Source: Minisyncoccota bacterium
Lineage (GTDB): Bacteria; Patescibacteriota; Minisyncoccia; Phycocordibacterales; Phycocordibacteraceae
DNA length: 64,000 nt
Assembly: GCA_028695415.1 (NCBI GenBank)
Contig: JAQVIY010000001.1
Span: 113,067-177,066 of the forward strand
Reading direction: 5' to 3'
In this document: positions 1 to 64,000 of the stretch, one piece after another
How positions within the stretch are numbered: the stretch's first letter is position 1
Layout: each line of letters opens with the position of its first letter
The notes under the pieces: model-generated
Seen by the model: the letters and a program-made list of their open reading frames with translations, nothing else
What the model was told of the DNA's origin: nothing
Databases searched by the model: none
Translations under genes and position numbers: made by a program

Positions 1-42
1 CACCTTTTTCGCGCGGAGGGGTGGAACGTTGAGACACGCAAA

Positions 43-582
43 ATGATACGCGGAAAATGCGTTACTCACGAAGTTGATTTTTATGCGTCGCGTGAGAAGG
101 ACAATTCTTTCCTTGCCGCTGAACTCAAGTATCACAACGATCCCGGGTACAAGACCGACCTGAAGATCGCGCTCTACGTGAAGAGCCGTTTCGACGATAT
201 CTTCGCCTGCGACCCCGCGGTGCGCGCCTGTTCCGTCGATCGCGGATTGCTCGTTACGAATACTAAATTCACGTCTGAAGCCATTGCCTATGCCGAGTGT
301 GCCGGCGTCGAGCTTCTCGGCTGGAGCTATCCGGAAAAGGAAAACCTCTTCGCACGTATGAATCGCGCGCGCGTATATCCGATAACTACCGTGACGAGCC
401 TCTCGCATGCCGAGAAAAATATCCTTATCGGGAATGATGTTATCGCGGTTGATCAGATAGTGGAAAATCGCCGCTTGCTCGACCCGCTCCACCTCTCGGG
501 CGAACGGGTCGGGGAACTCCTTGCCGAGATGGACGGGCTCCTTTCGCACCCATTGTCGGCACATGATATTGTTCCCGTATGA
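43..582 (+). CDS. Mrr-like restriction-endonuclease catalytic-domain protein (PD-(D/E)XK). The frame is open back to position 1, so it may be 5' partial
   Basis: D..ELK motif (VDFYAS...AAELKYH) and an LVTNTKFTSEAIAYA...VELLGW segment resembling the Mrr catalytic domain. Its stop overlaps the next start (ATGA). Confidence 0.45.
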   Translation: MIRGKCVTHEVDFYASREKDNSFLAAELKYHNDPGYKTDLKIALYVKSRFDDIFACDPAVRACSVDRGLLVTNTKFTSEAIAYAECAGVELLGWSYPEKENLFARMNRARVYPITTVTSLSHAEKNILIGNDVIAVDQIVENRRLLDPLHLSGERVGELLAEMDGLLSHPLSAHDIVPV

Positions 583-1055
583 CACAGCGCTTTTCGTTCA
601 TCTCCTTCGTTGCCGGCGTCATGCTCGGGGTTCTTCTTGCGGGGATGTGGTTCCTAAGCGATAGTATCGGATCATCACCTTTCTCATCCACGCCGCCTCT
701 TTCGAAAACAGGAGAGCAGAAGACGCCAGAAAGCGGGGCGGTTTCTGTCGCTAGTCAGCCTTCGGGAGAAAACGTCGCTATCGAATCGGTCACGGTCCCG
801 CCGCCGGGAGTGTGGGTTGCGGTGCGCGAAGCCAACGGTACTGACCTCGGGAACGTGCTCGGTGCGGAGCGTGTCGTCGGCCCGCATGGAAATGTAAGCG
901 TTTCGCTTTTGCGCCCGACAGAGCCGAATCGTTCCTATGCGGTCGAACTGTATCGCGATGACAACAACGGGACGTTTGACCCTGCGGTCAATAGCGTGTA
1001 TGTCGACTTCGATACCGGTGCGCGTGTCGTCGCGTTCTTCTCGACAACTGAATGA
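579..1055 (+). CDS. hypothetical N-terminally membrane-anchored protein
   Basis: N-terminal hydrophobic helix (FISFVAGVMLGVLLAGMWFL). Translationally coupled on both sides (ATGA overlaps). Confidence 0.5.
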   Translation: MTQRFSFISFVAGVMLGVLLAGMWFLSDSIGSSPFSSTPPLSKTGEQKTPESGAVSVASQPSGENVAIESVTVPPPGVWVAVREANGTDLGNVLGAERVVGPHGNVSVSLLRPTEPNRSYAVELYRDDNNGTFDPAVNSVYVDFDTGARVVAFFSTTE

Positions 1056-1840
1056 TGATGGCACCGCGCAACCTAAAGACATTCGACCCCTCCTCGCCGG
1101 AGCCGTTCAAGATAAGCCGCTCGAAGCTGGATCTCTTCACCGAGTGTCCGCGTTGCTCGTACCTCGACTTGCGGCTCGGAGTGAAGCGGCCGTCGATGCC
1201 CGCGTTCACGCTCAACAATGCGGTCGACGAGCTCCTGAAACGCGAGTTCGATATCCATCGTGCGAAGGGGAGCAAACATCCGCTTGTCGAGAAATATGGG
1301 CTCGATGCGGTGCCGTTCGATGATCCGCGTATGGAGGAGTGGCGCGACGCGCTTCGTCGCGGCATCAGCTACCTCCACGCTCCGACCAATATCCTCCTGC
1401 GCGGCGGCATCGACGATGTGTGGATCAATCCAGCAGGCGAGCTTATCATCGTGGACTATAAGGCAACGAGCAAGAAGGTCGGTCCTTCTACCGAAGATGA
1501 CCTGTATGACTCGTACAAGCGCCAGCTCGAGATATATCAATGGCTGTTTCGTAAGAACGATTTTGCCGTATCGCCGACCGTCTACTTCGTTTATGTAAAC
1601 GGCAAGTCTGACGCCGAGGCGTTCGACGGCAAGCTTGAGTTTGATGTAGAGCTTATCCCGTATACCGGCAGCGACTCGTGGATCGAGCCTGCGCTCTACG
1701 ACCTGAAGCAGATGCTTATGAGCGAGGAGATACCAGCAGTAGGAAAGGCGTTCGGCGGCGGCCCGTGCGAGTTCTGCACCTATCGCGAAAACGCTGGCAA
1801 GATACTTCTTAGTCTTCACACAAAGAACAAGAAGAAATGA
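1052..1840 (+). CDS. Cas4/RecB-like PD-(D/E)XK nuclease with Fe-S cysteine cluster (DUF83-like), stand-alone
   Basis: N-terminal CPRC, a D...IVDYK catalytic core and a C-terminal C..CEFC arrangement typical of Cas4-family nucleases. No cas genes nearby. Confidence 0.6.
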
Positions 1841-1847
1841 TGAGAGT

Positions 1848-2591
1848 ATGCGGGTAAAAATAGAACCGTCGTGGGCGAAGCATCTCGCGGGCGAGTTTGA
1901 GAAAGAATATTTCAAAGAGCTCGCTGATTTTGTGAAGAAGGAATATCACGAGGGAAACGTGTATCCGGCGCCGAAGAACATTTTCCGTGCGTTTGATCTC
2001 TGTCCGTTTGAAAAAGTAAAAGTAGTCATCTTGGGTCAAGATCCGTATCACGGCACCGGACAAGCAAACGGTCTTAGTTTCGCCGTCGGCGAAGGTGTCG
2101 CGATCCCGCCGTCCCTACAGAACATCTTCAAAGAGATTGAGAGCGATTTGGGGGGCGACCGAGCGAGGAGCGAGGAAGTCCCGAGGCTAGCAAGCCGAGG
2201 GGGAGACCTGACTCGATGGGCAGAACAGGGGGTGCTCCTCTTGAACGCAACGCTCACTGTTCGGGCGCATCAGGCCGGCTCGCATCAGGAGAAAGGCTGG
2301 GAACAATTCACCGACGCGGTTATCAGGGCGCTCTCCGAAGAGCGTGAACATCTTGTCTTTATTCTCTGGGGCAACTACGCGAAGGCGAAAGGGGCGCAGA
2401 TCGACCGAGCGTCGAGCGAGGAAGTCCTGAGGCCAGCAGGCCGAACGGGCGACCGTTCGAAACATCTCGTCATCGAATCGCCCCACCCCTCACCATTTTC
2501 TGCCGCCTCGGGATTCTTCGGATCGCGACCTTTTAGCAAAGCGAACACCTATCTCACCGCTCACGGCGAAACTCCCATCGACTGGCGCTAA
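1848..2591 (+). CDS. ung: uracil-DNA glycosylase, family 1, carrying two in-frame repeat insertions
   Basis: [35 protein letters not shown] and HPSPFSA motifs. Confidence 0.9.
2157..2208 (+). repeat. 52-nt repeat copy 1 inside ung, in frame (encodes [17 protein letters not shown])
   Basis: Nearly identical to 2403..2454. Both lie where canonical UNG has shorter loops. Confidence 0.8.
2403..2454 (+). repeat. 52-nt repeat copy 2 inside ung, in frame (encodes [17 protein letters not shown])
   Basis: Direct repeat of 2157..2208 with a few substitutions, in the same reading frame. Confidence 0.8.
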
Positions 2592-2681
2592 TCTGACGTT
2601 TGACAGCGAGTAAACAGAGGCATACAGTCTCGACAGATTCACTTTGTTGTTTCCATCGTTGTACTCTTGAGGAGCCAAAGA

Positions 2682-3410
2682 ATGAACAAACTGCTTGATT
2701 CGCACATGTTGGCTGATGCAAACCTGTTCGTCCTGAGTATGAACCCGTATCCGGGCCGCGGGATTGTCCTCGGCATGAATGAGACGGGAGAAAACCTCAT
2801 CCTGGTGTACTGGATCATGGATCAGAATCGCTTTTTTACCTTCGATGCCGACGGTTCTGTTTCCACCAAAGTCGCCGACAGCTCGAAACTGGTGGACACG
2901 CCGCCCATCGTCTATAACGCGATGCGCGAGATCCACCACGACGGGGTCACCTTTGCCGTTGTCAGCAGTGGCGACCAAACGGACGCTATCGTAGAAGGCC
3001 TTGGCGAAGAGCGGAGCTTCACCGTGACGCATCGCTCGTGTCTCTACGAGCCGGATGCGCCGAACTTCACGCCGCGCATCTCTGCTTACTGCTTCTGGAC
3101 GAACAGTGGTGCGTCAGTCGCCGAGATGGCCGTCTTGAAGAAGTCGCTTGTAAGCGACGCCTGCAACCGACATTTCTACGACCTCACCCTCGAGCCGGGG
3201 TTCGGCTACTGCGTTACAACCTACAAGGGTGACGGCACGCCGCTTCCGTCTTTCGACGGCACGCCGTATCTGGTGCCGCTTCGCGGACATATCCAATCGA
3301 TCGCGAGCGCCTATTGGGACTCACTGAACAGCGAGAACAGAGTTTCGCTCGTGGTGAAGTTCATCCCGAAAAACGGTCCCTCACAGGTTTTCTACATCAA
3401 CAAGTTCTGA
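2682..3410 (+). CDS. purO: archaeal-type IMP cyclohydrolase (PurO family)
   Basis: PYPGRGIVLG N-terminus, PPIVYNAM...VSSGDQTDAIVEGL and NFTPRISAY segments align with recalled archaeal PurO sequences. GAGGAG RBS upstream of ATG 2682. Confidence 0.55.
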   Translation: MNKLLDSHMLADANLFVLSMNPYPGRGIVLGMNETGENLILVYWIMDQNRFFTFDADGSVSTKVADSSKLVDTPPIVYNAMREIHHDGVTFAVVSSGDQTDAIVEGLGEERSFTVTHRSCLYEPDAPNFTPRISAYCFWTNSGASVAEMAVLKKSLVSDACNRHFYDLTLEPGFGYCVTTYKGDGTPLPSFDGTPYLVPLRGHIQSIASAYWDSLNSENRVSLVVKFIPKNGPSQVFYINKF

Positions 3411-3446
3411 AAAGCCTGATTCCAAGGAGGTGGTTAGAACCTAACA

Positions 3447-3490
3447 GCGCCCGCACGGAGAAATCCGTACGGGCGCACCTTATTTCATAT
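3447..3490 (+). terminator. intrinsic terminator-like hairpin after purO
   Basis: gcgcccgcacgg-agaaat-ccgtacgggcgc stem-loop followed by a T-rich stretch. Confidence 0.5.
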
Positions 3491-3584
3491 ACGTGCTTGT
3501 CGAAGAGGAATATGGTACAACTATGCTTTAGAACGACCGTTTCAGGCCCTTTTCGTACAGCAACGTTTTATGGGGAGATAGACA

Positions 3585-3991
3585 TGTTCAGTTCAACAGT
3601 TATACCGCCTGCATCGTCCGAACAAACGCGCGGAAGCGATTATCGGGGTTCGCTTGCGTGGAATCAGTTCGTGACGCAGATCAATAATCTGAATGAAGCG
3701 GGAGAACCGTGCGTTATCGACGTAGCCGGGCTCGGAAAGGACAAGTTTCGCGGTTTTCTCACCGGAGCCCGCATACAAGGACTCTTTCTTATCCTGGAAT
3801 CCCCGGAGCAATTCAAAAAGACCGGGGGTGGCTGGCAGAGTACCGGATTCACCGAGTACAAGGTACACATCTCGAATCACGTGCCGCTTCCGGTAATGCT
3901 GCAAGATGGACGTATCGAAGTCGTGATTGAAGGGATCATCTTCGTGATCTATCCGTATGGCAGGGTCGAATGTCCGCGCTCAGTATGTTGA
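3585..3991 (+). CDS. hypothetical protein
   Basis: ORF with coding-like composition; no recognisable motif. Confidence 0.35.
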
Positions 3992-4064
3992 TGCGGCACC
4001 TTCATCGCCGCAAGAGGAGACTCTTGCGGCGGCTTATTTTTATACCTGCGGTATACTGAGCTGG

Positions 4065-4637
4065 ATGAATCACACTCCCCAGATAAAGAAAGCGATACAA
4101 TTCGCGGCGCGTAAGCACCACGGGCACCTGCGCATCTCGAGTTCGGCAGACGAACCGCTCCCGTATGTAACGCACCTCTTCTCGGTCGCGCTTCTCGTCG
4201 CTGAAGACGGCGCGAGCGATGATGTTGTCACTGCCGCGCTTCTCCACGATACGCTCGAAGATACCGACACGACGCGCGAAGAAATAGTCTCGGCGTTCAA
4301 CGAGCAAGTCGCGAGCCTCGTCGAAGAGGTGAGTGAGGATAAGAAGCTCGAATGGAAAGAGCGCAAAGAAGAATATCTTGTTGGTATGGAACGTTCGAGC
4401 GACGAAGCGCTCCTTATCGCGCTCGCCGATAAGGTAGATAACGTCGAGAGCCGTATAGAAGAATACGAGAAGGAGGGTGATGCGTTTCTCGCTCGCTGGA
4501 AGCGGTCGAACGAAGAGTATCTTTGGTTCTACGATGAAGCGCTTCGTATCGCACAATCTCGATTGCCGAACCACTCACTCACGAAGCGGTACGCCGAGGC
4601 GTGTGCGCGGCAATGTGCTATGCTCTCGGAATCATGA
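4065..4637 (+). CDS. HD-domain protein, RelA/SpoT-type (p)ppGpp hydrolase-like (small alarmone hydrolase)
   Basis: KHHGHLRISSSADEPLPYVTHLFSVA...AALLHDTLEDT matches the SpoT/Mesh1 HD motif. Start chosen at MNHTP. Confidence 0.7.
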   Translation: MNHTPQIKKAIQFAARKHHGHLRISSSADEPLPYVTHLFSVALLVAEDGASDDVVTAALLHDTLEDTDTTREEIVSAFNEQVASLVEEVSEDKKLEWKERKEEYLVGMERSSDEALLIALADKVDNVESRIEEYEKEGDAFLARWKRSNEEYLWFYDEALRIAQSRLPNHSLTKRYAEACARQCAMLSES

Positions 4638-6601
4638 AGCGCAAACGATACGACAAGGCAGATTTCAAATGGGTGACATGGGGTGCGGCTGACTTCAGGC
4701 GCATTGCGGCCGATGGCACACGCCGAAAAAAGGAAGCCTATGCGAAGATACGCGCCATTCCGGCCGAAAAACGCACGTTTGTAAATACGATTTATGCACT
4801 CGAGACATCCGACGAGCGTATGTCGGATGAGATGAACCGTGTCGCTCTTTTGAAAGAAGTCAGTCCTAACGCTGCCATACGCGCAGCAGCAGCAGAAACG
4901 ATTGAGGCCGTACAGAAGCAACTCGTCGAGATAGAGTTCGATCCGCGCATGTATGCGGTCATCAAAGAATATGCCGCGAAACGCGAAAAGCTCTCCGGAC
5001 CTGAAAAGCTTCTTTTCAAAGATCTGAAGAAAGGATACGAACGTATGGGGTTTGACCTGCCGACAGCGAAACAGAAAAAGCTCAAGACGAACATCGCAAC
5101 ATTAGGAAAGCTTGGACTCGCTTTCGACCGCAATCTAAATGAGCACAAAGACCATCTCTTAGTGACGGAAGCAGAGCTCAATGGTCTGCCGGAAAGCTAT
5201 CGTGCTAACCTCACGAAAGTACGGGATAAGTTCAAAATAACGATGGCATATCCAGACGTATACCCGTATATGGCTGGCGCACATGATGAAGAAAAACGGC
5301 GTGAACTGCTTGAAAAGTTCGTTCGCAGAGGCGGCACGAAAAACGTTGTCATTCTCAAGAAGATGTTTCGTCTTCGCGCTGAGAACGCGCGATTGCTCGG
5401 CTACAAGACTCACGCAGACTTCCAAACCGAGCTTCGTATGGCGAAATCGGCCGCTACTGTCTGGCGATTCATTGCCGACCTTGAGCGACGTACCAAGAAA
5501 CAAGTCTCGCGCGATCTCTCGATGCTCAGGGCTGATAAACGTCGTCGTACCGGTGATCCGAAGTCTGTCTTGAGCGCACATGATATCGCATATCTTTTTA
5601 AGCAGATACGCAAGGAGAAATTCGATATCGATTCAGATACCGTGAGAGAATATTTCCCGTTCGAGCACGTGAAGCGCGCGACACTCGACGCATATCAAAA
5701 ATTATTTGGTGTCGTGTTCAAACGCCGCGTCGATGTGAAGCTCTGGCACCCAGACGTGCAACTCTTTGATATATATGATGCGCGCGGTGATTATCTGGCG
5801 ACATTCATTCTCGACTTGTATCCGCGTGAAGGGAAATATGGTCATGCGTGTGCATCTGAACTGACCTATGGTCGACAAGAAGAAAACGGTTATCGACCCC
5901 CACTTGCCGCAATGCTCGCCAATTTCCCGAAACCGAGTGTCGCGAACCCATCGTTAATGAGTCATGGAGAAGTGGAGACATTTTTCCACGAATTCGGACA
6001 CATTATGCATTTCACTCTTACAAAAGCGCGATATAGCGCTCAGTCCGGCTTCAATGTTGCTATGGATTTTGTCGAGGCACCGTCGCAGATGCTTGAGAAT
6101 TGGGTGTGGGATGCTGAAATGCTCACGCGCCTCTCTAAGCACTACAAGACCGGTCAGCCAATGCCGAAAGATCTTATCAAACGCATCATCGATGCTCGCC
6201 TTTTTGGGGAGGCGTGGAGCGTACGCAGCCAGCTGGTGCTCGCATCACTCGATATGGTTATACATACAAAAGGAACGAAAGACCCTGTCGCATTATATGC
6301 CACACTCGATAAGAAATTGATGGGAATCGCACCGCCTAAACGGCAGCTATGGATTGCGGGTTTCGGTCATATTGCGCACGGATACGATGCCGGATATTAC
6401 GGGTATCTCTGGTCAAAAGTATATGCCGAGGATATGTTCAGCAGATTTAAGAAAGAAGGCATTTTGAATCCGAAGACCGGCAGTGACTATCGGCGTTGGG
6501 TACTTGAAAAAGGCTCGAGTATGGAAGAAACGGATCTTGTGAAAGGCTTTCTGGGTCGCAAACCGAATAACAAAGCCTTTCTCAAGTCCATTGGTGCATA
6601 A
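4634..6601 (+). CDS. M3-family zinc oligopeptidase (thimet/oligopeptidase A-like)
   Basis: HEFGH zinc motif (FFHEFGHIMHF) and overall M3 architecture. ATGA overlap with the previous gene. Confidence 0.85.
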   Translation: MKRKRYDKADFKWVTWGAADFRRIAADGTRRKKEAYAKIRAIPAEKRTFVNTIYALETSDERMSDEMNRVALLKEVSPNAAIRAAAAETIEAVQKQLVEIEFDPRMYAVIKEYAAKREKLSGPEKLLFKDLKKGYERMGFDLPTAKQKKLKTNIATLGKLGLAFDRNLNEHKDHLLVTEAELNGLPESYRANLTKVRDKFKITMAYPDVYPYMAGAHDEEKRRELLEKFVRRGGTKNVVILKKMFRLRAENARLLGYKTHADFQTELRMAKSAATVWRFIADLERRTKKQVSRDLSMLRADKRRRTGDPKSVLSAHDIAYLFKQIRKEKFDIDSDTVREYFPFEHVKRATLDAYQKLFGVVFKRRVDVKLWHPDVQLFDIYDARGDYLATFILDLYPREGKYGHACASELTYGRQEENGYRPPLAAMLANFPKPSVANPSLMSHGEVETFFHEFGHIMHFTLTKARYSAQSGFNVAMDFVEAPSQMLENWVWDAEMLTRLSKHYKTGQPMPKDLIKRIIDARLFGEAWSVRSQLVLASLDMVIHTKGTKDPVALYATLDKKLMGIAPPKRQLWIAGFGHIAHGYDAGYYGYLWSKVYAEDMFSRFKKEGILNPKTGSDYRRWVLEKGSSMEETDLVKGFLGRKPNNKAFLKSIGA

Positions 6602-6622
6602 ATCGTGCTATCTTCTTGAGAT

Positions 6623-8506
6623 ATGCCTATTAGCGAAGTACGCAAGCGGTATCTAGATTTCTTCGCGAAGCGCGGGCATGTCATCATCCCGAGCGCTCCT
6701 ATCGTGCCTGAAAATGATCCGACCACACTCTTCACTTCGAGCGGGATGCAACCCCTGGTCCCGTATCTTCTCGGTCAGCCGCACCCCGAGGGTGCGCGCC
6801 TCGTCGACTCACAGATGAGCTTTCGAGCAGAAGATATCGAAGAGATAGGTGACAATCGGCACACCACGTTCTTCGAAATGCTCGGCAATTGGAGCCTCGG
6901 TGATTATTTCAAACAGGAGCAATTGCCGTGGATATTTGAATTCCTCACAAATAAGGACGAGGGTCTCGGACTCGACGCTCATAATCTCTATGTGACGGTT
7001 TTTGGCGGCGATGAGGAATCCGGCATGGCGGCCGATCACGAATCCGTAGAGATTTGGAAAACGCTTTTTGGTGAGAAAGGGATAGAGGCGAAGTTTGTTG
7101 AGCTCGGTACCGAAGAACATGGCAACGAAGTTGGTATGCAAGACGGGCGCGTCTTTTCCTATGGTGCAAAGAAGAATTGGTGGAGCAGGGCAGGGGTGCC
7201 GACCAAGATGCCGACAGGAGAGATCGGCGGACCTGATTCTGAAATCTTCTATGACTTTGGCACGCCTCACGACCCCGCCTTTGGCCCCGAGTGCCACCCG
7301 AACTGCGACTGCGGTCGCTTCATCGAAATCGGCAACTCGGTGTTTATGCAATTCATCAAGCAAGAGGATGGCTCGTTCAAGGAGTTGCCAAAGCGCAATG
7401 TTGACTTTGGCGGCGGGCTCGAACGGCTCACAGCGGCGACACTTCAAAATCCGGACATTTTCTTGATAGATGTGTTTGATGCCGCCCGTACTGCTCTTGA
7501 GACTCGCTCCGGCAAGATGTATTCAAAAGACACACGATCGTTCAGGATTATTTTGGACCATATGCGCGCCGCGGCGTTTATGCTCGCGAGCGGTATCCGC
7601 CCCGCGAACTCCGAACAGGGCTATATCCTCCGCCGTCTTATTCGCCGTTCTATCCGCGAAGCAGACAAGCTCGGGATAAAAGAGGCGGTGCTTGCAGAAG
7701 TCGCGCACGGCTTTGGCGCGGCATATGCCGAGGCGTACCCCCTCATACTTTCTTCAGAAAGCGTCATCAAAGAAGAGCTCGAGAAAGAAGAGGCGCAATT
7801 TAGGAAGACACTTGAGCGGGGATTGAAGGAGTTTGAGAAAGCAATCAGTGTTGCCGGAAATAAAAAGAGAATTCTTTTAGGTAGCAGTATTTTCAATCTT
7901 GTGACGACATTTGGTTTCCCAATAGATTTAATTCGTGAGATAGCTATGGAGCGAGGTTTGGAACTCGAGGAGGATAGTTTCGAAGTCCATATGAGAGAGC
8001 ATCAAGCGCTCTCGCGTGCGGGCGCGGCGCAGAAGTTCGCGGGCGGACTCGCTGACACTGCCGAACAGACCGTGCGCTACCACACCGCGCATCACCTGCT
8101 CTTGAAAGCGCTCCAGATGGTACTCGGCCCTGACGTGCATCAGCGGGGGAGTAATATCACGAGCGAACGCCTGCGCATTGATTTCAGTTATGGCGCGAAG
8201 ATGACCGATGAACAAAAAGCAGAAGTAGAGAAGATAGTAAATGAGAAAATACACGAGGCGCTGCCGGTCGAACGGGTCACGATGCCGCGGGAAGAAGCTG
8301 AGCAGCTTGGCGCTGAGCACGAGTTCGGTGCGAAATATCCGGACATGGTCAGCGTCTATTTCATCGGATCGCGCGACAACGCGTTTTCGATAGAGTTTTG
8401 CGGCGGGCCGCACGTCGCGAACACTGCCGAGCTCGGACAGTTCAAGATTGTAAAAGAAGAAGCCTCATCCGCTGGCATCCGCCGTATCAAAGCAGTGCTA
8501 GAATAA
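6623..8506 (+). CDS. alaS: alanyl-tRNA synthetase, short form lacking the C-terminal C-Ala domain
   Basis: N-terminal FTSSGM motif. Editing-domain HTAHHLL and CGGPHV motifs. Confidence 0.9.
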   Translation: MPISEVRKRYLDFFAKRGHVIIPSAPIVPENDPTTLFTSSGMQPLVPYLLGQPHPEGARLVDSQMSFRAEDIEEIGDNRHTTFFEMLGNWSLGDYFKQEQLPWIFEFLTNKDEGLGLDAHNLYVTVFGGDEESGMAADHESVEIWKTLFGEKGIEAKFVELGTEEHGNEVGMQDGRVFSYGAKKNWWSRAGVPTKMPTGEIGGPDSEIFYDFGTPHDPAFGPECHPNCDCGRFIEIGNSVFMQFIKQEDGSFKELPKRNVDFGGGLERLTAATLQNPDIFLIDVFDAARTALETRSGKMYSKDTRSFRIILDHMRAAAFMLASGIRPANSEQGYILRRLIRRSIREADKLGIKEAVLAEVAHGFGAAYAEAYPLILSSESVIKEELEKEEAQFRKTLERGLKEFEKAISVAGNKKRILLGSSIFNLVTTFGFPIDLIREIAMERGLELEEDSFEVHMREHQALSRAGAAQKFAGGLADTAEQTVRYHTAHHLLLKALQMVLGPDVHQRGSNITSERLRIDFSYGAKMTDEQKAEVEKIVNEKIHEALPVERVTMPREEAEQLGAEHEFGAKYPDMVSVYFIGSRDNAFSIEFCGGPHVANTAELGQFKIVKEEASSAGIRRIKAVLE

Positions 8507-8511
8507 CCGGG

Positions 8512-9564
8512 ATGAGTTTTCTTGAAAATCTTTTTCATAAAGAAAAAAAGATTGAGTCGGTCGTGCTGATTGATATCAGTACAAGTTCGGTCGCGGGTGC
8601 GTATGCGACCTTTGCTTCAGGCGAACAGCCGACCTTGCACTACCTGCGCCGATTGCCAGTCGAGATGCACGAAGGAGAATCAGATGCACGGGCGATGCTT
8701 CGTGCGCTCAAAATACTCGGTGATACGCTCGTTCGCGAGGGCGCGCCTGCTCTCCTGCGCGTTACGGGTACCGGCCGTGCCGATTCGGTGCTTGTATCGG
8801 TGGACGCGCCGTGGGAGAAGACCTCGGTACGCACCGAGCACTTCGAGCAGGATGAGCCGTTCACCTTTACGAAAGAAATGGTGCGGGCGGCGCTTGAGAA
8901 GGCGAGCTTTGCGCCGCCAGAACAACTTCTTGCTGATGAAAGCGTCATCGGCACCACGCTGAATGGATATCAGACACGCGACCCCTACGATAAAGAGGCA
9001 AATCGTGCTGCTGTCATCATTTTGACCTCGCTTATCAATAAACGCGTGGCCGAGGGCGTCAAAGCGATAATGCGGGGCGTGCTTCACGCAGAAGATATTT
9101 TCCCTATCGCCGGCAGTTCTTTGCGCTATCAGGCAATTCGCACCGCGTTTCCTCATGAGACTGATGCGCTCATTATTGATGCGACCGGCAGAGAGCTGAC
9201 GTCGCTCTCGCTGGTGCGCAAAAGCCTTTTAGTCAATATCACCGAGATGAAAGAGCGTACAGAAAATAGCGTTGCATGGACGCGAAGTCTCACCGATACC
9301 CTGAAGACTATTGCCCAGCGATTCCCGCTCCCGCGTACCGTGTTCTTGCTCGCGCGCGAACCGGAACTATCCATCTTGCGGGAAGCACTTCTGACCGCGA
9401 AGCTCGGCTCTCTCTGGCTCTCAGATAATCCGCCGAAAATAACCTCGATTTTAGGGAGTCATGTAAGCACGTTCGTACGACAAGCGACGACCAATCCTGC
9501 AGACCTTTCGCTCCTTTTGATGGCGCTTTTCCGTCAAAATCGCACCCCTGATGAAGCCGTATAG
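8512..9564 (+). CDS. hypothetical protein, possibly actin-fold ATPase-like
   Basis: N-terminal VVLIDISTSSVAGAY and a later IIDATGRELT are faintly reminiscent of FtsA/PilM phosphate motifs. Weak evidence only. Confidence 0.35.
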   Translation: MSFLENLFHKEKKIESVVLIDISTSSVAGAYATFASGEQPTLHYLRRLPVEMHEGESDARAMLRALKILGDTLVREGAPALLRVTGTGRADSVLVSVDAPWEKTSVRTEHFEQDEPFTFTKEMVRAALEKASFAPPEQLLADESVIGTTLNGYQTRDPYDKEANRAAVIILTSLINKRVAEGVKAIMRGVLHAEDIFPIAGSSLRYQAIRTAFPHETDALIIDATGRELTSLSLVRKSLLVNITEMKERTENSVAWTRSLTDTLKTIAQRFPLPRTVFLLAREPELSILREALLTAKLGSLWLSDNPPKITSILGSHVSTFVRQATTNPADLSLLLMALFRQNRTPDEAV

Positions 9565-9611
9565 TGGACAACAATCGCTGGACTAGTTATGAGAAATGAT
9601 ATACTCGGAAC

Positions 9612-10829
9612 ATGCGTAAACTTGATGACATAATCCCGCCGTCCCGTCGGAAAGAAACGGAACAACCTCTTACCAGTTCAGCACGCGAACCCCTCCGTCT
9701 CACTCGCCGCTATCCGAAGTTCCCGTTTGCTATACCGGCCGCTATCGCGCTCGTCATCGTCGCCTCGGTAGGCGCACTATTCTATTTCTCTACTACCAGA
9801 GTCGAAGTAACTCCGAACACCGTCTCGGTTGCGGTTCAGAGCCCGTTTACTACAAACATGGGCTCGAGCACGCAGCCGTTCCAAGTCATCACCGCCCAGA
9901 AGGTCGCCTCGCAGAGCGTGAAGGGGAGTGGTACGAAGGCCGTGTCCACCTCATCTTCGGGCATCATCACTATCTATAATGCTCAAGCGAAGACGCAACG
10001 GCTCATCGCTAATACGCGTTTCGCCACGACTGCGGGACTCATCTTCCGTATTCACGAAGCGGTCAGTATCCCCGCTGGTTCAAAGGCTTCACCCGGCAGT
10101 GTCTCCGCTAAGGTCTATGCCGACAAAGCAGGTGATGCCTATAACGTAGGCCCGACGTCGTTCACCATCCCCGGATTCGCAGGAACGCCGCAGGCCTCAA
10201 TGGTATATGCGCGTTCAAGCTCGGCTATGACCGGCGGAGCTTCGGGAACGGTGCCGGTCGTAGACGCAGTCGCAGAATCACAGGCGCGCACGGCGCTCGT
10301 GACAGCCCTCGCGCCCGATCTCTTGAAGAGTATCGAGGCGCAGGTGCCTTCGGGGTTCATCCTCTTACCGGGAGCTGCGACCACTACGTATGAGGCGCTT
10401 CCCTCCACTTCGTCTCTAACGGCAGGTCAGGTTGACGTCAAAGAGCAGGGTAGTATCACCGCCGTTGTATTCCCGAACGCTTCGCTCGCCAAGGCGATAG
10501 CAAGTTCGGCAGGCGGGCTCGGCTACCAGGGAGAGCCTATTACCCTCACCTCGGCGAATACCCTCACGCTTTCGGCAACTGAGTTCCCGAGTGCCGACGC
10601 GACATCCTTCACCTTCACCCTCTCCGGCACGGCGTCGCTTATTTACACGGTAGATTCTACTCGTATTGCCGCGGCGGTGAGCGGTAAGACCAGGACTGCT
10701 GCCCAGGCCGCCCTCTCAAGCTATCCGGAGATCAAACGGGCGGTTCTTATCCTGCGTCCGTTCTGGCGTCAAACGTTCCCGCTGGACCCCTCCTCGATCT
10801 CGATTGTTGTCGAGGAACCTAATCGTTAG
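9612..10829 (+). CDS. hypothetical single-pass membrane protein with a Ser/Thr/Ala-rich extracytoplasmic region
   Basis: About 45 cytoplasmic residues, one TM helix (AIPAAIALVIVASVGALFYF), then a low-complexity exported domain. Confidence 0.45.
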   Translation: MRKLDDIIPPSRRKETEQPLTSSAREPLRLTRRYPKFPFAIPAAIALVIVASVGALFYFSTTRVEVTPNTVSVAVQSPFTTNMGSSTQPFQVITAQKVASQSVKGSGTKAVSTSSSGIITIYNAQAKTQRLIANTRFATTAGLIFRIHEAVSIPAGSKASPGSVSAKVYADKAGDAYNVGPTSFTIPGFAGTPQASMVYARSSSAMTGGASGTVPVVDAVAESQARTALVTALAPDLLKSIEAQVPSGFILLPGAATTTYEALPSTSSLTAGQVDVKEQGSITAVVFPNASLAKAIASSAGGLGYQGEPITLTSANTLTLSATEFPSADATSFTFTLSGTASLIYTVDSTRIAAAVSGKTRTAAQAALSSYPEIKRAVLILRPFWRQTFPLDPSSISIVVEEPNR

Positions 10830-10858
10830 TTGACGGTTTTTCGGATACCTGCTAGATT
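10830..10858 (+). promoter_or_regulatory. sigma70-like promoter upstream of infA
   Basis: TTGACG, 17-nt spacer, TAGATT. Confidence 0.45.
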
Positions 10859-10891
10859 GTCTAGGTACCTTATGGTAGGCGAGAAAGCTAA

Positions 10892-11179
10892 ATGAGCGAA
10901 GGCAAAGAAACGACAACGGCGGTAGGTACCGTCGAAGAAGTATTGCCGAACTCTCTCTTTAGAGTCCGTCTGTCTGTGCCGGAAGAAGTATCCTCCGAGT
11001 CTCCAGAAGGAGAAGCGGCGGAGACGTCGGTGAAGGATACAGGTGAAGGAGAACTTGTGCTCGCCTACTTGGCAGGGAAGATGCGCTTGCATCGGATCCG
11101 CGTCCTCGTCGGCGACCAGGTGGATATGGTGCTTGATCCCTACGGGGGTCGCGCGCGAATAGTGCGACGATTAACCTAA
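10892..11179 (+). CDS. infA: translation initiation factor IF-1 with a 23-aa acidic insertion
   Basis: [16 protein letters not shown] and [23 protein letters not shown] match the IF-1 OB fold. The insert [23 protein letters not shown] lies between them. Confidence 0.85.
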
Positions 11180-11210
11180 ATCTATAAAGCAACATTCAAG
11201 ATGAAAGTTC

Positions 11211-11327
11211 GTGCGTCTATCAAAGTCCAACAGCCAGGTGATCAGCTCGTCCGTCGCGGCGGGCGCCTTTACCGTATCAATAAGAAGAATCCTCGACGCA
11301 AGGCGCGCCAGGGTTAGAGTATTTTCA
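11211..11327 (+). CDS. rpmJ: ribosomal protein L36, Cys-less (non-zinc) type
   Basis: MKVRASIKV...[21 protein letters not shown]. Expected position between infA and rpsM. Confidence 0.8.
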
Positions 11328-11348
11328 TAATTATTAATTCTGAATCAT

Positions 11349-11729
11349 ATGCGTATCGCCGGCGTCACACTCCCAGATAACAAGCAGCTCTCATACTCGC
11401 TGCCGCTTATTTTTGGCATCGGTCCGGCACGTGCTCGCGATATCCTCAAGAAGGTCGGCGTTCCTGCAAACAAGAAGGGCAGCGAACTCACCACCGACGA
11501 AGAGCAGAAGATCCGCACGCTCGCCGAGAGCTACACCATCGAGGGCGAACTTCGCCGCGAAATAAGCCAGGACATCAAGCGTCTGAAGGATATCCGTTCA
11601 GAACGCGGCGATCGTCATGCAAAAGGCATGCCGGTACGCGGTCAGCGAACCAAGACCAACTCCCGCACGCGCCGCGGCAATGTGCGTAAGACTATGACCT
11701 CTGGTCGTCGTAAGCTTGAAAAAACATAA
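11349..11729 (+). CDS. rpsM: ribosomal protein S13
   Basis: MRIAGV.LP N-terminus and conserved S13 sequence. Confidence 0.95.
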   Translation: MRIAGVTLPDNKQLSYSLPLIFGIGPARARDILKKVGVPANKKGSELTTDEEQKIRTLAESYTIEGELRREISQDIKRLKDIRSERGDRHAKGMPVRGQRTKTNSRTRRGNVRKTMTSGRRKLEKT

Positions 11730-11731
11730 TT

Positions 11732-12166
11732 ATGGGAAAGAAACGAATCATCAAAAAGAGCGGGAGGGGCATGGATCAGGGCCGCAAGGAGCGCGCCATG
11801 TCGAAGGCGACCAAGCGTCACCTCGAGAAGGGCGTGCTGCATATCGAAGCGACCTTCAACAACACCAAGGCTATCCTTACCGACGAGAAGGGCAATGCAG
11901 TCGTGTCATCGTCTGCTGGCGCGCTCGGTTTCTCCGGCGCGCGCAAGTCGACACCGTATGCGGCAGCGAAGGTGGGCGAGTTCCTCGGCGAGAAGGGCGT
12001 GTTGATTGGTCTCAAGGAGGCATCAGTCGTCATCCGCGGCGTTGGTGCCGGCCGCGAGTCGGTACTCCGCTCGTTTTCGGGCAAGGGTATTCAGGTCAAG
12101 TCAATCAAAGACGTGACGCCGGTACCGCACAACGGCCCGCGACCGCCTAAGCCTCGACGCATCTAA
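11732..12166 (+). CDS. rpsK: ribosomal protein S11
   Basis: GVLHIEATFNNT...SSAG motif and operon order. Confidence 0.95.
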   Translation: MGKKRIIKKSGRGMDQGRKERAMSKATKRHLEKGVLHIEATFNNTKAILTDEKGNAVVSSSAGALGFSGARKSTPYAAAKVGEFLGEKGVLIGLKEASVVIRGVGAGRESVLRSFSGKGIQVKSIKDVTPVPHNGPRPPKPRRI

Positions 12167-12173
12167 ATTTCCT

Positions 12174-12785
12174 ATGAAAACTCCTCCACGATATAAAACA
12201 GCAAAGCGCCTCGGCGCGACCGTCTTCGAGAAAGCGCAGACCCAGAAGTTTGCTATTTCTGCTGAGCGTACGGCAAAGAACAAGAAGCGCGGGCGCGGGC
12301 GCCAGAGCGAGTATGGCAAACAAATGCTCGAGAAGCAGAAGGTGCGCATGACCTATGGCGTGACCGAGAAGCAGTTCCGCAACTATGTGAAGAAGGCGCT
12401 CGCCGCTCACTCGGCGAAGCCCTCTGATCGCCTGCACGAGCTCCTCGAGATGCGTCTCGACAATGTCGTATGGCGCCTCGGGCTCGCTTCGACTCGCCGC
12501 GGCGCGCGCCAGATGGTCGCACATGGTCACGTAATGGTCGGCGACAAGAAGGTTCGCGTGCCGTCGCATATGCTCTCGATCGGCGACGCGCTCTCAGTTC
12601 GCGAGGGTTCTAAGGAGCACGGCATGCTCGCCGGCTTCGCTGACAAGTTCCATGAGCGCCCGCTCCCGTCGTGGCTCTCGTGGGACCTTGCGAAGATGTC
12701 GGGTAAGGTCGTCGAACGGCCGACCGCTGCTTCGGCAGATCCGGCGGGCGACTTGGTCGCAGTGCTCTCGTTCTACACACGATAA
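12174..12785 (+). CDS. rpsD: ribosomal protein S4
   Basis: Conserved S4 N-terminus and S4 RNA-binding domain (LDNVVWRLGLASTRRGARQMV.HGH). Confidence 0.95.
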   Translation: MKTPPRYKTAKRLGATVFEKAQTQKFAISAERTAKNKKRGRGRQSEYGKQMLEKQKVRMTYGVTEKQFRNYVKKALAAHSAKPSDRLHELLEMRLDNVVWRLGLASTRRGARQMVAHGHVMVGDKKVRVPSHMLSIGDALSVREGSKEHGMLAGFADKFHERPLPSWLSWDLAKMSGKVVERPTAASADPAGDLVAVLSFYTR

Positions 12786-12814
12786 TTTTTATTCACGGTA
12801 ATTACGATTGAGTT

Positions 12815-13753
12815 ATGGAATACCACATTACACTTCCGAGTAAGCCTCGCATCGTTTCTGAAGAGGGCGTCCAGGGCGTCTACGAGATAGATTCGCTCTA
12901 TCCGGGTTACGGCCACACCCTCGGCAACTCGCTCCGCCGCATTATCCTCTCCTCGCTCCCCGGCGCGTCTATTACGCAGGTCAAGATCGAGGGCGTACCG
13001 CATGAGTTCGCGACCGTTGATGGTATGCGCGAGACGGTGATGGAGCTCCTTTTGAACCTCAAGCGTGTCCACTTCGTCCTTCACGGCGATGAGCCTCAAA
13101 CTATCTCGCTTGTCGCAAAGAATACCGGCGAGGTCAAGGCATCAGACTTCAAGCTTCCGAGTCAGGTTGAAATAAAGAATCCTGAACAGCACATCTGCGA
13201 TCTCTCAGGTAAGGCGTCGCTCGAGCTCGAGGCGACTATTGAGCGCGGTTTGGGCTACGTTGCCCGCGAGGTACTCACGAAAGAGAAAGTAGACATCGGT
13301 GTCATCGCGCTTGATGCGACCTTCACGCCTATTCGCCGTGTGAACTACGAGGTAGAGAATATGCGCGTCGGTGACCGTACTGATTTCAATCGCCTGCGTA
13401 TCCTTATTGAGACCAACGGCACTATCGCTCCGCGCGAGGCGCTCGAGCAATCTATTGAGACCATGATTCATCAGCTCAAGGCGGTTATCGGCTTCCAGGA
13501 GTCGGCACCTATAGCGCCTGAAACCTCAACCGCGAAGTCGGAGGGTTCTGATGCCGCTAAGGTGAAAATCGCCGATCTCGAACTCTCGACGCGCATCACG
13601 ACCGCGCTTGAGGGAGCGGGCATAAAGAGCGCCGCAGGCCTCGCGCGGAAGACCGCAAGCGCTCTGAAGGAGCTGGACGGCATCGGTGACAAGGCGATCG
13701 AAGAGATTGCAACAGCGCTCGCCGGACACGGCCTCACCCTTAAGGCAGAATAA
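12815..13753 (+). CDS. rpoA: DNA-directed RNA polymerase alpha subunit
   Basis: GHTLGNSLRRILLSS motif. C-terminal helix-hairpin-helix domain. Confidence 0.95.
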   Translation: MEYHITLPSKPRIVSEEGVQGVYEIDSLYPGYGHTLGNSLRRIILSSLPGASITQVKIEGVPHEFATVDGMRETVMELLLNLKRVHFVLHGDEPQTISLVAKNTGEVKASDFKLPSQVEIKNPEQHICDLSGKASLELEATIERGLGYVAREVLTKEKVDIGVIALDATFTPIRRVNYEVENMRVGDRTDFNRLRILIETNGTIAPREALEQSIETMIHQLKAVIGFQESAPIAPETSTAKSEGSDAAKVKIADLELSTRITTALEGAGIKSAAGLARKTASALKELDGIGDKAIEEIATALAGHGLTLKAE

Positions 13754-13761
13754 ATATTCGT

Positions 13762-14115
13762 ATGGCGTATACCCCTAAAGCACGAACCTTCGCTCGACCG
13801 AGCAACCAGCGCGGTGCGCTTATGCGCTCGCTCGCTCGCTCGCTGGTTCTCGAAGAGCGCATCTCGACCACCGAAGCGAAGGCGAAGGCGCTCCGCCCGT
13901 TTATCGAGCGCCTCGTTACCTACGCCAAGACGAATACCCTCGCGTCTCGCCGCCTCGCTAAGGCGCGTCTCGGCGACGACGAAGCGGTGAAGAAACTCTT
14001 CGGCACGATCGGCCCGCGCTATGTCGACCGTAAGGGCGGCTACACTCGCGTCGTGAAGCGAACGCTTCGCGGCACCAATGATGCTCGTAAGCTTGCGTAT
14101 ATCGCTTTCGTATAA
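13762..14115 (+). CDS. rplQ: ribosomal protein L17
   Basis: Conserved L17 sequence following rpoA. Confidence 0.95.
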   Translation: MAYTPKARTFARPSNQRGALMRSLARSLVLEERISTTEAKAKALRPFIERLVTYAKTNTLASRRLAKARLGDDEAVKKLFGTIGPRYVDRKGGYTRVVKRTLRGTNDARKLAYIAFV

Positions 14116-14119
14116 CAGT

Positions 14120-14494
14120 ATGAGCACTCCTATGAAAAAGCCAGAGAAAGTCATCTACACTATCGACGCGACCGATCGCACGCTCGGGCGTGTGTGCAGC
14201 GAGGCCGCCTCAGCGCTTCTCGGTAAGAAGTCGGTGCACTTCGCTAAGCATATCGCGCTCCCGATGGAGGTTATCGTCGAGAATGCGAGCAAACTCCACC
14301 TGCCGGCACGGCGCACTGCCGGTACGATCTACACCCGCTACACCGGCTACCCGGGCGGTCTCCGCGAGATGACCATGGCAGAGATGATTGCCAAGAAGGG
14401 AATCGCCGAGGTAATCAAGAAGACCGTGGACGGTATGATCCCGCGCAACAAGCTTCGCAAGCCGCGGATGATGAAGCTTATCGTCAAAGACTAA
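14120..14494 (+). CDS. rplM: ribosomal protein L13 (start could instead be ATG 14132)
   Basis: KVIYTIDATDRTLGR...YTRYTGYPGG matches L13. Confidence 0.9.
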   Translation: MSTPMKKPEKVIYTIDATDRTLGRVCSEAASALLGKKSVHFAKHIALPMEVIVENASKLHLPARRTAGTIYTRYTGYPGGLREMTMAEMIAKKGIAEVIKKTVDGMIPRNKLRKPRMMKLIVKD

Positions 14495-14503
14495 TTATTT
14501 ATT

Positions 14504-14902
14504 ATGGCATCAAAGAAATTCATCACTGCAGTCGGGCGCCGTAAGACCGCCGTCGCGAGCGTACGGATGGTGAAGGCTGCGAAATCGAGCCTCACGGTCA
14601 ACGGTATGGCTCCGAAGGAGTACTTCAAGACCGATCTCCGCGCACTCGTCGCGACCGAGGCGCTTGCGAAGGCAGAGAGCGCCGAGAACTACGAAGTGCA
14701 TGCACACGTCGAGGGCGGCGGTATCGCGGCACAAGCAGACGCGGTGCGCCACGCTATCTCGCGTGCACTCACCAAAGCAGAGCCGAAGACCCGAAAGGTA
14801 CTCAAAGCGGCGACCTTCCTCAAGCGCGACCCGCGCGCCAAGGAACGCAAGAAGCCGGGCTTGAAGAAAGCTCGCAAGGCCCCCCAGTGGTCGAAGCGCT
14901 AG
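14504..14902 (+). CDS. rpsI: ribosomal protein S9
   Basis: GRRKTAVA N-terminus and ...KAPQWSKR C-terminus. Confidence 0.95.
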   Translation: MASKKFITAVGRRKTAVASVRMVKAAKSSLTVNGMAPKEYFKTDLRALVATEALAKAESAENYEVHAHVEGGGIAAQADAVRHAISRALTKAEPKTRKVLKAATFLKRDPRAKERKKPGLKKARKAPQWSKR

Positions 14903-14905
14903 TCA

Positions 14906-14934
14906 AAAGCCCCGCGATGCGGGGCTTTTTGTTT
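14906..14934 (+). terminator. rho-independent terminator after rpsI
   Basis: aaagccccgc-gat-gcggggcttttt hairpin followed by a T-tract. Confidence 0.8.
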
Positions 14935-14948
14935 GATAGAATCCAGTT

Positions 14949-15521
14949 ATGAACATCTACAGTGAAATCATCGCGGCGAGCTGGGGCGTCTTTCTTCTTG
15001 TGTGGTTCGTGGGCGCACACGGAGTGAAGCATACCGCGACTGACACATATACCTGGCGACGCGTTGCAATTCGGATTGCGGGATTACTTCTAATCGTCCT
15101 CCTTTTTAGTCTGCCTGTGATTAATAGCTACTTCCGCTTGAATATCATGGTGCGACAGATAAGTCCGCTTTCGGGCAACATCGGGGTCGCGCTCTCTATC
15201 ATCGGAGTCGGCATCGCCATCTGGGCACGTATTTATCTTGGTCGTAATTGGGGCGCACCACGGTCGCTACATGAGGGGCACGAGCTCGTCACTTCCGGCC
15301 CATATCGGTATGTCCGTCATCCCATCTATACGGGCGTCCTGCTCGCCCTTCTCGGCGCAGCAGTCGTGCAGGGACCCGTCTGGTTCATCCCGTTTGCTTA
15401 TTTTGTCTTCTATTTCATCCGTAGTATACGAATCGAAGAAGGGCATATGCTGGAGCGCTTTCCGAGCGAATATCCCGTCTATAGAGCGCGCACCAAGCGT
15501 CTCGTCCCATTCATTTATTAG
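14949..15521 (+). CDS. isoprenylcysteine carboxyl methyltransferase / phospholipid methyltransferase family membrane protein
   Basis: Several TM helices. GPYRYVRHPIYTG and EE.L motifs of the ICMT/PEMT family. Confidence 0.75.
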   Translation: MNIYSEIIAASWGVFLLVWFVGAHGVKHTATDTYTWRRVAIRIAGLLLIVLLFSLPVINSYFRLNIMVRQISPLSGNIGVALSIIGVGIAIWARIYLGRNWGAPRSLHEGHELVTSGPYRYVRHPIYTGVLLALLGAAVVQGPVWFIPFAYFVFYFIRSIRIEEGHMLERFPSEYPVYRARTKRLVPFIY

Positions 15522-15653
15522 GCTATGCTAAACCTATCCACAATTTCGTCCTATAGGACTATCCCTTGGATAGCGTCTCGGTTCAAAACGCGTACACACG
15601 CGTTTGCAGCGAGACGAAATATTCCCCCTCGCCTTGTTTTTCTACACAAGTGC

Positions 15654-15659
15654 TATAAT
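15654..15659 (+). promoter_or_regulatory. extended -10 element (TGcTATAAT) a few nt upstream of the ImmA-like gene. The transcript would be leaderless or nearly so
   Basis: gtgctataat about 10 nt before ATG 15670. Palindromes gtcctataggac and aaacgcgt-acac-acgcgttt lie just upstream. Confidence 0.35.
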
Positions 15660-15669
15660 CTTAATAAAA

Positions 15670-16179
15670 ATGAATGGACACTCCCTCGGTCACGATGACA
15701 TAAATCATGCTGAGATAGCCGAAAAGGCTGATGCTATCCTTGATAAATTTGGCATTACTGAGCCGGTGGTAGATGCTGTGCGAATCGCGAATGGTCTAGG
15801 TTTTAAAGTAAAAGAGATAACGATGCCTCCGAGATATTTTGATGTGGCGGGTTTCTACAACAACAAAGACAAGACTATTTATGTTCAGGCATCAGATAAG
15901 CCCTGGAGGAAATTGTTTACCGTCGCTCACGAAATTGGACACAATGTTTTGGGACACAAAAATTACGAGGTTCTTTTCCGTGTCCAAAATAAAGATCAAA
16001 GATATTCCGAGGTGGAGAGGGAAGCTAATAGTTTTGCTGCTAGTTTGTTGATGCCAAATTGGATGCTCAACAGATATTTGGACGCATATGGTCTAACGAA
16101 AAAAGATTATCGCGAAATGGCAAAAATATTCGGGGTTTCCGAGAAAGCGATGGAGCCCATTCTCCTTTACTTGAAGTAG
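15670..16179 (+). CDS. ImmA/IrrE-family (COG2856, DUF955) zinc metallopeptidase
   Basis: HEIGHNVLGH HEXXH motif, downstream E (EREANSFAASLLMP) and typical size. Visibly lower G+C than the flanks. Confidence 0.7.
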   Translation: MNGHSLGHDDINHAEIAEKADAILDKFGITEPVVDAVRIANGLGFKVKEITMPPRYFDVAGFYNNKDKTIYVQASDKPWRKLFTVAHEIGHNVLGHKNYEVLFRVQNKDQRYSEVEREANSFAASLLMPNWMLNRYLDAYGLTKKDYREMAKIFGVSEKAMEPILLYLK

Positions 16180-16180
16180 C

Positions 16181-16567
16181 ATGCCGCCGAAAGACCTAAC
16201 TCATACTACGCCAGTGCAAGCTGTTGGAGAAGCGGAAGTTGAGAAAATTCTCTCTGAATCAGAGAGTGCCCCAGAGCAGGAAGATTCGTTCGTCTCATCC
16301 TTGTCTCAAACTAGCCGTAAAGCCCTAGCGGCCTTTGCTTATAAGGACGTTATAGAAATGCGTCGGCAATGGTCCAATGTCCTACTGTTTCTCATCGGGG
16401 CTATCGTTCTTTATGATCTGTGGTTCTCTACAGCCCTTGGTAGTGGTTGGATTGTATTTCCAAACGAAAAACTTATCGCTTATTTCATACTGGAAAATCT
16501 CGCGAAGATTGCTGGACTAGCTTACATTGTTGTTAATTTCCTTTTCGACAAGACAAAGAATTATTAG
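16181..16567 (+). CDS. hypothetical membrane protein with two predicted TM helices, co-transcribed with the ImmA-like gene
   Basis: Starts 2 nt after the ImmA stop. C-terminal hydrophobic helices. Low G+C. Confidence 0.5.
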   Translation: MPPKDLTHTTPVQAVGEAEVEKILSESESAPEQEDSFVSSLSQTSRKALAAFAYKDVIEMRRQWSNVLLFLIGAIVLYDLWFSTALGSGWIVFPNEKLIAYFILENLAKIAGLAYIVVNFLFDKTKNY

Positions 16568-16611
16568 GGACATTTTGACTCTCTCGCTCGATTCGGGCAT
16601 AGTAGGGAGAT

Positions 16612-17184
16612 ATGGCTGAATGGAAAGGAGATGATATAGATGCAGAAAGCGTTGTTGAGCTCGAAGCCGAAGACGTAGATCCCGAGTCCGTCGAGGAACA
16701 AGAAGAGGGTGGAGATGACGCTGTTGCTAAGATCAAGAAGCTCCAGGGCGAGCTCGCGGCGTGCCGCAAGGATAAGCAGGAATACATGGACGGCTGGCAG
16801 AGAGCCAAGGCCGATTATGTGAACGCACTCAAGCGGTTTGAAACCGAAACCAAAGCGGCAGAGTTTAGAGGTAAAGTGAAGGCTGTTGAGACGCTTCTCC
16901 CTGCCTTCGACGCCCTCGAGCGAGCCAAAGAGCATGGCGAGGTGCCTGAAGGATTCTTAGCGATAGCGAGGCAGATAGAGAGCGCGTTCGCAGCGCTCGG
17001 ACTCGAGGAGACCGGCAAGGAGGGAGAGAAGTTCAACCCCGCCTATCACGAAGCGCTCGGGCAGGACGTCGTTGAATCATCTGATAAAGATGATATAATT
17101 ACGGCAATCCTCGAGAAGGGTTGGCGCGTGGGCGAGAGCGTTGTCCGACCGGCGAAAGTACGCGTAGGACACTTCGGCGCGTAG
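16612..17184 (+). CDS. grpE: nucleotide exchange factor GrpE
   Basis: Acidic N-terminus, coiled coil and C-terminal GrpE domain (RPAKVRVG). Sits upstream of dnaK. Confidence 0.9.
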   Translation: MAEWKGDDIDAESVVELEAEDVDPESVEEQEEGGDDAVAKIKKLQGELAACRKDKQEYMDGWQRAKADYVNALKRFETETKAAEFRGKVKAVETLLPAFDALERAKEHGEVPEGFLAIARQIESAFAALGLEETGKEGEKFNPAYHEALGQDVVESSDKDDIITAILEKGWRVGESVVRPAKVRVGHFGA

Positions 17185-17245
17185 TTGCGTTTATAGTAGG
17201 GTTTTTTGTAGAATCGTTATTGGCGTAATAATTATATTTTTGAGT

Positions 17246-19126
17246 ATGGCAAAAATCCTTGGTATTGATCTGGGAACCACCTATTCCGCGATGGCGATTG
17301 TCGAGGGCGGCGAGCCGCGCGTACTTGAGAATGCAGAGGGGTCGCGCACGACCCCCTCTATCGTCGCAGTAGGGAAGAACGGCGAGCGCATCGTCGGCAC
17401 GCTCGCGAAGCGCCAGTCGGTGACCAACCCGCTCAACACCATCTTCCAGGTGAAGCGCTTTATCGGACACTCGTTTGATGAGCCGGAAGTGCAGAAAGAC
17501 AAGGCGGCAGTACCCTTCGAGATGCAGAAGGGGGCGAACGGCGGCATCGAGATCAAGATGAACGATAAGTGGTATCGCCCCGAGGAACTCTCGGCGATGA
17601 TACTCGGCAAGATGAAGAGCGACGCCGAGGCGAAGACAGGCGAGAAGATAACCGAAGCGGTCATCACCGTCCCCGCTTATTTCAACGATGACCAGCGGAG
17701 CGCGACCAAGGCGGCGGGAGAAATTGCCGGCCTTACGGTAAAGCGCATTATCAACGAGCCGACCGCAGCAGCGCTCGCCTACGGATTCAATAAAAAGAAA
17801 GATGAGAAGATCGCCGTGTTCGATTTCGGCGGCGGGACCTTCGATATCTCGGTCCTCGAAGTGGGCGGCGATGTTATCGAGGTGAAGTCGACCGACGGCG
17901 ATGCCCACCTGGGCGGCAAGGATATCGACCAGAAGATCATCACCTGGCTCGCCGAAGAATTCAAGAAGGAGAGCGGTATCGATGTGCTTACCGATGCGCT
18001 CGCGCGCCAGCGCCTCGACGAGGCTGCAGAGAAGGCGAAAATCGAGCTCTCGAGCGCGATGGAGACCGAGATCAATATCCCGTTCCTGACCTCAGACGCT
18101 TCCGGCCCGCGCCACCTGCTTATTAAGATGACTCGCGCGAAGCTTGAAGACCTCGCGGGAGAGTTTATCGCCCGCGCGATAGACATCACCAAGCGCGCGA
18201 TGGACGCATCGCCCTTCAAGGTGGCGGATATCAACGAGGTGATACTCGTGGGCGGCCAGACCCGTATGCCCGCGATACAGGCTGCGGTCGAGAAGTTCTT
18301 CGCTAAGAAGCCGAACATGTCGGTGAACCCGGACGAGGTGGTTGCTATCGGCGCCGCTATTCAGGCCGGCATTCTCCAGGGCGACGTGAAGGATATCCTT
18401 CTCGTGGATGTTATCCCGCTTTCGCTCGCTATCGAGACGATGGGCGGCGTTGCGACCAAACTCGTCGAACGCAACACCGCGATACCGACCAGCCGTTCGC
18501 AGACCTTCTCTACCGCCACAGATAATCAGGCATCTGTGGAGATTCATATCACGCAGGGCGAACGCGCAATGAGCGCCGACAACAAGTCGCTCGGTAAGTT
18601 TATGCTCGACGGTATTCCGCCGGCGCCGCGAGGGCTTCCGCAGGTTGAGGTGTCGTTCGACATTGATGCGTCCGGTATTCTCACCGTCACCGCGAAGGAG
18701 AAGACGACCGGCAAAGAGCAGTCGATAAAGATTACCGGCTCCACCGGACTCTCGAAAGAAGATATTGAGAAGATGAAGGCCGATGCCGAGGCGCACAGCG
18801 CCGATGACGAGAAGCGTCGCGAGCTCATCGAAGTACGCAATGCCGCCGATCAGGCTGTCTATGCCGCGGAGAAGTCAATAAAGGATTACGGCGAGAAAGC
18901 GGGCACGGAGGTGGTGAAGGATGTGCAGGATAAGATAGAGGCACTCAAGACCGCGCGAAACAGCGAAGATGCCGGCACGGTGAAGTCAGCCACCGATACG
19001 CTTTCGCAGGCGCTCTCGAAGATCGGTGAGGCGATGATGTCCTCCTCTGCCAAGGCTACGGAGGATAAAAAAGAACCACCGGAAGCATCCGAGCCGACCG
19101 ATGCCGAATTCAAAGAGAAAGAATAA
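17246..19126 (+). CDS. dnaK: molecular chaperone DnaK (Hsp70)
   Basis: [18 protein letters not shown] and overall Hsp70 sequence. Confidence 0.97.
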
Positions 19127-19148
19127 ACGGCCTATCTGCTCACTCCCC

Positions 19149-19172
19149 AAGCCCCGCCTCTGTGCGGGGCTT
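19149..19172 (+). terminator. hairpin after dnaK (terminator-like; its 3' arm overlaps a -35 box)
   Basis: aagccccgc-ctctgt-gcggggctt stem-loop with no clear T-tract. Confidence 0.4.
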
Positions 19173-19198
19173 GACATATATAATGAAGTGTGTATACT
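19171..19198 (+). promoter_or_regulatory. near-consensus sigma70 promoter
   Basis: TTGACA, 16-nt spacer, TATACT, upstream of the small ORF and dnaJ. Confidence 0.5.
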
Positions 19199-19245
19199 AT
19201 ACATAACGCTGGATTGTCCAGCTTGAACCTTCAGAGGAGATCTTC

Positions 19246-19353
19246 ATGAAAACCAGCGATATCGAATCCCACCCGCTGTATATATTCACGTGGGGAATCA
19301 TCGCCGGCCTCATTCTGGTGATTGTCTCAATGGATTGGCCTATACTGAATTGA
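19246..19353 (+). CDS. small hydrophobic protein (36 aa) between dnaK and dnaJ
   Basis: GAGGAG RBS 8 nt upstream of ATG. One predicted TM helix (IFTWGIIAGLILVIVSM). Too short for the supplied ORF track. Confidence 0.35.
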   Translation: MKTSDIESHPLYIFTWGIIAGLILVIVSMDWPILN

Positions 19354-19467
19354 GCCCCTGGCGCCCGCGTTGGGCGACATGAAAGGCCATCAATGGCGCG
19401 ACTGGTAACCACCCCGGCCGCGCCATCTTCATTTTGCATACGAAAACGAGAAGGGTATAGTGAAGGA

Positions 19468-20559
19468 ATGGCAGCAAAAGATTATTACGCGACGCTCGGC
19501 GTCGATAAGAAGGCGACCCAGGACGACATCAAGAAGGCGTTCCGGAAGCTCGCGCACAAATATCATCCTGACAAGGGTCATGCCGACGAATCAAAATTCA
19601 AAGAAATAACCGAAGCATACGCCATCTTAGGCAACGACAAGAAACGCCGCGAGTATGACACGTATGGTCAAGCATTCCCGGGTGGAGCGAACGCGGGTGG
19701 AGCGGGACAAGGCAACCCCTTTGCCGGGTTCGACTTCTCCCAATTCCAGCAAGGATTTGGAAACGGCGATATCGAGTTTGATCTGGGCGATATGTTCGGT
19801 GGCATGTTCGGCGGCGGGCGACAGGCGCGCACTCCACGCGGACGCGACATCTCTATCGACCTTGAAGTCCCATTTCAAGATGCCGTATTCGGCACAACGC
19901 GCGATGTCCTCATTGGTAAGATTTCAACCTGTGACACCTGTAAGGGGAGCGGCGCGAAACCGAACACCGAGATAACGACCTGTACGACCTGTAACGGGAG
20001 CGGCAAGATACACGAGACGCGCAATTCAATACTCGGACAGTTCAGCACCGTGCGTCCCTGTGTCGACTGCGAAGGTACCGGAAAGGTGCCAAAAGAGAAG
20101 TGCGAGGCGTGCAAGGGGCACGGCGTACGACGCAAGGAAAACAACATCCATATCGAGGTCCCCGCCGGCATAGATAACGGCGAAATGATCCGTCTGCCGC
20201 AACAGGGAGAAGCTATCAAGACCGGCGTCGCAGGCGATTTGTATGTAAAAGTGCACGTGAAGCCGCACCCGGTCTTCCGGCGCGAGGGATCAAATCTCGT
20301 CATGGATCTGCCGGTGAAGCTTACCGACGCGCTCCTCGGCACGACGGTCCCTGTCGCGACTCTGGAAGGGAAGACGCTCGAAGTGAAAATCCCCATAATG
20401 AAGCGTGCTGAGGAGTTGCTCCGCGTCGCCGGCAAGGGAATCCCTGTCAGCGGCACTCACCGCGGCGATCTCATCATCCGTCTCGAAGTCGCGCTTCCGC
20501 ACAAGCTCTCGGGTAAGGCCAAGAAATCTGTGGAAGATCTTAAGACGGAAGGCCTGTAG
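19468..20559 (+). CDS. dnaJ: chaperone DnaJ
   Basis: J-domain with HPD (KYHPDK), Gly/Phe-rich region and four CxxCxGxG zinc-finger repeats. Confidence 0.95.
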   Translation: MAAKDYYATLGVDKKATQDDIKKAFRKLAHKYHPDKGHADESKFKEITEAYAILGNDKKRREYDTYGQAFPGGANAGGAGQGNPFAGFDFSQFQQGFGNGDIEFDLGDMFGGMFGGGRQARTPRGRDISIDLEVPFQDAVFGTTRDVLIGKISTCDTCKGSGAKPNTEITTCTTCNGSGKIHETRNSILGQFSTVRPCVDCEGTGKVPKEKCEACKGHGVRRKENNIHIEVPAGIDNGEMIRLPQQGEAIKTGVAGDLYVKVHVKPHPVFRREGSNLVMDLPVKLTDALLGTTVPVATLEGKTLEVKIPIMKRAEELLRVAGKGIPVSGTHRGDLIIRLEVALPHKLSGKAKKSVEDLKTEGL

Positions 20560-20621
20560 GCTTTAGGGAAATCCCCCGCATTTGCTAGCGTCTAGCGCCT
20601 AGCGCCTTTATACTAGTTCAT

Positions 20622-21143
20622 ATGTCTGCCACTGAAGGCATCGCTCAAGTAAGCACGCTTGCGACCAATACCGCTTTGACCGCGTGGAACTTCGCGGGCG
20701 ACTTCCTCATCATTATCGTCCTCGTGTCCGTTCTCTTTTTGTACGGATGGTATGTAGGGCGCGGACCGTTCGTCGCTATCCTCCTTGCGCTCTATGCCGG
20801 ATACGCGATTTATGTCGCGTTCCCCTATACCTCGCTCCTCCCAACTGCGCCCGCCTTGACCGCGCTTCTCGCTCAAGCGGGTGTCTATCTCGGGCTCGTG
20901 TTCGTCTTCTTTATCATCCTGCGCCGCGTGGTCGTCTCTGATTTCTTGTATGTCGGCATATTCGGACTCATCGCTCTATCGTTCTTCGCGACCGCATTTC
21001 TTCTCGCGCTCGCCTACCACATATTCCCTGTAGCGGCGGTGTACCACTTCACTCCGCCCGTTGACCTTCTCTTTGCGCCTAAGGAATATTTCTTCTGGTG
21101 GTTTATCGCTCCCGGGGTCGGGCTCTTCTTCCTCGCCCGGTGA
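20622..21143 (+). CDS. hypothetical polytopic membrane protein
   Basis: Five or six hydrophobic helices; no recognisable motif. Confidence 0.5.
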   Translation: MSATEGIAQVSTLATNTALTAWNFAGDFLIIIVLVSVLFLYGWYVGRGPFVAILLALYAGYAIYVAFPYTSLLPTAPALTALLAQAGVYLGLVFVFFIILRRVVVSDFLYVGIFGLIALSFFATAFLLALAYHIFPVAAVYHFTPPVDLLFAPKEYFFWWFIAPGVGLFFLAR

Positions 21144-21272
21144 GGACAAACTTGGCATTATATATTTATATAGCATCTTCAAATGTAACGGTATTACGCA
21201 AGGCGATGCCAAGTTGTACTACCGGGCTCGCCCGGTAACCTCTCCGTGCGTTGGTGTGATAAAATAAACCCC

Positions 21273-21587
21273 ATGACGCAAGGCAACGAGAAAAACGCAG
21301 GAGAAGTGACGCTTGACGACCTGGCACAGATGGTCGCAGGCGGCTTCCAAGATATCGAAACTCGACTAGTGGGCCGAATAGACCGGCTTGAGGCAAAAAT
21401 GGACCAGAAGTTCTCTGAGGTTGACGACCGTCTTCTCAATCTTGAACGCACCACTTCGGAGACGAAGGTCGCGGTGCTTGATATGAAAGAAGATCTCGCT
21501 GCGACGAACAGCGAGAACGAGGATAACTCCCTTCAACTCACCGACCACGAGCGTCGCATCATCGCGCTTGAGACGGCGACCGCCTAA
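21273..21587 (+). CDS. small coiled-coil protein, paralog A (shares an N-terminal 25 aa and a central block with 23446..23790)
   Basis: MTQGNEKNAGEVTLDDLAQMVAGGF... and LEAKMDQKFSEVDDRLLNLERTTSETKVAVLDMKEDLAAT are identical to paralog B. Confidence 0.6.
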   Translation: MTQGNEKNAGEVTLDDLAQMVAGGFQDIETRLVGRIDRLEAKMDQKFSEVDDRLLNLERTTSETKVAVLDMKEDLAATNSENEDNSLQLTDHERRIIALETATA

Positions 21588-21621
21588 CATTGGTCTCTTC
21601 GTCTTCGCGCGGTAGTCGCCT

Positions 21622-23418
21622 ATGGAATCTAGCGAAAATATCGAGACGCCCGTATCGCTTCGCGAGGGTGCACAAGGCGTGTGGCGGCACATGCGCGAAT
21701 ACAAGGGGACGATCATCTCCCTGAGCATCCTCGGCGTCGTCTCGGCAATAGCGAACGGTGCCGTGCCGTACGTCACCGGTCGCTTCTTCGACTCGCTCAT
21801 CGCGCTCTCGCAGGGCACAACCCTCGTGTATTCCGGGCTCCCGCTCTGGGGTGTCTTGCTTGGTACATGGGCGTTGATCCTCATAATTTCTGACGCTGTC
21901 GATTGGTGGATAGACGGCAAGCAACGCTGGCTCGGTACGAACCTTCAAATCGGTACTCAAGCCGAAGGATTCATTCATGTATTACAACTTTCTCTCTCAT
22001 TTCATACCAACGAACACATAAACGGTGTATTCGAGAGAATTAGCGCCGCCTCTTGGCGCATGAGTGAGATATCGAGGACGATTATTCAGATTGGCCCGCA
22101 GATTCTCTCGGTACTTATCGGGGTCGCGTTCGCATTCAGTATAAACACCCCTCTTGCGAGCATCCTCATGCTCGGACTTCTCGTGTATGCGATCGTACTC
22201 TCAATCCTCTTGCGCGGAACTGCCGAAAGAGATTCCATCGCGCACCGCCGATGGAATGACTCTTGGAACGACGCGGCAGCAGCAGCCAGCCAAGCCACCT
22301 CGGTCAAGCAAGCGGCAGCTGAGACATACGAGATACGTCGCATCGACAAAACGATGCGCAATGAGGCCGCAGGGCTCTGGTATGCGAACGAGCTTGTCTG
22401 GAACCGAATCAATTTCTGGCAACGTACCATCGTATTCCTCACACAATTTTCCGTTTTCATCTTCTCTGTCTATTACATCCGCATAGGAGCTATCACTATC
22501 GGCGAACTTGTGGCACTCAACAGCTACGCAGGTATGTTCTTTGGTCCGCTCGTCACCTTCGGTTCAAGCTGGCAGATTATCCGCAACGGCTTCACTTCAG
22601 CAGGACGCGTCAATCGGATCTTCACTCAACCGACCGAAAACTATCACCCGAAAAATTCCCACACATCAGGCAGCACATCTGGAACAGTCACGTTCGATGA
22701 TGTCACCTTCAACTACGAGGCCGGGCAGGAACCAGTGCTCACACATTTTTCCTTTGAAGCGAAGCCGGGCGAGTCGGTCGCCTTTGTCGGCGAGTCGGGA
22801 GTGGGGAAGAGCACGGCCGTCTCGCTCATATCTGCATATTATTTCCCGAACGAAGGTCGCGTGACCGTCGACGGCGTCGACACGCGACAGTGGGATCTGA
22901 CCGCGCTTCGCTCACGCATCGCGGTCGTGCCGCAGGAGGTCGCACTCTTCAACGACACGATTCGCACCAATATCCGCTACGGTACCTTCGACGCCTCCGA
23001 CGCGGCGGTCGAGGCCGCCGCGCGCGAGGCGCACATCCACGACTTCATCATGAAGCAGCCAGCCGGCTATGACACCATCGTCGGCGAGCGCGGCATCAAG
23101 CTCTCGGTAGGGCAGAAGCAGCGCCTCGCAATCGCCCGCGCGATACTCCGCAACCCCGAGTTCCTCATCCTAGACGAGCCGACCTCTGCGCTCGACCCCG
23201 AGACCGAACAGCTCGTCACCGAGTCACTCCAGAAGCTCATGAAGGGGCGCACGACCTTCATCATCGCGCACCGCCTCTCGACGGTACGCCACGCTGACCA
23301 TATTCTCGTGGTGAAGGACGGCACCATCGCCGAGCAGGGCTCTCACGCGACCCTCATGAGGATCACGGGCGGCGTCTATCGCCATCTCTACGAGCTCCAC
23401 GTCGGGCTACATGAGTAG
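21622..23418 (+). CDS. ABC transporter, fused permease/ATPase (MsbA-like exporter) with no N-terminal peptidase domain
   Basis: Six-TM N-terminal domain. Walker A (GESGVGKST), signature LSVGQKQRLAIARA and Walker B ILDEPTSALD. Confidence 0.9.
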   Translation: MESSENIETPVSLREGAQGVWRHMREYKGTIISLSILGVVSAIANGAVPYVTGRFFDSLIALSQGTTLVYSGLPLWGVLLGTWALILIISDAVDWWIDGKQRWLGTNLQIGTQAEGFIHVLQLSLSFHTNEHINGVFERISAASWRMSEISRTIIQIGPQILSVLIGVAFAFSINTPLASILMLGLLVYAIVLSILLRGTAERDSIAHRRWNDSWNDAAAAASQATSVKQAAAETYEIRRIDKTMRNEAAGLWYANELVWNRINFWQRTIVFLTQFSVFIFSVYYIRIGAITIGELVALNSYAGMFFGPLVTFGSSWQIIRNGFTSAGRVNRIFTQPTENYHPKNSHTSGSTSGTVTFDDVTFNYEAGQEPVLTHFSFEAKPGESVAFVGESGVGKSTAVSLISAYYFPNEGRVTVDGVDTRQWDLTALRSRIAVVPQEVALFNDTIRTNIRYGTFDASDAAVEAAAREAHIHDFIMKQPAGYDTIVGERGIKLSVGQKQRLAIARAILRNPEFLILDEPTSALDPETEQLVTESLQKLMKGRTTFIIAHRLSTVRHADHILVVKDGTIAEQGSHATLMRITGGVYRHLYELHVGLHE

Positions 23419-23445
23419 TAGTGCTGGTGTGATAAAATAAACCCC

Positions 23446-23790
23446 ATGACGCAAGGCAACGAGAAAAACGCAGGAGAAGTGACGCTTGACGACCTGGCGC
23501 AGATGGTCGCAGGTGGCTTTTCTGAAATGCACGAGGAGATGCATGGTCTTGAAGAACGACTGGATGGACTCGGTGGCCGAATGGGTCGTCTCGAAGCAAA
23601 AATGGACCAGAAGTTCTCTGAGGTTGACGACCGTCTTCTCAATCTTGAACGCACCACTTCGGAGACGAAGGTCGCGGTGCTTGATATGAAAGAAGATCTC
23701 GCGGCGACGCATATCGCAAACGAGAATAATTCTCACCAACTCATCGGTCACGAACACCGCATCGCGACGCTTGAAGCAAGCGTCGCGTAA
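23446..23790 (+). CDS. small coiled-coil protein, paralog B
   Basis: Same 5' region (about 70 nt upstream plus the first 25 codons, near-identical at nucleotide level) and same central block as paralog A. Confidence 0.6.
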   Translation: MTQGNEKNAGEVTLDDLAQMVAGGFSEMHEEMHGLEERLDGLGGRMGRLEAKMDQKFSEVDDRLLNLERTTSETKVAVLDMKEDLAATHIANENNSHQLIGHEHRIATLEASVA

Positions 23791-23796
23791 CATGCT

Positions 23797-25053
23797 ATGA
23801 CTAGTCTCGCAGACGATTTGCAGGCACGCGGGCTCATTGAGCTCTCGTCTGCTGAACCGGAGAAGATACTCTCCACACCGCGTACCGCGTATATCGGCAC
23901 CGACCCGACTGCCGACTCTCTTCATGTTGGCCATCTCGCGTGGATACTCCTTATGAAGCGCCTTGGCGACGCCGGCCATAAGCTCCTGATTCTCGTCGGC
24001 GGCGGTACCGGTATGATTGGCGACCCGAAAGAGACGGGCGAGCGCCCTATGCTCGATGAGAAAACGGTTGCTCGTAATACTCGCGCGCTCAAAGCACAAT
24101 TGAAACAAATCCTCGGGCGCGTTCCGTTCAAGATGGTCGATAACGCCGATTGGCTTATGGGCACCAAGCTCATACCGTTCCTGCGCGATGTGGGGAAATA
24201 TTTCACCGTAAACGATTTGATAAAACGCGAAATTATCAAGAAGCGGCTCGATGATCCTAACGAGAGCATTTCGTATACTGAGTTCACTTATGCGCTCCTG
24301 CAGGGCTTCGATTACTACACGCTTCACCAGAAGTACGGCGTCGACCTACAGCTCGGCGGCTCTGATCAATGGACGAATGTCCTCTCGGGCGTCGACCTTA
24401 TCCATAAGCGCCTCGGTACGCAGGTGTATGCGCTCGGGATGCCGCTCGTTACTGACGCCTCGGGCAAGAAGTTTGGCAAGTCAGAAGGGAATGCGATCTG
24501 GCTCGACCCGAAGAAGACTTCGCCCTTCCGCTTCTACCAGTTCTGGATAAACCTCCCCGATGCCGGCATCGAGAAATACCTGAAGACCTACACTTTCCTC
24601 CCGCTCAATGAAATAAGCGCTCTTATGGAGCTCCATACCCGCAATCCGGGCGAGCGTCAGGCACAAGAGACCCTCGCACGGCTCGTGACCGAGATTGTCC
24701 ACGGCCCCGCGGCAGTCGCTCAAGCCGCCGCCGCCTCTGATGCGCTGTTTGGTGAGACACCGTTCCACGAGCTCTCGGGACCAGCACTCCAAGTCGCGCT
24801 CGCCGAAGCGCCGTCCGTCACCCTTTCCAAGAAAGACGTCGCCGATGGCTCTTCGCTTGCTGAAGCGCTTGTCGCAGGCGGCCTTGCGACGTCGAAATCA
24901 GATGCGCGACGACTCATCGAAGGGAAGGGCATCACGCTCTCGGGTCAGACCATCACCGACCCTGATCTAAAGCTCTATCCGGGCGATCTCTCACACGGCT
25001 ATGCGCTCGTGCGCAAGGGTAAACAGGGTGTGCTGATTCTCGTTTTGAAATAA
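23797..25053 (+). CDS. tyrS: tyrosyl-tRNA synthetase
   Basis: HVGHL (HIGH-type) motif, KFGKS (KMSKS-type) motif and a C-terminal S4 domain. Confidence 0.92.
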   Translation: MTSLADDLQARGLIELSSAEPEKILSTPRTAYIGTDPTADSLHVGHLAWILLMKRLGDAGHKLLILVGGGTGMIGDPKETGERPMLDEKTVARNTRALKAQLKQILGRVPFKMVDNADWLMGTKLIPFLRDVGKYFTVNDLIKREIIKKRLDDPNESISYTEFTYALLQGFDYYTLHQKYGVDLQLGGSDQWTNVLSGVDLIHKRLGTQVYALGMPLVTDASGKKFGKSEGNAIWLDPKKTSPFRFYQFWINLPDAGIEKYLKTYTFLPLNEISALMELHTRNPGERQAQETLARLVTEIVHGPAAVAQAAAASDALFGETPFHELSGPALQVALAEAPSVTLSKKDVADGSSLAEALVAGGLATSKSDARRLIEGKGITLSGQTITDPDLKLYPGDLSHGYALVRKGKQGVLILVLK

Positions 25054-25085
25054 GGACCGAAATCGGCTATACTGCCGGAGTAATT

Positions 25086-25172
25086 GCGTCGGTGGCGGAG
25101 TGGTCAATCGCAACAGACTGTAAATCTGTCGGGCATAGCCCTACGAAGGTTCGAATCCTTCCCGGCGCACCA
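25086..25172 (+). tRNA. tRNA-Tyr (anticodon GTA), type II long variable arm, CCA encoded
   Basis: Hand-folded cloverleaf. Acceptor gcgtcgg/ccggcgc, anticodon loop ctGTAaa, variable arm cgggcatagccctac, T-arm gaagg-ttcgaat-ccttc. Confidence 0.8.
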
Positions 25173-25189
25173 TAGTTTGGGCAGAAGGA

Positions 25190-25209
25190 ATCCCCGCCGG
25201 GGCGGGGAT
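25190..25209 (+). terminator. hairpin after tRNA-Tyr
   Basis: tccccgcc-gg-ggcgggga inverted repeat. Confidence 0.35.
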
Positions 25210-25456
25210 CGTGTTGTAGCCGATCTACATCGGGCATCCTGCAACAAACCAAAGGAAAATCCCGATCACCACGAAAACGCCTGCAAGCTTCGAGAAAAAC
25301 GGTACTCGAACTTTGTCTTCAGCCGAGGTCGTGGGGTAGGGAATAACGGAACGTCTGAACATTGGAATCTCCAGAAAATTGAACGAAAGTTTGACGCGCT
25401 CCCTATCGGGGATTACTCTAGTGATAGGCAATGTCAAGATGTGCTACCGTATCCGT

Positions 25457-26533
25457 ATGGATTTCCTCTATCGGCACGCCTTGAAGCCACTCATGTTCAA
25501 ATGCAATCCGGAGACGATGCACGACCTTTTTGTGACTATCGGCGAATTCTCCGGTCGATTCTGGGTACTACGAAAGCTCTTCGCACTCATCTACGGCTAT
25601 CGCGGTCCAGATATAAGCAAGGTAGTTGACGGCGTCACGTATCGCACCCCCGTCCTCCTTTCGGCGGGATTCGATGCAAACGGCCAGCTTACGCGTATTC
25701 TCCCCTCGCTCTCTTTCGGCGGGGAAGAAATAGGCTCGATCACCGCGCACCCTTGCGAGGGCAATCCGCGCCCGCGCCTCACCCGCCTCATTCGCAACAA
25801 GAGTCTCGTGGTCTACAAGGGCCTGCGCAATCACGGCGTTGATGCGCTTATCTCGAAACTAAAGCGCACGCCTCGCATGCCAAACTACGTGCTCGGTATC
25901 TCGATAGCACGCACGAACGTTCCCGAAGCCGCAGCCGACGTCGAAGCGGGCGTTCGCGACTACGCTGAATCCTTCAGGAAGCTCGTTGAGTCAAATACCG
26001 GCGATTACTACACCATCAACATTTCGTGCCCCAACTCCTATACCGGCGAGACGTTCATAGAGCCCGCACTCCTCGCGCGCCTTTTGCCGCACATCAAAGA
26101 GATATCGCATCACCAGCCGGCGTATCTGAAAATGCCTATCAATATCCCGTGGGAGCAATTCTCGGCGCTTCTCGATATTGCCGACACCAACGGCATCGAG
26201 GGCGTCATCATCGGCAATTTGAATAAAAACTACAGCCACTTGAACCACCCTGAGGATGCGCCAAAAGAATTCCGAGGCGGCCTCTCCGGTTCACCAACAT
26301 TCAAACTTTCTAACGAGCTTATTAAGAAAACACGCGAGAAGTACGGAAAGAGATTCACTATCATCGGCACCGGCGGCATCTTTAGCGCGGACGATGCGAT
26401 GGCGAAGTTCGATGCAGGAGCCGACCTCATTCAGCTCGTCTCGGGGATGATATTCGAGGGTCCGGGACTCATGCAAAAAATCTGCAAGAAATATGCAGAA
26501 AGAAAAACCCCCGCCGGAGCGGGGAAAGGCTAA
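25457..26533 (+). CDS. pyrD: dihydroorotate dehydrogenase (quinone), class 2
   Basis: N-terminal membrane-association segment. LSAGFDANGQ, NISCPNS and IIGTGGIFSADDA motifs align with E. coli PyrD as recalled. Confidence 0.85.
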   Translation: MDFLYRHALKPLMFKCNPETMHDLFVTIGEFSGRFWVLRKLFALIYGYRGPDISKVVDGVTYRTPVLLSAGFDANGQLTRILPSLSFGGEEIGSITAHPCEGNPRPRLTRLIRNKSLVVYKGLRNHGVDALISKLKRTPRMPNYVLGISIARTNVPEAAADVEAGVRDYAESFRKLVESNTGDYYTINISCPNSYTGETFIEPALLARLLPHIKEISHHQPAYLKMPINIPWEQFSALLDIADTNGIEGVIIGNLNKNYSHLNHPEDAPKEFRGGLSGSPTFKLSNELIKKTREKYGKRFTIIGTGGIFSADDAMAKFDAGADLIQLVSGMIFEGPGLMQKICKKYAERKTPAGAGKG

Positions 26534-26719
26534 AACGAACACGGCAAAACAGGTCATCGCCCACGTGCCGGAAACGAGTGCCATGGCGATTGCCGTCTCT
26601 GTCGCGGCTTCAAGAACTGCTTTCTGCAGCGGGTGCAAAGGGAACATGATTGAACCCTCCTTTCTGCTTCAACGATATCGCTCCGCAATGGTTCGTCAAG
26701 GTATGCTATGGTACAACAT

Positions 26720-27679
26720 ATGTCCGGCTCTAAACCCGTACTCGTCTCCGGCGTAAAGCCGACCGGCGACCTGCATATCGGCAACTACTTTGGCGCGATG
26801 CGTCAGCAAGTCGAGCTCGCAAAAAGCGGCAAATATACGCCGTTCATATTCGTCGCTGACTACCACGCCTTGAACACGATGCAAGACGCCGAGGAAATGC
26901 GTCGCCGCACCCGCGAGCTCGTGATGGCGTATCTCGCCGTCGGCCTCGACCCAAAAGAGGTCACCTTCTTCAAGCAGTCAGACGTACCGGCGCATACTGA
27001 ACTCTGTTGGATATTCGACGCTATCACCACGATGCCCTACCTCATGCGTGCGCACGCTTTCAAGGACGCGGAGGCAAAAAATAAAGAAATAACCGTCGGT
27101 ACCTTCAACTACCCGATGCTCATGGCGGCCGACATCCTCCTCTACGACGCGGCAATCGTACCGGTAGGGCAGGACCAGAAACAGCACATCGAATATGCAC
27201 GCGACACCGCCGAGAAATTCAATCGCATCTTCAAAGAAGAGGTGTTCACGCTTCCCGAGCCGTACATCATGCCCGAGGTCGCCGTCGTCCCCGGCACCGA
27301 CGGGCAGAAGATGAGCAAGAGCTACGGGAACGTCATCCCGCTCTTCGCTTCGAGAGACGAGCTTACAAAGGCGGTGATGAGTATCGTGACCGACTCTTCA
27401 GGCGGCCGCCCTGAAAATGTGTTCGCCATTCATAAGCTTATCCGCGACGAATCAGAGCTCAACTCCGTGTATGAGCGGAACGCGGGGAATTATAAGGCGT
27501 TGAAAGAGATGCTTATCGAAGACCTCGATGTATTCATCACGCCGATGCGGGTGAAATATGAAGAACTCAAACGTGACCCCAGCATCGTCGACGCTGCTCT
27601 CACGAAGGGTCGCCAAGAAGCCCGCGCCGTCTCTGAAGCAAAGATGCAGGAGGTACGCCACGCTATTGGTGTGGCGTAA
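26720..27679 (+). CDS. trpS: tryptophanyl-tRNA synthetase
   Basis: SGVKPTGDLHIGNY (HIGH region) and KMSKS motif. Confidence 0.92.
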   Translation: MSGSKPVLVSGVKPTGDLHIGNYFGAMRQQVELAKSGKYTPFIFVADYHALNTMQDAEEMRRRTRELVMAYLAVGLDPKEVTFFKQSDVPAHTELCWIFDAITTMPYLMRAHAFKDAEAKNKEITVGTFNYPMLMAADILLYDAAIVPVGQDQKQHIEYARDTAEKFNRIFKEEVFTLPEPYIMPEVAVVPGTDGQKMSKSYGNVIPLFASRDELTKAVMSIVTDSSGGRPENVFAIHKLIRDESELNSVYERNAGNYKALKEMLIEDLDVFITPMRVKYEELKRDPSIVDAALTKGRQEARAVSEAKMQEVRHAIGVA

Positions 27680-27699
27680 CCGTCCGCTCAAACTCGAAC

Positions 27700-27733
27700 C
27701 ACCCCGCAAAAGACCGCGGGGTGTGGTATTTTA
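27700..27733 (+). terminator. rho-independent terminator after trpS
   Basis: caccccgc-aaaagacc-gcggggtg hairpin followed by tggtatttta. Confidence 0.6.
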
Positions 27734-27741
27734 TAGGGTAT

Positions 27742-29097
27742 ATGGAACGAACAACGACGGTGATGCTCGGGGAGAACATTGGCAAGACGGTCTCGATCTC
27801 GGGCTCTGTGGACGTGCGTCGCGACCACGGCAAGCTTGTTTTCCTCGATATTCGCGACCGCTCAGGTAAGGTACAGGTCGTCTGTCTTCCCAATCATAGC
27901 GAGGTACTCACTCGAGCGCAGGAGCTCAAACCCGAATGGGTCGTCACCATCGAGGGTATCGTGAATGAACGCCCCGAGAAGATGCGCACTGAGGGAGTGA
28001 ACGGGAACCTCGAGCTCGAAGCGACAGCGATTACCGTCCTCGCGGAAGCGCAAGAATTACCGTTCGAGAAAGATACGGCAGTCAACCTCGACACGTATCT
28101 CGACTATCTGCCGCTTACGCTTCGCTCGGAGAAGGCGCGCGCGATATTCAGAGTGCAAGCGGAGATTACGAATGCCTATCGCAGCTTCCTCGACCTGCAG
28201 GGCTTCACTGAGTTTCAAGCGCCGAAACTCATCGGCGACGACGCTGAGGGCGGCGCGAACGTCTTCTCGGTACCGTATTTCAACGACAAGGTCGCACACC
28301 TCGGCACCTCGCCGCAATTCTATAAGCAGATCATGGTTGGCGTGCTTGAGTGCGTCTATGCGATCGGCAATGTCTATCGCGCCGAAAAACATTCCACCAC
28401 CCGTCACCTGAACGAGTACACCTCGATGGACCTTGAGATGGGATTCCTCAAAGACCATCGCGACCTGATGGCGCTTGAGACACGTCTTATGCACGCGATT
28501 ATCAAGCAGCTCGAGATGAACTGTGCAGGAGAATTCAAACTCCTTGGTGCAACACTCCCCATCACGCCTGAGACATTCCCGTCAATGAAGCTTCGCGAAG
28601 CACTTGAACTCATTTACAAAGAGACCGGTCGCGACAACCGCAACGAGCCCGACCTCGAGCCCGAAGACGAGCGTTGGCTCTCGGAGTGGGCGGCGCGCGA
28701 GAAGGGAAGCGACTTTATCTTCGTGACGCATTACCCGGTAGCGAAGCGTCCGATGTACACGATGGAGGACCCTGAAGACAAGGGATATACCAAAAGCTTC
28801 GACCTTCTCTTCCGCGGCGTTGAGATCACGACTGGCGGTCAGCGTCGTCACGAATATGACAACCTTATCGAAGGCATCAAGATGAAAGGCCTCGACCCGG
28901 AAAAGTTCTCCTATTATCTGCAGGCCTTCAAGTACGGTATGCCGCCGCACGGCGGATGGGGCATGGGTCTCGAACGTCTCACGCAGAAGTTCCTCAAGCT
29001 CGATAATGTGAAGGAGGCGACGCTTTTCCCGCGCGACATGAACCGCATCGATGTGCTCCTCTCAAGCTCTATCCCCGACGAAGCCGAGGAATCTTAG
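27742..29097 (+). CDS. aspS: aspartyl-tRNA synthetase, archaeal/eukaryal-type (short form)
   Basis: N-terminal OB fold and class II motifs. FRGVEITTGGQRRH and GMPPHGGWGMGLERL closely resemble archaeal AspRS as recalled. Confidence 0.8.
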   Translation: MERTTTVMLGENIGKTVSISGSVDVRRDHGKLVFLDIRDRSGKVQVVCLPNHSEVLTRAQELKPEWVVTIEGIVNERPEKMRTEGVNGNLELEATAITVLAEAQELPFEKDTAVNLDTYLDYLPLTLRSEKARAIFRVQAEITNAYRSFLDLQGFTEFQAPKLIGDDAEGGANVFSVPYFNDKVAHLGTSPQFYKQIMVGVLECVYAIGNVYRAEKHSTTRHLNEYTSMDLEMGFLKDHRDLMALETRLMHAIIKQLEMNCAGEFKLLGATLPITPETFPSMKLREALELIYKETGRDNRNEPDLEPEDERWLSEWAAREKGSDFIFVTHYPVAKRPMYTMEDPEDKGYTKSFDLLFRGVEITTGGQRRHEYDNLIEGIKMKGLDPEKFSYYLQAFKYGMPPHGGWGMGLERLTQKFLKLDNVKEATLFPRDMNRIDVLLSSSIPDEAEES

Positions 29098-29098
29098 G

Positions 29099-29842
29099 AT
29101 GAATCCGACCCTGCCGAAGGTCAACTTCCATATCAAGACCGATTCGTATCAGGGTCCGTTCGAACTCGTGCTCGATCTTATTGAAGCGCGGAAGCTCCTC
29201 GTGAACGACCTCGCGCTTGCCTCTATCACCGAGGACTTCATCGCGCACGTGCGGGCGCAAACGACCTTCCCGGTCGAAGAGACCGCGAACTTCATCCAGA
29301 TAGCGGCGACCCTGCTTCTTATCAAATCAAAGTCGCTCATTCCCGACCTGACGTTTTCCGAAGAAGAGAACGCCGACGTCGAAGACTTGAAGCGCCGGCT
29401 TGCCGCATATGAGAAAGTGCGCGAGGCGTCGCGGGAGCTCGCACGCATCTACGGGCGGACCGTGATGGCAGCAGAAGGGGAGCGCATGCCCGAAGTGCTG
29501 TTCGCCCCTTCGCGCGACCTTTCGACCGACGCACTCGCCGAGGCGCTCGTGCGCGTACTCGCTGCACGCGAAGCGGTCGAAGAGCTCCCTGAAGCGCGCG
29601 TGAAGCCGCTTATCTCGATAGAAGAAGTGATGGACGATTTAGCGAGACGCGTGCAGAGTGCTCTGACGCTCTCGTTCAAGGACTTCGCCGGTGAGCAGAA
29701 AGAGAAAGTGGAGGTCATAGTCTCATTCCTTGCCCTTTTGGAATTGGTCAAACAAGGAGCGGTCGCTGCTGAACAATTCGATACTCACGGCGATATCCGT
29801 ATCAGCCACACTGCCGCCTCCGCCGTTCCGCGGTACGGGTAA
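29099..29842 (+). CDS. scpA: segregation and condensation protein A
   Basis: FQGPFELVLDLIEARKL N-terminal motif; size and context with scpB. Confidence 0.8.
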   Translation: MNPTLPKVNFHIKTDSYQGPFELVLDLIEARKLLVNDLALASITEDFIAHVRAQTTFPVEETANFIQIAATLLLIKSKSLIPDLTFSEEENADVEDLKRRLAAYEKVREASRELARIYGRTVMAAEGERMPEVLFAPSRDLSTDALAEALVRVLAAREAVEELPEARVKPLISIEEVMDDLARRVQSALTLSFKDFAGEQKEKVEVIVSFLALLELVKQGAVAAEQFDTHGDIRISHTAASAVPRYG

Positions 29843-30010
29843 TCCCGTTGCAAACTCTTCGAGTTGCAACGGGACACGTCTCCCCATAATCGGACGTGTT
29901 GTCCCCAGAAATACCGAACAAAGTGAGTATATTTCTGGAGGATCCCTGAGCGAAGCGAGAGGGACAAATCTCCTTGTTTCTGTTGGCGTGTATAGGCTAT
30001 TATAAACATA

Positions 30011-30580
30011 ATGCTTACGCCCCCTGCCGCTCTTCACGCTCTTCTCTTCGCCTCCGGCGAACCAATGAGCAAACAGCAGCTCGCAAAGCTCTTGGACATA
30101 AAAGATTCTGAAGTCAATATGGTGCTCAAAGCGCTCACTGACTCGCTCAAAGGGAGCGGGGTGGTCGTCGTTGAAACCGAGACTGAGGTCGAGCTCCGTA
30201 CGGCGCCGGAAGCCTCGGCTCTCGTAAAGAAGCTCCGCGAGAGCGAGCTCTCGCGCGATCTCGGTAAGGCGTCGCTTGAGACGCTTGCGACTATCGCCTA
30301 TCAAGCGGGCTCGACACGCGGCGAGATAGACTGGGTGCGCGGAGTCAATTCTTCAGCCTCACTGCGCACGCTGCTTATGCGCGGACTCATCGAGGGCAGA
30401 GAAGACGAACGCGATAAACGTCGTATCCGTTATTCGCTTACTACCGAAGCGCTTGCCCACTTGGGTATCAGGAGTTCCGCCGACCTCCCGCGCGCCGAAG
30501 AGCTTATGGCGGGTGCGCACGCGGTCGTTGAAGAAGCGTCTCTAAACGCGGCCGCCGAACCACAAGAAGAAATTGCATAA
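30011..30580 (+). CDS. scpB: segregation and condensation protein B
   Basis: ALLFASGEP and ETLATIAYQAGSTRGEIDWVRGV winged-helix motifs. Confidence 0.85.
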   Translation: MLTPPAALHALLFASGEPMSKQQLAKLLDIKDSEVNMVLKALTDSLKGSGVVVVETETEVELRTAPEASALVKKLRESELSRDLGKASLETLATIAYQAGSTRGEIDWVRGVNSSASLRTLLMRGLIEGREDERDKRRIRYSLTTEALAHLGIRSSADLPRAEELMAGAHAVVEEASLNAAAEPQEEIA

Positions 30581-30583
30581 CGT

Positions 30584-31537
30584 ATGGATGCCGCTGAACT
30601 TCAAGAACTGGCGAAACGTACCCGCTCTACGCGCGAAACGGGCGTTGCGCTCGTCCTCGCGACCGGACTCCTCTCCCTTTTCCTTTTTGTACCACTCGCC
30701 TCACCGAGGCCGACGCTCGTACCAGAAACGGCAGCTCTTGCAGTCTCGACTACGCCGAACGCTTTCGCGCAGATAGCAATCGATGCGAAAGCCGCGATAG
30801 TATACGACCTCGCGACTGGTGAGACATTGTATACCAAGAACGCCGACACTCAGCTCCCGCTCGCCTCGCTTACGAAACTACTCACGGTCTATGCGGCACT
30901 CTCTGAACTCTCGCCGACCACTCCCGTCACCATCTCCGCCGACGCAACTCGCGTGGATTCTCCGCGCGCATTCAATGAGGGTCAAGTGTTCTCGCTCGCT
31001 GACATCGCGCGGCTGACGCTCACTGCCTCGCTCAACGACGGTGCGGTCGCTATCGCCGAAGCGACTGCCGCGCGGCAGAACGTCTCAGAGAGCGCGATGC
31101 TCGCCAGCGCTGCGGCGGCGCTCGGCCTCTCTCAAACCTATGCGGTAAATGGCAGCGGTCTCGATATCTCTGCCGCCGTCTCGGGCGGGTATGGTTCGGC
31201 GCGCGATCTCGCGCTTCTCGCTGGTGCATTGGTCAAACAAGCCCCTGCTATAGCGGAGGCGACAACCGCAAGCTCTGCACGTGCCATCTCAGAGGGCGGT
31301 ACGGTATTCCACGTAAAGAATACTGACCCTATGGTTGCGACCATACCCGGACTCCTGCTATCTAAGACTGGTTACACCGATCTCGCGGGCGGAAATCTCG
31401 CCATAGTCTTTGACGCGGGCATCAATCACCCTGTCGCGGTCGTCGTACTTGGGTCGTCACAGAAGGCTCGCTTCACCGACAGCACCGCGCTTATCGCAGC
31501 TTCTTTCGCGCATTTCGCAGGCGTTGAATCCCTCTGA
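30584..31537 (+). CDS. D-alanyl-D-alanine carboxypeptidase (peptidase S11, PBP5-like)
   Basis: SxxK (ASLTKLLT), SxN (NGSG) and KTG (KTGYT) motifs. N-terminal membrane anchor. Confidence 0.8.
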   Translation: MDAAELQELAKRTRSTRETGVALVLATGLLSLFLFVPLASPRPTLVPETAALAVSTTPNAFAQIAIDAKAAIVYDLATGETLYTKNADTQLPLASLTKLLTVYAALSELSPTTPVTISADATRVDSPRAFNEGQVFSLADIARLTLTASLNDGAVAIAEATAARQNVSESAMLASAAAALGLSQTYAVNGSGLDISAAVSGGYGSARDLALLAGALVKQAPAIAEATTASSARAISEGGTVFHVKNTDPMVATIPGLLLSKTGYTDLAGGNLAIVFDAGINHPVAVVVLGSSQKARFTDSTALIAASFAHFAGVESL

Positions 31538-31539
31538 TT

Positions 31540-32619
31540 ATGCTGACTTCTAGCATCATAAAGGTGTTTATTCCCGCTACGGCATCATTCGCCATCGGTA
31601 TCCTCTTCGCCCCTCTCCTCACGCACTGCCTCTACAAGCATAAGGTATGGAAGAAGTCGGTGGGGAAGACTGCGCTCGACGGTACTCCGGCAGTCGAATT
31701 CGAAAAAATTCGCACCACCGCTCATGCTGGCACCGAGACCTCGACCCCGCGCATGGGCGGCATCCTCATTTGGGTAACGGCGACCTTTGTGACCGTCGGC
31801 ATCTGGGTACTCGCGCGGCTCGTACCAGGTCCTTTTTTCGAGAAGCTCGATTTTCTCAGTCGGAGCCAGACCTGGATACCTCTTTTCGCGCTTCTCGCCG
31901 GCGCATTCGTCGGTTTCGTGAACGATCTCCTGGACATCCTTCCTTCCGGAGAACGCGGTCTTGGTCTCCGCACCCGCCTTCTTTTCGTTACGCTCGTCTC
32001 GACCTTTATCGGTTGGTGGTTCTACGCAAAGCTCGGTGTTGATGCTATCGGTATTCCGGGCGATGGCACATTCACGATAGGTGCGCTTATCGTCCCGCTC
32101 TTTGTCTTTACGACGCTCGTGCTTTACGCGGGAGGCGTTATCGACGGTATTGACGGGCTCGCAGGAGGAGTATTCAGCACCGCCTTCATGGCGTACGCCG
32201 GCATTGCCTATTTCCAAAATCAGATAAATCTCGCGGCATTTTCGGCGACTCTTATCGGTGCGCTACTCGCGTTTCTTTGGTTCAACATACCGCCCGCACG
32301 GTTCTGGATGACCGAGACCGGCACGATGGGGCTTACGATGACGCTCGCCGTCATTGCCTTTATGACCGATACGCCCGGGAACGGCTATGGCGTCGCGGCG
32401 CTTCCCATCATCGCATTCCCACTCATCATCACGGTCGCCTCGAACATCATTCAAGTCATCTCAAAGAAGCTGCGCGGGAAGAAAGTGTTCCGTATCGCTC
32501 CTCTGCATCACCACTTTGAAGCCATCGGCTGGCCTTCATACAAAGTTACAATGCGCTACTGGATAATCTCGATCGTCTGCGCCATCGTCGGTATGATCGT
32601 GGCGCTCTTGAAGACATGA
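31540..32619 (+). CDS. mraY: phospho-N-acetylmuramoyl-pentapeptide transferase
   Basis: TPRMGGILI and APLHHHFE..GW motifs; polytopic membrane protein. Confidence 0.9.
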   Translation: MLTSSIIKVFIPATASFAIGILFAPLLTHCLYKHKVWKKSVGKTALDGTPAVEFEKIRTTAHAGTETSTPRMGGILIWVTATFVTVGIWVLARLVPGPFFEKLDFLSRSQTWIPLFALLAGAFVGFVNDLLDILPSGERGLGLRTRLLFVTLVSTFIGWWFYAKLGVDAIGIPGDGTFTIGALIVPLFVFTTLVLYAGGVIDGIDGLAGGVFSTAFMAYAGIAYFQNQINLAAFSATLIGALLAFLWFNIPPARFWMTETGTMGLTMTLAVIAFMTDTPGNGYGVAALPIIAFPLIITVASNIIQVISKKLRGKKVFRIAPLHHHFEAIGWPSYKVTMRYWIISIVCAIVGMIVALLKT

Positions 32620-33713
32620 AGTTTGTCGCTGGCGATCGGGTGTTCTTCATGCTGGTGCTTGCCATCGTACTCACCGGCCTTGCCATCTTTTCTTCCGCCG
32701 CGCTCGGACTTCTTGCGCGCGAATCGAGCTCCGTATCAAAAGACATACTGCTTCAGCTGGGACTCGGAATAGGGCTCGGGTTCCTCGCGCTCGTTGTCGC
32801 GCGTGCTGTCCCGCTCGCGCAGATACGGCGATTCGCTCCGTATATCTACGGCGCGACTCTCGTCTTCACCGCGCTCGTGTTCGTTCCGGGCATCGGACTC
32901 CATGCCAACGGCGCAACACGCTGGATAGACCTCGGCTTTACGACCGTACAGCCGGCCGAGTTCTTAAAGATAGGTTTTGTGCTCGTACTCGCGTGGTGGC
33001 TCACCCCCCGAGCTCGGCAACTCTCTGACCTGAAGAAAGGTTTGTTACCTTTTACCTTTATACTTCTCCTGCCTGCCATTCTCCTCTTGGCTCAGCCGAA
33101 TACCTCGACGACCATGCTTATCATCGCCACCGGCGGCGTAATGTACTTCGGTGCAGGCGCGCCGTGGCGCGACTTTGGCATACTGTTCCTTTGCGCGATC
33201 GTCGCGCTCAGCGCGATTATCATCGTACGACCGTATGCGCTTGAACGAATAAAGACGTTCATCGACCCTTCTGCAAACTCGCTCTCAAGCGGATATCAGA
33301 TACAACAATCACTCATCGCTATCGGGAGTGGCGGATTCCTTGGTCGCGGGTTCGGACAGAGTGTAGAGAAGTTCAATTATCTGCCGGAGCCCGATGGCGA
33401 CTCGGTCTTCGCTGTCTTCGCTGAAGAGACCGGGTTCCTTGGAGCGAGCTTTCTCCTTATTCTCTTCGTCGCACTTGCGGCGCGCGGTATCGCGATAGCG
33501 GGAAACTCAAAAGACTTTTTCGGCGGCCTCGTCGCGCTCGGATTCTCATTCCTCATCATCTTTCAGGCGTTCATCAATATCTGCGCGATGCTCGGCATCA
33601 TCCCGCTCACCGGCCTGCCGCTTCCATTCGTCTCTCACGGCGGTACCGCACTTATGGCAACCCTTCTTATGTGCGGCCTTATTTTGAACGTCGCCGCACA
33701 TAAGAAGGCGTAG
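32616..33713 (+). CDS. ftsW: SEDS-family peptidoglycan glycosyltransferase FtsW/RodA
   Basis: SEDS motifs (TRWIDLGFTTVQPAEFLKI, PEPDGDSVFAV). Position between mraY and murG. Confidence 0.85.
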   Translation: MKFVAGDRVFFMLVLAIVLTGLAIFSSAALGLLARESSSVSKDILLQLGLGIGLGFLALVVARAVPLAQIRRFAPYIYGATLVFTALVFVPGIGLHANGATRWIDLGFTTVQPAEFLKIGFVLVLAWWLTPRARQLSDLKKGLLPFTFILLLPAILLLAQPNTSTTMLIIATGGVMYFGAGAPWRDFGILFLCAIVALSAIIIVRPYALERIKTFIDPSANSLSSGYQIQQSLIAIGSGGFLGRGFGQSVEKFNYLPEPDGDSVFAVFAEETGFLGASFLLILFVALAARGIAIAGNSKDFFGGLVALGFSFLIIFQAFINICAMLGIIPLTGLPLPFVSHGGTALMATLLMCGLILNVAAHKKA

Positions 33714-33725
33714 TATACTTCTCGT

Positions 33726-34865
33726 ATGACCATCGCGTTTACGGGAGGGGGGACCGGCGGGCACTTTTACCCCATTATCGCCATTGCCGAGGCGCTGCAG
33801 GATCTCGTGCGCGAGAAGCGGCTCGTCGAACCCAAGCTCTACTATCTCGCCCCGAGCACGTTCGACGAGAAGGCGCTTTTCGAGAACAGCATCATCTATC
33901 TCTACGTTCCGGCAGGGAAGATGCGCCGATACGCGTCATTCCTCAATGTCACCGATTCATTCGTTACGTTCTTCGGCGTCATATCGGCGCTCGTTACGCT
34001 TTTCCGTCTCTATCCCGATGTCGTCGTAAGCAAGGGCGGGTACGGCAGCGTGCCCACCGTCATCGCCGCGCGCATACTGCGTATTCCTATCATCATCCAT
34101 GAATCAGATGCGAAACCGGGCCGTGCAAACTTGCTCGCCGCAAAGTTTGCAACGAAGATAGCTATATCGTTTGAAAGCGCGGCGGCATTCTTCCCGAAGA
34201 AGGCGCAAAGCAAGATTGCGCGCACCGGTATCCCTATCCGTAAGGCGCTTATGCGCACTGAGCTCGAAGGCGCTCGTCAGTACCTCGGGCTCGAGAAGGA
34301 TATCCCGACCATTTTCATCATCGGCGGCTCTCAGGGCGCGGTGAAAATAAACGAGACCGTCCTCTCCGCACTGCCCGAACTCGTCGCTCGTGCGAACGTC
34401 ATACATCAGACCGGTCAAGCGAATATCTCGAACGTCGAGGCGGTGGCAAAGGTCGTACTCGCAAAATCTCCGAACGCCGACCGATACCATCCCATCAATT
34501 ATCTCAATGAGATGTCGCTTCAGCGCGCCGCAGGTGTCGCTGACCTTATCATTTCGCGCGCGGGCGCGGGCAGCATCGCCGAGATAGGTCTCTGGAAGAA
34601 ACCCGCCATACTTATACCGATACCCGAATCTATAAGCCACGACCAGCGCACCAACGCCTACAGCTACGCGCGGACGGGCGCGGCAGTCGTGCTTGAAGAA
34701 GAGAACCTTGCGCCGCACCTGCTCGTGTCTGAAGTGAAGCGCATCTTGGGCGACCCTGAGCTCGCGAAACGCATGGGCGCCTCCGCCGCCGGCTTCACCG
34801 ACCCCGATGCCGCACGCGTTCTCGCAAACGAGGTGCTCAGCATCGCGCTCAGCCACGAATCGTAA
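33726..34865 (+). CDS. murG: undecaprenyldiphospho-muramoylpentapeptide beta-N-acetylglucosaminyltransferase
   Basis: FTGGGTGGHFYP N-terminal motif and overall MurG sequence. Confidence 0.9.
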   Translation: MTIAFTGGGTGGHFYPIIAIAEALQDLVREKRLVEPKLYYLAPSTFDEKALFENSIIYLYVPAGKMRRYASFLNVTDSFVTFFGVISALVTLFRLYPDVVVSKGGYGSVPTVIAARILRIPIIIHESDAKPGRANLLAAKFATKIAISFESAAAFFPKKAQSKIARTGIPIRKALMRTELEGARQYLGLEKDIPTIFIIGGSQGAVKINETVLSALPELVARANVIHQTGQANISNVEAVAKVVLAKSPNADRYHPINYLNEMSLQRAAGVADLIISRAGAGSIAEIGLWKKPAILIPIPESISHDQRTNAYSYARTGAAVVLEEENLAPHLLVSEVKRILGDPELAKRMGASAAGFTDPDAARVLANEVLSIALSHES

Positions 34866-34867
34866 CC

Positions 34868-36208
34868 ATGGCCATCGTCACGCGTTTCGCCCCCTCACCG
34901 ACCGGCTATCTCCACGCCGGCAATTATCGTACCGCGGTATTCGCCTATCTCTTTGCGAAACATTCGGGAGGAAGATTCATCGTACGCATAGAAGATACTG
35001 ACGTTGCGCGGAGCAAGCCGGAATACGAAGCGAATATCTTCGAAGCACTTGCCTGGCTCAATCTTCCGGTAGATGAACGTTATCGCCAAAGCGAGCATCG
35101 ACCACGCCATCGCGAACTCCTCGAGAAACTCGTTGCTCTTGGTGCCGCCTACGTGTCTAAAGAAACGCCCGAGAAAGAAGGGGATAGGGAAGAGGTCATC
35201 CGCTTCAGGAACCCCGGCGGAGCAATCACCTTCACCGATATCATCCGCGGCGACATAACGACTGACGTCAATGACCTTGGCGACTTTATTATTGCACGCT
35301 CCTATGATGAGCCGGTCTTTCACTTTGCGGTTGCGGTTGACGACTCAGACGAGGAGGTTACGCACGTCATCCGCGGAGCCGATCATATCTCGAATACCGC
35401 ACGCCAATTGCTTATTCAGCGCGCGCTCGGCTTCCCGACGCCTCTCTATGCGCACTTGCCGCTCATCATGGACAGCTCGCACAAGAAGCTCTCGAAGCGT
35501 TCTGGTGCGAAAGCGCTTACCGAATACCGCGACCTGGGTGTCCTCCCTGAAGCGCTTCTCAACTACCTCTCGTTTCTCGGGTGGAATCCCGGCGACGAGC
35601 GTGAGTATCTTTCAAAAGAAGAGTTGATCGAAGCCTTCGATCTCGTACGCGTGCAAAAGGGGAGTGCGGTCTTCGACGAAGTGAAGCTCTTCTCGGTCAA
35701 TCAGCACTGGATGCGCACGCTCTCTGATGACGAATTCTTCTCGCGCTTGAGCGGACATCTCCCGCCGAACGGCTTTACTCCCGAGAAAATACGAAAAGCC
35801 ATTCCGCTTCTCAAGGAGCGCGCACAGACCTTTGAAGAGGCGCGCGAACTCCTTACTGGCGAACTTTCCTGTCTCTTTGAAGCACCCGAACCGGAGCGGG
35901 AGCGGCTTATCGCTAAAGAGCTCCCCGACTGCCCAGAGATGACTATATCGGCTCTCCAGTGCCTCCTGGGAGCCCTAAAAGCTGTCCCAGAGGGCGCTTC
36001 TGCCGAGGCAGCAAAAGAGGCGCTGATGCCGCTTGCGGACGCCGAGGAGGCAAAACAGAAAGGGGGCAGAGGAGCGGTCCTCTGGCCTCTGCGCTACGCC
36101 CTCTCCGGACAAGATCGTTCTCCTGACCCTTTCACGCTCATCTCGATATTGGGGACCAGCGAATCGCTCGCACGCATAGAAAAGGCTCTTGCTATACTGA
36201 ACAAATGA
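34868..36208 (+). CDS. gltX: glutamyl-tRNA synthetase
   Basis: RFAPSPTGYLHAGN (HIGH region) and KLSKR (KMSKS-type) motifs. Confidence 0.92.
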   Translation: MAIVTRFAPSPTGYLHAGNYRTAVFAYLFAKHSGGRFIVRIEDTDVARSKPEYEANIFEALAWLNLPVDERYRQSEHRPRHRELLEKLVALGAAYVSKETPEKEGDREEVIRFRNPGGAITFTDIIRGDITTDVNDLGDFIIARSYDEPVFHFAVAVDDSDEEVTHVIRGADHISNTARQLLIQRALGFPTPLYAHLPLIMDSSHKKLSKRSGAKALTEYRDLGVLPEALLNYLSFLGWNPGDEREYLSKEELIEAFDLVRVQKGSAVFDEVKLFSVNQHWMRTLSDDEFFSRLSGHLPPNGFTPEKIRKAIPLLKERAQTFEEARELLTGELSCLFEAPEPERERLIAKELPDCPEMTISALQCLLGALKAVPEGASAEAAKEALMPLADAEEAKQKGGRGAVLWPLRYALSGQDRSPDPFTLISILGTSESLARIEKALAILNK

Positions 36209-37536
36209 GTCGGCCACGTTCTGTATTTTTATTTTCGCTGTTCGCTGTCTTCCTTTTTCCTGGTGTCTCATACGCACAAACGGCTGATTCCCTGCAAGCC
36301 CAGATAAACGCGAACAATGTTCAGCTTGATGCCATCAAGGCAGATATCGCCGCCTATCAGAAACAGCTCGATGCGCTTGGCGAGAAGAAGAACACACTTC
36401 AATCAACCGTTAGTTCGCTTACCATCTCACAGAAACAGCTCGCCTCGCAGATACAGCTCACGCAGAGCCAGATAGCTTCGGCGAACCTGCAAATACGGCA
36501 ACTGACGAACTCTATCGGCGACAAGGAGGCTTCCATATCCTCTGATCAGGCGGCTATCTCGAAGGCGCTTCGTGTCGTGGCGGCGGGCGAAGAGCGGCCG
36601 CTTATCACGAGCCTCATATCCTCGGGCTCTCTCGGGGAAGCGTGGCGTCTCGCCGATCAGATGACGCAATTCAATCAGGCTCTCGCAGACAATATCAGCC
36701 ACCTGCGTATCGCGCGGACTCAGCTCACGACAAACCGCGATGCGGTGACGAAAGCGAAAGCAGATCTCGTCGCGCTTCAGAATCAGCTCACGGTGCAGAA
36801 GCGCTCCGTCGATGCAAGTAAGAATGCGCAAACGCAGCTCTTGGCACAGACGAAGAATCAGGAGGCGAACTACCAGAAGCTCCTCGCGCAGAAACAGGCG
36901 GCGGAAAAAGACTTTGAACAGGAGCTTCTCAATCTCCAAGGGCAGCTCAATCTCGTCGTGCATCCGAACCTTCTCCCGAAGGTCGGCTCGGGCGTACTCG
37001 TGTGGCCTATGAGCAATGCCTTTATGTTCAACTGTGCGGCACGCAAAAACGTGTTCGGAAATATCTTCTGCATCACGCAGTACTTCGGCACGACCGCATT
37101 CTCAACCGCCAATGCGCAGGTCTATAATGGTCATGGCCATAATGCCATAGACATAGGCGCACCTATCGGCACGCCGCTCTATGCGGCACTCGACGGCACC
37201 GTGCTCGCGACCGGTAACACCGACCTCGTGCGCGGCTGTTACTCGTTCGGCAAGTGGGTGATGATCACGCACGGCAACGGCCTCTCGACGCTCTATGCGC
37301 ACCTCTCTGAAATAGATGTAGCGAAAGGGCAGTGGGTGAGTACGAAACAGCTCATAGGCCTCTCCGGCATGACTGGGTATGCGACCGGCCCGCATCTCCA
37401 CTTTGGCGTATACGCGACCGAGGGTACGCAGATAATGACCTTGAAGCAATTCCGCAGTACGAACACTTCCTGTGCGAACGCGACGATGCCGGTCGCGACG
37501 CTCTCCGCATACCTGAATCCGTTGTCGTACCTCTGA
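36205..37536 (+). CDS. secreted M23-family metallopeptidase with a long N-terminal coiled coil (EnvC/LytM-like)
   Basis: Signal peptide and coiled coil. C-terminal HGHNAIDIG...GPHLHFG LytM motifs. Confidence 0.85.
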   Translation: MSRPRSVFLFSLFAVFLFPGVSYAQTADSLQAQINANNVQLDAIKADIAAYQKQLDALGEKKNTLQSTVSSLTISQKQLASQIQLTQSQIASANLQIRQLTNSIGDKEASISSDQAAISKALRVVAAGEERPLITSLISSGSLGEAWRLADQMTQFNQALADNISHLRIARTQLTTNRDAVTKAKADLVALQNQLTVQKRSVDASKNAQTQLLAQTKNQEANYQKLLAQKQAAEKDFEQELLNLQGQLNLVVHPNLLPKVGSGVLVWPMSNAFMFNCAARKNVFGNIFCITQYFGTTAFSTANAQVYNGHGHNAIDIGAPIGTPLYAALDGTVLATGNTDLVRGCYSFGKWVMITHGNGLSTLYAHLSEIDVAKGQWVSTKQLIGLSGMTGYATGPHLHFGVYATEGTQIMTLKQFRSTNTSCANATMPVATLSAYLNPLSYL

Positions 37537-37840
37537 TCTCTCTACCCGAATCTCGGCTAGACGTGTTCACGAGGGGAGGGGAGGTATATACTACCTATGT
37601 ATGGGTATCACCCTTCGAACCATCTTCTGGGCTCTCGTTCTTCTCCTCGCCCTGTCATTCTTTGGCATCTCTCTGCAAGCTATAGTGAACTCTCCTGTGG
37701 GCCAAGCAAATATTCATTACGTGAGCGGCCTCCTCTCCGATCTCTGGCTGTGGTGCACCGCGTGGATGAGGCCCCTAATCTAGTTCTAACTGGGATATGT
37801 GCGCAAAAGATATAATGTGCGCACTTCATACGTCTTAGTC

Positions 37841-38320
37841 CTAGATTCTCCCCTTTCGTTTAATACGGTCTGACTGTGCTTTTATATCAGATAACTTTTG
37901 CTCCAAATCTTTATCGAGCGGGCGGCTTTTTCCTGTTATTTCTTTTTGTCTGTGAGCATAGAGCAGTTTTACTGCTTGGCTCCATAACTCAAAGTCTTTC
38001 GCTTTTGTACCAAACAGGTGATTTTTCTCAAAGAAGGGGACTATAACGTCATGCAGCTCGGATGTGTTCTGGACAGAATAACGAACCTGATCCCCTGCTC
38101 TTTTGAAAGATATATTACCTACACTAAATTTGTCTCTAATGAGTTCGAGAAGTCCGGCATCTGATGGATGCAACACAATTGCAAATTCAGTTTTCCAATA
38201 ATGATACTCATACAGTATATTTCCATCATCGTCATATCTTTTATCTGCTCGATAGTTCAGAGCAAAACATCCTTCGCCATCAACAAAACCAGCGACGTAG
38301 CTGTCGTCGAGACCTTTCAT
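37841..38320 (-). CDS. free-standing LAGLIDADG homing endonuclease (single-motif, I-CreI-like size)
   Basis: YVAGFVDGEGCF LAGLIDADG motif near the N-terminus, about 159 aa, sitting in a conspicuously AT-rich islet. Confidence 0.75.
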   Translation of the reverse strand: MKGLDDSYVAGFVDGEGCFALNYRADKRYDDDGNILYEYHYWKTEFAIVLHPSDAGLLELIRDKFSVGNISFKRAGDQVRYSVQNTSELHDVIVPFFEKNHLFGTKAKDFELWSQAVKLLYAHRQKEITGKSRPLDKDLEQKLSDIKAQSDRIKRKGRI

Positions 38321-38582
38321 CTCTTTATTCTAACATTTTGTTGCTAATCCTTTGTGCAAATTGGGTGACCCTGTTGATAAGAAAGCTATTTTTTAAAGAC
38401 GATGACGAGAACGTGTACGAGACTGATAAGCGTGCTCATAAAGCCTGTCCAGAACGCATACACTTGTAAATGAGCTGCTGAAAGTTTCCGGTGCTTCTTC
38501 ATATGTACAAAAGGATACCACGCGAATATTGCTCTCACCGAGCGTATCCACTTCCCTATCCGTTTCTAAAAAATCGACCGTA

Positions 38583-39350
38583 TCAACACGAAACGTTTGT
38601 CGTGATGTAATCGTACGCCTCGTCAACAGAATCGACGACGGTATAGAGATCCATATCGCCCTTATCGATGGCGGCATGACCCTGATAGATAGTCTTTTCG
38701 ATAAAGCCGAGCAAGGGGCCCCAGTAATCCTTGCCGTAGAGAATGATAGGAACCTTGCGTATTTTCTTGGTCTGAACGAGCGTTACTATTTCGAAGAATT
38801 CATCGAGCGTACCGAATCCGCCCGGGAAATAAATATATACTTCGGACGCGTACGTCAGCATCACTTTGCGTACAAAGAAGTGGTCGAACCCGAATCGCTC
38901 GGTAAGGAACGGATTATAGCTCTGAGACTCCGGCAGATTGATATTGAGCCCAACCGAGGCACCGCCGACCTCGAAGGCGCCTTTATTGGCCGCCTGCATG
39001 ATACCTGAGGAGCCGCCAGTGACGATGGCAAAACCTTTTTCTGCGAGACGCTTCGCCAACTCCTCAGCGCGTTCATAGGAGTCGTCGCCTAAGGTCGCGC
39101 GCGACGAGCCGAAGAATGATGCGGCGAGGCCGTGTCGGCGAATAATATCAAACCCTTCGACAAACTCTGACATTATCTTGAAAATGCGCCACGATTCTAT
39201 CTTCCTCGGCTTACAGACGAGCAAAGGCCGATCCTCGGCTTCGGGCATCGTACGCCCGCCTTCGTGAACTACCTGCGCGAGACGTTCGGTTGTCTTATGA
39301 ATACCCGCTGATTGGATAATCGGCTCTTCGCCGGTAATGTCCTCATTCAT
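38583..39350 (-). CDS. LOG-family protein (cytokinin riboside 5'-monophosphate phosphoribohydrolase / TIGR00730)
   Basis: IVTGGSSGIMQAANKGA and PGGFGTLDEFFE motifs. Confidence 0.85.
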   Translation of the reverse strand: MNEDITGEEPIIQSAGIHKTTERLAQVVHEGGRTMPEAEDRPLLVCKPRKIESWRIFKIMSEFVEGFDIIRRHGLAASFFGSSRATLGDDSYERAEELAKRLAEKGFAIVTGGSSGIMQAANKGAFEVGGASVGLNINLPESQSYNPFLTERFGFDHFFVRKVMLTYASEVYIYFPGGFGTLDEFFEIVTLVQTKKIRKVPIILYGKDYWGPLLGFIEKTIYQGHAAIDKGDMDLYTVVDSVDEAYDYITTNVSC

Positions 39351-39399
39351 GCTACGCAGTATATCACTCCTACGCCAAGGCTTCGAAGTGCACAGCAGG

Positions 39400-39582
39400 C
39401 TAGATGCCTTTGCAATTTGTCACCGGAGCATAACTCGTCTCCGGTCCTGCTTCAATTCCCGCTAAAAAGCCAAACCAGAAACTTGCGGACGAAGCGGCGA
39501 AAAGAATGCCGAATATCAGGATATCTCGCGGCACCCGTGCGAGGAGGCTTTTGCATTTTTCGCGCGCTTCTGCTATAGTCAC
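39400..39582 (-). CDS. possible small membrane protein upstream of the LOG gene
   Basis: ORF with one hydrophobic helix (ILIFGILFAASSASFWFGFLAGI). No clear RBS. Confidence 0.25.
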   Translation of the reverse strand: MTIAEAREKCKSLLARVPRDILIFGILFAASSASFWFGFLAGIEAGPETSYAPVTNCKGI

Positions 39583-39601
39583 TGGGTAACACTATACCAC
39601 T

Positions 39602-39874
39602 ATGGCATCGACTAAAGCCGGCGGATCCGCGAAAAACCTCACTGATTCTAACCCAAAATATCTTGGGGTGAAGCTCGCTGACGGCTCTGCCGCCCGCCCG
39701 GGCATGGTCATCGTTCGCCAGCGCGGTACGAAGATCGAGGCAGGCAAGAACGTCCGCGTAGGCAAGGATCACACGCTTTTCTCCGTCGCTACCGGCAAGG
39801 TCGCTTTCCGCACCCGCCGCAAGGTGAACTTCACCGGACACATCGTTTCTAAGAAAGTCGCCGAGGTTATCTAA
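39602..39874 (+). CDS. rpmA: ribosomal protein L27
   Basis: Conserved L27 sequence (KAGGSAKN..DS...LGVK). Confidence 0.92.
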   Translation: MASTKAGGSAKNLTDSNPKYLGVKLADGSAARPGMVIVRQRGTKIEAGKNVRVGKDHTLFSVATGKVAFRTRRKVNFTGHIVSKKVAEVI

Positions 39875-39877
39875 AGC

Positions 39878-39918
39878 AAAAAACAAGGTTCGACTGAAAG
39901 GTCGAACCTTGTTTTTAT
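39878..39918. terminator. bidirectional intrinsic terminator between rpmA (+) and rplI (-)
   Basis: acaaggttcgac-tgaaag-gtcgaaccttgt hairpin flanked by A-runs and T-runs. Confidence 0.8.
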
Positions 39919-39944
39919 TCACACTTTTCTGTTTTTCTCTTGAG

Positions 39945-40388
39945 TTATTCTGCTTCGACAATAACGGTGAATGCACCGAATATATCGCCGGCAGAAACCG
40001 GGATAGTGAACGTGCCGAGCTCCTTGATCGGCTTTTCAAGCTTTATAGCATCTTCAGGAAGGTCGATATGCGCCTGCTCTTTGGCTGCTGCTCTTATTTC
40101 GGGCGTGCTCACGGCATCGTAGAGGTGGCCTTTTTCATTTGCCTTCATCCGTATGACGATACGCGCTTCGGCGAGCGAGGCGATATTCTCTGCGAGGAGT
40201 GCATTTTCGAGCGCATTCTGGTCGACCGACTGTTTGCGGCGCGTCTCAGCTTCTTTCGAAGCAATCCCCGTTGCGGCAATAGCGAACTTCTTAGGAATAA
40301 GATAATTGAGCGCGTAGCCGTCTGCGACGTCTATTTCGGTGTGCGCCCGCCCCATCCCTTTCACATCTTTTATCAGTATAACTTTCAT
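39945..40388 (-). CDS. rplI: ribosomal protein L9
   Basis: MKVILIKDVKGMG N-terminus and L9 two-domain layout. Confidence 0.9.
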   Translation of the reverse strand: MKVILIKDVKGMGRAHTEIDVADGYALNYLIPKKFAIAATGIASKEAETRRKQSVDQNALENALLAENIASLAEARIVIRMKANEKGHLYDAVSTPEIRAAAKEQAHIDLPEDAIKLEKPIKELGTFTIPVSAGDIFGAFTVIVEAE

Positions 40389-40407
40389 ATATCCCCAGCC
40401 TACCGTA

Positions 40408-41682
40408 TTACTTCCCTGTCGTCAAAAATTGAATAGCGCGGGTCATTTGCGAGTCGTTACCCTTTGGCGTATCGGCTTTCTTATACTCAACCTTGATGTC
40501 CGGCGTGACGCCGTTGCCCATGATCCAATGGCCAGCGGGAGTTATCCAGCGCGCAACAGTAACCTTCAAGGAACCCCCGCCGAGGTCGATGAGCGTCTGT
40601 ACCGAGCCTTTGCCGAAAGTCTGCGTACCAATAACGGTCGCCGCCTTATTGTCCTGCAATGCGCCGGCGAGAATCTCAGAAGCCGAAGCGGAGCCGACAT
40701 CAACGAGCACGACTATTTTTGTACCCTTAGGCAAATCGGCGTATCCGTAACTCGTGTGTACGACATTGTCTTCCTTGCCTCCAAAATCTTCGGTGACTAT
40801 CTTCGCACCTTTCGGCAAGAAGTGACTCGCAATATCGACTGCCGCATCGAGATACCCGCCCGGATTCCCGCGCAAATCGATGATGAGTTTCTGCGAACCT
40901 GACGCCTGGAACCGGCTGAACGCCTGCGCAAAAAGATCAGCAGAATTTGAAGTGAACTCGTAGAGGGCGATGCGATAGGCGCCCGTCGCCTCATCAACGC
41001 TTTCATCGGTCTCGGGCACCTGTATCGTCTGACGAGTTATCTTGAAATCGAGCGCTTTGCCATCGCGGATAATAGAAAGGTCAACCGTTGTGCCGATGGC
41101 TCCCCGTATCTGGCTCACTGCCTTATCGGTAGAGAGCCCATCGGTAGACTTGCCATCAATGGCGATAATCTGGTCGCCCGCCTTGACCCCGGCGTCCTCT
41201 GCAGGGGTACCCTTCAATGGCGCGACGACGGTGAGCACGCCGTCCTTCACGTCTATCTCCATGCCAACGCCGGCAAAACTGCCTGAGATGGTGTCGGCAA
41301 ACTCTTTCGCTTCTTTGGGCGGGAAAAAGACCGTGTATGGGTCGTTATAGGAGGAGGCGAGTCCCGCTATTGCGCCAAGAACGCGGTCGCGCGCCGAGGG
41401 GAGCGTCGAGGATGCATGAGTAATGACATAATTCGCTTCGAGCGCATTCCATGCCTTCCAGAAGTCGGCAAGTTCGACATTCGATGCCGGAGTCGCGTCG
41501 AGTCCGTCGCCAATAAGCGGGATATGCGAGACCACTGCGGCGGCGGAACTACTCCCGCCAGCGACTGCGAGACCCGCGCCAAACGCGAATACCGCAATAA
41601 GCGCTATCGAGATGCCGCGTGCAGCGATCGCACGTCCTCGCTCATAAGCTTCTTTCGCGTCCATGTCGGGATAGTGTACCAT
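40408..41682 (-). CDS. carboxy-terminal processing protease (peptidase S41) with PDZ domain; start could be the internal ATG at 41664
   Basis: N-terminal TM anchor, PDZ (GDQIIAIDG), S41 catalytic region (LIDLRGNPGG, GSASASEILAGALQD, TFGKGSVQ). Confidence 0.85.
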   Translation of the reverse strand: MVHYPDMDAKEAYERGRAIAARGISIALIAVFAFGAGLAVAGGSSSAAAVVSHIPLIGDGLDATPASNVELADFWKAWNALEANYVITHASSTLPSARDRVLGAIAGLASSYNDPYTVFFPPKEAKEFADTISGSFAGVGMEIDVKDGVLTVVAPLKGTPAEDAGVKAGDQIIAIDGKSTDGLSTDKAVSQIRGAIGTTVDLSIIRDGKALDFKITRQTIQVPETDESVDEATGAYRIALYEFTSNSADLFAQAFSRFQASGSQKLIIDLRGNPGGYLDAAVDIASHFLPKGAKIVTEDFGGKEDNVVHTSYGYADLPKGTKIVVLVDVGSASASEILAGALQDNKAATVIGTQTFGKGSVQTLIDLGGGSLKVTVARWITPAGHWIMGNGVTPDIKVEYKKADTPKGNDSQMTRAIQFLTTGK

Positions 41683-41700
41683 ATATGGTATCCTAGACGT

Positions 41701-42621
41701 ATGATTTTCCGGTACGAGTATCCTGGCGGCGTGTGGGTCGACCTTGAACGACCGACCGAGGAAGAAATACGAAGTGTTGCGCACGAATTTTCGATAAGCG
41801 AACGAATGGAGACCGAGCTGTACTCCCCTACCCCGTCGCCCTTGGTCGCCGGCGATGAAGGAGCGACGCTTCTCGTGCTTCATTTCCCCGAACATGGCGC
41901 CGAAGGCGCTAAGGATAAAAAACAAGAGATAGACTTCGTCGTCGGGAGCCGCTTCATACTGACTGTGCGTTACGAAGTCATCGTCCCCCTCCACCATTTG
42001 AAGAAGCTCCTCGAAACACAGAAGATAGTCACTAACCACCACAACGCTATATCCACCGACGTCCTGCTCGAGATACTCTTCGCTCATCTGTATACGTCTG
42101 TCCGCGATCATACGAACCACGTCGCCGACACCCTTGCACATGTCGAACGCGACATGTTCGACGGACACGAGCGCAATACGGTGCGGCTCATATCAGACGT
42201 CAGCCGCGAATTCCTTCACTTGGAGGCCGCGCTTGCCAATCAGGAAGAGTCATTCGGACGCTTTCTCAAGGTGCTTACTCAACGCGACTTCTTCGGCGCT
42301 TCATTCGCCGAGCGCGCTGACCGCATCTTCGCGGAACACTCGCAAGTCGCGCGGCTTATCAAGACGCACCGCGCTATCTCGACCGAACTGCGCGAGACCA
42401 ATATCGCCCTTCTCGAGGTGCGTCAGAACGAGATCATGAAAACACTTACTATCGTGAATTTCATCTTTCTGCCGCTCGGTCTTATCAGCTGGACATTCTC
42501 TATGCGCACCGAGGGTATGCCTATTATCGATTCACCGAACGCATTTTGGATAATCCTCGGCATTATGCTCGGCGTCACGGTGCTTTTGACCGCGTTTTTC
42601 ATTCGCAAACGCTGGCTCTGA
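41701..42621 (+). CDS. CorA-family divalent cation transporter-like protein with a non-canonical signature (SMR in place of GMN)
   Basis: Cytoplasmic domain plus two C-terminal TM helices. MKTLTIVNFIFLPLGLISWTFSMRTEGMP aligns with the CorA YGMNF region. Confidence 0.65.
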   Translation: MIFRYEYPGGVWVDLERPTEEEIRSVAHEFSISERMETELYSPTPSPLVAGDEGATLLVLHFPEHGAEGAKDKKQEIDFVVGSRFILTVRYEVIVPLHHLKKLLETQKIVTNHHNAISTDVLLEILFAHLYTSVRDHTNHVADTLAHVERDMFDGHERNTVRLISDVSREFLHLEAALANQEESFGRFLKVLTQRDFFGASFAERADRIFAEHSQVARLIKTHRAISTELRETNIALLEVRQNEIMKTLTIVNFIFLPLGLISWTFSMRTEGMPIIDSPNAFWIILGIMLGVTVLLTAFFIRKRWL

Positions 42622-42625
42622 TCCT

Positions 42626-44086
42626 ATGGAATGGCTCTCGCGGATATTCGGCAAAAAGGAGCAGACGGGGCACGCGCGCCCCGCACAAGTATTCTTTTTC
42701 AATACCCTTTCAGGCAATAAAGAGCTTTTCATTTCTCAAAAACCGGGTATTGCGACGATGTATACCTGCGGTCCGACGGTCTACGGACAGCAGCACATCG
42801 GGAACCTGCGCCCCGGGATGCTCTCCGACACTATTGCGCGCACGCTCGGTGCTGCCAATTATCGAGTTCATCGAGTCATCAACATCACCGATGTCGGCCA
42901 TCTGGTCGGCGACGGCGACAAGGGAGCCGATAAGATAGCCGTCGGCGCCGAGCGAGAGAAGACGACCCCGCAGGCGATAGCCGACCGGTATGCAAAACAA
43001 TTTATTGAAGATCTCGCCGACCTCAATATCGATACTGCCGACATCGATTTTCCACGCGCGACCGACTATATCAAAGAGCAGATAGCGCTCGCCAAAACGC
43101 TCGAGGAGAAAGGATTCGCCTACTTTCTGCCTGATGGTCTTTATTTCGACACACAAAAATTCCCCGGATACGGGAAACTCGGCGGGCTCGGCGGAGCGCA
43201 TCTTACCGCCGGCGCACGCGTCGAGGTGGTCAAGGGTAAGCGCCACCCGTCAGACTTCGTACTCTGGCGCAGGGCAAAGGTCAACGATCTCCAGCAATGG
43301 GATAGTCCATGGGGGCGCGGCAACCCGGGCTGGCATATCGAATGTTCCGCGATGATACGCTCTCTACTCGGTCAAGAGATAGATATTCATACCGGCGGCG
43401 AAGACCTCGCGCAGATACACCATAACAACGAGATAGCACAGTCAGAGGCCGCATCGGGTCGGACATTCGTCCACTACTGGCTCCACAACGCGTTCCTCAC
43501 CATGAGCGGCGAGAAGATATCGAAGTCTCTCGGCAACGTCGTACACCTCTCCGACATTATCGCTAAAGGATTTGACCCGCTCGCGCTCCGCTACTTCTAC
43601 TTGCAGGCGCACTATCGCACTCCCCTTTCCTTCTCGTGGGACGCGCTCGCGGGTGCCGCTGAGGCGCTCGGGCGGCTCCAGAGACTTGCGCGTGATATAG
43701 CTGAAGAGTCGCGTCGGGTAAGCGAGCCATCAGAGGCGCGAGAGCGATTCTTAGTCGCGATGCGTGATGATCTCTCGACCCCTCAGGCGCTTGCCGTCAT
43801 TTGGGAGGTGCTTCGAAGCGAGGAGTACACTCCCGAAGAGAAATGGGGTCTTATTCTCGATGCTGAGGCGCATCTCGGTCTCTCGCTTACCAACTCGACT
43901 GCTCCTGCGCCCAGAGAGAGCGCCGCTGCCCCGAAGGAGGTGCTCGACATGCTCGCAAAACGCGAAAAAGCCCGTATGGACAAGGATTTTGCGTCTGCCG
44001 ATCGCCTCCGAAGCGATATCGAGAACAGTGGATATCGTGTGGATGACGGCCCGAACGGCCCGGTGTTGACGCGGACAACTCTTTGA
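42626..44086 (+). CDS. cysS: cysteinyl-tRNA synthetase
   Basis: CGPTVYGQQHIGN (HIGH region) and KISKS (KMSKS) motifs. Confidence 0.92.
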   Translation: MEWLSRIFGKKEQTGHARPAQVFFFNTLSGNKELFISQKPGIATMYTCGPTVYGQQHIGNLRPGMLSDTIARTLGAANYRVHRVINITDVGHLVGDGDKGADKIAVGAEREKTTPQAIADRYAKQFIEDLADLNIDTADIDFPRATDYIKEQIALAKTLEEKGFAYFLPDGLYFDTQKFPGYGKLGGLGGAHLTAGARVEVVKGKRHPSDFVLWRRAKVNDLQQWDSPWGRGNPGWHIECSAMIRSLLGQEIDIHTGGEDLAQIHHNNEIAQSEAASGRTFVHYWLHNAFLTMSGEKISKSLGNVVHLSDIIAKGFDPLALRYFYLQAHYRTPLSFSWDALAGAAEALGRLQRLARDIAEESRRVSEPSEARERFLVAMRDDLSTPQALAVIWEVLRSEEYTPEEKWGLILDAEAHLGLSLTNSTAPAPRESAAAPKEVLDMLAKREKARMDKDFASADRLRSDIENSGYRVDDGPNGPVLTRTTL

Positions 44087-44099
44087 TAGAATAGAGGGA

Positions 44100-45458
44100 A
44101 TGGCAGCCGCAGACCGCGTTCCTCCCCAATCGCTCGAATCAGAGCGCGCCCTCCTCGGCGCGCTTCTCTTGAAGCCCGATGCTATCCACGATGTTTCTGA
44201 TCTTATACGTCACGATTCTTTTTATGCCGAAAAACATCGGTTGATATTCAGCGCAATGCGCGAGCTCGCTGAACGCGGCGAGCCTATTGATCAGCTCTCG
44301 CTCTCCGAACGCCTCCAGGGCCAAGGGCTTCTTGATCGAGCCGGCGGCAGAAGCTACCTCGCCGAGCTCGCAGGATCGGCACCGACCCCGGGTAATTTCT
44401 CGCACTATGCCGAACTTGTCTCGCGCAAGTATCTGATGCGTTCGCTTATTGACGCCGCCTACGGCATTACCGAATCCGCCTACGACGACGCGCGTGAGAC
44501 GATGGAGGTGCTTGATGAGGCCGAAAAAAGCATCTACGCTATCGGCAACGCATCTGCGGCGCATAAATTCACCGCCATCGGTGACAAGATACACGCGGCA
44601 TGGGAACGCATTGAGGCGCTCTCCCAGAAGGAGGACGGGATACGCGGCGTTCCCTCGGGCTTCCCTGCCCTCGATAATCTGCTGTCTGGCTTCCACCCTT
44701 CTGATCTCGTCATTCTCGCCGCCCGACCCTCGATGGGTAAGACATCGCTCGCGCTCGATATCGCACGCAATGCTGCGGTCCGTCATAACGTCCCCGTCGG
44801 CATCTTCTCGCTTGAGATGAGCTCTGAACAACTCATTGACCGCATGCTCGCGGCGGAATCGTTTGTGAACTCCTGGAAGTTGCGTACCGGCCAAGTGAGA
44901 GAGGAGGCGGACTTCAATCGTATCCGCGATGCGCTCGAAGTACTCTCGAAGGCGCCGATATTTATCGATGATAAGCCGGGTAATAATATCCTCGCGATGC
45001 GCGCGGTCGCGCGACGGCTCAAACGCGAGCGCGGCATCGGGCTCATCGTCGTGGACTATCTCCAGCTTATGGCGCCTACGTCAACCAAGGCATCCGACTC
45101 GCTCGTCCAACAAGTGACCGAGATATCACGCTCGCTCAAGGGGCTCGCGCGCGAGCTCGAGGTGCCGGTCATTGCGCTCTCTCAGCTCTCACGCGCCGTG
45201 GAACAACGCGGAGGTAAGCCCCGTCTCTCCGACCTGCGCGACTCCGGCTCTATCGAACAGGACGCCGATGTCGTGATGTTCATTCATCGCGAAGACAAGC
45301 GCGACCCGGGGAGCGACCGGCCCGGTATCGCCGAGATTCTTATCGAGAAGCACCGAAACGGCCCCACCGGCTCGACTGAGCTTTTCTTTGATGAGAAGCG
45401 CGCCACCTTCCAACCCGTTGATACTGCCGGCTACGGCGCTCTCGCGGCAGAATTCTAA
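44100..45458 (+). CDS. dnaB: replicative DNA helicase
   Basis: N-terminal SLESERALLGALL motif. RecA-like domain with Walker A (ARPSMGKTS). Confidence 0.92.
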   Translation: MAAADRVPPQSLESERALLGALLLKPDAIHDVSDLIRHDSFYAEKHRLIFSAMRELAERGEPIDQLSLSERLQGQGLLDRAGGRSYLAELAGSAPTPGNFSHYAELVSRKYLMRSLIDAAYGITESAYDDARETMEVLDEAEKSIYAIGNASAAHKFTAIGDKIHAAWERIEALSQKEDGIRGVPSGFPALDNLLSGFHPSDLVILAARPSMGKTSLALDIARNAAVRHNVPVGIFSLEMSSEQLIDRMLAAESFVNSWKLRTGQVREEADFNRIRDALEVLSKAPIFIDDKPGNNILAMRAVARRLKRERGIGLIVVDYLQLMAPTSTKASDSLVQQVTEISRSLKGLARELEVPVIALSQLSRAVEQRGGKPRLSDLRDSGSIEQDADVVMFIHREDKRDPGSDRPGIAEILIEKHRNGPTGSTELFFDEKRATFQPVDTAGYGALAAEF

Positions 45459-45473
45459 TCTCTGTATCGTATA

Positions 45474-46742
45474 ATGGCTTCAGTGACTAAAAATGCATCT
45501 GCGCTTGTTCTCTTGAAGAATTTTGCCTTCTTCTGGCTCTTCCTCGCCGCATACAAATTCGGAGCGGTGCTTCACTATTCGCTCCTCTCTCCGCTCGGTT
45601 CAGAGCTTATGCCGCTTTGGGTCGTGGGGTTTCTTATCGGCGGCGAAGCATTCTTCCAGATGCTGCTTGATGTGCCGGCCGGACACCTCGTAGACCGGTA
45701 TGGGCGCAAACGAATGCTCGGTATCGGCCTCATATCGTTTCTCATCGCGGCTTTATTGCTTATGCAGCTTACGGTCACGTCATATATCGCCAGCATCGTG
45801 TTCAGTCTCTTCGGGTGGCTCTTCCTCTCACCGGCAGTGAATGCCTACCTCCTCGCCTATACCGAGCACACATCAAGCGGCCGATTCCTCTCCTTCCGCG
45901 ATACATTTTCTTCGCTCGGCATGGCCTCGGCGAGCATCGGCCTCGTGTTCATTCTCGCTCTCACGCCCGCCTCTATGGGTCTCATTCTCCTCGTCTCATT
46001 CCTCGTTTCCGCCGTTTTCCTTTTTATAAGTCCGAAGGATAAGAGCTATAACGTCCTCGAACAGAAGCTGCCGGCTCAAGGATTCCACATCCGTCGAACA
46101 TTCCTGAAAGATGCAGTGCGGGCGTTCAAACGACTCAATATCGCAAGCAAGATGCTCTCGGCATACTCGTTCTCTGGAGGGGTGTTCTATGGAACGGTCT
46201 GGTTCGTCGTCCCGCTCCTCATCGCGTCCGATATCAGTACAGAATTTCTCGGCATCGGGCTTGGCGTGTTTGACTTCGCCATCGTCACGCTCGGGTTCGT
46301 CATTGGCTCTATCGTTGACCGCAGCGACAAGCGTCTCCTCGTGTTTTACGGTCTCCTTGTATTCGCGATTATGGGTATGGCACTCGGATTTTCTTTCGGC
46401 CCCCTCTTCCTTCTTTTCGGCTTCCTTGCGACCGCGGGCGACGAGACGACGAATCTCTCGCTCTGGTCATGGCTCCATTCACTCGACAAGGAACACGCGC
46501 ACGACGGCGCGGTTGCCGGAGCTATCTCGTTTACCGAAGATATGGGTTACACCGTCGGCCCGATACTCGCCGGCGTCACCTTCAGTGTGTTTGGCCCGAC
46601 GTGGGCGATAGTCATCGGGGCGTTGCCGCTTCTCGTCCTCTGGGTCGCCTACTCATTCTTCGTGCGACCGGTACACTTTGAGCTCCCCTCCCTCGAAGTA
46701 CCGCAGATGCCAATGCGGCGTCGACATAAGGGGTATCGCTAG
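45474..46742 (+). CDS. MFS transporter
   Basis: About 12 TM helices. MFS loop motif GHLVDRYGRKR. Confidence 0.8.
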   Translation: MASVTKNASALVLLKNFAFFWLFLAAYKFGAVLHYSLLSPLGSELMPLWVVGFLIGGEAFFQMLLDVPAGHLVDRYGRKRMLGIGLISFLIAALLLMQLTVTSYIASIVFSLFGWLFLSPAVNAYLLAYTEHTSSGRFLSFRDTFSSLGMASASIGLVFILALTPASMGLILLVSFLVSAVFLFISPKDKSYNVLEQKLPAQGFHIRRTFLKDAVRAFKRLNIASKMLSAYSFSGGVFYGTVWFVVPLLIASDISTEFLGIGLGVFDFAIVTLGFVIGSIVDRSDKRLLVFYGLLVFAIMGMALGFSFGPLFLLFGFLATAGDETTNLSLWSWLHSLDKEHAHDGAVAGAISFTEDMGYTVGPILAGVTFSVFGPTWAIVIGALPLLVLWVAYSFFVRPVHFELPSLEVPQMPMRRRHKGYR

Positions 46743-46744
46743 CT

Positions 46745-47347
46745 ATGGACCATATCGATGAACTCGCAAAAGCGTTTGCACGGCTTCCTGGCATAGGTCC
46801 GCGCCAGGGAAAACGGTTCGTCTACCACCTCCTCTCGGTGCCTTCGGCTGAACGTACAAAATTTTCTGAGCTCATCTCTTCCTTAGGGAAAGAAGTACGG
46901 CAGTGCCCCGAGTGTATGCGTTTCTACAATGGAACTACCGCGATGGTTTGCATCTATTGTTCTGATACGCGACGCGACGATACGCAACTAATGCTCGTCG
47001 AGAAAGACCAGGATCTCGCCGCTGTCGAGCGCGCCGGCACCTATCGAGGGCGCTATTTCGTCTTGGGCGGCGTGCTCACGCTTTCAGGAAAGGGCGCGAT
47101 ACGCGAAAAGGAGCTCATACGAATCACTGAGAAGCGCTTGCAAGGAAATCTGAGTGAAATCGTGCTCGCACTTTCGGCGACAAGCGAGGGCGAACACACG
47201 AGCGATAGGGTGCGCGAACTCCTCGCGCCCTATCGCAACCATCTGAAGATATCGGAGCTCGGCCGCGGCCTCGCAACCGGCTCTGAGCTCGAATACTCCG
47301 ACCCCGAGACCCTGCGTGCCGCCCTTACGAATCGTAAAGAATCCTAA
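46745..47347 (+). CDS. recR: recombination protein RecR
   Basis: LPGIGPRQGKR helix-hairpin-helix, C4 zinc finger (CPEC...C..C), Toprim domain. Confidence 0.9.
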   Translation: MDHIDELAKAFARLPGIGPRQGKRFVYHLLSVPSAERTKFSELISSLGKEVRQCPECMRFYNGTTAMVCIYCSDTRRDDTQLMLVEKDQDLAAVERAGTYRGRYFVLGGVLTLSGKGAIREKELIRITEKRLQGNLSEIVLALSATSEGEHTSDRVRELLAPYRNHLKISELGRGLATGSELEYSDPETLRAALTNRKES

Positions 47348-47358
47348 CCGTAAAGAAA

Positions 47359-47386
47359 AACACTGCCCTCGAGGGCAGTGTTTTTC
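47359..47386. terminator. bidirectional terminator between recR (+) and the helicase gene (-)
   Basis: cactgccctc-gagggcagtg hairpin followed by tttttcttt. Confidence 0.75.
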
Positions 47387-47389
47387 TTT

Positions 47390-48736
47390 CTAGTGTCCCT
47401 GGACGAAGGTGAGCGCCTTGCCCTTCTGATTCGCACGACCGGTGCGGCCGATGCGGTGCACGTAATCCTCATAGGTCGAGGGGAGATCGTAGTTGATGAC
47501 GTGGGAGACACCGGATATATCGAGACCGCGTGCCGCAACATCAGTCGCGACGAGCGCGACGACTCTGCCTGTTTTGAAGGCTTCAAGTGCGCGAATACGC
47601 GCGCCATAGGTCTTATTTCCGTGGATGCTCTCGGCGTGGATGTGCTTCCGCGAGAGTTCTTTGGCGAGCTTCTCGACGCCGTACTTTGTACGGCCGAAGA
47701 TAAGCACACGGCTGAAATCGCGGTCCTTCATAAGCTCCACGAGCACCTCGAACTTATCTCTGCCCCGCGGAATGCGCACGACATCCTGCTCCACGTTCTT
47801 CGAGGTGTCGCGCGTCTTCACCGAGATGATGACCGGACTCTCAAGGAAGTCGCCGATAAGCTTCTCCACGTCCTTCCCCATCGTCGCCGAGAAGAAGAGC
47901 GTGTGACGCTCCTTGCGCATCTTGCTGAGTATCATGCGCATATCGTCGATAAAGCCCATGTCGAGCATGCGGTCCGCCTCATCGAGGACGACCGTACCGA
48001 AGCCCGAGAGGTCGAGCGCCTTGCGCTCCATCAGGTCCTTCAGACGTCCCGGGGTACCGATAACGAAGGCCGGATCGTGCTTCAATTGCGAGATCTGAGG
48101 GCCGATGTTTGCGCCACCAACTGCGACCATACCGCGGAAGCCGAGACCCCGAGCGAAGCTCGCGAGCTCCTTCTCGATTTGCACCGCGAGCTCGCGCGTC
48201 GGCGCCATGACGAGCACACGCTCACCCTTCTGCTTCATCACCTTGTCGATGAGCGGAATGAGGAAGGCCGCTGTCTTGCCGGTACCCGTCTCAGCGAGCC
48301 CGACGACGTCTTGACCGAGGAGCGCATGCGCGATGGTCTTGTCTTGGATAGGCGTCGGAGACACGTAGCCGCGCGCCTCGATATTCTTCTTCAGGTGCGC
48401 GTTCATATCGAAGTCGGCAAACGTGTGCTCGGCGACGAATACCGGCTCTTCGGTCGTGACGACCGCCTTGTTCATAAACTTGGCTATCTCAGCCTCGGTC
48501 TCGCCGAAGCTGCCGAAGCCGCGACCGCCGCCGCGTGAGCCGCCGCGGCTACCACCGCGCGACGCATAACCGCCTCTTGAGGGGTATCGGCTCGCACTTT
48601 CGCTTCGCTCGCCGTACCGGCGAGGCGCGCTTCCGCCGCCCTGTGAGCGCGATGAATACGGGCGGCTACTGCCTCCTGATCTCGAAGACCCCGAAGCGCC
48701 CCCGGCTGACTGATGATTCCATCTTCCTACTTGCAT
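47390..48736 (-). CDS. DEAD-box ATP-dependent RNA helicase with an RGG/RGS-rich N-terminal region (start uncertain)
   Basis: Q-motif, Walker A (AETGTGKTAAF), DEAD (VLDEADRMLD), SAT and HRIGRTGR motifs. Confidence 0.88.
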   Translation of the reverse strand: MQVGRWNHQSAGGASGSSRSGGSSRPYSSRSQGGGSAPRRYGERSESASRYPSRGGYASRGGSRGGSRGGGRGFGSFGETEAEIAKFMNKAVVTTEEPVFVAEHTFADFDMNAHLKKNIEARGYVSPTPIQDKTIAHALLGQDVVGLAETGTGKTAAFLIPLIDKVMKQKGERVLVMAPTRELAVQIEKELASFARGLGFRGMVAVGGANIGPQISQLKHDPAFVIGTPGRLKDLMERKALDLSGFGTVVLDEADRMLDMGFIDDMRMILSKMRKERHTLFFSATMGKDVEKLIGDFLESPVIISVKTRDTSKNVEQDVVRIPRGRDKFEVLVELMKDRDFSRVLIFGRTKYGVEKLAKELSRKHIHAESIHGNKTYGARIRALEAFKTGRVVALVATDVAARGLDISGVSHVINYDLPSTYEDYVHRIGRTGRANQKGKALTFVQGH

Positions 48737-48810
48737 AGATTGTTAGTGTTAGAAACGTAAAAATAAAGGCAAAAGCCTTTTGGTAGGTCTGCTCTCTACT
48801 ATTGGAAAAG

Positions 48811-49128
48811 TTAGGAGATAGAATCTATCTTCACCTTCAAAACAGGCTGACGATGGCCCTTGCGCTTGTAGTAGCGGCTCTTCGGCTTATATTTCACCAC
48901 TTCAACCTTCTTTGCTTTTCCGGCGAGAACAACGGTGCCCTTGACCTCCGCGCCTTTGATAACCGGCGCGCCGATGGTCGTGTCCGAGCCGTTGTCGACG
49001 AGGAGCACCTCGTCAAAGACAACTGTGTCACCCTTCTTCAAATCCCCCGGGAGCTTCTCAATAGCGATAGTGTCGCCTTTTGAGACGACATACTGCTTCC
49101 CGCCGGTCTTGATTACGGCCACTTCCAT
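48811..49128 (-). CDS. rplU: ribosomal protein L21
   Basis: MEVAVIKTGGKQY N-terminus, typical of L21. Confidence 0.9.
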   Translation of the reverse strand: MEVAVIKTGGKQYVVSKGDTIAIEKLPGDLKKGDTVVFDEVLLVDNGSDTTIGAPVIKGAEVKGTVVLAGKAKKVEVVKYKPKSRYYKRKGHRQPVLKVKIDSIS

Positions 49129-49171
49129 AGTCCCCCTAATCTAGCATTTCTTGGCTACAAAGGCAAGTTTC

Positions 49172-50230
49172 CTACTCGTCTCCTGCCGATGGCTTATCGA
49201 GAAGCGAAGGCTCGATGCCAATTTTGGATTCATTGATGCGATACACGTCCTTGTCTATCTTCCCCAATTCTTTATAGCCGGCGTTGTAATGAGAGACGGT
49301 GGTACTAAGCGAGTTGCCGAGTTTCTTATAAAACTCCTCATAAGTACCAATATGCTTCCCGAGCTCCCCTACCCGCTTCTGTATGTCGGCGGCTTTCTGC
49401 TCTATCTGGAGCGCCTTCAACCCCTGCATCACGGTCTGGAGGTATGCAAGGAACGAGGTCGGCGAGACGATGATGACTTTATACTTGCTTGCGGCGCGTT
49501 GAATCAGATTCTCGTCTTCTCCGGCGCCCACCTGATTCGTAAGCAGGTCGTAATAGATGCCCTCGGAGGGGATAAACATAAAGGCGAAATCCATCGTGTC
49601 TTCTTCTGGCCTGATATACTTTGCCGTTTCTGTAATGCGGAGCTTGAGGTCGTTTACGAACGCTTTTTCGGCCGCGGCGCGCTCCGGCGTGCCCACCTGC
49701 GTACTCACGAAGCGATTGTAGTTATCGAGCGAGAACTTAGAGTCTACCGGCACGAGCTTCTTATTGATGATGATGACCGCGTCCACTATCTCGCCGTTTT
49801 GAAACGGGTACTGGATTCGATAGTCCTCGGGCGACATCACATTTCGGAGCACGGTCTCGAGATAGTATTCGCCCAAAATCCCGCGCTGTTTCGGATTCTT
49901 GAGTAAGTCTTGAAGCGACTGGAGTTGCTCAGCATAGGTCTGCGTCTGTCGGCCAATCTCCTTTACCGACGTGAGTTCAGTGGTGATTTCCTTGATGAGG
50001 CGAGAGGATTCCGAAAACTGCCGGTGGGCATTCTCCTGCATCGTACGCGATGACTCTGAGACGCGCGCGTCGAGCGTCCGCGCGAGTTCCTGTATCTGTT
50101 GTTGGAGAAGCAGCATACTACCTTCTTCTTTAGGTGTGCCGAGGCTCTTACGCAACCAAACAAACCCCCCTATAAGCCCGATGATAAGGACACCGATGAG
50201 AAGTCCGATGATTAGGGTGGCTGATTCCAT
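49172..50230 (-). CDS. rmuC: DNA recombination protein RmuC
   Basis: N-terminal TM helix, long coiled coil, C-terminal RmuC nuclease-like domain. Recognised by recall of the family. Confidence 0.7.
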   Translation of the reverse strand: MESATLIIGLLIGVLIIGLIGGFVWLRKSLGTPKEEGSMLLLQQQIQELARTLDARVSESSRTMQENAHRQFSESSRLIKEITTELTSVKEIGRQTQTYAEQLQSLQDLLKNPKQRGILGEYYLETVLRNVMSPEDYRIQYPFQNGEIVDAVIIINKKLVPVDSKFSLDNYNRFVSTQVGTPERAAAEKAFVNDLKLRITETAKYIRPEEDTMDFAFMFIPSEGIYYDLLTNQVGAGEDENLIQRAASKYKVIIVSPTSFLAYLQTVMQGLKALQIEQKAADIQKRVGELGKHIGTYEEFYKKLGNSLSTTVSHYNAGYKELGKIDKDVYRINESKIGIEPSLLDKPSAGDE

Positions 50231-50250
50231 ACCTATAGTATACTAGCCCT

Positions 50251-50709
50251 ATGGCTATCCACGAAACCCTGAAGCAATCTATTCCCGAGGCGCTCCGCGC
50301 CAAGGACGAAACGCGGCTCCGCACGCTCCGCTCGCTCGTTACCGCGATGACGAACGAGGTCGTCGCCAAGAAGCGAAAGCCCGACGAGTTCCTCACCGAC
50401 GAGGAGGCTCTCGCGATCTTGAAGCGCGCGGCGAGTCAGCGCAGAGATTCCATAGAACAGTTTGAAAAAGCCGGCCGGAACGAGCTTGCCGAACCCGAGA
50501 AGCTTGAGCTCGTTATCATCGAGTCGTACCTGCCGCAGATGATGAGCCACGAAGAGATAGAAGTTGTTGCGAAAGCGAAGATGGCGGAGCTCGGTATCTC
50601 GTCAAAGACTGAAGCCGGAAAGTTCACCGGCATGCTCATGAAAGAGCTGAAGGGTAAGGCAGACGGCGCGGTCGCCAAAGCGGTCGTGGACGCCCTTCTC
50701 GTTTCGTAG
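50251..50709 (+). CDS. GatB/YqeY-domain protein
   Basis: About 150-aa all-helical protein with a YqeY-like C-terminus (ISSKTEAGKFTGMLMKELKGKADG). Confidence 0.75.
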   Translation: MAIHETLKQSIPEALRAKDETRLRTLRSLVTAMTNEVVAKKRKPDEFLTDEEALAILKRAASQRRDSIEQFEKAGRNELAEPEKLELVIIESYLPQMMSHEEIEVVAKAKMAELGISSKTEAGKFTGMLMKELKGKADGAVAKAVVDALLVS

Positions 50710-50756
50710 TGAATCTGCTATAGTTCACTGAGTCAAATCCTATGGAAGGGATACCG

Positions 50757-51011
50757 ATGGGCAAGGAAACCAAATCTGACCTGATGGACACGCTGGAGAG
50801 GGCTGCTCGAGCACGAAAAAAGTATCTCGAAGAACATCCCGAGTTCCTTAAGAAGTTGGAGCGAGGAGAAAATGCTTCTGCCCGAATCGCTACGGAACAT
50901 CCAGAAACCGTTGCGGGGGCTCAAGAAAGCGAGAGAGGGAGACGCCCTGCCCTCAAGGGAGCGCGAGAGCACGACCTTCACCAACGCAAGATTCTCGGAG
51001 ATGATTTCTGA
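50757..51011 (+). CDS. hypothetical small charged protein
   Basis: ORF with GGAAGG upstream; no recognisable motif. Confidence 0.3.
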   Translation: MGKETKSDLMDTLERAARARKKYLEEHPEFLKKLERGENASARIATEHPETVAGAQESERGRRPALKGAREHDLHQRKILGDDF

Positions 51012-51012
51012 A

Positions 51013-51040
51013 AGGCCGGCACTCACCGGTCTTTTTTCTT
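51013..51040. terminator. terminator-like hairpin with T-tract between converging genes
   Basis: ggccggcactcaccggtc followed by tttttt. Confidence 0.5.
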
Positions 51041-51046
51041 TTTAGA

Positions 51047-51460
51047 TTACGGGCACGGCACCTTCGGGGCATTCAATATTTCAAGTACCTTGTCGGCAAT
51101 TCCTTCAAGTTTCCAATCTGACTTCACCATAAAGAACGAGGGGCCGAGCTCGGCGATATTTCGTATTTGAACGTCTTCATCTGCGCTTAGATTGGTGAGG
51201 ATGACGACCGGGACGCACTTACCCCAATCATTCTTCCCGCGCAGTTCTTTGAGCATCTCCCAGCCGTCCATCATCGGCATAAGGATATCGAGCAGAATAA
51301 TATCAGGAAGTTCTTTGAGCGCCACCATAAGACCGCTCATGCCGTTTTTAGCCTCTATAACAGTCAATCCTGCCTCAACGAGCGAGGAGCGGAGTGCCTT
51401 GAGCATGGCCTCATCATCTTCAACCACAAGAACTTTATTTTTTGTCATGTCCGTAGCCAT
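51047..51460 (-). CDS. single-domain response regulator (CheY-like receiver)
   Basis: VLVVEDDEAM...DIILLDILMP with conserved Asp and Lys positions. Start chosen at MATDM, just downstream of the kinase stop. Confidence 0.85.
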   Translation of the reverse strand: MATDMTKNKVLVVEDDEAMLKALRSSLVEAGLTVIEAKNGMSGLMVALKELPDIILLDILMPMMDGWEMLKELRGKNDWGKCVPVVILTNLSADEDVQIRNIAELGPSFFMVKSDWKLEGIADKVLEILNAPKVPCP

Positions 51461-51467
51461 GGTGACA

Positions 51468-53816
51468 TTATACCACCGGTCGCGCCTCTTTCGGGAGCAA
51501 GAGATAGAACGTTGTCCCCTCCCCTTCTTTAGAAACAAACCAGATGATGCCTCCTATGATATCCGCCATTATCTTCGACATGTAGAGCCCAAGCCCGTTG
51601 CCGTTGGGATCCTGCATTTTTGCATTATCGGCGCGATAGAACTTAGAGAATACCTTCTCCTTGACGCTCTCTGGCACCCCGATACCGGAGTCGTGGACAG
51701 CGACGAGCACCGAATCCTGTGCGGCTATCTTTCCTGCAACGGACTCTCCGGCGATGACATTCTCAAGGGAGATAACGACTTCCCCGCCGTCTTTTGAATA
51801 TTTAAGGGCATTCGAGACGAAATTCTGTACGATGATACGGGCGAGATCCGCGTCGGTGAGCACACGAGAGAGAGAGTTCTGATACTTCTCGACAACACGC
51901 AACTTCTTTCGCTCCGCCTGCAGTTGAAGTTCCGCCTGTATCGATCGCGAGATGGCGATAAGATCGGTCGGAGCAGTGTTTTTCGTCTGGGTGCCGGTCT
52001 CGAGGCGCAAGACATGCAAGAACGAGTTGATGATTTCATTCATCTGCCGTCCGGCCAGAGCGATCTCATTGAAATATTCTTTCTGTTTAGCGGTCATCTT
52101 ACCCGCATCGCCGCCAAGAAGCATTTCTGAATACCAATTGATGGCAGTAAGCGGCGTGCGCAGCTGGTGCGACGCGAGCGAGATAAATTCGGTCTTAGCG
52201 GTATCTATCTCTTTCTCTTTCGTGATATCCCGCTCGATGCCGACGAAGAATACTATCTTGTCATTAGAATCGAGTACCGGGGAAATATTGATGAGCGCCG
52301 TATAGAGCTGCCCGTTCTTCCTTTTATTCTGCATCTCCCCGATGAAGGTCTCCTTCCGGTCCTTGATGGTATGCCAGAGATTCTCGTAATAGTCTTTAGG
52401 CATCGGCGACTTCCAGAGCACTCCGGATTTCTTACCCAGCGCCTCTTCCGGCTTGTAGCCCGTTATCTTTTCGACCGCCGCATTGGCATAGATAACCGTT
52501 CCCTCAGGGTCCGTGATGATGATCTGATCCGAGGCATTATCGATCGCCAATTTGAATTTTTTCAGATCATTCGCGAGACGCTCGGCCTTCATTTTCTCCT
52601 CTTCAAGCTTCTCTTCTTCGTCTTTAAGATCCGCAGCGATATTAAATGCAGCCTGTTCGCTCTCTTTTGCTTCTTCGGTCTTCTCAGCAAGTTCTTTTGT
52701 CCGTTCACTCACCTTTTGTTCAAGCGTGATGCGAGATTCCTGCAGTTTGCTGATCATGGCATTAAAGGTGGTTGCCAGAATACCGACATCGTCTTTCGAC
52801 GTGATGACGATGCTTTGGTTCAGATCCCCTTGTGCGATTTTATTTGCAAATGCCGTGAGCGCATGTACCGGACCCGTTATGGACCTCGACATGGTGACCG
52901 CGACGGCGATAATCAGCGCGCTGATGATGGAAACAATAAGCAGGAACAATTCCTGCAAATGCCGTATCGGCGTATATGCTTCGGTCTGATCTATTTTGAC
53001 GACGATCCCCCATCCGGTGCTCTCGATATATCGCGTCGCCGCAAAGACTTTTATGCCGCGATAATCGACTGCGTTCAATAGAAGCGCTTCCTCTCCGCGA
53101 ACGGCGCGTATCGTCGGCAGCATTTGACTTGCTGGCACAACTCGCGAGAGTGCGGCAGAAGGGTCAAAACGAGTCGGGGTCAAGAAAAGCGCATTTCCAT
53201 CGCTTGTCTCAGTGACAACCAATGTCTCTCCTGTTTTCCCAAATCCCGCAAAATCATGAGAAATATTGACGATATCGTCAGCATCGGTTACCACCACCGC
53301 GACCCCCTCAGTTTTGTCGGCAATAAGCGGGCCGGCAAGATATTGTGAGACGGTGCCATCTGCATCTTTCCCCAACACCGATTCATCGTTAGCGTGCAGG
53401 CCTCGCTTAAAATAGGCCTCGGTTTGTATATCCGTACCAATAAGAGCCTTATCGCTTGAGGCGACAACGATACCTGCGGTTGTCGCTAAAAATAATTTTC
53501 GTATCCCGACCGCTCTCCCCGGCGCTTCTACCAACTCCTGTAATTTTTCCTTATTCAACAACGTCGGTTGTGCATTATACCCTTGCAGGGCGCCGACAAA
53601 CGACGAACTCGTGGTGAATAAGTTCAGAATATCCAATTTGTTGTTCAACGTATCTTCAAGCCGATTCTTTTGCGTTTCAGCGAGACTGTCGAGGGTGGTG
53701 TAGGTCTTGGCGTTCACCTGTTCTTGTGATGCCAGAAATGCAAGCGTCCCGCCTACCAACCACGGTATGAGAGCGACTTGCATGACGATGATAACGATTT
53801 TTGTATTCAGGCTCAT
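51468..53816 (-). CDS. sensor histidine kinase (TM, extracytoplasmic Cache-like domain, HAMP, PAS, HisKA, HATPase)
   Basis: H-box LASHQLRTPL. N, G1 and G2 boxes (DSGIGVP, GNGLGL). PAS region (PEGTVIYANAAVEKITGYKPEEALG). Start ATG overlaps the upstream gene's stop (ATGA). Confidence 0.9.
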   Translation of the reverse strand: MSLNTKIVIIVMQVALIPWLVGGTLAFLASQEQVNAKTYTTLDSLAETQKNRLEDTLNNKLDILNLFTTSSSFVGALQGYNAQPTLLNKEKLQELVEAPGRAVGIRKLFLATTAGIVVASSDKALIGTDIQTEAYFKRGLHANDESVLGKDADGTVSQYLAGPLIADKTEGVAVVVTDADDIVNISHDFAGFGKTGETLVVTETSDGNALFLTPTRFDPSAALSRVVPASQMLPTIRAVRGEEALLLNAVDYRGIKVFAATRYIESTGWGIVVKIDQTEAYTPIRHLQELFLLIVSIISALIIAVAVTMSRSITGPVHALTAFANKIAQGDLNQSIVITSKDDVGILATTFNAMISKLQESRITLEQKVSERTKELAEKTEEAKESEQAAFNIAADLKDEEEKLEEEKMKAERLANDLKKFKLAIDNASDQIIITDPEGTVIYANAAVEKITGYKPEEALGKKSGVLWKSPMPKDYYENLWHTIKDRKETFIGEMQNKRKNGQLYTALINISPVLDSNDKIVFFVGIERDITKEKEIDTAKTEFISLASHQLRTPLTAINWYSEMLLGGDAGKMTAKQKEYFNEIALAGRQMNEIINSFLHVLRLETGTQTKNTAPTDLIAISRSIQAELQLQAERKKLRVVEKYQNSLSRVLTDADLARIIVQNFVSNALKYSKDGGEVVISLENVIAGESVAGKIAAQDSVLVAVHDSGIGVPESVKEKVFSKFYRADNAKMQDPNGNGLGLYMSKIMADIIGGIIWFVSKEGEGTTFYLLLPKEARPVV

Positions 53817-54472
53817 GGGTTCTTTTCTGCACGGTTCACAAAGGCGAGTCCGATTCCAAGGAGGATGAAACAAAGTGCTGTATTGAACGCCATGGGCACA
53901 CTCGCGTTATTGAATTCGAAATACAGGGCGGGAACGTTGAACGCATACCCGATCATAGCAACACAGGCAATAGCAATGATGGCAAAGCTCATAATAGTAA
54001 TATATTGTTTACGAAAAACGGTCGCGAAATTTGCAATAACGGTGACTACCGAAAAAATCATGAAATTCAGCAGTGCGGGGATGGAAGGCAGCCCGCTGAC
54101 CGGTTCAAGATTGGTAATCGTCAATATATCTGGCTGTCGCACAAATAATGTTTCTATACCCGTTGGTATGCCAAGCAGTCTGCCCGCCAACATCGAACTT
54201 GCCACAATAGCGAGGGTCAATGCGATACCGGGCAGAAATACACCCGCGACCTCGTCTTCGTCTTGAACGACGCGAGATATAAGAAAGAGACCGCTAGCAC
54301 TAAGGAGGAACAGAAAAGCCGTTACGAACTTCATGTTGATGCTCACGTGTGCAGACACAATGCGCGTGAACGCATCAATATCAAAAACCCAACCCGCCAT
54401 AACAATGATCGAATATATTCCAATCACTACCGCCAGAAGATGTGCAATTCGGTGACGAGCAAAACGGATCAT
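53813..54472 (-). CDS. polytopic membrane protein (about 6 TM helices), possible stand-alone membrane sensor module
   Basis: Hydrophobic helices throughout. Translationally coupled to the downstream kinase. Confidence 0.55.
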   Translation of the reverse strand: MIRFARHRIAHLLAVVIGIYSIIVMAGWVFDIDAFTRIVSAHVSINMKFVTAFLFLLSASGLFLISRVVQDEDEVAGVFLPGIALTLAIVASSMLAGRLLGIPTGIETLFVRQPDILTITNLEPVSGLPSIPALLNFMIFSVVTVIANFATVFRKQYITIMSFAIIAIACVAMIGYAFNVPALYFEFNNASVPMAFNTALCFILLGIGLAFVNRAEKNP

Positions 54473-54474
54473 AG

Positions 54475-56553
54475 CTACTCTGAAGCGAGCTTCGCCTTCA
54501 GTTTCTCTATCTCATTCTTCAGCTCAATCATCTTGAGCTCTCTCCCGACCATGAGCTTGTTGATGTTCTCGATCTCCTCGAGATGTTCTTGACTCTTCTG
54601 TTCCGCTTCTTTCTGTTCGGTGACATCCTGCACCATCGAGAGTACGCCGATTACCGCCCCGTCCGGCTGCTTTAAGGGCGTATTGACCCAGTCGCAGATG
54701 ATGGTGCGGCCGTCCTTAGTCGTATTCTCGTTCACGCTGCGCGCCGACTCATCGCCGGCGAGCAGCCGACCCCAGACATCATTCACTTGGGGCTGCGCGC
54801 TCTTCGGCACGATAAGATCGTACGGATGCTTTCCGATTGCCTCCTCGGACGTAAAGCCGAATATCTTTTCTGCCGCGGGATTCCAGGTAACCACAAGGAA
54901 ATTCTTGTCCCAGAGAATATGGCCGATAGGCATGCGATCCACCTCGAAGCGCAACCGTTCTTCGTTCTTCTTTAAGGCTTCTCCAGCCACCTTGCGCTCG
55001 GTGATGTCCTGAGCTGTACCGCGGAGACCAATCACCTTGCCTTCCTCATTACGGATCGTCTCGCTCCGCGCCGTAATCCAGCGGACCGAATCGGTCGGAC
55101 GAGCGATTTCTAGATCGATTTCGTACGGCTCGCCCGTTTCTGTATTTTTCTTTACTGCCGCGTCGAGCAGTGCCGCACTCTCTGGCGTGTATATCTTGAG
55201 GTGTTCTTCATAGTTCGGAGGATGTTGCGTAGGATCAAGGCCGAAGAGGTGATAATACTCCTTCGACCATGTGATAGTGTCTGTCGCGATATCCCAGCTC
55301 CAGTTGCCGATCCGCCCCACGCGCTGAGCCTCTCTGAGCTCTCGTTCACTTTCGCTCAATTTCTTCTCGGCGCTCTTACGCTCCGTCACATCGATGCCGT
55401 AGGAGATGGTCCCAATGACAGCTCCATCGTCATGCAGGTCGGAGTTTCGCCATTCGATTATCCGCTCTTCGCCGCTCTTCGTGAGAATAGGGTTTTCGAA
55501 GTCCCCGATGATGGACTCCCTCTTCTTCTTGAATTCCTCGAACACCTCCCACACCTTCGGGTATCGGTTGCGTGGCGCAATGATCTCGAACCAATTCCGG
55601 CCAAGCACCTCGTCCTTCCGGTACCCAGTCACTTTCTCAGCGACTTCATTGAACGCCGTGACCCTGCCTTCAAGGTCAAGACATACGATCATCGCGTTCG
55701 AGAAACGGATGAGCTCTTCGGAATAGTGGATCGCTTTCTTATACTCTGTCTCAATGGTCTGCCGATCGAGCAGGTTCTTAAGCAATCGGTCCACTTCTTC
55801 CGAAGTTCCTTTCCCGGCCATCAGGAACTCGTCGACAGGAACGTAGTAAAAATTACGGCAGACGGTATTGCCGACCACGACGATCGGGTGCGTGTGAATG
55901 ACGTCGAGAAGGATTGCCGGCGAGAAACGCTGACGATTGTACTGACAGATGGCGAGCGCATCGTTCGCCGGGAAAAAACGGTTGAGTTTCGCCTCATACT
56001 CGATGAGGCGGTCAGTGCCCTTCTCACCGCCGAGCATCCAGGTCATCTCGCCAGTTGCCCGAAGCGCAGAATATCCCTCCTTTTTCGCCGCATTTGTCGA
56101 GTCGGTAAGGAACCGGATCATTTCATCCGGATCGAAATAGCCGTTACGCAAATACGCTTCCCGCTTCGTGATCACGGCGAGCGAACCTTTCTTGAGCGCC
56201 GCATCCACATCAATGCCGCCCGCCCGCATGGAGGCAAGAACCTCATCGACGGTATTGTCATCCGCGATGTACACGCATTTTTCTCCGCGCTCAAGCCCGA
56301 TGCGCATGAACGGAACGACCGCCGCAAACTGTTCTTCCTTATTGGCATAAATGAGGCACAAATGATCGTGCATCGAAACGTCCTCAATGGCGCGTACGAG
56401 ACTTGTCGCGCCCGATCCGGCCGGATTTTTTTCGTCATTCGCAATGGTGAGGGACATGAGGATAGGAGGAGACATTTTTCCGTCTCTATTTCCTATTGTA
56501 CGCCAACGCGGTGCGCGAAAACACCCCGCAAAGCGGAGCGTGTGCACAAGCAC
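54475..56553 (-). CDS. cytoplasmic sensor protein: N-terminal MEDS-like domain, three to four PAS/PAC domains and a C-terminal coiled coil; no kinase domain
   Basis: HLCLIYANKEEQFAAVVPFMRIGLERGEKCVYI resembles the MEDS domain. Repeated PAS segments (VTGYRKDEVLGRNWFEI; EKIFGFTSEEAIGKHPYDLI). Start is 10 nt after the RR stop. Confidence 0.7.
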   Translation of the reverse strand: MLVHTLRFAGCFRAPRWRTIGNRDGKMSPPILMSLTIANDEKNPAGSGATSLVRAIEDVSMHDHLCLIYANKEEQFAAVVPFMRIGLERGEKCVYIADDNTVDEVLASMRAGGIDVDAALKKGSLAVITKREAYLRNGYFDPDEMIRFLTDSTNAAKKEGYSALRATGEMTWMLGGEKGTDRLIEYEAKLNRFFPANDALAICQYNRQRFSPAILLDVIHTHPIVVVGNTVCRNFYYVPVDEFLMAGKGTSEEVDRLLKNLLDRQTIETEYKKAIHYSEELIRFSNAMIVCLDLEGRVTAFNEVAEKVTGYRKDEVLGRNWFEIIAPRNRYPKVWEVFEEFKKKRESIIGDFENPILTKSGEERIIEWRNSDLHDDGAVIGTISYGIDVTERKSAEKKLSESERELREAQRVGRIGNWSWDIATDTITWSKEYYHLFGLDPTQHPPNYEEHLKIYTPESAALLDAAVKKNTETGEPYEIDLEIARPTDSVRWITARSETIRNEEGKVIGLRGTAQDITERKVAGEALKKNEERLRFEVDRMPIGHILWDKNFLVVTWNPAAEKIFGFTSEEAIGKHPYDLIVPKSAQPQVNDVWGRLLAGDESARSVNENTTKDGRTIICDWVNTPLKQPDGAVIGVLSMVQDVTEQKEAEQKSQEHLEEIENINKLMVGRELKMIELKNEIEKLKAKLASE

Positions 56554-56562
56554 GAGGTATCG

Positions 56563-56934
56563 TCACTTCGAGTGTATGAGAACGTTTTTTATCTTTTCAA
56601 CTATCTCGTTGATGGGGTGTTCGGACTTTACATAATAATCGGCGGCACCGAGAGACAGGGCGCGCTTGATATCGCTGTCTTCGCCGAGATTCGAGACGAC
56701 GACCACGGGTATCATCTTCAGCATTTGGTCAGACTTCAGTGACTCAAGCACCTCGAAGCCATTCCTCTTCGGTAGAAGGAGGTCGAGCACGATAGCGTCT
56801 GGATTAGTATCCTTCGCTAGAGTGAGCGCGGCATCGCCGTCGTTGGCAACAGCAACATCATAGCCGGATTTTTCAAATTTTTCTTGCAAGACTTTTGAAA
56901 GCACCTCTTCGTCTTCAATGACTAAAATTTTCAT
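56563..56934 (-). CDS. single-domain response regulator (CheY-like receiver)
   Basis: MKILVIEDEEV...DAIVLDLLLPKRNG with conserved Asp and Lys. Confidence 0.88.
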   Translation of the reverse strand: MKILVIEDEEVLSKVLQEKFEKSGYDVAVANDGDAALTLAKDTNPDAIVLDLLLPKRNGFEVLESLKSDQMLKMIPVVVVSNLGEDSDIKRALSLGAADYYVKSEHPINEIVEKIKNVLIHSK

Positions 56935-56959
56935 GATGGCTTGATTAAAATGATTGTTT

Positions 56960-58414
56960 TTAGGATTCTATTTCCTCGATATTCTGCACCACATACTGCT
57001 TATTCTTCTCGATTGTCTCCGCTATTTTCTTCAGCGCAGACTTCATGTCTCGTGCCTCTAGGTCGGTTATAGCATCGCCATTATACTTCACTAAGAGGCT
57101 GTCTACCTCTTTTTTTATTATACCAAATGCCGTCTGGATGTCGCGCTGGGCAACCACGATCCGGCGGCGGCGTTGTTCTCGCTCCTTTTTGCCGATATAC
57201 CAGCCGAACGCGCCTCCTGCGAGGAGCGCAAGAATAAGGCTTATAAAGAATGAGGTTCGAGTGATGCCGACACCCGCGATAGTGATGAGCGGTATCTCAG
57301 AAATATCGAGTATTACTCGGCTCTCGGCTGTATTTCCCGCCCTATCAACCGCTTGTACGACGAGGCTATGTTTCCCCGCCTGCTGCGGAGGAAGCGTGTA
57401 TTTCGCGAGCATCGTGGTAGTCGAGAGCGTCCCGTCGAGCATAATCTTGTAATCGAGAATACCGGAAGGCTGATCATTGGTTCCGAACGCGATGGTCGGA
57501 GCGACATTTGCGGTCGTAAGTCCGTCGGGCGATGTCACGGTAAAACTAAGCGGCGGCGCGCTATCAATGCCGATGCGGTAATGCACGGTAGGGCCCCAGC
57601 CGACAGAATCTTTGAAGCGCACGTGCAGGTACCATATGCCGTCGGTAAGCGGACTGAACGTCTTATTATTGAAAAGCCCTTCAGAGGCAGTTGGGTCAAA
57701 CGTCGGCTGTTGATTGACCGCCGTAGCCACGTCGGTCACCTCTCGCGGCAAATCCCACTGAACGATGAACTTGGTAACGTCCGCATACCATGCGGACGAG
57801 TCGGGATAGAGCGGCACCGTGAGCACTGGTTTCGTCGGAAGACCCGTTGCGGTTACCGCCGTTCGAGTTATCTGAGATGGTGCGATAACTGCGGCGGTTT
57901 GCGAAGCGCTGCTCGTAAGCTGGAGACCGTTCATCGCCGTCAAAACGTTCGTACCGCTCCCATCACTTGCCGTCACCGCACCATCAGAGAAAATGATGCT
58001 GACCGCACCAGTACCCTTTACTTTGAAGGCTATACGGAGCACTTCGAGCGCCTTGCCGGATATGCCGCTTTGGCTCCCGCCGATAAAGGTCACCTGCCCC
58101 GCGTCATTTGAGAATGACGGCCCTTGAAGCCAGAAATCAAATGCCGACGTGCTTTTATCAAGACTGGTCACCTGCACGGTGTCTTTAGGGAACGTAATCG
58201 TCGCTTGCGCGGCGTTCACACCGACATCGGTGCTATCTATCTTTACATCTACCGTGAACGTATTCCCGACCGAGAACGTCTCTTTATCGGCAGTGAGGTT
58301 ATATGATGCGGCGCGCGCGGAGTACGGCGCGCCAAATACGAAGAAGAGCATCGCTATGCTTGAAAGCACTACGGCACGCTTCGTTACTGTCATTCTTGAA
58401 GTATACACCGTCAT
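56960..58414 (-). CDS. cell-surface anchoring protein: signal peptide, cohesin-like domain, C-terminal TM helix and a cytoplasmic coiled-coil tail
   Basis: The region after the signal peptide (ASYNLTADKETFSVGNTFTVDVKIDS...GQVTFIGGSQSGISGKALEVLRIAFKVKGTGAVSIIF) has the cohesin beta-sandwich pattern. TM helix FFISLILALLAGGAFGWYIG near the C-terminus. Confidence 0.6.
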   Translation of the reverse strand: MTVYTSRMTVTKRAVVLSSIAMLFFVFGAPYSARAASYNLTADKETFSVGNTFTVDVKIDSTDVGVNAAQATITFPKDTVQVTSLDKSTSAFDFWLQGPSFSNDAGQVTFIGGSQSGISGKALEVLRIAFKVKGTGAVSIIFSDGAVTASDGSGTNVLTAMNGLQLTSSASQTAAVIAPSQITRTAVTATGLPTKPVLTVPLYPDSSAWYADVTKFIVQWDLPREVTDVATAVNQQPTFDPTASEGLFNNKTFSPLTDGIWYLHVRFKDSVGWGPTVHYRIGIDSAPPLSFTVTSPDGLTTANVAPTIAFGTNDQPSGILDYKIMLDGTLSTTTMLAKYTLPPQQAGKHSLVVQAVDRAGNTAESRVILDISEIPLITIAGVGITRTSFFISLILALLAGGAFGWYIGKKEREQRRRRIVVAQRDIQTAFGIIKKEVDSLLVKYNGDAITDLEARDMKSALKKIAETIEKNKQYVVQNIEEIES

Positions 58415-58422
58415 ACCTGCAA

Positions 58423-61400
58423 TTATTTCTTCAAGGTGCGGACAAAGATGCTCAAGTCAGTGACATCGACTTTCCCGTCGCCGTTCAGATCATCGAGAAG
58501 TTGTGTCGCCTTGTTCGAGGAACTCCAGCGGGAAAGGAAGATGCTCCAGTCCTGCACATTTATCACGCCGTCCTGATTGAAGTCGGTCTGAGGAGTGAAG
58601 AGTGTCGTCACGGTGAACACTTTCTGAGGCGCAAAGTCGCTCGCTACACCGGAGGGCGAGGTCTGGCGAACCCGCACGGTGTGGCTGCCGAGCGAGAGAG
58701 AGCCGGTCGGATAAAGGATCTTATACGCGCCATCGGCGTCTGCCTTGGCCGTGACGGAGACTGCTTTGCCGTCAACCTGGGCGCTCACAGTGTATCCCGG
58801 CACCGCCATACCAATAAACCCGACGGTATCATTTTGTCGAACGGTCGGCCGAACGAGACCGAGGGTCGGCGAGAGCGCGGTATCAAGCGCAAGGAGCGCA
58901 TTGCTGCTCGTGTAATTAGCATTGAACGCCTTTATCTGGGTCGTGCGCCCGAGATCGTCAACACCGACAATGCCATAGGAACCAATCCCGACCGTAATTC
59001 CTTTCAGGAGGATTGAGAACGAACCGTTTGCTCGCGCCGTCGCTTGTCCTGCGAGAGTCGCTCCCGCCGGTGACACGGCGAGCACCTGCACACTCGCGTT
59101 CGGGAACGCTCGTCCGGAGATCTGTACGCCGGTTATCGCCGGTACCGGTTCAAGACCCGTACCGCCGCCGCTCACGCCCGTCACCGGTACAACCGGTATA
59201 GCTGAGAACAGCAGGCTCTGTGTCGAGGAAACATCGAGGCCGGTGGACTGCGTATCGGAGAGCGAGAGCGTTACCGTCTCAGCGACAGTATCGGAAAGCG
59301 AGATTGTCCCGACGCCGTTTGTCATCGTCACGAGCCCGGCCCCCGTAGCAGAGCCGTCCGTGCGAAGTGTCACGCCCGATACGATTGTCGTGTCGACATT
59401 TCCGTTCTCGTCTTGCGCTTCAACAGTTACGATAGCGGGTGTCCCTACTTGCACCGATGCGGGAGGAAGGATGACGAGCCGCGTCGCGACTATCGGTATC
59501 GCACTCACGGTCACCGAATCAACTGCGTCTTGAACGCCCGCACTGTCAGGAGCTGATGCGTTGTCGGACGCGGTGATGAGCCACGTGCCGGGGGTCTCGT
59601 CATAATACCAGAACGTACCCGAGGAACTGCCGTCGTTGATGGTCGCAAAGGTCGTCGGAGCTCCACCTACCGCGACCGCATAAAAGGCGGTCGTCGTTCC
59701 GGTTGAAGACGAATAAAAGTAGGCGAGCGTTACCCCCGTCGTCACGAGGTTGTTGTATTGGTCTTCGCGAGTCACGGTGTATCCGAGCCGCGTGCCTGCG
59801 GTCATATTACCCGGGTCGTTGAGGAGGAACTTCGCGACAGTTGCCGGCTGTACGGCGATAGCGTCGCTTGCATCAGCGATACCGCTTGCGTCGGGCGCTG
59901 TCGCGTTGTCAGAAACCGTAATGAACCAATTCCCTGCTTTTTCGTCGTATGCCCAGAAAGCTCCTGAAGAATTTCCATTCGAGATAACGAGCGAGGTGAT
60001 AGCGCTCCCTCCTGACGCGGAATCATAGAACTTTTTATTCACGCCGGTCGAAGAGCTGTAGAGATACGCATCCGTTGCACCCGTCGTCACCAGATTTCCG
60101 TATTGATCTTTACGGGTGACCGTATATCCGATGCGCACGCCCGCCGCCGAATCCCCCGGGTTATCGAGCGAGAACTGTGCGACGGCCCCCGGAGCAAAGG
60201 TGAGCGGCTGTGTCGAAGAGACATCGAGACCGGTACCTTGCGAATCGGCAAGAGAGAGTGTTCGCGTTCCCGCATGCGTATCGGAGAGCGGGAGCGTACC
60301 GACGCCGTTTACGATATTCACGAGTCCGGTGCCAGTTACGGTACCCGTCGCGGAAAGCGTCACATCGCTCTCATACGAGGTGTCGACATTACCGCTTCCA
60401 TCCTGCGCCTGCACCGTGACCGTTATCGGTGCGTCTACCGTCCCGTTTACAGGCGGGAGGATAACGAACCGCGTCGCAACTATCGGGGCCGCGTTTACTG
60501 CAACAGCGTCAGAAGCATCTGCGACACCCGTTGCCCCATCGGCAGTCGGCGTTGCATCAGAGACGGTCACGTTCCAGGTTCCTAGATTCGGATCCTCGTA
60601 CCAGAACGACGCGGACGATGCGCTATCGGGTATCGCAAGCGAGGTGATGCTGTTTCCGAGAGAAGCGGCATCATAAAACGCCGGGGAGCTCGTCCCGACG
60701 GAATTGCTGTAGAGATACACGTTTGTGCTGCCGCTTGTCGCGAGATTATTGAACTGGTCCTTGCGCGTCACGGTGTACCCAATCCGCGTGTCGACAGTCA
60801 TATCGCCAGGGTCATTGAGGGAGAGTGCAGCCGTCGGTCCCGCGACGACTCCAAGCGTTTGTACGGCATCATTGACGCCTGTAGTGCCGTCAGGCGCAGA
60901 CGCGTTGTCCGAAGCGGTAATACTCCAGCTCCCTGGAAGAGTGTCGTAATACCAGACACTCGCGCTCGACTGACCGGCAACTATCTGTACTGAAGATATG
61001 ACCGCACCGCCTGTCGCGGCGTCATAGAACTTCTTACTGCTTCCTGTCGAAGAACTATAGAGATATACCGTGCTGGTCGCAGACGAGCTTACATTGCCGT
61101 ACTGATCCTTGCGCGTCACGGTGTACGCCGCTCGTTCTCCCGCAATCAGCGTCGAGGGATTAGAAAGAGAGAACTGTGCAAGAACTCCTCCTGTGAAAGC
61201 GAGCGACTGTGTCGAAGATACATCGAGTCCGGTACTCTCTGAATCAGAGAGTGAGAGCGCCGCCGTCTCAGCAACCGTGTCTGAGATGGCGAGCGTGCCG
61301 ACGCCGTTTATGATATCTACGAGTCCGCCGCCGGTGGCAGAGCCGGTCGTCGCGAGCGTCACGTCGCTTTGATAATTAGTATCGACGCTGGTATCGGGTT

Positions 61401-63117
61401 TCTGCGCCTGCACCGTGACCGTTATCGGTGCGTCTACGGTCCCGCTTGTAGGAGGCAGGATGACGAACTTCGTCGCAACCGGCATCACCGTGACCGCATC
61501 AGTTGCGTCAGTGATGCCGGTAGCCCCGTCAGCGACCGGTGTCGCATCGGAAGCGGTGATGGTATATGAGCCCGGCGTCTCGTCGTAGTACCAGACGTTC
61601 GCCGTCGAATGTCCCGAACCTATCGCGATAGAGGTGATGACGGAACCTGCGAGAGAATCGTCATAAAACTTCTGCGTCCCTCCCGTCGAAGTGGTATAGA
61701 GGTAGACGGTCGTCGTCCCTGTGCCGACGGCATTCCCATACGAATCAAACCGGCTCACGGTATAGCCGAGTCGCGTTTTCGCGTACATGTCACCTGGGTT
61801 AGTAAGGGTAAGCGAAGCAACGGCTCCCGTGGCGACTACGAACGACTGGTCGACATTTGAGGCAGCAGTATAGTTGCTGTCCCCCGCTTGTGAGGCACGA
61901 ATGGTACAGGTGCCGATTGAGACAAGGTGCACGGTTGCCGTACTCACCGTACAGACACCGGCCGTAAGCGATGAGAATGAGACCGCGAGGCCGGAAGATG
62001 CGGTCGCGCTTACCGCGAAGTCAGCCTCGCCGAGCGTCTTGTTCGGGAGCGGGTTGAAGGTGATCGTCTGACTCGCAGGATTGATCGTGAATGTGCCGGC
62101 AGAAGCGGCAGTCAAGCTCGTATAGCTTGTCGTATCCGTCGGGACGAAGTTTGCAGTAACCGCATAGGAGCCGCCATTCGTTTGTGTTGCAGCACCACCC
62201 GTAAGCACAGTGTTCGCTGCTCCCGGAACGGATCCGGTAACCGTAGCCGCCTGAGCGGATCCGGTATAGGTGACGGGCGAATTGGTAACCGAGAGTGTGG
62301 GGGTCGCGCGCGTATCGTTCGTCACGCTGAGCTTGCCGGTTGTCGCCGCAAAGTACGTATTATTTTTATAGGTTGCCGTAGAGCTGGTGGAGCCCCAAGT
62401 GCCGTTGATTCTGCCGAGCCCGCCGAGCGTGAGATTAGCGACCGTGAGAGTAGTCCCCGCACCGATACTCGCTGTCGGTGTCCCGGTAGACGCGACACTG
62501 AGCGTGCCTCCGATTGAAATGCCCGACGCCATGGACTTTGTTCCGCTCCCGGAAAGCGTCACGTTGTTGTAAGTGAATACACCAAGCGTTTGATTGCCGG
62601 ACGCTGAATAGCTTGCGGTGCTGCCTGAGTTATACGCCCAATTGGCGATGCCCGTGGTCGCGGCAGTTGTGCTGAAATTGATAACGCCTCCATTATTGAC
62701 CTGCACGGTAGGACTATTCCCTGCGCCATTCTTGTTAAGACCATTGCTAACGGTTATTCGGAATGTTCCATTGACTACCATTCCGGGGTTCAGATTGTTT
62801 TTGATACCGAAGACCTTTCCTCCGTCCGTGAGTGTTCCGCCGCTGTTTATGGTGACAACGCCGGACTGGTTGAGGTTCGCACTCAGGCTCACCGTATCGC
62901 CAGACGCGATGATAACTGTGTCACTTGTCGCCGGCACGACACCGCCCGCCCATGTAGAGCCAACACTCCAGATACCACCACCGGTCCCGTTGCTTGTTCT
63001 TGTCGCGGCGAATGCCGTATTGGCTCCACTCAAAACGAACAACACTGCACTCACTATCACAACACGTCGGCAGATGGTACTCATAAAGTGAATATAAAGA
63101 TTAGTATCTCTATACAA
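58423..63117 (-). CDS. giant secreted surface protein (about 1560 aa): signal peptide, beta-strand-rich N-terminal region, Ig-like/MBG-like domains, two interleaved tandem repeat families, and a C-terminal type-I dockerin
   Basis: C-terminal DFNQDGVINVQD...DLNGDGKVDVTD is a two-loop calcium-binding dockerin. N-terminal signal peptide. The start may be the internal ATG 33 nt downstream. Confidence 0.85.
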   Translation of the reverse strand: MYRDTNLYIHFMSTICRRVVIVSAVLFVLSGANTAFAATRTSNGTGGGIWSVGSTWAGGVVPATSDTVIIASGDTVSLSANLNQSGVVTINSGGTLTDGGKVFGIKNNLNPGMVVNGTFRITVSNGLNKNGAGNSPTVQVNNGGVINFSTTAATTGIANWAYNSGSTASYSASGNQTLGVFTYNNVTLSGSGTKSMASGISIGGTLSVASTGTPTASIGAGTTLTVANLTLGGLGRINGTWGSTSSTATYKNNTYFAATTGKLSVTNDTRATPTLSVTNSPVTYTGSAQAATVTGSVPGAANTVLTGGAATQTNGGSYAVTANFVPTDTTSYTSLTAASAGTFTINPASQTITFNPLPNKTLGEADFAVSATASSGLAVSFSSLTAGVCTVSTATVHLVSIGTCTIRASQAGDSNYTAASNVDQSFVVATGAVASLTLTNPGDMYAKTRLGYTVSRFDSYGNAVGTGTTTVYLYTTSTGGTQKFYDDSLAGSVITSIAIGSGHSTANVWYYDETPGSYTITASDATPVADGATGITDATDAVTVMPVATKFVILPPTSGTVDAPITVTVQAQKPDTSVDTNYQSDVTLATTGSATGGGLVDIINGVGTLAISDTVAETAALSLSDSESTGLDVSSTQSLAFTGGVLAQFSLSNPSTLIAGERAAYTVTRKDQYGNVSSSATSTVYLYSSSTGSSKKFYDAATGGAVISSVQIVAGQSSASVWYYDTLPGSWSITASDNASAPDGTTGVNDAVQTLGVVAGPTAALSLNDPGDMTVDTRIGYTVTRKDQFNNLATSGSTNVYLYSNSVGTSSPAFYDAASLGNSITSLAIPDSASSASFWYEDPNLGTWNVTVSDATPTADGATGVADASDAVAVNAAPIVATRFVILPPVNGTVDAPITVTVQAQDGSGNVDTSYESDVTLSATGTVTGTGLVNIVNGVGTLPLSDTHAGTRTLSLADSQGTGLDVSSTQPLTFAPGAVAQFSLDNPGDSAAGVRIGYTVTRKDQYGNLVTTGATDAYLYSSSTGVNKKFYDSASGGSAITSLVISNGNSSGAFWAYDEKAGNWFITVSDNATAPDASGIADASDAIAVQPATVAKFLLNDPGNMTAGTRLGYTVTREDQYNNLVTTGVTLAYFYSSSTGTTTAFYAVAVGGAPTTFATINDGSSSGTFWYYDETPGTWLITASDNASAPDSAGVQDAVDSVTVSAIPIVATRLVILPPASVQVGTPAIVTVEAQDENGNVDTTIVSGVTLRTDGSATGAGLVTMTNGVGTISLSDTVAETVTLSLSDTQSTGLDVSSTQSLLFSAIPVVPVTGVSGGGTGLEPVPAITGVQISGRAFPNASVQVLAVSPAGATLAGQATARANGSFSILLKGITVGIGSYGIVGVDDLGRTTQIKAFNANYTSSNALLALDTALSPTLGLVRPTVRQNDTVGFIGMAVPGYTVSAQVDGKAVSVTAKADADGAYKILYPTGSLSLGSHTVRVRQTSPSGVASDFAPQKVFTVTTLFTPQTDFNQDGVINVQDWSIFLSRWSSSNKATQLLDDLNGDGKVDVTDLSIFVRTLKK
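59370..61830 (-). repeat. interleaved tandem coding repeats inside the giant protein gene (about 115-aa unit x5 and about 95-aa unit x3)
   Basis: Unit A recurs as ..YTVTRKDQYGN...VYLYSSSTG..KKFYD..GG..I.S..I..G.SS..W.YDE.PG.W.ITASDNA.APD. Unit B as VATRFVILPP..GTVDAPITVTVQAQ...GNVDT....DVTL...G..TG.GLV.I.NGVGT..LSDT.A.T..LSL.DS..TGLDVSSTQ.L.F. Boundaries approximate. Confidence 0.7.
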
Positions 63118-63233
63118 TATATAGTATGTATCGCACGGTTATACGCTCTCTCAGTGTTCGTGTGTGGATAGGGATGTTATAAACGCGCTCCTAATAGCGC
63201 AACGAGAGAAGAGATGGTATAAAATACAAACAA

Positions 63234-63305
63234 GGCCTCATCGTCTAACGGCTAGGACAGATCCCTCTCACGGATCAAATCGGGGTTCGATTCCCCGTGA
63301 GGTCA
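63234..63305 (+). tRNA. tRNA-Glu (anticodon CTC); CCA not encoded
   Basis: Hand-folded. Acceptor ggcctca/tgaggtc (one G-U pair), D-arm gtc-taacggctag-gac, anticodon stem gatcc/ggatc with loop ctCTCac, T-arm cgggg-ttcgatt-ccccg. Confidence 0.75.
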
Positions 63306-63354
63306 CAAGCGGCCAGCCGAGAAGCGTAAGCTTCTCGGCTGTTGCCGTCTTGTA

Positions 63355-63498
63355 GACCTCACGGGGAATCGAAGGCGAGCGCGAGTGGCCGGCTCAGCAG
63401 AGCCGGTCGCGCGAGCGTGGTCAGGCGGAGCGAGGAGTGACGACGACGAAGCGAGCGCTTGACCGAAACCGTAATCGGGGTTCCCCGTGAGGTCACCA
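63355..63498 (+). repeat. inverted (63355..63373) and direct degenerate (63474..63498, ending CCA) copies of the tRNA-Glu 3' end, bracketing GC-rich hairpins
   Basis: gacctcacggggaatcgaa is the reverse complement of the tRNA T-arm/acceptor. atcggggtt-ccccgtgaggtcacca repeats the tRNA 3' end with a 5-nt T-loop deletion. Confidence 0.6.
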
Positions 63499-63502
63499 GA
63501 GC

Positions 63503-63530
63503 AAAAACCGCCCTCGGGCGGTTTTTGCTT
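63503..63530 (+). terminator. rho-independent terminator
   Basis: aaaaaccgccc-tcg-ggcggtttttgcttt hairpin with T-tract. Confidence 0.8.
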
Positions 63531-63566
63531 TATAAATCCTCTGTTTCTCGTCTCGGGTAATCGAGA

Positions 63567-64000
63567 TTATGCCTTCTGCTTCCACTTGTGTTCCTGTCGA
63601 ACGAGACGATTAGCATCGGCCGGGTCAGCGAGAAGCGCCTCGACAATGCGTTCAGTACGCATCGACTGGGAGCCCTTTACGAGAAGTACGTCCCCTGCCT
63701 GGACGAAATCAACAAGCGCGGCGGCGGCGGCATATGCGGTATCAAATTGCATCACTTCCGTATCCCGTGCCGCCGATGCAAACGCACGGGCGCGAATGCC
63801 AACCGTGATAATAACATCGGCAGACTTTTCCGCGAGCGCGCCGATGCGTTCATGCTCTGCTACTGAGTAACGCCCAAGCTCAAGCATATCGCCGAGAACA
63901 GCGATGCGACGCTTCACGTGCGGCAATGCTTTGAGCGTCTTCAAAGCCTCTTCGACCGCTGCGGGTGATGCATTGTAAGAATCATCAATAATGACTGAAT
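63567..64000 (-). CDS. murF: UDP-N-acetylmuramoyl-tripeptide--D-alanyl-D-alanine ligase, C-terminal part (N-terminus lies beyond the window)
   Basis: VLGDMLELG and LLVKGSQSMRTERIVEAL C-terminal Mur ligase motifs. The frame is open to the window end. Confidence 0.8.
   Translation of the reverse strand, partial: SVIIDDSYNASPAAVEEALKTLKALPHVKRRIAVLGDMLELGRYSVAEHERIGALAEKSADVIITVGIRARAFASAARDTEVMQFDTAYAAAAALVDFVQAGDVLLVKGSQSMRTERIVEALLADPADANRLVRQEHKWKQKA

Follow-up and report, generated by a model that had tools for sequence, protein, structure and literature searches.

The four genes that open the window, by which is meant the whole 64,000-nucleotide (64 kb) stretch of DNA analysed here, on balance probably belong to a conserved housekeeping DNA-maintenance string of CPR bacteria with a genome-maintenance core, in which a stand-alone Cas4-like nuclease, Cas4L, would contribute end-processing to repair. 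They would form the distal part of a long translationally coupled string in a Kaiserbacteria-like CPR bacterium, with the order MltG, MnmA, a small TM protein, an ATP-cone nuclease, a DUF7282 protein, Cas4L and Ung. Cas4L is a CPR-wide core protein and is more conserved than its locus neighbours. Furthermore, ung carries two in-frame copies of a 48-nt hairpin repeat that is like the Rickettsia palindromic elements (RPEs), occurs in essential genes of related bacteria and is apparently previously undescribed.

All four same-direction ORFs of the original prediction are present on the + strand, running from 1 or 43 to 582, 579-1055, 1052-1840 and 1848-2591. The prediction also counted three ATGA overlaps and one 7-nt gap; the overlaps at 579-582 and 1052-1055 and the gap at 1841-1847 stand, but the ATGA at 43-46 holds a Met codon within gene 1, the ATP-cone nuclease, and marks no junction. 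The true start of that gene overlaps the upstream gene by ATGA at L001:8662-8665, outside the window (L001 is the same contig, with window base 1 at L001 base 8950), and the MnmA/up136 junction, also upstream of the window, is likewise an ATGA overlap (L001:8255-8258); therefore the chain of overlaps exceeds four genes. At the other end, a promoter-like site on the + strand (TTGACA-17-TACAGT, 2600-2628, 10/12 matches) lies between the ung stop and the IMP-cyclohydrolase gene and could be the downstream boundary of the transcription unit, which is only suggestive because such sites are no more numerous there than chance predicts.

Cas4L (1052-1840, + strand) is a 262-aa stand-alone nuclease of the RecB/Cas4 superfamily, as had been proposed, with PDDEXK_1 (PF12705) matching at 44.5 bits against a gathering score of 22. 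Both the HMM score and the D / D-x-K / Q-x3-Y motifs (D121, D135-Y-K137 and Q158...Y162) are those of the RecB-family PD-(D/E)XK enzymes, and D121, D135, K137, Q158 and Y162 are invariant in 77/77 sequences. The proposed 1+3 cysteine arrangement did not hold up, as Cas4L has exactly four cysteines in a 2+2 pattern (C32-x2-C35...C239-x2-C242, i.e. CxxC...CxxC). These four are invariant in 76-77 of the 77 homologues, while the canonical fourth-Cys position of Cas4 (residue 248 in Cas4L) is A, V, I or L in the 77 sequences. To our knowledge, the 2+2 pattern is unlike that of every characterised Fe-S RecB-family nuclease. The AF2 model (pLDDT 82.8) has predicted structural matches in Foldseek to RecE, the AdnA nuclease, EXO5, Cas4 SSO0001, MGME1, ACE1 and lambda exonuclease; a PDB sequence search, with the single sequence and with a profile, returned nothing meaningful and hence no solved homologue by sequence. 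RecE, AdnA, EXO5, Cas4 and MGME1 are all DNA-end-processing exonucleases. Identification of Cas4L as a CRISPR Cas4 was rejected given a TIGR00372 score of 26.7 bits against a cut-off of 65, the 2+2 cysteines and the lack of any array or cas gene; the PADLOC Cas4 models score 24-31 bits.

Homologues of Cas4L number more than 7,900, with the best 120 at 77-87% identity; over many lineages identity is 55-88%, and at least 558 species-level genomes, from many named CPR groups, encode a relative that is 56-88% identical. At the related locus L003, Cas4L is 88% identical, ahead of MnmA (79%), the ATP-cone nuclease (78%) and Ung (72%). Solo Cas4-family genes have been described as over-represented in CPR and DPANN genomes and as evolving vertically, with a 'defence or repair' function that is unknown (PMC5704561). 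Literature searches on Cas4-like proteins in Patescibacteria gave nothing specific.

The first gene was suspected to continue upstream of the window, and retrieval of the upstream contig sequence proved it: the full gene is L001:8662-9531 and encodes 289 aa, of which the window (1-582, + strand) holds the C-terminal 193 codons, i.e. two thirds of the protein, ending in a C-terminal helical tail. The Mrr-type nuclease domain assigned to it is borne out in the full-length protein (Pfam Mrr_cat, 26.7 bits, cut-off 21), while the window fragment alone falls under the cut-off at 17.6 bits. The N-terminus is an ATP-cone (PF03477, 28.7 bits for the full-length protein). Residues 94-274, spanning the nuclease and C-terminal helical regions by which the AF1548-like family is recognised, match PDB 1Y88 (AF1548) with E=4.8e-22; EVD...AELK aligns with EID...IECK of AF1548, so that the predicted catalytic D...ExK triad described for that protein (PMC1821046) is kept. 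An Mrr-type (type IV) enzyme would be expected to carry a modification-sensing N-terminal DNA-binding domain and to sit in a defence island; gene 1 has instead the ATP-cone and housekeeping flanks. There are 1516 homologues; of the top 120, 85 are exactly 289 aa long, with identities of 73-87%. ATP-cones are the ATP/dATP sensors of ribonucleotide reductases and NrdR. We know of no study of nucleotide-pool control of a DNA nuclease through such a fusion, and literature searches on ATP-cone/restriction-nuclease fusions gave nothing specific.

The second gene (579-1055, + strand), which overlaps both neighbours by ATGA, encodes a 158-aa DUF7282 protein (PF23951, 42.6 bits) whose N-terminal hydrophobic stretch probably acts as a membrane anchor, in line with the small membrane-anchored protein originally proposed. 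Among loci retaining the ATP-cone nuclease/Cas4L pair, only about half have it, its place being taken by an MgtC-family gene or left empty in other relatives; it is therefore no obligatory partner and is probably an optional passenger of the cluster. Within the block, conservation is lowest for the membrane genes. The last gene (1848-2591, + strand) is indeed ung: its 247-aa product matches the NF003592 Ung equivalog at 305 bits (cut-off 162), TIGR00628 at 260 (cut-off 186) and Pfam UDG, and the GQDPYH and HPSP motifs of family-1 uracil-DNA glycosylases are intact. The commonest Ung length in close relatives is 222 aa (45 of the top 120), and the window protein is 25 aa longer because of two repeat insertions.

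A comparison of 80 genomes gives a recurring gene order of MnmA, a small TM protein, the ATP-cone nuclease, (DUF7282 or MgtC), Cas4L, (a 90-aa Ogt) and (a glycosylase). The nuclease assignments are confirmed by domain searches, with the corrections given above. The ATP-cone nuclease gene lies next to and upstream of Cas4L in 42 of 76 scored loci, a 90-aa O6-alkylguanine-transferase-type (Ogt) gene, missing from the window, is directly downstream of Cas4L in 28 loci, and family-1 Ung follows in 28 loci of the close clade. In nine remoter loci a different UDG-superfamily glycosylase occupies the same position. Together, the nuclease adjacency, the Ogt gene and the retained UDG argue for the DNA-repair cassette that was one of the two functions originally offered.

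Under this repair reading, the four cysteines of Cas4L would bind a metal centre, by analogy either Fe-S as in Cas4, AddB and EXO5, with the N-terminal helix now supplying the fourth ligand, or Zn. The enzyme may be a 5'-end or flap-processing single-strand DNA exonuclease that acts after base removal or alkyl transfer, in long-patch base-excision repair or in end resection, the latter in genomes possibly devoid of RecBCD/AddAB. The ATP-cone would make the upstream nuclease respond to the ATP/dATP pool. The window genome has lost its Ogt gene and gained two in-frame 48-nt repeats in presumed surface loops of Ung.

The repair reading has to be weighed against simple gene-order inertia, under which housekeeping genes are adjacent by chance in a compact, co-directional CPR chromosome and share no common pathway. 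Overlapping starts and stops can reflect compaction: about five more four-base (NTGA) overlaps occur among the roughly 45 same-strand junctions of the window on a crude gene map, and an ATGA overlap also joins MnmA to an unrelated TM protein, so four-base overlaps are common in this genome and are nothing particular to the four-gene cluster. The one-strand string also runs on into MnmA, MltG, a sigma factor and LeuRS upstream and into PurO, an HD protein, an M3 peptidase and AlaRS downstream. In the most distant CPR lineages (Cas4L identity under about 60%) Cas4L is surrounded by housekeeping genes unrelated to it; the linkage is therefore restricted to a clade and could be such inertia. However, Cas4L, Ogt and UDG stay adjacent across lineages whose flanking genes change, and the non-orthologous UDG-superfamily gene at the same position in nine loci is hard to account for without selection for the neighbourhood. 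Inertia alone is considered unlikely.

A smaller chance still is given to a nucleotide-salvage or incoming-DNA module, in which the (d)NTP pool would govern how the ATP-cone nuclease and Cas4L degrade or trim DNA that is imported or damaged. CPR bacteria are generally unable to make nucleotides de novo, the ATP-cone is fused to a nuclease with intact catalytic residues, membrane proteins (DUF7282, MgtC and up136) are interleaved, and the IMP-cyclohydrolase gene is just downstream. Against this improbable reading, the genes that stay with Cas4L most persistently, Ogt and UDG, encode enzymes of lesion-specific repair and not of salvage, the membrane genes are poorly conserved relative to the rest of the block, and no competence or uptake genes occur within ±10 kb.

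The other function first proposed, a defence-style module directed by UDG and the restriction-type and Cas4-like nucleases at foreign DNA that contains uracil or is modified, has the Mrr_cat and Cas4 similarities in its favour, as well as the Cas4-like PF12705 proteins found in some defence contexts elsewhere (PMC5704561), but is highly improbable, being unsupported by PADLOC, CRISPR, neighbourhood and conservation evidence alike: PADLOC-DB gave no system match (weak Cas4 similarity for one protein and nothing for the other four), no cas genes lie in the annotated ±10 kb and no CRISPR-like repeat array in the 64 kb window, which upholds the predicted lack of CRISPR-Cas context, no defence-related neighbours were found within ±10 kb, where the flanking genes are all housekeeping (also IF-1 and ribosomal proteins), and the Mrr-type N-terminal DNA-recognition domain is replaced by the ATP-cone. 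Furthermore, the nuclease genes show high conservation, a constant length and, as comparison across genomes indicates, vertical inheritance, which is the opposite of defence-gene behaviour, and the same holds for all three enzymes over hundreds of species.

The two insertions in ung belong to a dispersed 48-nt repeat (window repeat family D11). Copy 1 (2156-2208, + strand; 53 nt with flanking CGACC; nhmmer E=1.7e-8) lies in frame at 'site 1', an Ung loop at residues ~104-119, and copy 2 (2402-2454, + strand; E=3e-14) lies in frame at 'site 2', residues 186-201, 12 residues before HPSP. Each ung copy encodes 16 residues, ERGSTEASRPNV being one peptide stretch from the 48-nt inserts. Site 1 is also occupied in L009, L016, L017, L021 and about 30 of 120 Ung homologues, with the repeat in antisense orientation in P0277, P0302, L110 and L118. 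Copy 2 is unique among the 120 closest Ung proteins and adds exactly 48 nt to the empty site ATCGACC|GC seen in L002, L003, L005 and L013; CGACC is found on both sides of this copy, is already present in the empty site and is unseen at the SerRS insertion (L135). The AF2 model of Ung is weak overall (pLDDT 67.6, and below 50 over residues 187-203), so it lends only loose support to disordered insert loops.

In all, 85 copies of the repeat were found in 77 metagenome stretches with unrelated flanks, many of them from the Hainich groundwater sites, and the window has two copies. Pfam-verified in-frame hosts are AtpD, SerRS, DnaG, PseudoU_synth_2 (an RluA-type synthase), Glu/Leu dehydrogenase, a P-type ATPase, DUF305, a class-II aaRS and an MBL-fold protein, and the repeat is also within Ung and the ATP-cone nuclease, in the latter as a 16-residue gain over the 289-aa form. 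Only the Pfam-verified internal cases are claimed here, as the figure of 70/85 copies inside ORFs of at least 110 aa is an over-estimate because some spanning ORFs are spurious (e.g. L086) and others put the repeat upstream of the true start. Copies upstream of the true start were seen for adenylate kinase (L153), HhH-GPD (L123), a pilin-like gene (L146) and DUF475 (L131). The repeat is used in at least five reading frames and in both orientations, and is also found intergenically and as head-to-tail arrays with a 47-48 nt period. For the hairpin, the share of paired cells is 92.7%, compared with 88.4% for shuffles and 12-40% for slid controls, and 4/9 pairs have compensatory changes, figures that derive from copies ascertained with a pattern partly fixing the inner stem.

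No Rfam family matches the repeat, no terminal inverted repeats are evident in its consensus, and literature searches on the repeat sequence or peptide gave nothing specific. Two other identities were rejected. A CRISPR array with the repeat as spacer does not fit, as the second repeat seen beside some copies (L127) occurs just twice, at a spacing of 90 nt; and on inspection the unpaired stretches oppose each other as an internal loop, with no stagger on opposite strands, unlike a bulge-helix-bulge (archaeal-intron-like) hairpin.

Taken jointly, the propositions that Cas4L is a new CxxC...CxxC metal-centre variant in a CPR repair pathway and that the 48-nt repeat is an undescribed mobile element of Paceibacteria are put forward tentatively, as possible rather than probable. 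Cas4L could be the end or flap nuclease of a CPR-specific pathway with genetic links to Ogt and UDG, in which an ATP/dATP-sensing nuclease would be its partner. The repeat could be currently or recently mobile, an RPE-like 'selfish DNA in proteins' that uses five reading frames, with Ung loop 1 and the N-terminus of the ATP-cone nuclease as recurrent hot spots.

CPR bacteria account for a large part of bacterial diversity and have tiny genomes with a reportedly pared-down repair repertoire. Cas4L, more conserved than a tRNA-modification enzyme and found beside Ogt and UDG, is a good candidate to fill a gap in CPR genome maintenance and a purifiable target, in which the Fe-S or Zn centre and the substrate can be addressed. 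The fusion of an ATP-cone to a DNA nuclease suggests that the nucleotide pool regulates the enzyme. Structured repeats that colonise essential genes in frame are known mainly from Rickettsia, and the 48-nt repeat extends this to free-living groundwater CPR. The repeat matters for annotation because it leaves unexplained 16-residue insertions in conserved proteins, and it is relevant to protein evolution and to the typing of strains in uncultured lineages.

Among known systems, the window Ung corresponds to the family-1 enzyme of E. coli in its equivalog-level HMM match and shared catalytic motifs, but has two 16-residue in-frame insertions from a dispersed repeat and, like most aligned relatives, Phe in place of the intercalation-loop Leu (HPSPFS). 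The ATP-cone nuclease resembles AF1548 (PDB 1Y88), a restriction-endonuclease-like protein of unknown function from Archaeoglobus, in sequence over 94-274 and in the predicted D...ExK, but differs from AF1548 and Mrr_cat in carrying an ATP-cone where Mrr has a winged-helix N-domain, in its housekeeping context, in its strict length of 289 aa and in its sequence conservation. With the Fe-S RecB-family nucleases of the Cas4/AddB/EXO5/Dna2 type (SSO0001, PDB 4IC1; human EXO5, 7LW7), Cas4L shares the PD-(D/E)XK core, the D / D-x-K / Q...Y motifs, cysteines at the N-terminal helix and C-terminal end, and a small stand-alone size. The modelled fold is recovered by Foldseek with a probability of ~1.0, yet TM-scores are only 0.34-0.48, and the cysteines are CxxC...CxxC where theirs are C...CxxCx5C. 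Unlike Cas4, Cas4L is without CRISPR-cas context; its gene belongs to the core set throughout the CPR and shows linkage to Ogt and UDG.

The closest parallels for the 48-nt repeat are RPEs (described in PMC10969869) and intragenic MITE/REP-like repeats, all of which are short, dispersed and hairpin-forming and lie both intergenically and in frame in unrelated housekeeping genes of a reduced-genome host. As in RPEs, the peptide added by the 48-nt repeat would be accommodated in surface loops. The repeat is much shorter than RPEs (~100-150 nt) and its hosts are CPR bacteria, and head-to-tail arrays, use of at least five frames and insertion in both orientations are features of its own.

Four plus-strand ORFs are present as originally predicted, at 43-582 (gene 1), 579-1055 (gene 2), 1052-1840 (gene 3, here called Cas4L) and 1848-2591 (gene 4, ung), with ATGA start/stop overlaps at 579-582 between genes 1 and 2 and at 1052-1055 between genes 2 and 3, and with the expected 7-nt gap before ung at 1841-1847. 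The frame of gene 1 is open back to window base 1, and the suspicion that it extends further upstream was borne out on L001, a longer copy of the window contig with 9 kb more upstream sequence, obtained by exact-protein look-up from SRR22315504 as assembled by Logan (L001 base 8950 corresponds to window base 1). Completed there, gene 1 encodes 289 aa (L001:8662-9531); since it starts at L001:8662, the third overlap proposed, ATGA at 43-46, is an internal Met. The start of the full gene overlaps by ATGA with up136, a 136-aa membrane-protein gene, whose own start likewise overlaps mnmA, so the chain is longer than was noted: MnmA, up136, genes 1 to 3, then the gap and ung. Elsewhere, a crude gene map of the window gave about 5 other NTGA overlaps among about 45 same-strand junctions. 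If the M3 peptidase gene (4601-6601) is given its longest-ORF start, GTG at 4601, it shares about 37 nt with the HD-domain gene (3957-4637); position 4637 may hold an NTGA-type junction, and the start codon there is uncertain. Upstream of the window, the 946-aa LeuRS gene (L001:890-3730) has a precomputed Pfam NUDIX match (PF00293) between tRNA-synt_1 segments, which would be an unusual insertion domain.

Assignment of the 262-aa Cas4L to the Cas4/RecB-like nucleases stands on a PDDEXK_1 match (44.5 bits), but the Cas4 equivalog cut-off of 65 is not reached (only 26.7 bits) and the PADLOC Cas4 models give 24-31 bits. The 1+3 cysteine arrangement claimed for it is incorrect. Cas4L has exactly four cysteines, C32, C35, C239 and C242, invariant in 76-77 of 77 homologues from many CPR lineages, and the last cysteine of Cas4, AddB and EXO5, which sits x5 after CxxC, is never matched by Cys at the equivalent Cas4L residue 248 in these homologues (A, V, I or L instead); the arrangement is therefore 2+2. 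D121, D135, K137, Q158 and Y162 are invariant in the same set. An AlphaFold model (pLDDT 82.8) matched RecE, the AdnA nuclease domain, human EXO5, Cas4 SSO0001, MGME1, lambda exonuclease and ACE1, an Argonaute-associated protein of the Cas4 family, with probabilities of ~1.0 and modest TM-scores (0.34-0.48), while single-sequence and profile searches of the PDB detected no solved structure homologous by sequence. Cas4L, the core of the gene string, is in its cysteine pattern a novel member of the RecB/Cas4 nucleases. In three loci (L061:6746-7597, L054 and L070; two are titled Wildermuthbacteria) a second, different Cas4-like gene directly follows Cas4L, with its first Cys after a YVRC motif and three more near the C-terminus; it looks like the classical 1+3 pattern and with Cas4L would form a tandem pair of RecB-family nucleases.

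The other three products were largely identified as proposed. In its full-length form, gene 1 combines an ATP-cone (PF03477, 28.7 bits) with the predicted Mrr-type domain (Mrr_cat, 26.7 bits; gathering score 21), and over residues 94-274 it aligns with AF1548, a protein from structural genomics (PDB 1Y88, E=4.8e-22), whose catalytic triad, itself a prediction (PMC1821046), is kept as EVD...AELK. The gene 1 family numbers 1,516 detected members, the best 120 of which are 73-87% identical and, in 85 cases, exactly 289 aa long; an identical NCBI entry is named 'restriction endonuclease [Candidatus Pacebacteria bacterium]'. Gene 2 carries a DUF7282 domain and the hydrophobic N-terminal segment expected of the small membrane-anchored protein, the segment being read as a putative anchor. 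Gene 4 is a family-1 Ung at equivalog level (305 bits, cut-off 162).

ORFs up to four genes from Cas4L were clustered in 76 loci, with representatives annotated by Pfam, and the recurring order was [DUF8128 - MltG] - MnmA - (up136) - ATP-cone nuclease - (DUF7282, MgtC or nothing) - Cas4L - (Ogt-type) - (Ung or other UDG-superfamily) - (HD protein) - (AlaRS). Of the 76 loci, 42 have the ATP-cone nuclease upstream of Cas4L and 28 have Ung. The Ogt-type gene (90 aa, PF01035, PCHRV motif) occurs in 28/76, immediately downstream of Cas4L in 25 of those, and lies between Cas4L and ung at, for example, L003:6757-7033 and L015:742-1014; the window genome belongs to the subset with ung directly after Cas4L, only 7 nt separating 1840 from 1848, and neither Ogt nor a second UDG was detected within the 64-kb window. 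Nine remoter loci, with Cas4L at 58-64% identity, have at the Ung position a UDG-superfamily gene that is not an orthologue of Ung (e.g. L041:7743-8351, 106.9 bits on PF03167), putatively family-4-like by our reading of its GEAPG motif, and in still remoter lineages unrelated housekeeping genes surround Cas4L.

The homologues that carry names belong to Candidatus Kaiserbacteria, Paceibacterota, Minisyncoccota and Patescibacteria. More than 7,900 Cas4L homologues were detected, the best 120 being 77-87% identical, and with each GTDB species represented by a single genome, at least 558 Cas4L-encoding loci were confirmed, of which the best 80 (56-88% identical) include Kaiser-, Taylor-, Zambryskii-, Wildermuth-, Harrison-, Azam-, Moranii-, Kerfeld-, Gracili- and Doudnabacteria. 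When 15 billion proteins are reduced to representatives at 50% identity, 241 clusters belong to the family at E<=1e-30, rising to 1,738 at E<=1e-3; the majority are stand-alone and 240-270 aa long. Cas4L is the best-conserved gene of the block within the same loci (in L003, 88% identity, with MnmA 79%, ATP-cone nuclease 78%, Ung 72%, DUF7282 69% and up136 55%), which is the signature of an essential housekeeping enzyme rather than a defence gene.

The operon is real but ordinary in kind, a conserved CPR string of housekeeping and repair genes. The DNA-repair alternative of the original prediction is supported by the adjacency of Cas4L, Ogt and UDG across loci and the in-situ glycosylase swap. 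Cas4L may be a metal-centre-bearing DNA exonuclease processing 5' ends or flaps, acting after base removal or alkyl transfer or else in end resection; the ATP-cone could make the upstream nuclease responsive to ATP/dATP, and the membrane protein may be an exchangeable passenger. The strongest competing explanation is that gene order merely persists by inertia in a compact chromosome, and overlapping genes are common in this genome; the best evidence of a functional link is that three lesion-processing genes stay adjacent as the flanks change and that the glycosylase is displaced in situ. A role in nucleotide salvage or incoming-DNA processing is a weaker rival. The defence-style alternative was dropped: Cas4L is conserved like a housekeeping enzyme and stands alone as predicted, with no CRISPR-like array in the 64-kb window, no PADLOC system among the locus proteins and no defence-related gene within ±10 kb, where the genes encode LeuRS, a sigma factor, MltG, MnmA, IMP cyclohydrolase, an HD protein, M3 peptidase, AlaRS, IF-1, S13 and S11. 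Hudaiberdiev et al. (PMC5704561) had noted an excess of solo Cas4-family genes in CPR and DPANN genomes, with vertical evolution and uncharacterised 'defence or repair' functions. The window locus fits that picture, to which it adds the Ogt/UDG linkage and the altered cysteine pattern.

The most interesting content at these coordinates is an in-frame hairpin repeat in ung. The window Ung is 247 aa long, against 222 aa in 45/120 closest relatives, owing to two 16-residue insertions encoded by plus-strand copies of a 48-nt element (53-nt stretches at 2156-2208 and 2402-2454, 85% identical to each other). Site 2 is uninterrupted in relatives (ATCGACCGC) and has exactly 48 extra bases in the window, with a CGACC flank on each side. 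Site 1 is filled by the element in L009, L016, L017, L021 and about 30/120 closest Ung proteins. There it is reversed in P0277, P0302, L110 and L118, while L147 has it doubled and P0305 nested, which must be independent events; the second window copy could equally stem from template switching out of site 1, mediated by CGACC. Both inserts are unstructured (pLDDT <50) when the window Ung is modelled by AF2, a weak model overall (pLDDT 67.6), consistent with tolerated surface loops.

A search with nhmmer gave no further copy in the window; across 0.85 Mb of loci from related genomes, all copies it detected were at ung site 1. A degenerate 31-nt pattern recovered 85 copies from 77 metagenome stretches, many of them of groundwater origin and with flanks unrelated to one another, and the element also occurs intergenically and as head-to-tail arrays with a period of 47-48 nt. 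Its consensus, tGCGACCGAGCG(NN)GAGCGAGGAAGTACTGAGGCCAGCAGGCCGAATGTGCga, is open in 5/6 reading frames by our own translation, has no Rfam match and folds as an irregular hairpin, GUAC-U-[GA]-GGCC-AGCA-GGCC-[GA]-A-(U)-GUGC. Over 47 distinct copies, with the inner stem partly fixed by the search pattern, pairing holds in 92.7% of cells (shuffles, 88.4%; slid partners, 12-40%), and compensatory changes occur at 4/9 pairs. Many housekeeping genes carry the element in-frame, with both orientations and several frames in use. Pfam-verified genes with an internal in-frame element encode ATP synthase beta, SerRS, DnaG primase, an RluA-type pseudouridine synthase, Glu/Leu dehydrogenase, a P-type ATPase (antisense orientation), DUF305 proteins, class-II aaRSs and an MBL-fold protein; some supposed in-ORF copies are actually upstream of the true start codon. 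The ATP-cone nuclease carries the element after codon 4 in L090 (~2744-2791) and P0207 (MTT(L/P)...(T/V)IIKADG), so two of the four gene families of the cluster are recurrent hosts. Five further homologues of this nuclease have 300 aa, and both of those inspected (P0122 and P0127) have an 11-residue insert at the codon-4 spot, possibly a degraded copy.

A second repeat of ~35 nt, TGTATTAATTCAGTTTGCCTCGACCTCGAGGAGAA-like, borders the element, on one side or on both, at L127:8335-8459 and in L089, L092, L106, L130 and L152, and may be part of a composite unit or a preferred target. Other repetition in the window includes three divergent repeats at 59168-61704 (61-88% identical, period ~990-999 nt), suggesting a large repetitive protein gene with units of ~330 aa, and a duplicated segment at 21252-21571 and 23425-23774 (95 nt at 98% identity, then 208 nt at 86%). 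The 95-nt part covers an apparent 5' leader and start (GATAAAATAAACCCCATGACGCAAGGC), and the copies look like two paralogous genes 2.2 kb apart with near-identical upstream and N-terminal regions. The 48-nt element appears to be undescribed so far, no paper having been found that mentions its sequence or peptide. Its closest analogy is with the Rickettsia palindromic elements (RPEs; reviewed in PMC10969869), although it is three-fold shorter and belongs to a different phylum.

Follow-up and report, generated by a model that had tools for sequence, protein, structure and literature searches.

Two direct repeats within ung, a uracil-DNA glycosylase gene in a 64-kb stretch of DNA from an uncultured member of the Patescibacteria (hereafter, the window), are probably copies of a 48-nt non-autonomous mobile or dispersed element family that circulates in Patescibacteria of the Paceibacteria/Parcubacteria type. 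The same repeat lies inside other genes of related uncultured bacteria, which suggests that it is a small mobile DNA element. In our best reading, it is a structured mini-element, akin in function to the Rickettsia palindromic elements (RPEs) but apparently unrelated to them and much smaller. We found no description of such an element for Patescibacteria. Bacteria of the candidate phyla radiation (CPR) have tiny genomes that are nearly all coding, and, as far as we are aware, knowledge of their repeats and mobile DNA is very limited.

The gene that harbours both copies occupies positions 1848..2591 (+) of the window and encodes a 247-aa family-1 uracil-DNA glycosylase (UNG), which is 100% identical to the UNG of a 'Candidatus Pacebacteria' MAG in NCBI, is assigned to Pfam PF03167 and aligns over its full length with UNGs in the PDB (E=5e-70). 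The initial annotation had regarded the catalytic motifs as intact, and indeed the family-1 motifs QDPYH, PPS, LLLN, GN and HPSP are all present and invariant in a 56-sequence family alignment, comprising the GQDPYH water-activating loop, the Pro-rich loop, the LLLN uracil pocket and the HPSP(L/F)S intercalation loop. A repeat search delimited the direct repeat to positions 2156-2208 and 2402-2454 (53 nt, 85% identity, with a gap of 193 nt between the copies), in agreement with the annotated pair of same-frame direct repeats about 190 nt apart. The starts are 246 nt, that is, 82 codons, apart; hence, both copies are in one reading frame, and the frame of the intact gene is kept. The repeat unit, originally given as 52 nt, is 48 nt (16 codons) long, the additional common bases being the flanking GCGACC. 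The repeat cannot be attributed to chance, because the observed count of a 14-mer common to both copies was reached in 0 of 100 shuffles, the nhmmer E-values of the copies range from 1e-12 to 1e-13, and a covariance model assigns 76.7 bits to copy 2 and 74.4 bits to copy 1, the next best site in the window scoring 10.9 bits. The G+C content of the copies is 70-72%, compared with 56% for ung. A search for further copies, which the initial annotation had suggested, recovered no third 48-nt copy within the 64-kb window, be it with the 14-mer allowing 2 mismatches, blastn-short, the nhmmer profile or the covariance model with filters off.

Alignment to solved UNG structures separates the two sites, which had both been taken for loop insertions. 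This description holds for copy 2 (positions 2402..2449 (+), residues 186-201), a clean 16-codon insertion of the consensus subfamily between helix 176-187 and strand 207-211, which corresponds to a 16-residue gap in the UNGs from the PDB. Copy 1 (positions 2156..2203 (+), residues about 103-119) instead replaces a loop: it displaces the canonical loop between helix 88-101 and helix 122-126, so that 'KPLVHTS' is missing and the net gain is 8-9 aa. Copy 1 belongs to a subfamily with the pattern CCC...GGCT/AGCC...GAGGGG and is identical to the site-1 copy of another locus (L002) except for the loop triplet. Both inserts lie outside the conserved UNG motifs in the family alignment and are modelled by AF2 as low-confidence coil linking secondary-structure elements, with pLDDT <50 at residues 104-116 for site 1 and 189-202 for site 2. 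The inserts are thus predicted to be located in disordered loops, as expected from the proposal that such loops tolerate them. At 16 residues each, they are, as also noted initially, too small for inteins or mini-inteins, which have more than about 130 residues and terminal nucleophiles. Each insert would be read as 16 additional residues, probably disordered, with UNG function preserved.

The consensus of the unit is CGACCGAGCG-nnn-AGCGAGGAAGTCC-YGA-stem-AGCA-stem'-GAR-nGG. The element is rich in G+C and in purines, is divisible by three in length and is open in 5 of its 6 reading frames; the encoded peptide depends on orientation and frame, with forward, reverse and +3-frame copies encoding different residues. 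One strand can fold into a pair of small hairpins that both contain a tandem G-A/G-A internal loop. Hairpin 1, defined by the RNAalifold consensus, spans 2159..2175 (+) in copy 1 (CC-GA-GC-[GAGGA]-GC-GA-GG, with a hypervariable loop triplet at 2166-2168) and 2405..2421 (+) in copy 2, where the loop triplet at 2412-2414 is TCG. Hairpin 2, for which covariation was counted, spans 2179..2202 (+) in copy 1 (TCCC-GA-GGCT-[AGCA]-AGCC-GA-GGGG, including the tandem GA/GA internal loop) and 2425..2448 (+) in copy 2 (TCCT-GA-GGCC-[AGCA]-GGCC-GA-ACGG). Covariation supports both predicted GA/GA-loop hairpins: in hairpin 1, 98% of the cells conform to pairing, with C-G to U-A changes at one pair, and in hairpin 2, 5 of the 8 pairs show double-sided changes, a score reached in 0 of 500 shuffles. 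For the whole element, a 12-pair structure accounts for 92.6% of the cells, compared with 33-45% in slid controls, and includes 6 pairs with double-sided changes, a score again reached in 0 of 500 shuffles. Positions outside the stems are also nearly invariant in the alignment. Furthermore, synonymous sites are far better conserved in the element than in ung, the fraction of identical codons being 0.92 in the element and 0.47 in the rest of the gene among loci picked by protein only. The element belongs to no Rfam 15 family: cmscan of positions 1800-2700 at E<=10 gave no match overlapping the repeats, and the three weak matches (E 0.5-2.1) are far under the gathering scores and away from the repeats. 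The idea of a hammerhead-like, RNase P-like or SRP-like core was dropped, there being no relevant Rfam match at E<=10.

Because each copy is bracketed by GAC codons, we considered whether the inserts remain untranslated, with the ribosome hopping 48 nt downstream, from one GAC to its match, in the manner of T4 gene 60 and yeast mitochondrial byp, and thereby restoring a canonical UNG. The GAC pairs are at 2157-2159/2205-2207 and 2403-2405/2451-2453; they are exactly 48 nt apart in both window copies and also in a copy in dnaE, a hairpin begins at the take-off codon, and gene-60-type cassettes use GAC/GAC pairs (bioRxiv 10.1101/2022.08.31.505936). Like the element, the yeast GC clusters (byp) and the T4 gene-60 gap are G+C-rich hairpin inserts of about 30-55 nt in coding genes, bracketed by matching codons. 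However, in byp and gene 60, the ribosome passes over the insert, which contains stops or causes a frameshift, and bypassing depends on a stop or 'hungry' codon after take-off, whereas the element is open for 16 codons and the take-off codon is followed by CGA, an ordinary codon (6.2 per 1000 codons, 12% of Arg). Read-through is not truncated, and a length of exactly 16 codons with 5 of 6 frames open is the pattern that selection for translation would be expected to produce, and one that bypassing would make unnecessary. Copies in other frames or orientations and a C-terminal copy in a glycosylase gene lack the matched codons, and the gap is G+C-rich rather than AU-rich. Translational bypassing was therefore rejected on codon usage and frame openness, and we regard it as very improbable.

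The element is polymorphic in the UNGs of relatives. Among the 120 closest Patescibacteria UNGs, the site-1 element is present in 34, two of them carrying it inverted, and absent in 86, and equally close relatives retain the canonical loop at this site; the presence/absence comparison of related ung genes proposed at the outset thus revealed variation. The site-2 element is found in the window UNG only among the 120 homologs. Reverse copies occupy ung site 1 at three loci (L010, L012 and L028). A single ancestral insertion into ung was rejected: carriers are clustered on the UNG tree, yet at least 10 presence/absence changes are required. In this neighbor-joining tree, which is weakly resolved, the window UNG is placed among insert-free relatives. 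Decayed versions of the site-1 copy were found (P0007, P0080 and P0051), as expected if the element is selfish DNA. The forward site-1 copies have identical junctions and therefore look orthologous and old. The initial annotation held that a small insertion element would be contradicted by loop extensions conserved across the lineage without nucleotide-level repeats elsewhere. The first part is borne out to the extent that site 1 is lineage-wide in many Paceibacteria UNGs, but repeats at the nucleotide level are present elsewhere. Because the DNA comes from a metagenome-assembled genome, we also considered an assembly or binning artefact, namely, a chimeric repeat insertion into the MAG contig. 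We give this almost no credence: each copy sits exactly in frame within a gene that is otherwise intact, the same insert is seen at the same position in dozens of independent assemblies (NCBI, JGI, ENA and Logan), no likeness to adapters or vectors is seen, and the element was not found in INPHARED phages or PLSDB plasmids.

Scans with exact patterns identified the element in 5 species genomes and 18 metagenome contigs, of which 11 contigs contain recognisable copies without ung and 2 more only weak partial matches. The suspicion of a small insertion element is thereby supported: genes other than ung carry the same 48-nt sequence, in either orientation, in further Patescibacteria genomes and in metagenomes. 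Copies were identified in a loop of the PHP domain of DnaE, at two sites, which are the two termini, of an HhH-GPD 3-methyladenine glycosylase whose loci are polymorphic, in an ATP-cone/Mrr_cat (Mrr-like nuclease) gene, at the C-terminal end of a GalT-like ORF and at the 3' end of an MnmA-like ORF. One copy lies in an intergenic region, 15 nt ahead of an ABC transporter gene. The hosts of two further copies (375 aa in L018 and 215 aa in L006) received no identity from Pfam or NCBIfam. Copies are seen in both orientations and in at least 3 frames; two loci (L004 and L021) contain a tandem 48-nt pair, and in another (L032), a 48-nt copy is nested within the loop of another copy. At L024, a second copy lies 2.4 kb from ung and shares a GTA variant private to this genome. 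About one additional copy was found in roughly 190 kb of ung flanks. Two loci (L008 and L020) match a 25-nt pattern but differ in the 3' part and were treated as unrelated or very distant; the L008 match sits in a 36-nt tandem repeat within a G+C-rich stretch. A viral, phage or plasmid origin was rejected, because two patterns gave 0 matches in IMG/VR and INPHARED and PLSDB gave none. A protein search with the five open-frame translations concatenated returned 193 candidates, none at E<=10 against 5.8 billion sequences, because 17-aa matches are too short to reach significance in a database of this size.

These copies bear on the possibility that the repeat arose by duplication within ung and was retained because the extra loops serve the UNG, for example, by altering the binding of a partner or inhibitor. 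Both window copies are in one gene with none elsewhere in the 64 kb, and the site-1 peptide is widespread in Paceibacteria UNGs, as such a history would have it. However, the same DNA is present in unrelated genes and in an intergenic region, so that duplication within the gene is effectively refuted and we consider it improbable. Moreover, reverse copies at the same ung site give an unrelated peptide, conservation is at the level of codons rather than of the peptide and involves compensatory stem changes, and the loops are predicted to be disordered. The initial suggestion of a repeat copied within the gene is also not supported by sequence similarity: copy 2 differs from copy 1 at 7 of 47 positions and from copies elsewhere (L001 ung, L003 ung and the non-ung L006) at only 0-2 positions.

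The junctions offer clues to how a mobile or dispersed element of this kind might spread. Copy 2 is followed by CGACCG (positions 2450..2455 (+)), a direct repeat of the first 6 nt of the element (2402-2407), which represents a pre-existing target encoding Asp-Arg codons: in two relatives with an empty site 2 (L024 and L029), the sequence reads ATC GAC CGT or CGC, and thus the CGACCG-type target predates the insertion. The repeats at the junctions measure 6 nt for ung site 2, 3 nt for the nested copy and 6-7 nt for site 1, and several loci have none; there is no fixed-length target-site duplication across the junctions examined. Terminal inverted repeats are also absent, the ends CGACCGAGCG and GAAnGGG(CG) being non-complementary in the alignment. 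The lone long inverted flank (L010 and L028) is what remains of a forward copy. The genome fragments searched (64 kb here; flanks of <=20 kb) yielded no transposase, RAYT or other gene for mobilisation, and Y1_Tnp is absent from the Pfam lists of the genes flanking the ung of relatives (flanks of <=20 kb). The junctions show short, variable microhomology to the element ends rather than a fixed target duplication, and we infer that new copies arise by copy-in, through either a trans-acting enzyme or a template switch during replication or repair. A gene for a PD-(D/E)XK nuclease always precedes ung and would be one candidate for such an enzyme. Most insertions would hit genes, given that the genomes are almost wholly coding, and the copies surviving purifying selection would be those that keep the frame, introduce no stops and lie in surface loops or at protein termini. 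The site-1 copy may have been gained by descent or by exchange with a lineage whose canonical loop had already been replaced, and the site-2 copy may have arrived separately, from a different subfamily. Several observations weigh against mobility: the copy number is low (two across the 64 kb, and these in the same gene, ung); there are neither terminal inverted repeats nor a constant target-site duplication; and the synonymous conservation of the old site-1 copies is unexpected for a purely selfish resident, unless these are repeatedly refreshed.

A further point that random insertion does not predict is the skew of the host genes to DNA repair, replication and restriction (4 of about nine: UNG, 3-methyladenine glycosylase, DnaE and the Mrr-like nuclease). 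This skew would fit a nucleic-acid signal that is maintained by the host or by drive in tolerant coding sequence, such as an uptake or recombination site resembling the DNA uptake sequences (DUS/USS), or a cis tag co-regulating genome-maintenance genes, a reading that we consider unlikely. The 48-nt double hairpin would then be a sequence- and structure-specific signal, kept at orthologous sites and preferring DNA-repair, replication and restriction genes; doubtful as this seems, it might serve as a tag for uptake or recombination by which DNA-scavenging, possibly competent Patescibacteria re-acquire genome-maintenance genes, or as a site for a regulator or nuclease linking those genes. In its favor, the orthologous site-1 copies retain synonymous sites, and unpaired positions are invariant too. 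DUS and USS share with the element the occurrence in both orientations inside coding regions. They are likewise enriched in genome-maintenance genes and retained intact at orthologous sites (PMC2397512). However, with a length of 10-12 nt (or about 29 nt), uptake sequences recur about once per kb and require no structure, whereas the element has 48 nt and covarying hairpins and occurs roughly once per 100 kb, a density about 100-fold lower. Also against a signal, the element is missing at every site in many close relatives and has decayed copies, nested and tandem copies resemble insertion events, both orientations relative to transcription speak against a cis function at the mRNA level, and the host bias was noticed post hoc on about nine genes.

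Among known repeats, the closest parallel to a dispersed element of this type is with RPEs, which are described, in summaries of Ogata et al. 2000 (PMC10969869, PMC3184786), as about 105-150 bp long and confined to Rickettsia. Both are short hairpin-forming repeats, non-coding by origin, that are found in frame in unrelated housekeeping genes of small, gene-dense genomes and add an extra peptide where the structure tolerates it, and for neither is a transposase or mechanism known; in-frame insertion at fold-compatible ORF positions is seen here in UNG, DnaE, the 3-methyladenine glycosylase and the Mrr-like gene. In contrast to RPEs, the element is 48 nt long, resides in Patescibacteria MAGs, has a two-hairpin GA/GA architecture, a low copy number and synonymous sites that are unusually well conserved at an orthologous site. 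It thus falls outside the RPE family by size and host, the two features compared, and is set apart on descriptions of RPEs rather than on consensus sequences.

REP/REPIN sequences resemble the element in being small (about 35 nt for REP), G+C-rich imperfect hairpins whose 5' part is single-stranded and conserved and whose structure is strand-specific, recognition as folded single-stranded DNA being plausible, and in lacking terminal inverted repeats and fixed target duplications. However, REPs are by definition extragenic, usually number hundreds of copies, consist of a GTAG-type head and a single imperfect palindrome, and are associated with a RAYT (IS200/IS605-like HUH) gene. By comparison, the element has few copies, most of them inside ORFs and one intergenic, begins with CGACCGAGCG and contains two hairpins; the DNA examined showed no RAYT. 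MITEs, too, are non-autonomous, dispersed and at times fused in frame to ORFs (PMC10969869), but they are usually >100 bp long and have terminal inverted repeats and target-site duplications, neither of which the element has consistently.

The entry of such an element into the genes for UNG, DnaE and an alkyl-base glycosylase, where it would be read through, would provide a mechanism for the many unexplained small insertions in CPR proteins. 'Lineage-specific loops' in these proteins can be selfish DNA rather than adaptations. The element could also be used as a marker of recombination between uncultured lineages. If the synonymous conservation and the genome-maintenance skew reflect function, the element would, if this is true, represent a new kind of nucleic-acid signal embedded in coding sequence.

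In addition to the 48-nt element, we noticed a second, unrelated hairpin family, TCCTCCG-CCAAGGCTA-CGGAGGA, in dnaK, rpoA and ung, which suggests that in-frame hairpin elements are general in this group.

The open reading frame at 1848..2591 (+) of this Patescibacteria MAG encodes a 247-aa product that is 100% identical to an NCBI uracil-DNA glycosylase (UNG; 'Candidatus Pacebacteria', 209-kb contig) and aligns along its full length with family-1 UNGs of solved structure (E=5e-70). The initial annotation had described two near-identical, in-frame direct repeats in this gene, and a repeat search of the window confirmed them, as a repeat of 53 nt with 85% identity (2156-2208 and 2402-2454). The copies start 246 nt, or 82 codons, apart, and thus both lie in one frame. 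Their similarity far exceeds chance: for the 14-mer shared by both, none of 100 shuffles reached the observed count, nhmmer returned E ~1e-12, and a covariance model scored the copies at 76.7 and 74.4 bits, whereas no other window site exceeded 10.9. No third copy was found within the 64 kb window. G+C is 70-72% in the copies and 56% in the gene. Compared with the PDB UNGs, the copy at site 2 (2402..2449) is a clean 16-residue insertion, as initially proposed for both; the copy at site 1 (2156..2203) instead replaces a loop of normally ~12 residues, with a net gain of ~9.

Apart from one nested copy, 26 distinct copies of the 48-nt element align gap-free, with the consensus C GACCGAGCG nnn AGCGAGGAAGTCC YGA GGCC AGCA GGCC GAR nGG, and about half are followed on the 3' side by GCGAC(C), which repeats the element 5' end. 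Two hairpins per element are supported, each with a symmetric GA/GA internal loop: hairpin 1, CC-GA-GC-[GnnnA]-GC-GA-GG, the loop of which holds the only hypervariable triplet, and hairpin 2, UCCY-GA-NNNN-[AGCA]-N'N'N'N'-GA-RGGG. Over the 12 pairs of both hairpins, 92.6% of cells are paired, falling to 33-45% when the 3' partners are slid as a control; double-sided changes occur at 6 of these pairs (21 cells), and none of 500 column shuffles equalled the covariation score. Hairpin 1 varies little, with covariation in one pair only. Because of the GA/GA loops, the G-U pairs and an extreme purine content (G or A at 36 of 55 nt, T at 2 of 55), the structure is strand-specific. Five of the six frames are open in the consensus, with TGA in +2 only. 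No Rfam family matched the element.

The alignment covered the 120 best homologs, which are UNGs of Patescibacteria type with 70-78% identity to the query. Site 1 is polymorphic, with 34 proteins carrying an insert and 86 having either the canonical loop (G-KPLVHTS-GDL) or some other short sequence; 32 show the element peptide in forward reading and 2 show 'DRAPRPAGLGTSSLNAQS', the in-frame translation of the reverse-complemented element DNA. A few insert-free loops (in P0007, P0080 and P0051) resemble decayed copies. At site 2, the window protein alone among those aligned has the element. On a weakly resolved neighbour-joining UNG tree with insert columns masked, element presence is clustered (10 parsimony changes, against ~30 with shuffled states), the carriers do not form one clade, and the window UNG is placed among insert-free relatives. 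The forward copies at site 1 share their junctions and all lack KPLVHTS, so the element replaced the loop there, probably long ago and in one event or a few.

The element is conserved at the nucleic-acid level. In UNG loci picked on protein alone, not on a DNA pattern (the window and L024-L027), codons are identical in 92% of same-amino-acid pairs within the element, compared with 47% across the remainder of the gene; the corresponding nucleotide identities are 0.88 and 0.74, and the conservation boundaries at the element edges are sharp. Comparing copies without the loop triplet, we found no mismatch between the window site-2 copy and the site-1 copy of L003, and one mismatch each to copies in L001 (ung, labelled Saccharibacteria), L006 (non-ung) and L016 (glycosylase). 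From its neighbour at site 1 it differs at 7 of 47 positions, two compensated pairs among them. The site-1 copy, in turn, is identical outside the loop triplet to that of L002, although the two UNG proteins are only 75% identical. Being closer to foreign copies than to each other, the window copies belong to different subfamilies and were acquired separately, and a recent duplication within the gene, one of the origins initially suggested, is excluded. In the L001 contig, a second short UNG-like fragment (3498-3575; residues 221-246, 73% identity), possibly a pseudogene remnant, lies ~640 nt downstream of ung, and a run of masked bases falls within the ORF upstream.

Using the 3' half of the element as an exact pattern, we scanned one genome for each species and obtained 5 matches, every one at ung site 1, including a tandem pair of 48-nt units in L004. 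With the 5' half, 18 loci were recovered from metagenome contigs: 5 are ung, with the element inverted in two (L010 and L012), 11 contain recognisable copies and no ung whatever, and two (L008 and L020) are weak partial matches. A profile made from these copies recovered more. The element is dispersed, with inverted copies and one copy between genes. L008 and L020 match the 25-nt pattern and differ in the 3' part, and were taken as unrelated or very distant; the G+C-rich match in L008 (1118-1211) lies within a 36-nt tandem repeat (GATGACCGAGCGGCCAGCGAGGAAACCCCCAGCGGG), the first half of which resembles hairpin 1.

In DnaE, the element occupies a variable loop of the PHP domain and reads SDRAKSEEVLRTAVRMGD. 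In a 3-methyladenine glycosylase, the copy near the N-terminus is reversed and the one past the catalytic domain runs forward; the three loci vary in which of them is present. In L024, an ATP-cone/Mrr_cat gene located 2.4 kb from ung carries the element at its N-terminus, and this copy has the GTA variant private to that genome. Further copies are located at the N-terminus of a 375-aa ORF without family assignment, in a third reading frame, at the C-terminal end of a GalT-like ORF, where hairpin 2 lacks its inner stem, at the 3' end of an MnmA-like ORF, and in an intergenic site with an ABC-transporter gene 15 nt downstream. The site-1 copy of L032 holds in its loop a second, complete 48-nt copy, which has a compensated stem of its own (GCTC/GAGC). 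Searches of IMG/VR viral contigs, phage records and plasmids returned no copies. Recurrence across many independent assemblies excludes an assembly artefact. A UNG-specific adaptive loop or intragenic duplication is contradicted by the copies outside ung, by the inverted copies, which specify another peptide, and by conservation acting on codons.

We consider it fairly likely that the element is mobile, selfish DNA. The serious rival, a signal maintained at the host level or by drive, could account for the retention of synonymous and unpaired positions in orthologous site-1 copies. Furthermore, the identifiable hosts (L009, L013, L015, L016, L024 and the window) skew to genome maintenance, and 4 of ~9 host genes (UNG, 3-methyladenine glycosylase, DnaE and the ATP-cone/Mrr_cat nuclease) are of this kind, an apparent preference in a small sample noted post hoc and reminiscent of the way in which DNA uptake sequences favour genome-maintenance genes (PMC2397512). 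However, the density of the element is very low, many close relatives lack it, some copies are decayed, tandem or nested, and either orientation relative to transcription occurs, making such a signal unlikely.

The junctions bear on how a selfish element might move. Empty site 2 in relatives reads ATC GAC CGT/CGC, and the window reads ATC-[GACCGAGCG...GGGC]-GACCGT, that is, exactly 48 nt were added beside a pre-existing CGACCG, the first six bases of the element. The bracket at ung site 1 is GGCGAC(C), the nested L032 copy is flanked on both sides by GCA, and several other copies lack a flanking repeat. The element has no terminal inverted repeats. In L010 and L028, 11 nt from the start of a forward copy remain ahead of the inverted copy, and at ung site 1 and the C-terminus of the glycosylase, host sequence has been replaced by the element, which is thus more than a plain addition there. 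Microhomology-guided copy-in or conversion is a better fit to this pattern than classical cut-and-paste transposition is, and the element may have spread in this way.

As initially noted, the catalytic motifs of the window UNG (GQDPYH, PPS, LLLN, G-N and HPSPFS) are intact, and they are invariant across the family. In an AlphaFold2 model (56 homologs, mean pLDDT 71.7), insert 1 is predicted as coil between helices 88-101 and 122-126, and insert 2 as coil between helix 176-187 and strand 207-211, with pLDDT <50 at residues 104-116 and 189-202. In DnaE and the glycosylase, too, the copies sit in a variable loop or fall outside the aligned domain. Thus, the inserts are probably translated as disordered surface segments of a working enzyme, and the initial view of a small insertion element tolerated in loops is borne out by this model and the non-ung copies. 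Translational bypassing was considered because GAC...GAC, 48 nt apart, brackets both window copies and the DnaE copy, as in gene-60-type cassettes. However, the inserts contain no stop, take-off is followed by CGA, a codon of ordinary frequency here (6.2 per 1000 codons), all 16 codons are open, as are five frames, and copies in other frames lack the matched codons, so the element falls outside the definition of bypass cassettes.

The closest functional analogue is the Rickettsia palindromic element, a hairpin repeat that is inserted in frame in unrelated housekeeping genes, occurs in a reduced genome and has no known mobilising enzyme (PMC10969869, PMC3184786). At 105-150 bp, against 48 nt here, and in another phylum with another architecture, it does not include our element in its family. 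REP elements differ as well, our element being intragenic and without a GTAG head, with no RAYT seen in the DNA examined, as do MITEs, since it has neither terminal inverted repeats nor a fixed target-site duplication. The best description of our element is a dispersed element of CPR bacteria that is very small, structured and tolerated in frame. Full-text searches of the Patescibacteria/CPR literature found no description of such elements, which, given incomplete coverage, is absence of evidence only.

A second mini-element, unrelated to the 48-nt element, forms a perfect 7-bp-stem hairpin, TCCTCCG-CCAAGGCTA-CGGAGGA, reading (P)SSAKATE(D) or SSAKATGG in frame. It is present in the C-terminal tail of DnaK (19037-19063; dnaK ORF 17240..19126 +), in rpoA of L026 (19485-19512) and at ung site 2 of L030 (10538-10575), a site it occupies in 7 of the 120 UNG homologs. 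Its occurrence in these genes suggests that several in-frame hairpin element families exist in Patescibacteria. A third insert type, of 18 residues ('GFDPFDKLRASRLTAGHA'), occupies ung site 2 of P0086 (L031 1657-1710), with no further copies in the DNA examined.

Immediately upstream of ung is a PD-(D/E)XK nuclease gene (1052-1840 (+), PF12705) with a C-terminal Cys cluster. The two genes abut or overlap in the window, L024-L026 and L028, and one or two small genes separate them in L027, L029 and L030; the block tRNA-methyltransferase / small ORF / ATP-cone-Mrr / DUF7282 / PDDEXK / UDG is syntenic at most loci examined. Elsewhere in the window, direct repeats of 95 nt (98% identical) and 208 nt (86% identical), ~2.2 kb apart (21252-21571 and 23425-23774), look like a duplicated gene start unrelated to the element, and several repeat families with periods of ~345 and 990-999 nt (59168-61704) would fit a large gene whose product has domains in tandem.

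Follow-up and report, generated by a model that had tools for sequence, protein, structure and literature searches.

Two AT-rich genes lying directly upstream of grpE-dnaK-dnaJ in the window (the whole stretch of DNA that was analysed, 64 kb in length) encode a short zinc peptidase and a small membrane protein. Judged from its sequence, and with a probability that we put at about 0.72, the pair is a minimal toxin-antitoxin or abortive-infection cassette of the RosmerTA type, residing as mobile cargo in the gap between rpsI and grpE. We regard it as a further member of a kind of system that is already known, the toxin of which is missed by the PADLOC models and absent from Pfam. The reading is carried by the two-gene architecture, by homology to the tested system of Gordonia phage Kita, by the mobility of the pair and by the lack of a link to the chaperone locus.

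The upstream gene encodes a standalone M78 peptidase

The rmrA-like gene (15670..16179, forward strand) encodes a 169-aa standalone zinc metallopeptidase of the M78 (ImmA/IrrE) family, the predicted antitoxin. The enclosing open reading frame runs from 15604 to 16179, and the ATG at 15670 is backed by the N-termini of homologues, which align there. Looking the peptidase up as an exact protein gave no hit. The HEIGH motif (residues 87-91) is intact, and the homologue alignment shows E116 and E118 to be conserved. As H87, E88, H91 and E116, the HExxH/E set, are invariant in 13 of 13 paired peptidases, it is reasonable to argue that catalysis matters. The protein matches Pfam PF06114 (Peptidase_M78, 8e-17) and the PHROG 87 metallo-protease (2e-26), and its best PADLOC profile is capP (1e-24) and not RmrA, with 15 RmrA profiles matching as well, down to 7e-15. 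A Foldseek search with the AF2 model (pLDDT 88.5) retrieved IrrE/PprI (8sln, TMq 0.70) and also CapP (7t5t, TM-score 0.37 normalised to the target). According to Pfam and the AF2 model the protein consists of the peptidase domain alone, having neither an HTH nor a GAF-like C-terminal domain. To Kita RmrA_D25 (gp32) it is 35% identical (pairwise E 1e-14).

The downstream gene encodes a membrane protein related to a known toxin

The peptidase stop codon occupies 16177-16179 and the ATG of the co-oriented, adjacent rmrT(D5)-like gene (16181..16567, forward strand) follows after a 1-nt gap. Its 128-aa product, a predicted membrane-depolarising toxin, has an acidic and disordered N-terminus followed by helices 35-87 and 96-122, which form a helical hairpin in the AlphaFold (AF2) model, and it carries two transmembrane helices at about residues 66-87 and 98-121. 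It has a juxtamembrane MRxxW motif and the motif GLAYIVVNFLF, and its intramembrane residues D79 and K109 are conserved in the family alignments (A1/A3).

The partner family comprises at least 676 clusters at 50% identity, as counted by cluster representatives, all of them small and single-domain. Neither the window protein nor any of ten distant partners scored above threshold in Pfam, NCBIfam, PADLOC or PHROGs; the sole profile match in the family is a sub-threshold one, to DUF2721, in a single viral member. IMG/VR viral contigs scanned with the alignment of CPR partners (A1) yielded no relative, tblastn of two partner proteins against phage and plasmid collections yielded no match, and a first profile search of genome contigs with the partner pattern found none. 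The genome-contig search was then seeded with the peptidase alignment, which worked, and the large partner alignment is very diverse.

The relationship to Kita RmrT_D5 (gp33) emerged from several comparisons. The partner family aligned with gp33 in hhalign at E 4.7e-5, the HMM match scored 17.8 bits, and jackhmmer seeded by gp33 alone recovered the window open reading frame at 4e-32, converging on all partner ORFs and on zero decoys (13,314 sequences). The alignment of the partner with gp33 (A6) is end-to-end at an identity of only about 24%, and the motif R...W...GLAYI(V/I)xxxLF is common to gp33 and the partner family. By this homology, the partner is predicted to be a D5-type RmrT toxin whose C-terminal region lies in the membrane.

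The pair recurs in unrelated genomic contexts

We surveyed 172 fetched M78 loci. The partner-family HMM detected the membrane protein in 41 of them, always directly 3' of the M78 gene, on the same strand and at a distance of -29 to +13 nt, and a Kita-seeded profile found the pair in 48 of the 172; at a further 56 loci its place is taken by a different small protein that has TM segments in its C-terminal part. The pair is distributed over CPR phyla, Proteobacteria, Firmicutes and prophages. Its neighbours in the window are an ICMT-like gene and grpE, and it follows rpsI both here and in three other loci (L003, L004 and L091). Elsewhere it follows aspS (L002), ribD (L092) or rny, in the last case adjoining a methyltransferase and an HTH gene (L085-87), or it stands between a MazG-like gene and an MmeI-type restriction-modification enzyme, after which comes a PanA TA (L088-90). 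IMG/VR prophage contigs carry it too, as does a phage-like contig (L001) whose genes include tailspike-like and peptidoglycan-binding ones.

The first-pass annotation had remarked that no cognate repressor gene is present, and indeed jackhmmer with five HTH seeds revealed no Xre-type HTH ORF of at least 40 aa in the 64-kb window; at the other loci, 111 HTH ORFs were recovered by the same five-seed search. Xre ORFs lie within 300 nt at 5 of the 104 loci with a membrane partner versus 37 loci of the HTH-linked kind, and an HTH ORF lies within 300 nt at 1 of the 48 D5-partnered loci. Short standalone M78 peptidases thus have two almost exclusive partner regimes, an HTH repressor or a small membrane protein, and the puzzle of the missing repressor dissolves because the conserved partner in this M78 subfamily is the downstream membrane protein, an arrangement that recurs in the validated Kita pair.

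Composition and 5' region of the cassette

Sliding GC falls to 0.41-0.46 over 15400-16800, compared with 0.53-0.62 on either flank. The peptidase and partner genes have a GC content of 0.41 and 0.44 and a GC3 of 0.45 and 0.41, respectively, as against a GC3 of about 0.57-0.75 in nearly all other genes of the window; in the greedy ORF set of the window the only other equally low-GC gene is a LAGLIDADG gene. The low G+C first noticed by eye is thereby confirmed, and a foreign composition is seen for the pairs in L002 and L003 as well. The proposal that the pair is a horizontally acquired stress-response or defence module gains from this composition, from the occurrence of the intact two-gene unit in unrelated contexts and from its location in a variable hotspot between rpsI and grpE; taken together, these features mark it as a self-contained, tightly coupled and mobile cassette. 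We looked for flanking direct repeats that would mark the insertion, and found only short, chance-level repeats and nothing convincing.

An extended -10-like element close to the ATG had also been pointed out. We read it from the sequence as TGcTATAAT (15651..15659, forward strand), 10 nt before the peptidase ATG, which is not preceded by a Shine-Dalgarno sequence. The consensus promoter scan did not list the element because it has no -35 match, and in the closest homologous cassettes (L003, L004 and L091) a -10-like TGTATACT lies 8 nt 5' of the ATG. The element is probably the cassette promoter and would give a nearly leaderless mRNA.

Two adjacent hairpins (15534-15573 and 15574-15616, forward strand) are located between the ICMT-like gene and the cassette promoter. 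They contain the palindromes that had been described ahead of the pair, GTCCTATAGGAC at 15548-15559 in the former and AAACGCGT-ACAC-ACGCGTTT at 15586-15605 in the latter, each of them perfect and occurring nowhere else in the window. For the 151-nt leader the folding energy is -41.7 kcal/mol (z = -5.55), a stability that none of 200 shuffled sequences reached. Rfam gave no match to the hairpins, and over the whole window it returned two tRNAs only. The sequence GTCCTATAGGA recurs 5' of the ICMT gene in one locus (L191) and also between dnaK and dnaJ in another (L176). Ahead of the homologous pairs of L001-L004 and L091 the palindromes are absent; we considered them as operators of the cassette and rejected the idea on this ground. 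The hairpins with their palindromes are probably not part of the cassette.

The grpE locus and alternative explanations

The right-hand boundary of the insertion is formed by what appears to be the native grpE promoter with a short leader (16572..16611, forward strand), outside the cassette. The promoter scan places a promoter-like element TTGACT-17 nt-CATAGT at 16575-16603, all 13 aligned sequences (the window and 12 relatives) share the pattern TTG...GGCAT.(A/G)T without change, and similarity to the relatives starts at about 16572, just past the cassette stop at 16567. The pair is missing from all 58 grpE loci that we compared in close relatives (GrpE identity 54-82%). Wherever rpsI is present at these loci, it comes first and is separated from grpE by variable cargo of 39 bp to 4.2 kb; in about ten relatives rpsI is followed directly by grpE, and in the remainder unrelated cargo fills the gap. 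Gene order in these relatives identifies rpsI as the ancestral neighbour of grpE and the gap between them as a hypervariable hotspot for accessory genes in this Paceibacterota lineage.

In the textbook bacterial arrangement hrcA stands upstream of grpE, and the expectation of hrcA at this position holds for such bacteria but not for the present lineage, where the neighbour is rpsI. Among ten large gap ORFs that were scanned, hrcA preceded grpE only in a distant locus (L228, 30% GrpE identity). We therefore rejected the reading that the insertion displaced hrcA, as the relatives have rpsI next to grpE. A CIRCE operator, already reported as missing before grpE, has no match anywhere in the 64-kb window with up to 3 mismatches. 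Since the stretch from the cassette to grpE contains no predicted terminator, transcription may read through from the cassette into the chaperone operon.

It had been suggested that the pair is a non-canonical regulator of grpE-dnaK-dnaJ, replacing HrcA/CIRCE. Its placement directly 5' of grpE on the same strand, the lack of both CIRCE and hrcA in the window and the lack of a predicted terminator would all suit such a role, but the synteny largely refutes it: far from always lying upstream of grpE, the pair is there in 0 of the 58 relatives and elsewhere adjoins rny, aspS, ribD, restriction-modification or phage genes, many of its loci being without chaperone genes. In addition, grpE retains its own conserved promoter-like element 3' of the insertion, and the single hrcA found before grpE belongs to the distant locus. 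We consider this explanation highly improbable. The cassette has no visible link to the chaperone operon, its position beside these genes is most probably incidental, and a role as their regulator is not supported.

A second explanation, unlikely but less so, is that the peptidase is an orphan anti-repressor enzyme, comparable to IrrE/DdrO or CapP/CapH, that cleaves an unlinked Xre repressor upon DNA damage, with the membrane protein as its accessory or target. Structurally the nearest matches are indeed IrrE/PprI and CapP, capP also leads the PADLOC profiles, the IrrE and DdrO genes are unlinked in Deinococcus, and our repressor search covered 64 kb of the genome. The peptidase nevertheless ends after the peptidase domain, without the GAF-like sensor domain that IrrE and CapP possess, it is strictly coupled to a membrane partner in 48 loci, adjacency to an HTH gene is almost mutually exclusive with that partner, and the homologous Kita pair works alone as a two-gene TA. 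Slightly less plausible still is a remnant of a prophage lysogeny module, in which an ImmA-like protease and a small superinfection-exclusion membrane protein would have survived the loss of the repressor and the integrase. M78 genes are common in prophage immunity regions, many of the IMG/VR matches lie near predicted prophage ends, a close homologous pair resides on the phage-like contig, and the validated Kita pair is phage-encoded, near the integrase. Against this, the flanks of the pair in the window are free of further phage genes, of an integrase and of att-like repeats, and the IMG/VR search with the CPR partner alignment retrieved no relative. In many cellular contexts the pair also stands by itself, its catalytic residues intact and its genes tightly coupled, which suits a functional unit better than debris. 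We thus favour the RosmerTA-type cassette.

Discussion

We propose that the toxin of this cassette would be the downstream 128-aa protein (RmrT, of the NetFlax 'D5' type), anchored in the membrane by the C-terminal helical hairpin so that both of its ends face the cytoplasm, and that, if unrestrained, it would depolarise and permeabilise the membrane. The antitoxin would be the upstream 169-aa M78 zinc peptidase (RmrA, of the HTH-less 'D25' type), which is presumed to be translationally coupled to the toxin and to keep it harmless, most likely by acting on its cytoplasmic N-terminal tail. Release of the toxin, and with it abortion of the infection, would then follow when a phage infects the cell or when something else inactivates or depletes the peptidase. 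The AT-rich mobile cassette would have landed in the hypervariable gap between rpsI and grpE of a Paceibacterota lineage. In this host, the toxicity, its neutralisation by proteolysis, the trigger and the defence activity are all predictions.

A bolder and decidedly tentative extension of this scheme is that the minimal, HTH-less RmrA clips the tail of the toxin enzymatically, a mode distinct from the sequestration of type II systems, and that the module stands for a large, unannotated family of abortive-infection systems. If this were true, 676 toxin clusters or more (50% identity) would belong to the family, along with about as many similar-looking pairs of an M78 peptidase and a small TM protein, and the family would be among the few such systems in CPR bacteria with their reduced genomes, invisible to Pfam and, as to the toxin, to PADLOC.

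The assignment places the pair in an experimentally grounded defence and TA family and removes a tempting connection between ImmA/IrrE proteins and heat shock. The family of Kita-type RmrT_D5 toxins is far larger and taxonomically broader than its annotation suggests, reaching from CPR phyla to Proteobacteria, Firmicutes and prophages, and the gap between rpsI and grpE should be useful for finding further cargo in organisms whose defence systems are poorly charted. Our literature search on systems of an M78 peptidase and a membrane protein returned nothing specific besides the NetFlax paper, which was reached via the PADLOC RmrA match, and a search for later work on the mechanism of RosmerTA found none.

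Comparison with known systems

ImmA and IrrE (PprI), which cleave Xre repressors, share family and fold with the window peptidase. ImmA of ICEBs1 is accompanied by an adjacent immR-type Xre repressor, usually with an integrase, whereas the window has none. IrrE of Deinococcus, the partner of DdrO, carries an additional GAF-like domain that the window peptidase is without (155 of 240 residues of 8sln_A aligned), and a DdrO-type Xre repressor was not found within the 64-kb window. With CapP/CapH the pair has in common the M78 domain, the capP profile match and a structural resemblance to 7t5t, but it has neither an adjacent CapH-type HTH gene nor a downstream defence operon, and it lacks the C-terminal portion of CapP: of the 242 profile positions, 3-146 are matched and 147-242 are not.

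RosmerTA was defined as a Zn-peptidase antitoxin with a toxin of unknown function (Millman et al. 2022 preprint). The RmrA and RmrT of PADLOC (Millman et al.) resemble the window pair in consisting of two genes, one for a Zn-peptidase antitoxin and one for a toxin unrelated to it, and their function is in defence. The PADLOC RmrA profiles span about 360-400 positions, of which the window peptidase matches the centre only (e.g. 123-276 of 384), indicating that both the HTH-bearing N-terminal part and the C-terminal part are missing from it, and 0 of the RmrT models match the window partner. The N-terminal HTH, frequent but not universal on RmrA, is not a defining feature of RosmerTA, as gp32 of Kita is likewise without it. 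By description, the window toxin may also be likened to PanT_D11 of the Panacea system, a small membrane-depolarising toxin whose N-terminus is unstructured and whose TM region is preceded by a short helix (PMC10440598); the antitoxin PanA has a DUF4065/Panacea domain in place of M78.

The closest counterpart is the RosmerTA of Kita (RmrA_D25 YP_009301393 and RmrT_D5 YP_009301394; Ernits et al. 2023, PMC10440598). That study reports that E. coli membranes are depolarised and made permeable by Kita RmrT_D5, that RmrA_D25 neutralises this toxin partly, that a complex of the two could not be modelled, and that the pair protects against BASEL myoviruses (PMC10440598). Neutralisation in Kita may thus come about by proteolysis or by binding. 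Activity has thus been demonstrated for the Kita pair, and for the window pair it is predicted. The two differ in host, an actinobacteriophage for the former and the chromosome of a CPR bacterium for the latter, in sequence, with only 35% identity between the peptidases and about 24% between the toxins, and in the intramembrane residue of TM1, an Asp conserved in the CPR family and an Asn in Kita. They agree in having the peptidase gene first, in tight coupling (the genes for gp32 and gp33 overlap by 4 nt, those of the window are 1 nt apart) and in size (178 and 119 aa in Kita, 169 and 128 aa in the window). Both antitoxins are HTH-less standalone M78 peptidases with an HExxH motif, and both toxins combine an acidic N-terminus, a C-terminal membrane hairpin and the GLAYI..LF motif.

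Results

The block rpsK-rpsD-rpoA-rplQ-rplM-rpsI ends at 14902 and is followed directly by an intrinsic terminator (14905-14929), a gene for an ICMT/PEMT-like membrane methyltransferase (14949-15521), a 148-bp spacer, the peptidase gene (15670-16179) with its partner (16181-16567), and then by grpE (16612-17184), dnaK (17240-19126) and dnaJ (19393-20559). The peptidase reading frame is open from 15604 and its homologues begin at the ATG at 15670, giving a 169-aa protein of the Peptidase_M78/ImmA-IrrE family (PF06114, 8e-17), with HEIGH at 87-91 and, further on, the ExEAN glutamates. The structure predicted by AlphaFold (pLDDT 88.5) can be superposed on the peptidase cores of IrrE/PprI (8sln, TMq 0.70) and CapP (7t5t), both of which carry a C-terminal sensor domain, whereas the window protein has none. 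The catalytic residues are conserved among the paired peptidases, and a 100% identical peptidase is found in a Candidatus Pacebacteria MAG.

The partner gene begins 1 nt past the end of the peptidase gene and encodes 128 aa, modelled as an acidic, poorly ordered N-terminus, a long helix running into TM1, a short loop and TM2; both termini would face the cytoplasm, as the positively charged C-terminal residues and the lack of a signal peptide suggest. In a search of 1.84 billion cluster representatives, 676 members of the partner family were counted at E <=1e-3 and 301 at <=1e-10, those listed being all small and each matched as a single stretch. The family is large, broadly distributed and unannotated, having no Pfam family and escaping the PADLOC RmrT models.

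The low G+C that the first-pass annotation ascribed to the pair is confirmed, GC being 0.41-0.46 over 15400-16800 versus 0.53-0.62 on both sides, and GC3 0.45 (peptidase) and 0.41 (partner) versus about 0.57-0.75 in nearly all other genes; the copies in L002 and L003, two loci from other genomes, are likewise AT-rich relative to their hosts. The sole other window gene as AT-rich as the cassette is a free-standing LAGLIDADG homing-endonuclease gene (37841-38320, minus strand; PF00961, 5e-20; GC 0.40); neither an intron nor any rRNA or tRNA was detected around it. The palindromes reported upstream of the pair are indeed both perfect and each unique in the window, and they sit within two larger hairpins of a spacer whose fold beats shuffled controls (z -5.55). 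As they are absent from the upstream regions of the L091 and L003 cassettes, the palindromes belong to the junction of ICMT gene and cassette rather than to the cassette. One of them, GTCCTATAGGA(C) at 15548-15559, recurs 5' of an ICMT-like gene (L191, 3269-3279) and between dnaK and dnaJ (L176, 8139-8150), a recurrence within the lineage that is a little above chance. The extended -10 near the ATG was also borne out: TGcTATAAT ends 10 nt 5' of it, with no Shine-Dalgarno sequence.

Each of the closer peptidase homologues (38-72% identity) is followed by a partner homologue, in very different surroundings: directly 3' of rpsI (L003, L004, L091), 3' of aspS (L002), 3' of rny with a small HTH gene and a DNA methyltransferase as neighbours (L085-87), flanked on one side by a MazG-like gene and on the other by an MmeI-type restriction-modification enzyme and then a Panacea TA (L088-90), 3' of ribD (L092), and on a phage-like contig (L001). 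A partner-family profile run on every ORF of all fetched loci matched 41 loci, always immediately 3' of a co-oriented M78 gene (gap -29 to +13 nt), from Paceibacterota, Kaiserbacteria, Saccharibacteria, Gracilibacteria, alpha- and gamma-Proteobacteria, Firmicutes and IMG/VR prophage contigs. At 56 further M78 loci this position is taken by another kind of small ORF, hydrophilic in its N-terminal part and with TM segments towards the C-terminus. An Xre ORF lies within 300 nt in only 5 of the 104 membrane-partnered loci, and the classical HTH-fused or HTH-adjacent type accounts for 37 loci elsewhere; this M78 subfamily thus has the membrane protein and not a repressor as its partner, in keeping with the earlier remark that no Xre-type repressor accompanies the pair, no such ORF being present within the 64-kb window.

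The CPR-like metagenomic contig of L088-L090 (about 5000-11200 in L088) holds a compact defence-island-like block in the order MazG-like gene, M78/RmrT-like pair, MmeI-type IIG enzyme, and HTH-Panacea (SocA) antitoxin with a 132-aa partner. The 35.6-kb Logan contig L001, whose cassette copy is 55% identical, encodes a K1-lyase-like tailspike, a PG_binding_1 protein and an IS1595 transposase among otherwise unknown genes, and could represent a phage or prophage of CPR bacteria that bears the module. Bartonella sp. DGB2 (L108, L113, L115, L116, L133) has at least five short M78 copies across its chromosome and both plasmids, each overlapping by 20 nt a nearly identical 100-126-aa protein with one C-terminal TM segment, and these look like a repeated mobile module. 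HTH-less M78 genes also lie at the genome ends of two P2-like phages, at positions resembling moron/hotspot sites that carry defence genes: in Burkholderia phage Carl1 (L233, 422-1449) the gene overlaps by 4 nt that of a 171-aa protein with a hydrophilic N-terminus and then hydrophobic segments, and in NC_070905 (L232, 31040-32216) a gene 212 nt 3' encodes a 159-aa protein that has hydrophobic stretches close to the N-terminus and in mid-protein.

The 58 grpE loci recovered, 55 from close relatives (GrpE 54-82% identical to that of the window) and three from more distant lineages (L225, L228, L229), share the backbone rpoA-rplQ-rplM-rpsI-[gap]-grpE-dnaK-dnaJ-membrane protein-tyrS. The gap (14903-16611 in the window) ranges in relatives (L173-L230) from 39 bp to 4.2 kb; in about ten loci grpE directly follows rpsI, and elsewhere there is unrelated cargo (ICMT-like methyltransferase, SAICAR synthase, SDH-type protease, many unknown small ORFs). 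The gap is hypervariable and looks like an accessory-gene hotspot. Since tyrS directly follows the post-dnaJ membrane protein in several relatives, the window block 21246-23790 looks like another insertion; it holds two paralogous coiled-coil ORFs (113 and 114 aa), one on each side of an ABC-transporter gene (21622-23418), with one identical run of about 24 residues in common, the N-terminus of the second matching the first from residue 10.

Peptidase matches to PADLOC RmrA profiles led to the NetFlax study (PMC10440598), in which ImmA-protease antitoxins (node D25) pair with diverse toxins in RosmerTA systems and the pair of Gordonia phage Kita was validated. Kita gp32 and the window peptidase share 35% identity, and the alignment of the partner family with gp33 covers both TM helices and the juxtamembrane region (hhalign E 4.7e-5, HMM 17.8 bits), with the common signature R...W...GLAYI(V/I)xxxLF(D/K). 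A jackhmmer search seeded by gp33 alone over 13,314 sequences, about 13,100 of them six-frame ORFs of the 172 fetched loci and the window and nearly all unrelated, found direct family matches (best 3.5e-6) and converged on all 41 partner ORFs (the window's at 4e-32), 169 family proteins and nine further ORFs, eight of these just 3' of an M78 gene; it drew in no unrelated ORF.

Discussion

That the pair might act as a non-canonical regulator of grpE-dnaK-dnaJ would have been the surprising reading, and it is unsupported. None of the 58 grpE loci carries peptidase or partner, and grpE has its own conserved promoter-like element: alignment of the 110 nt 5' of grpE from 12 relatives shows TTGAC-N17-(G)GCATAGT (TTGACT-17-CATAGT in the window, from 16575) with the conserved spacer TCATTTCGGGCATAGT, and similarity between window and relatives starts at about 16572, five bases past the cassette stop codon. 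We therefore conclude that grpE keeps its native element, that the cassette is an insertion 5' of it and that its position there is incidental. As the -10 ends only 8 nt 5' of the start codon, grpE may itself be leaderless. CIRCE was correctly reported missing, none being found with up to three mismatches, and hrcA precedes grpE only in the distant lineage of L228, whose GrpE is 30% identical; TCATTTCGGGCATAGT could be a candidate non-CIRCE operator in this lineage, where neither CIRCE nor hrcA was seen. The strongest sigma-70-like match of the region, TTGAAT-16-TATAAT with an upstream TG (17072-17099), lies within the 3' end of grpE, 140 nt 5' of dnaK, and may be an internal dnaK promoter.

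How the cassette came to this site can be read in two ways from L091, the closest relative found (RpsI 89% and RpoA 87% identical to the window). Its cassette lies directly 3' of rpsI, with no ICMT gene and with other genes downstream, and the peptidases are only 72% and the toxins 57% identical. The cassette may predate the split of the two lineages and evolve fast, or the rpsI-grpE hotspot may have been struck twice.

The proposed stress or defence module of foreign origin holds as far as a self-contained mobile unit is concerned, given its composition, its varied contexts and the occasional copies adjoining restriction-modification and TA genes. We propose that the 128-aa protein would be toxic through membrane permeabilisation, that the peptidase would neutralise it, probably via the cytoplasmic tail, as the invariant active site suggests, that infection would free the toxin, and that the cassette would defend this host. 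Direct support from our analysis extends to the coupled two-gene architecture, the conservation of catalytic residues, the membrane-hairpin model, the homology and the mobility. The interest is modest and lies in a large unannotated toxin family, its presence in CPR bacteria, which are barely represented in the NetFlax genome set, and the rpsI-grpE hotspot.

RosmerTA was defined, in the preprint that named it, by a Zn-peptidase antitoxin and a partner toxin whose function was unknown. In the Kita pair, the toxin RmrT_D5 has a C-terminal membrane region and causes rapid depolarisation and permeabilisation of E. coli membranes, RmrA_D25 neutralises it partly, and the pair gives protection against some BASEL myoviruses (PMC10440598). 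The Kita locus encodes a 178-aa M78 protein without HTH (gp32) and a 119-aa protein (gp33) with a 4-nt overlap, and thus has the same gene order as the window pair and matching sizes. The window pair is homologous to this tested toxin, which depolarises membranes, and to its antitoxin, and belongs to the already known RosmerTA kind.
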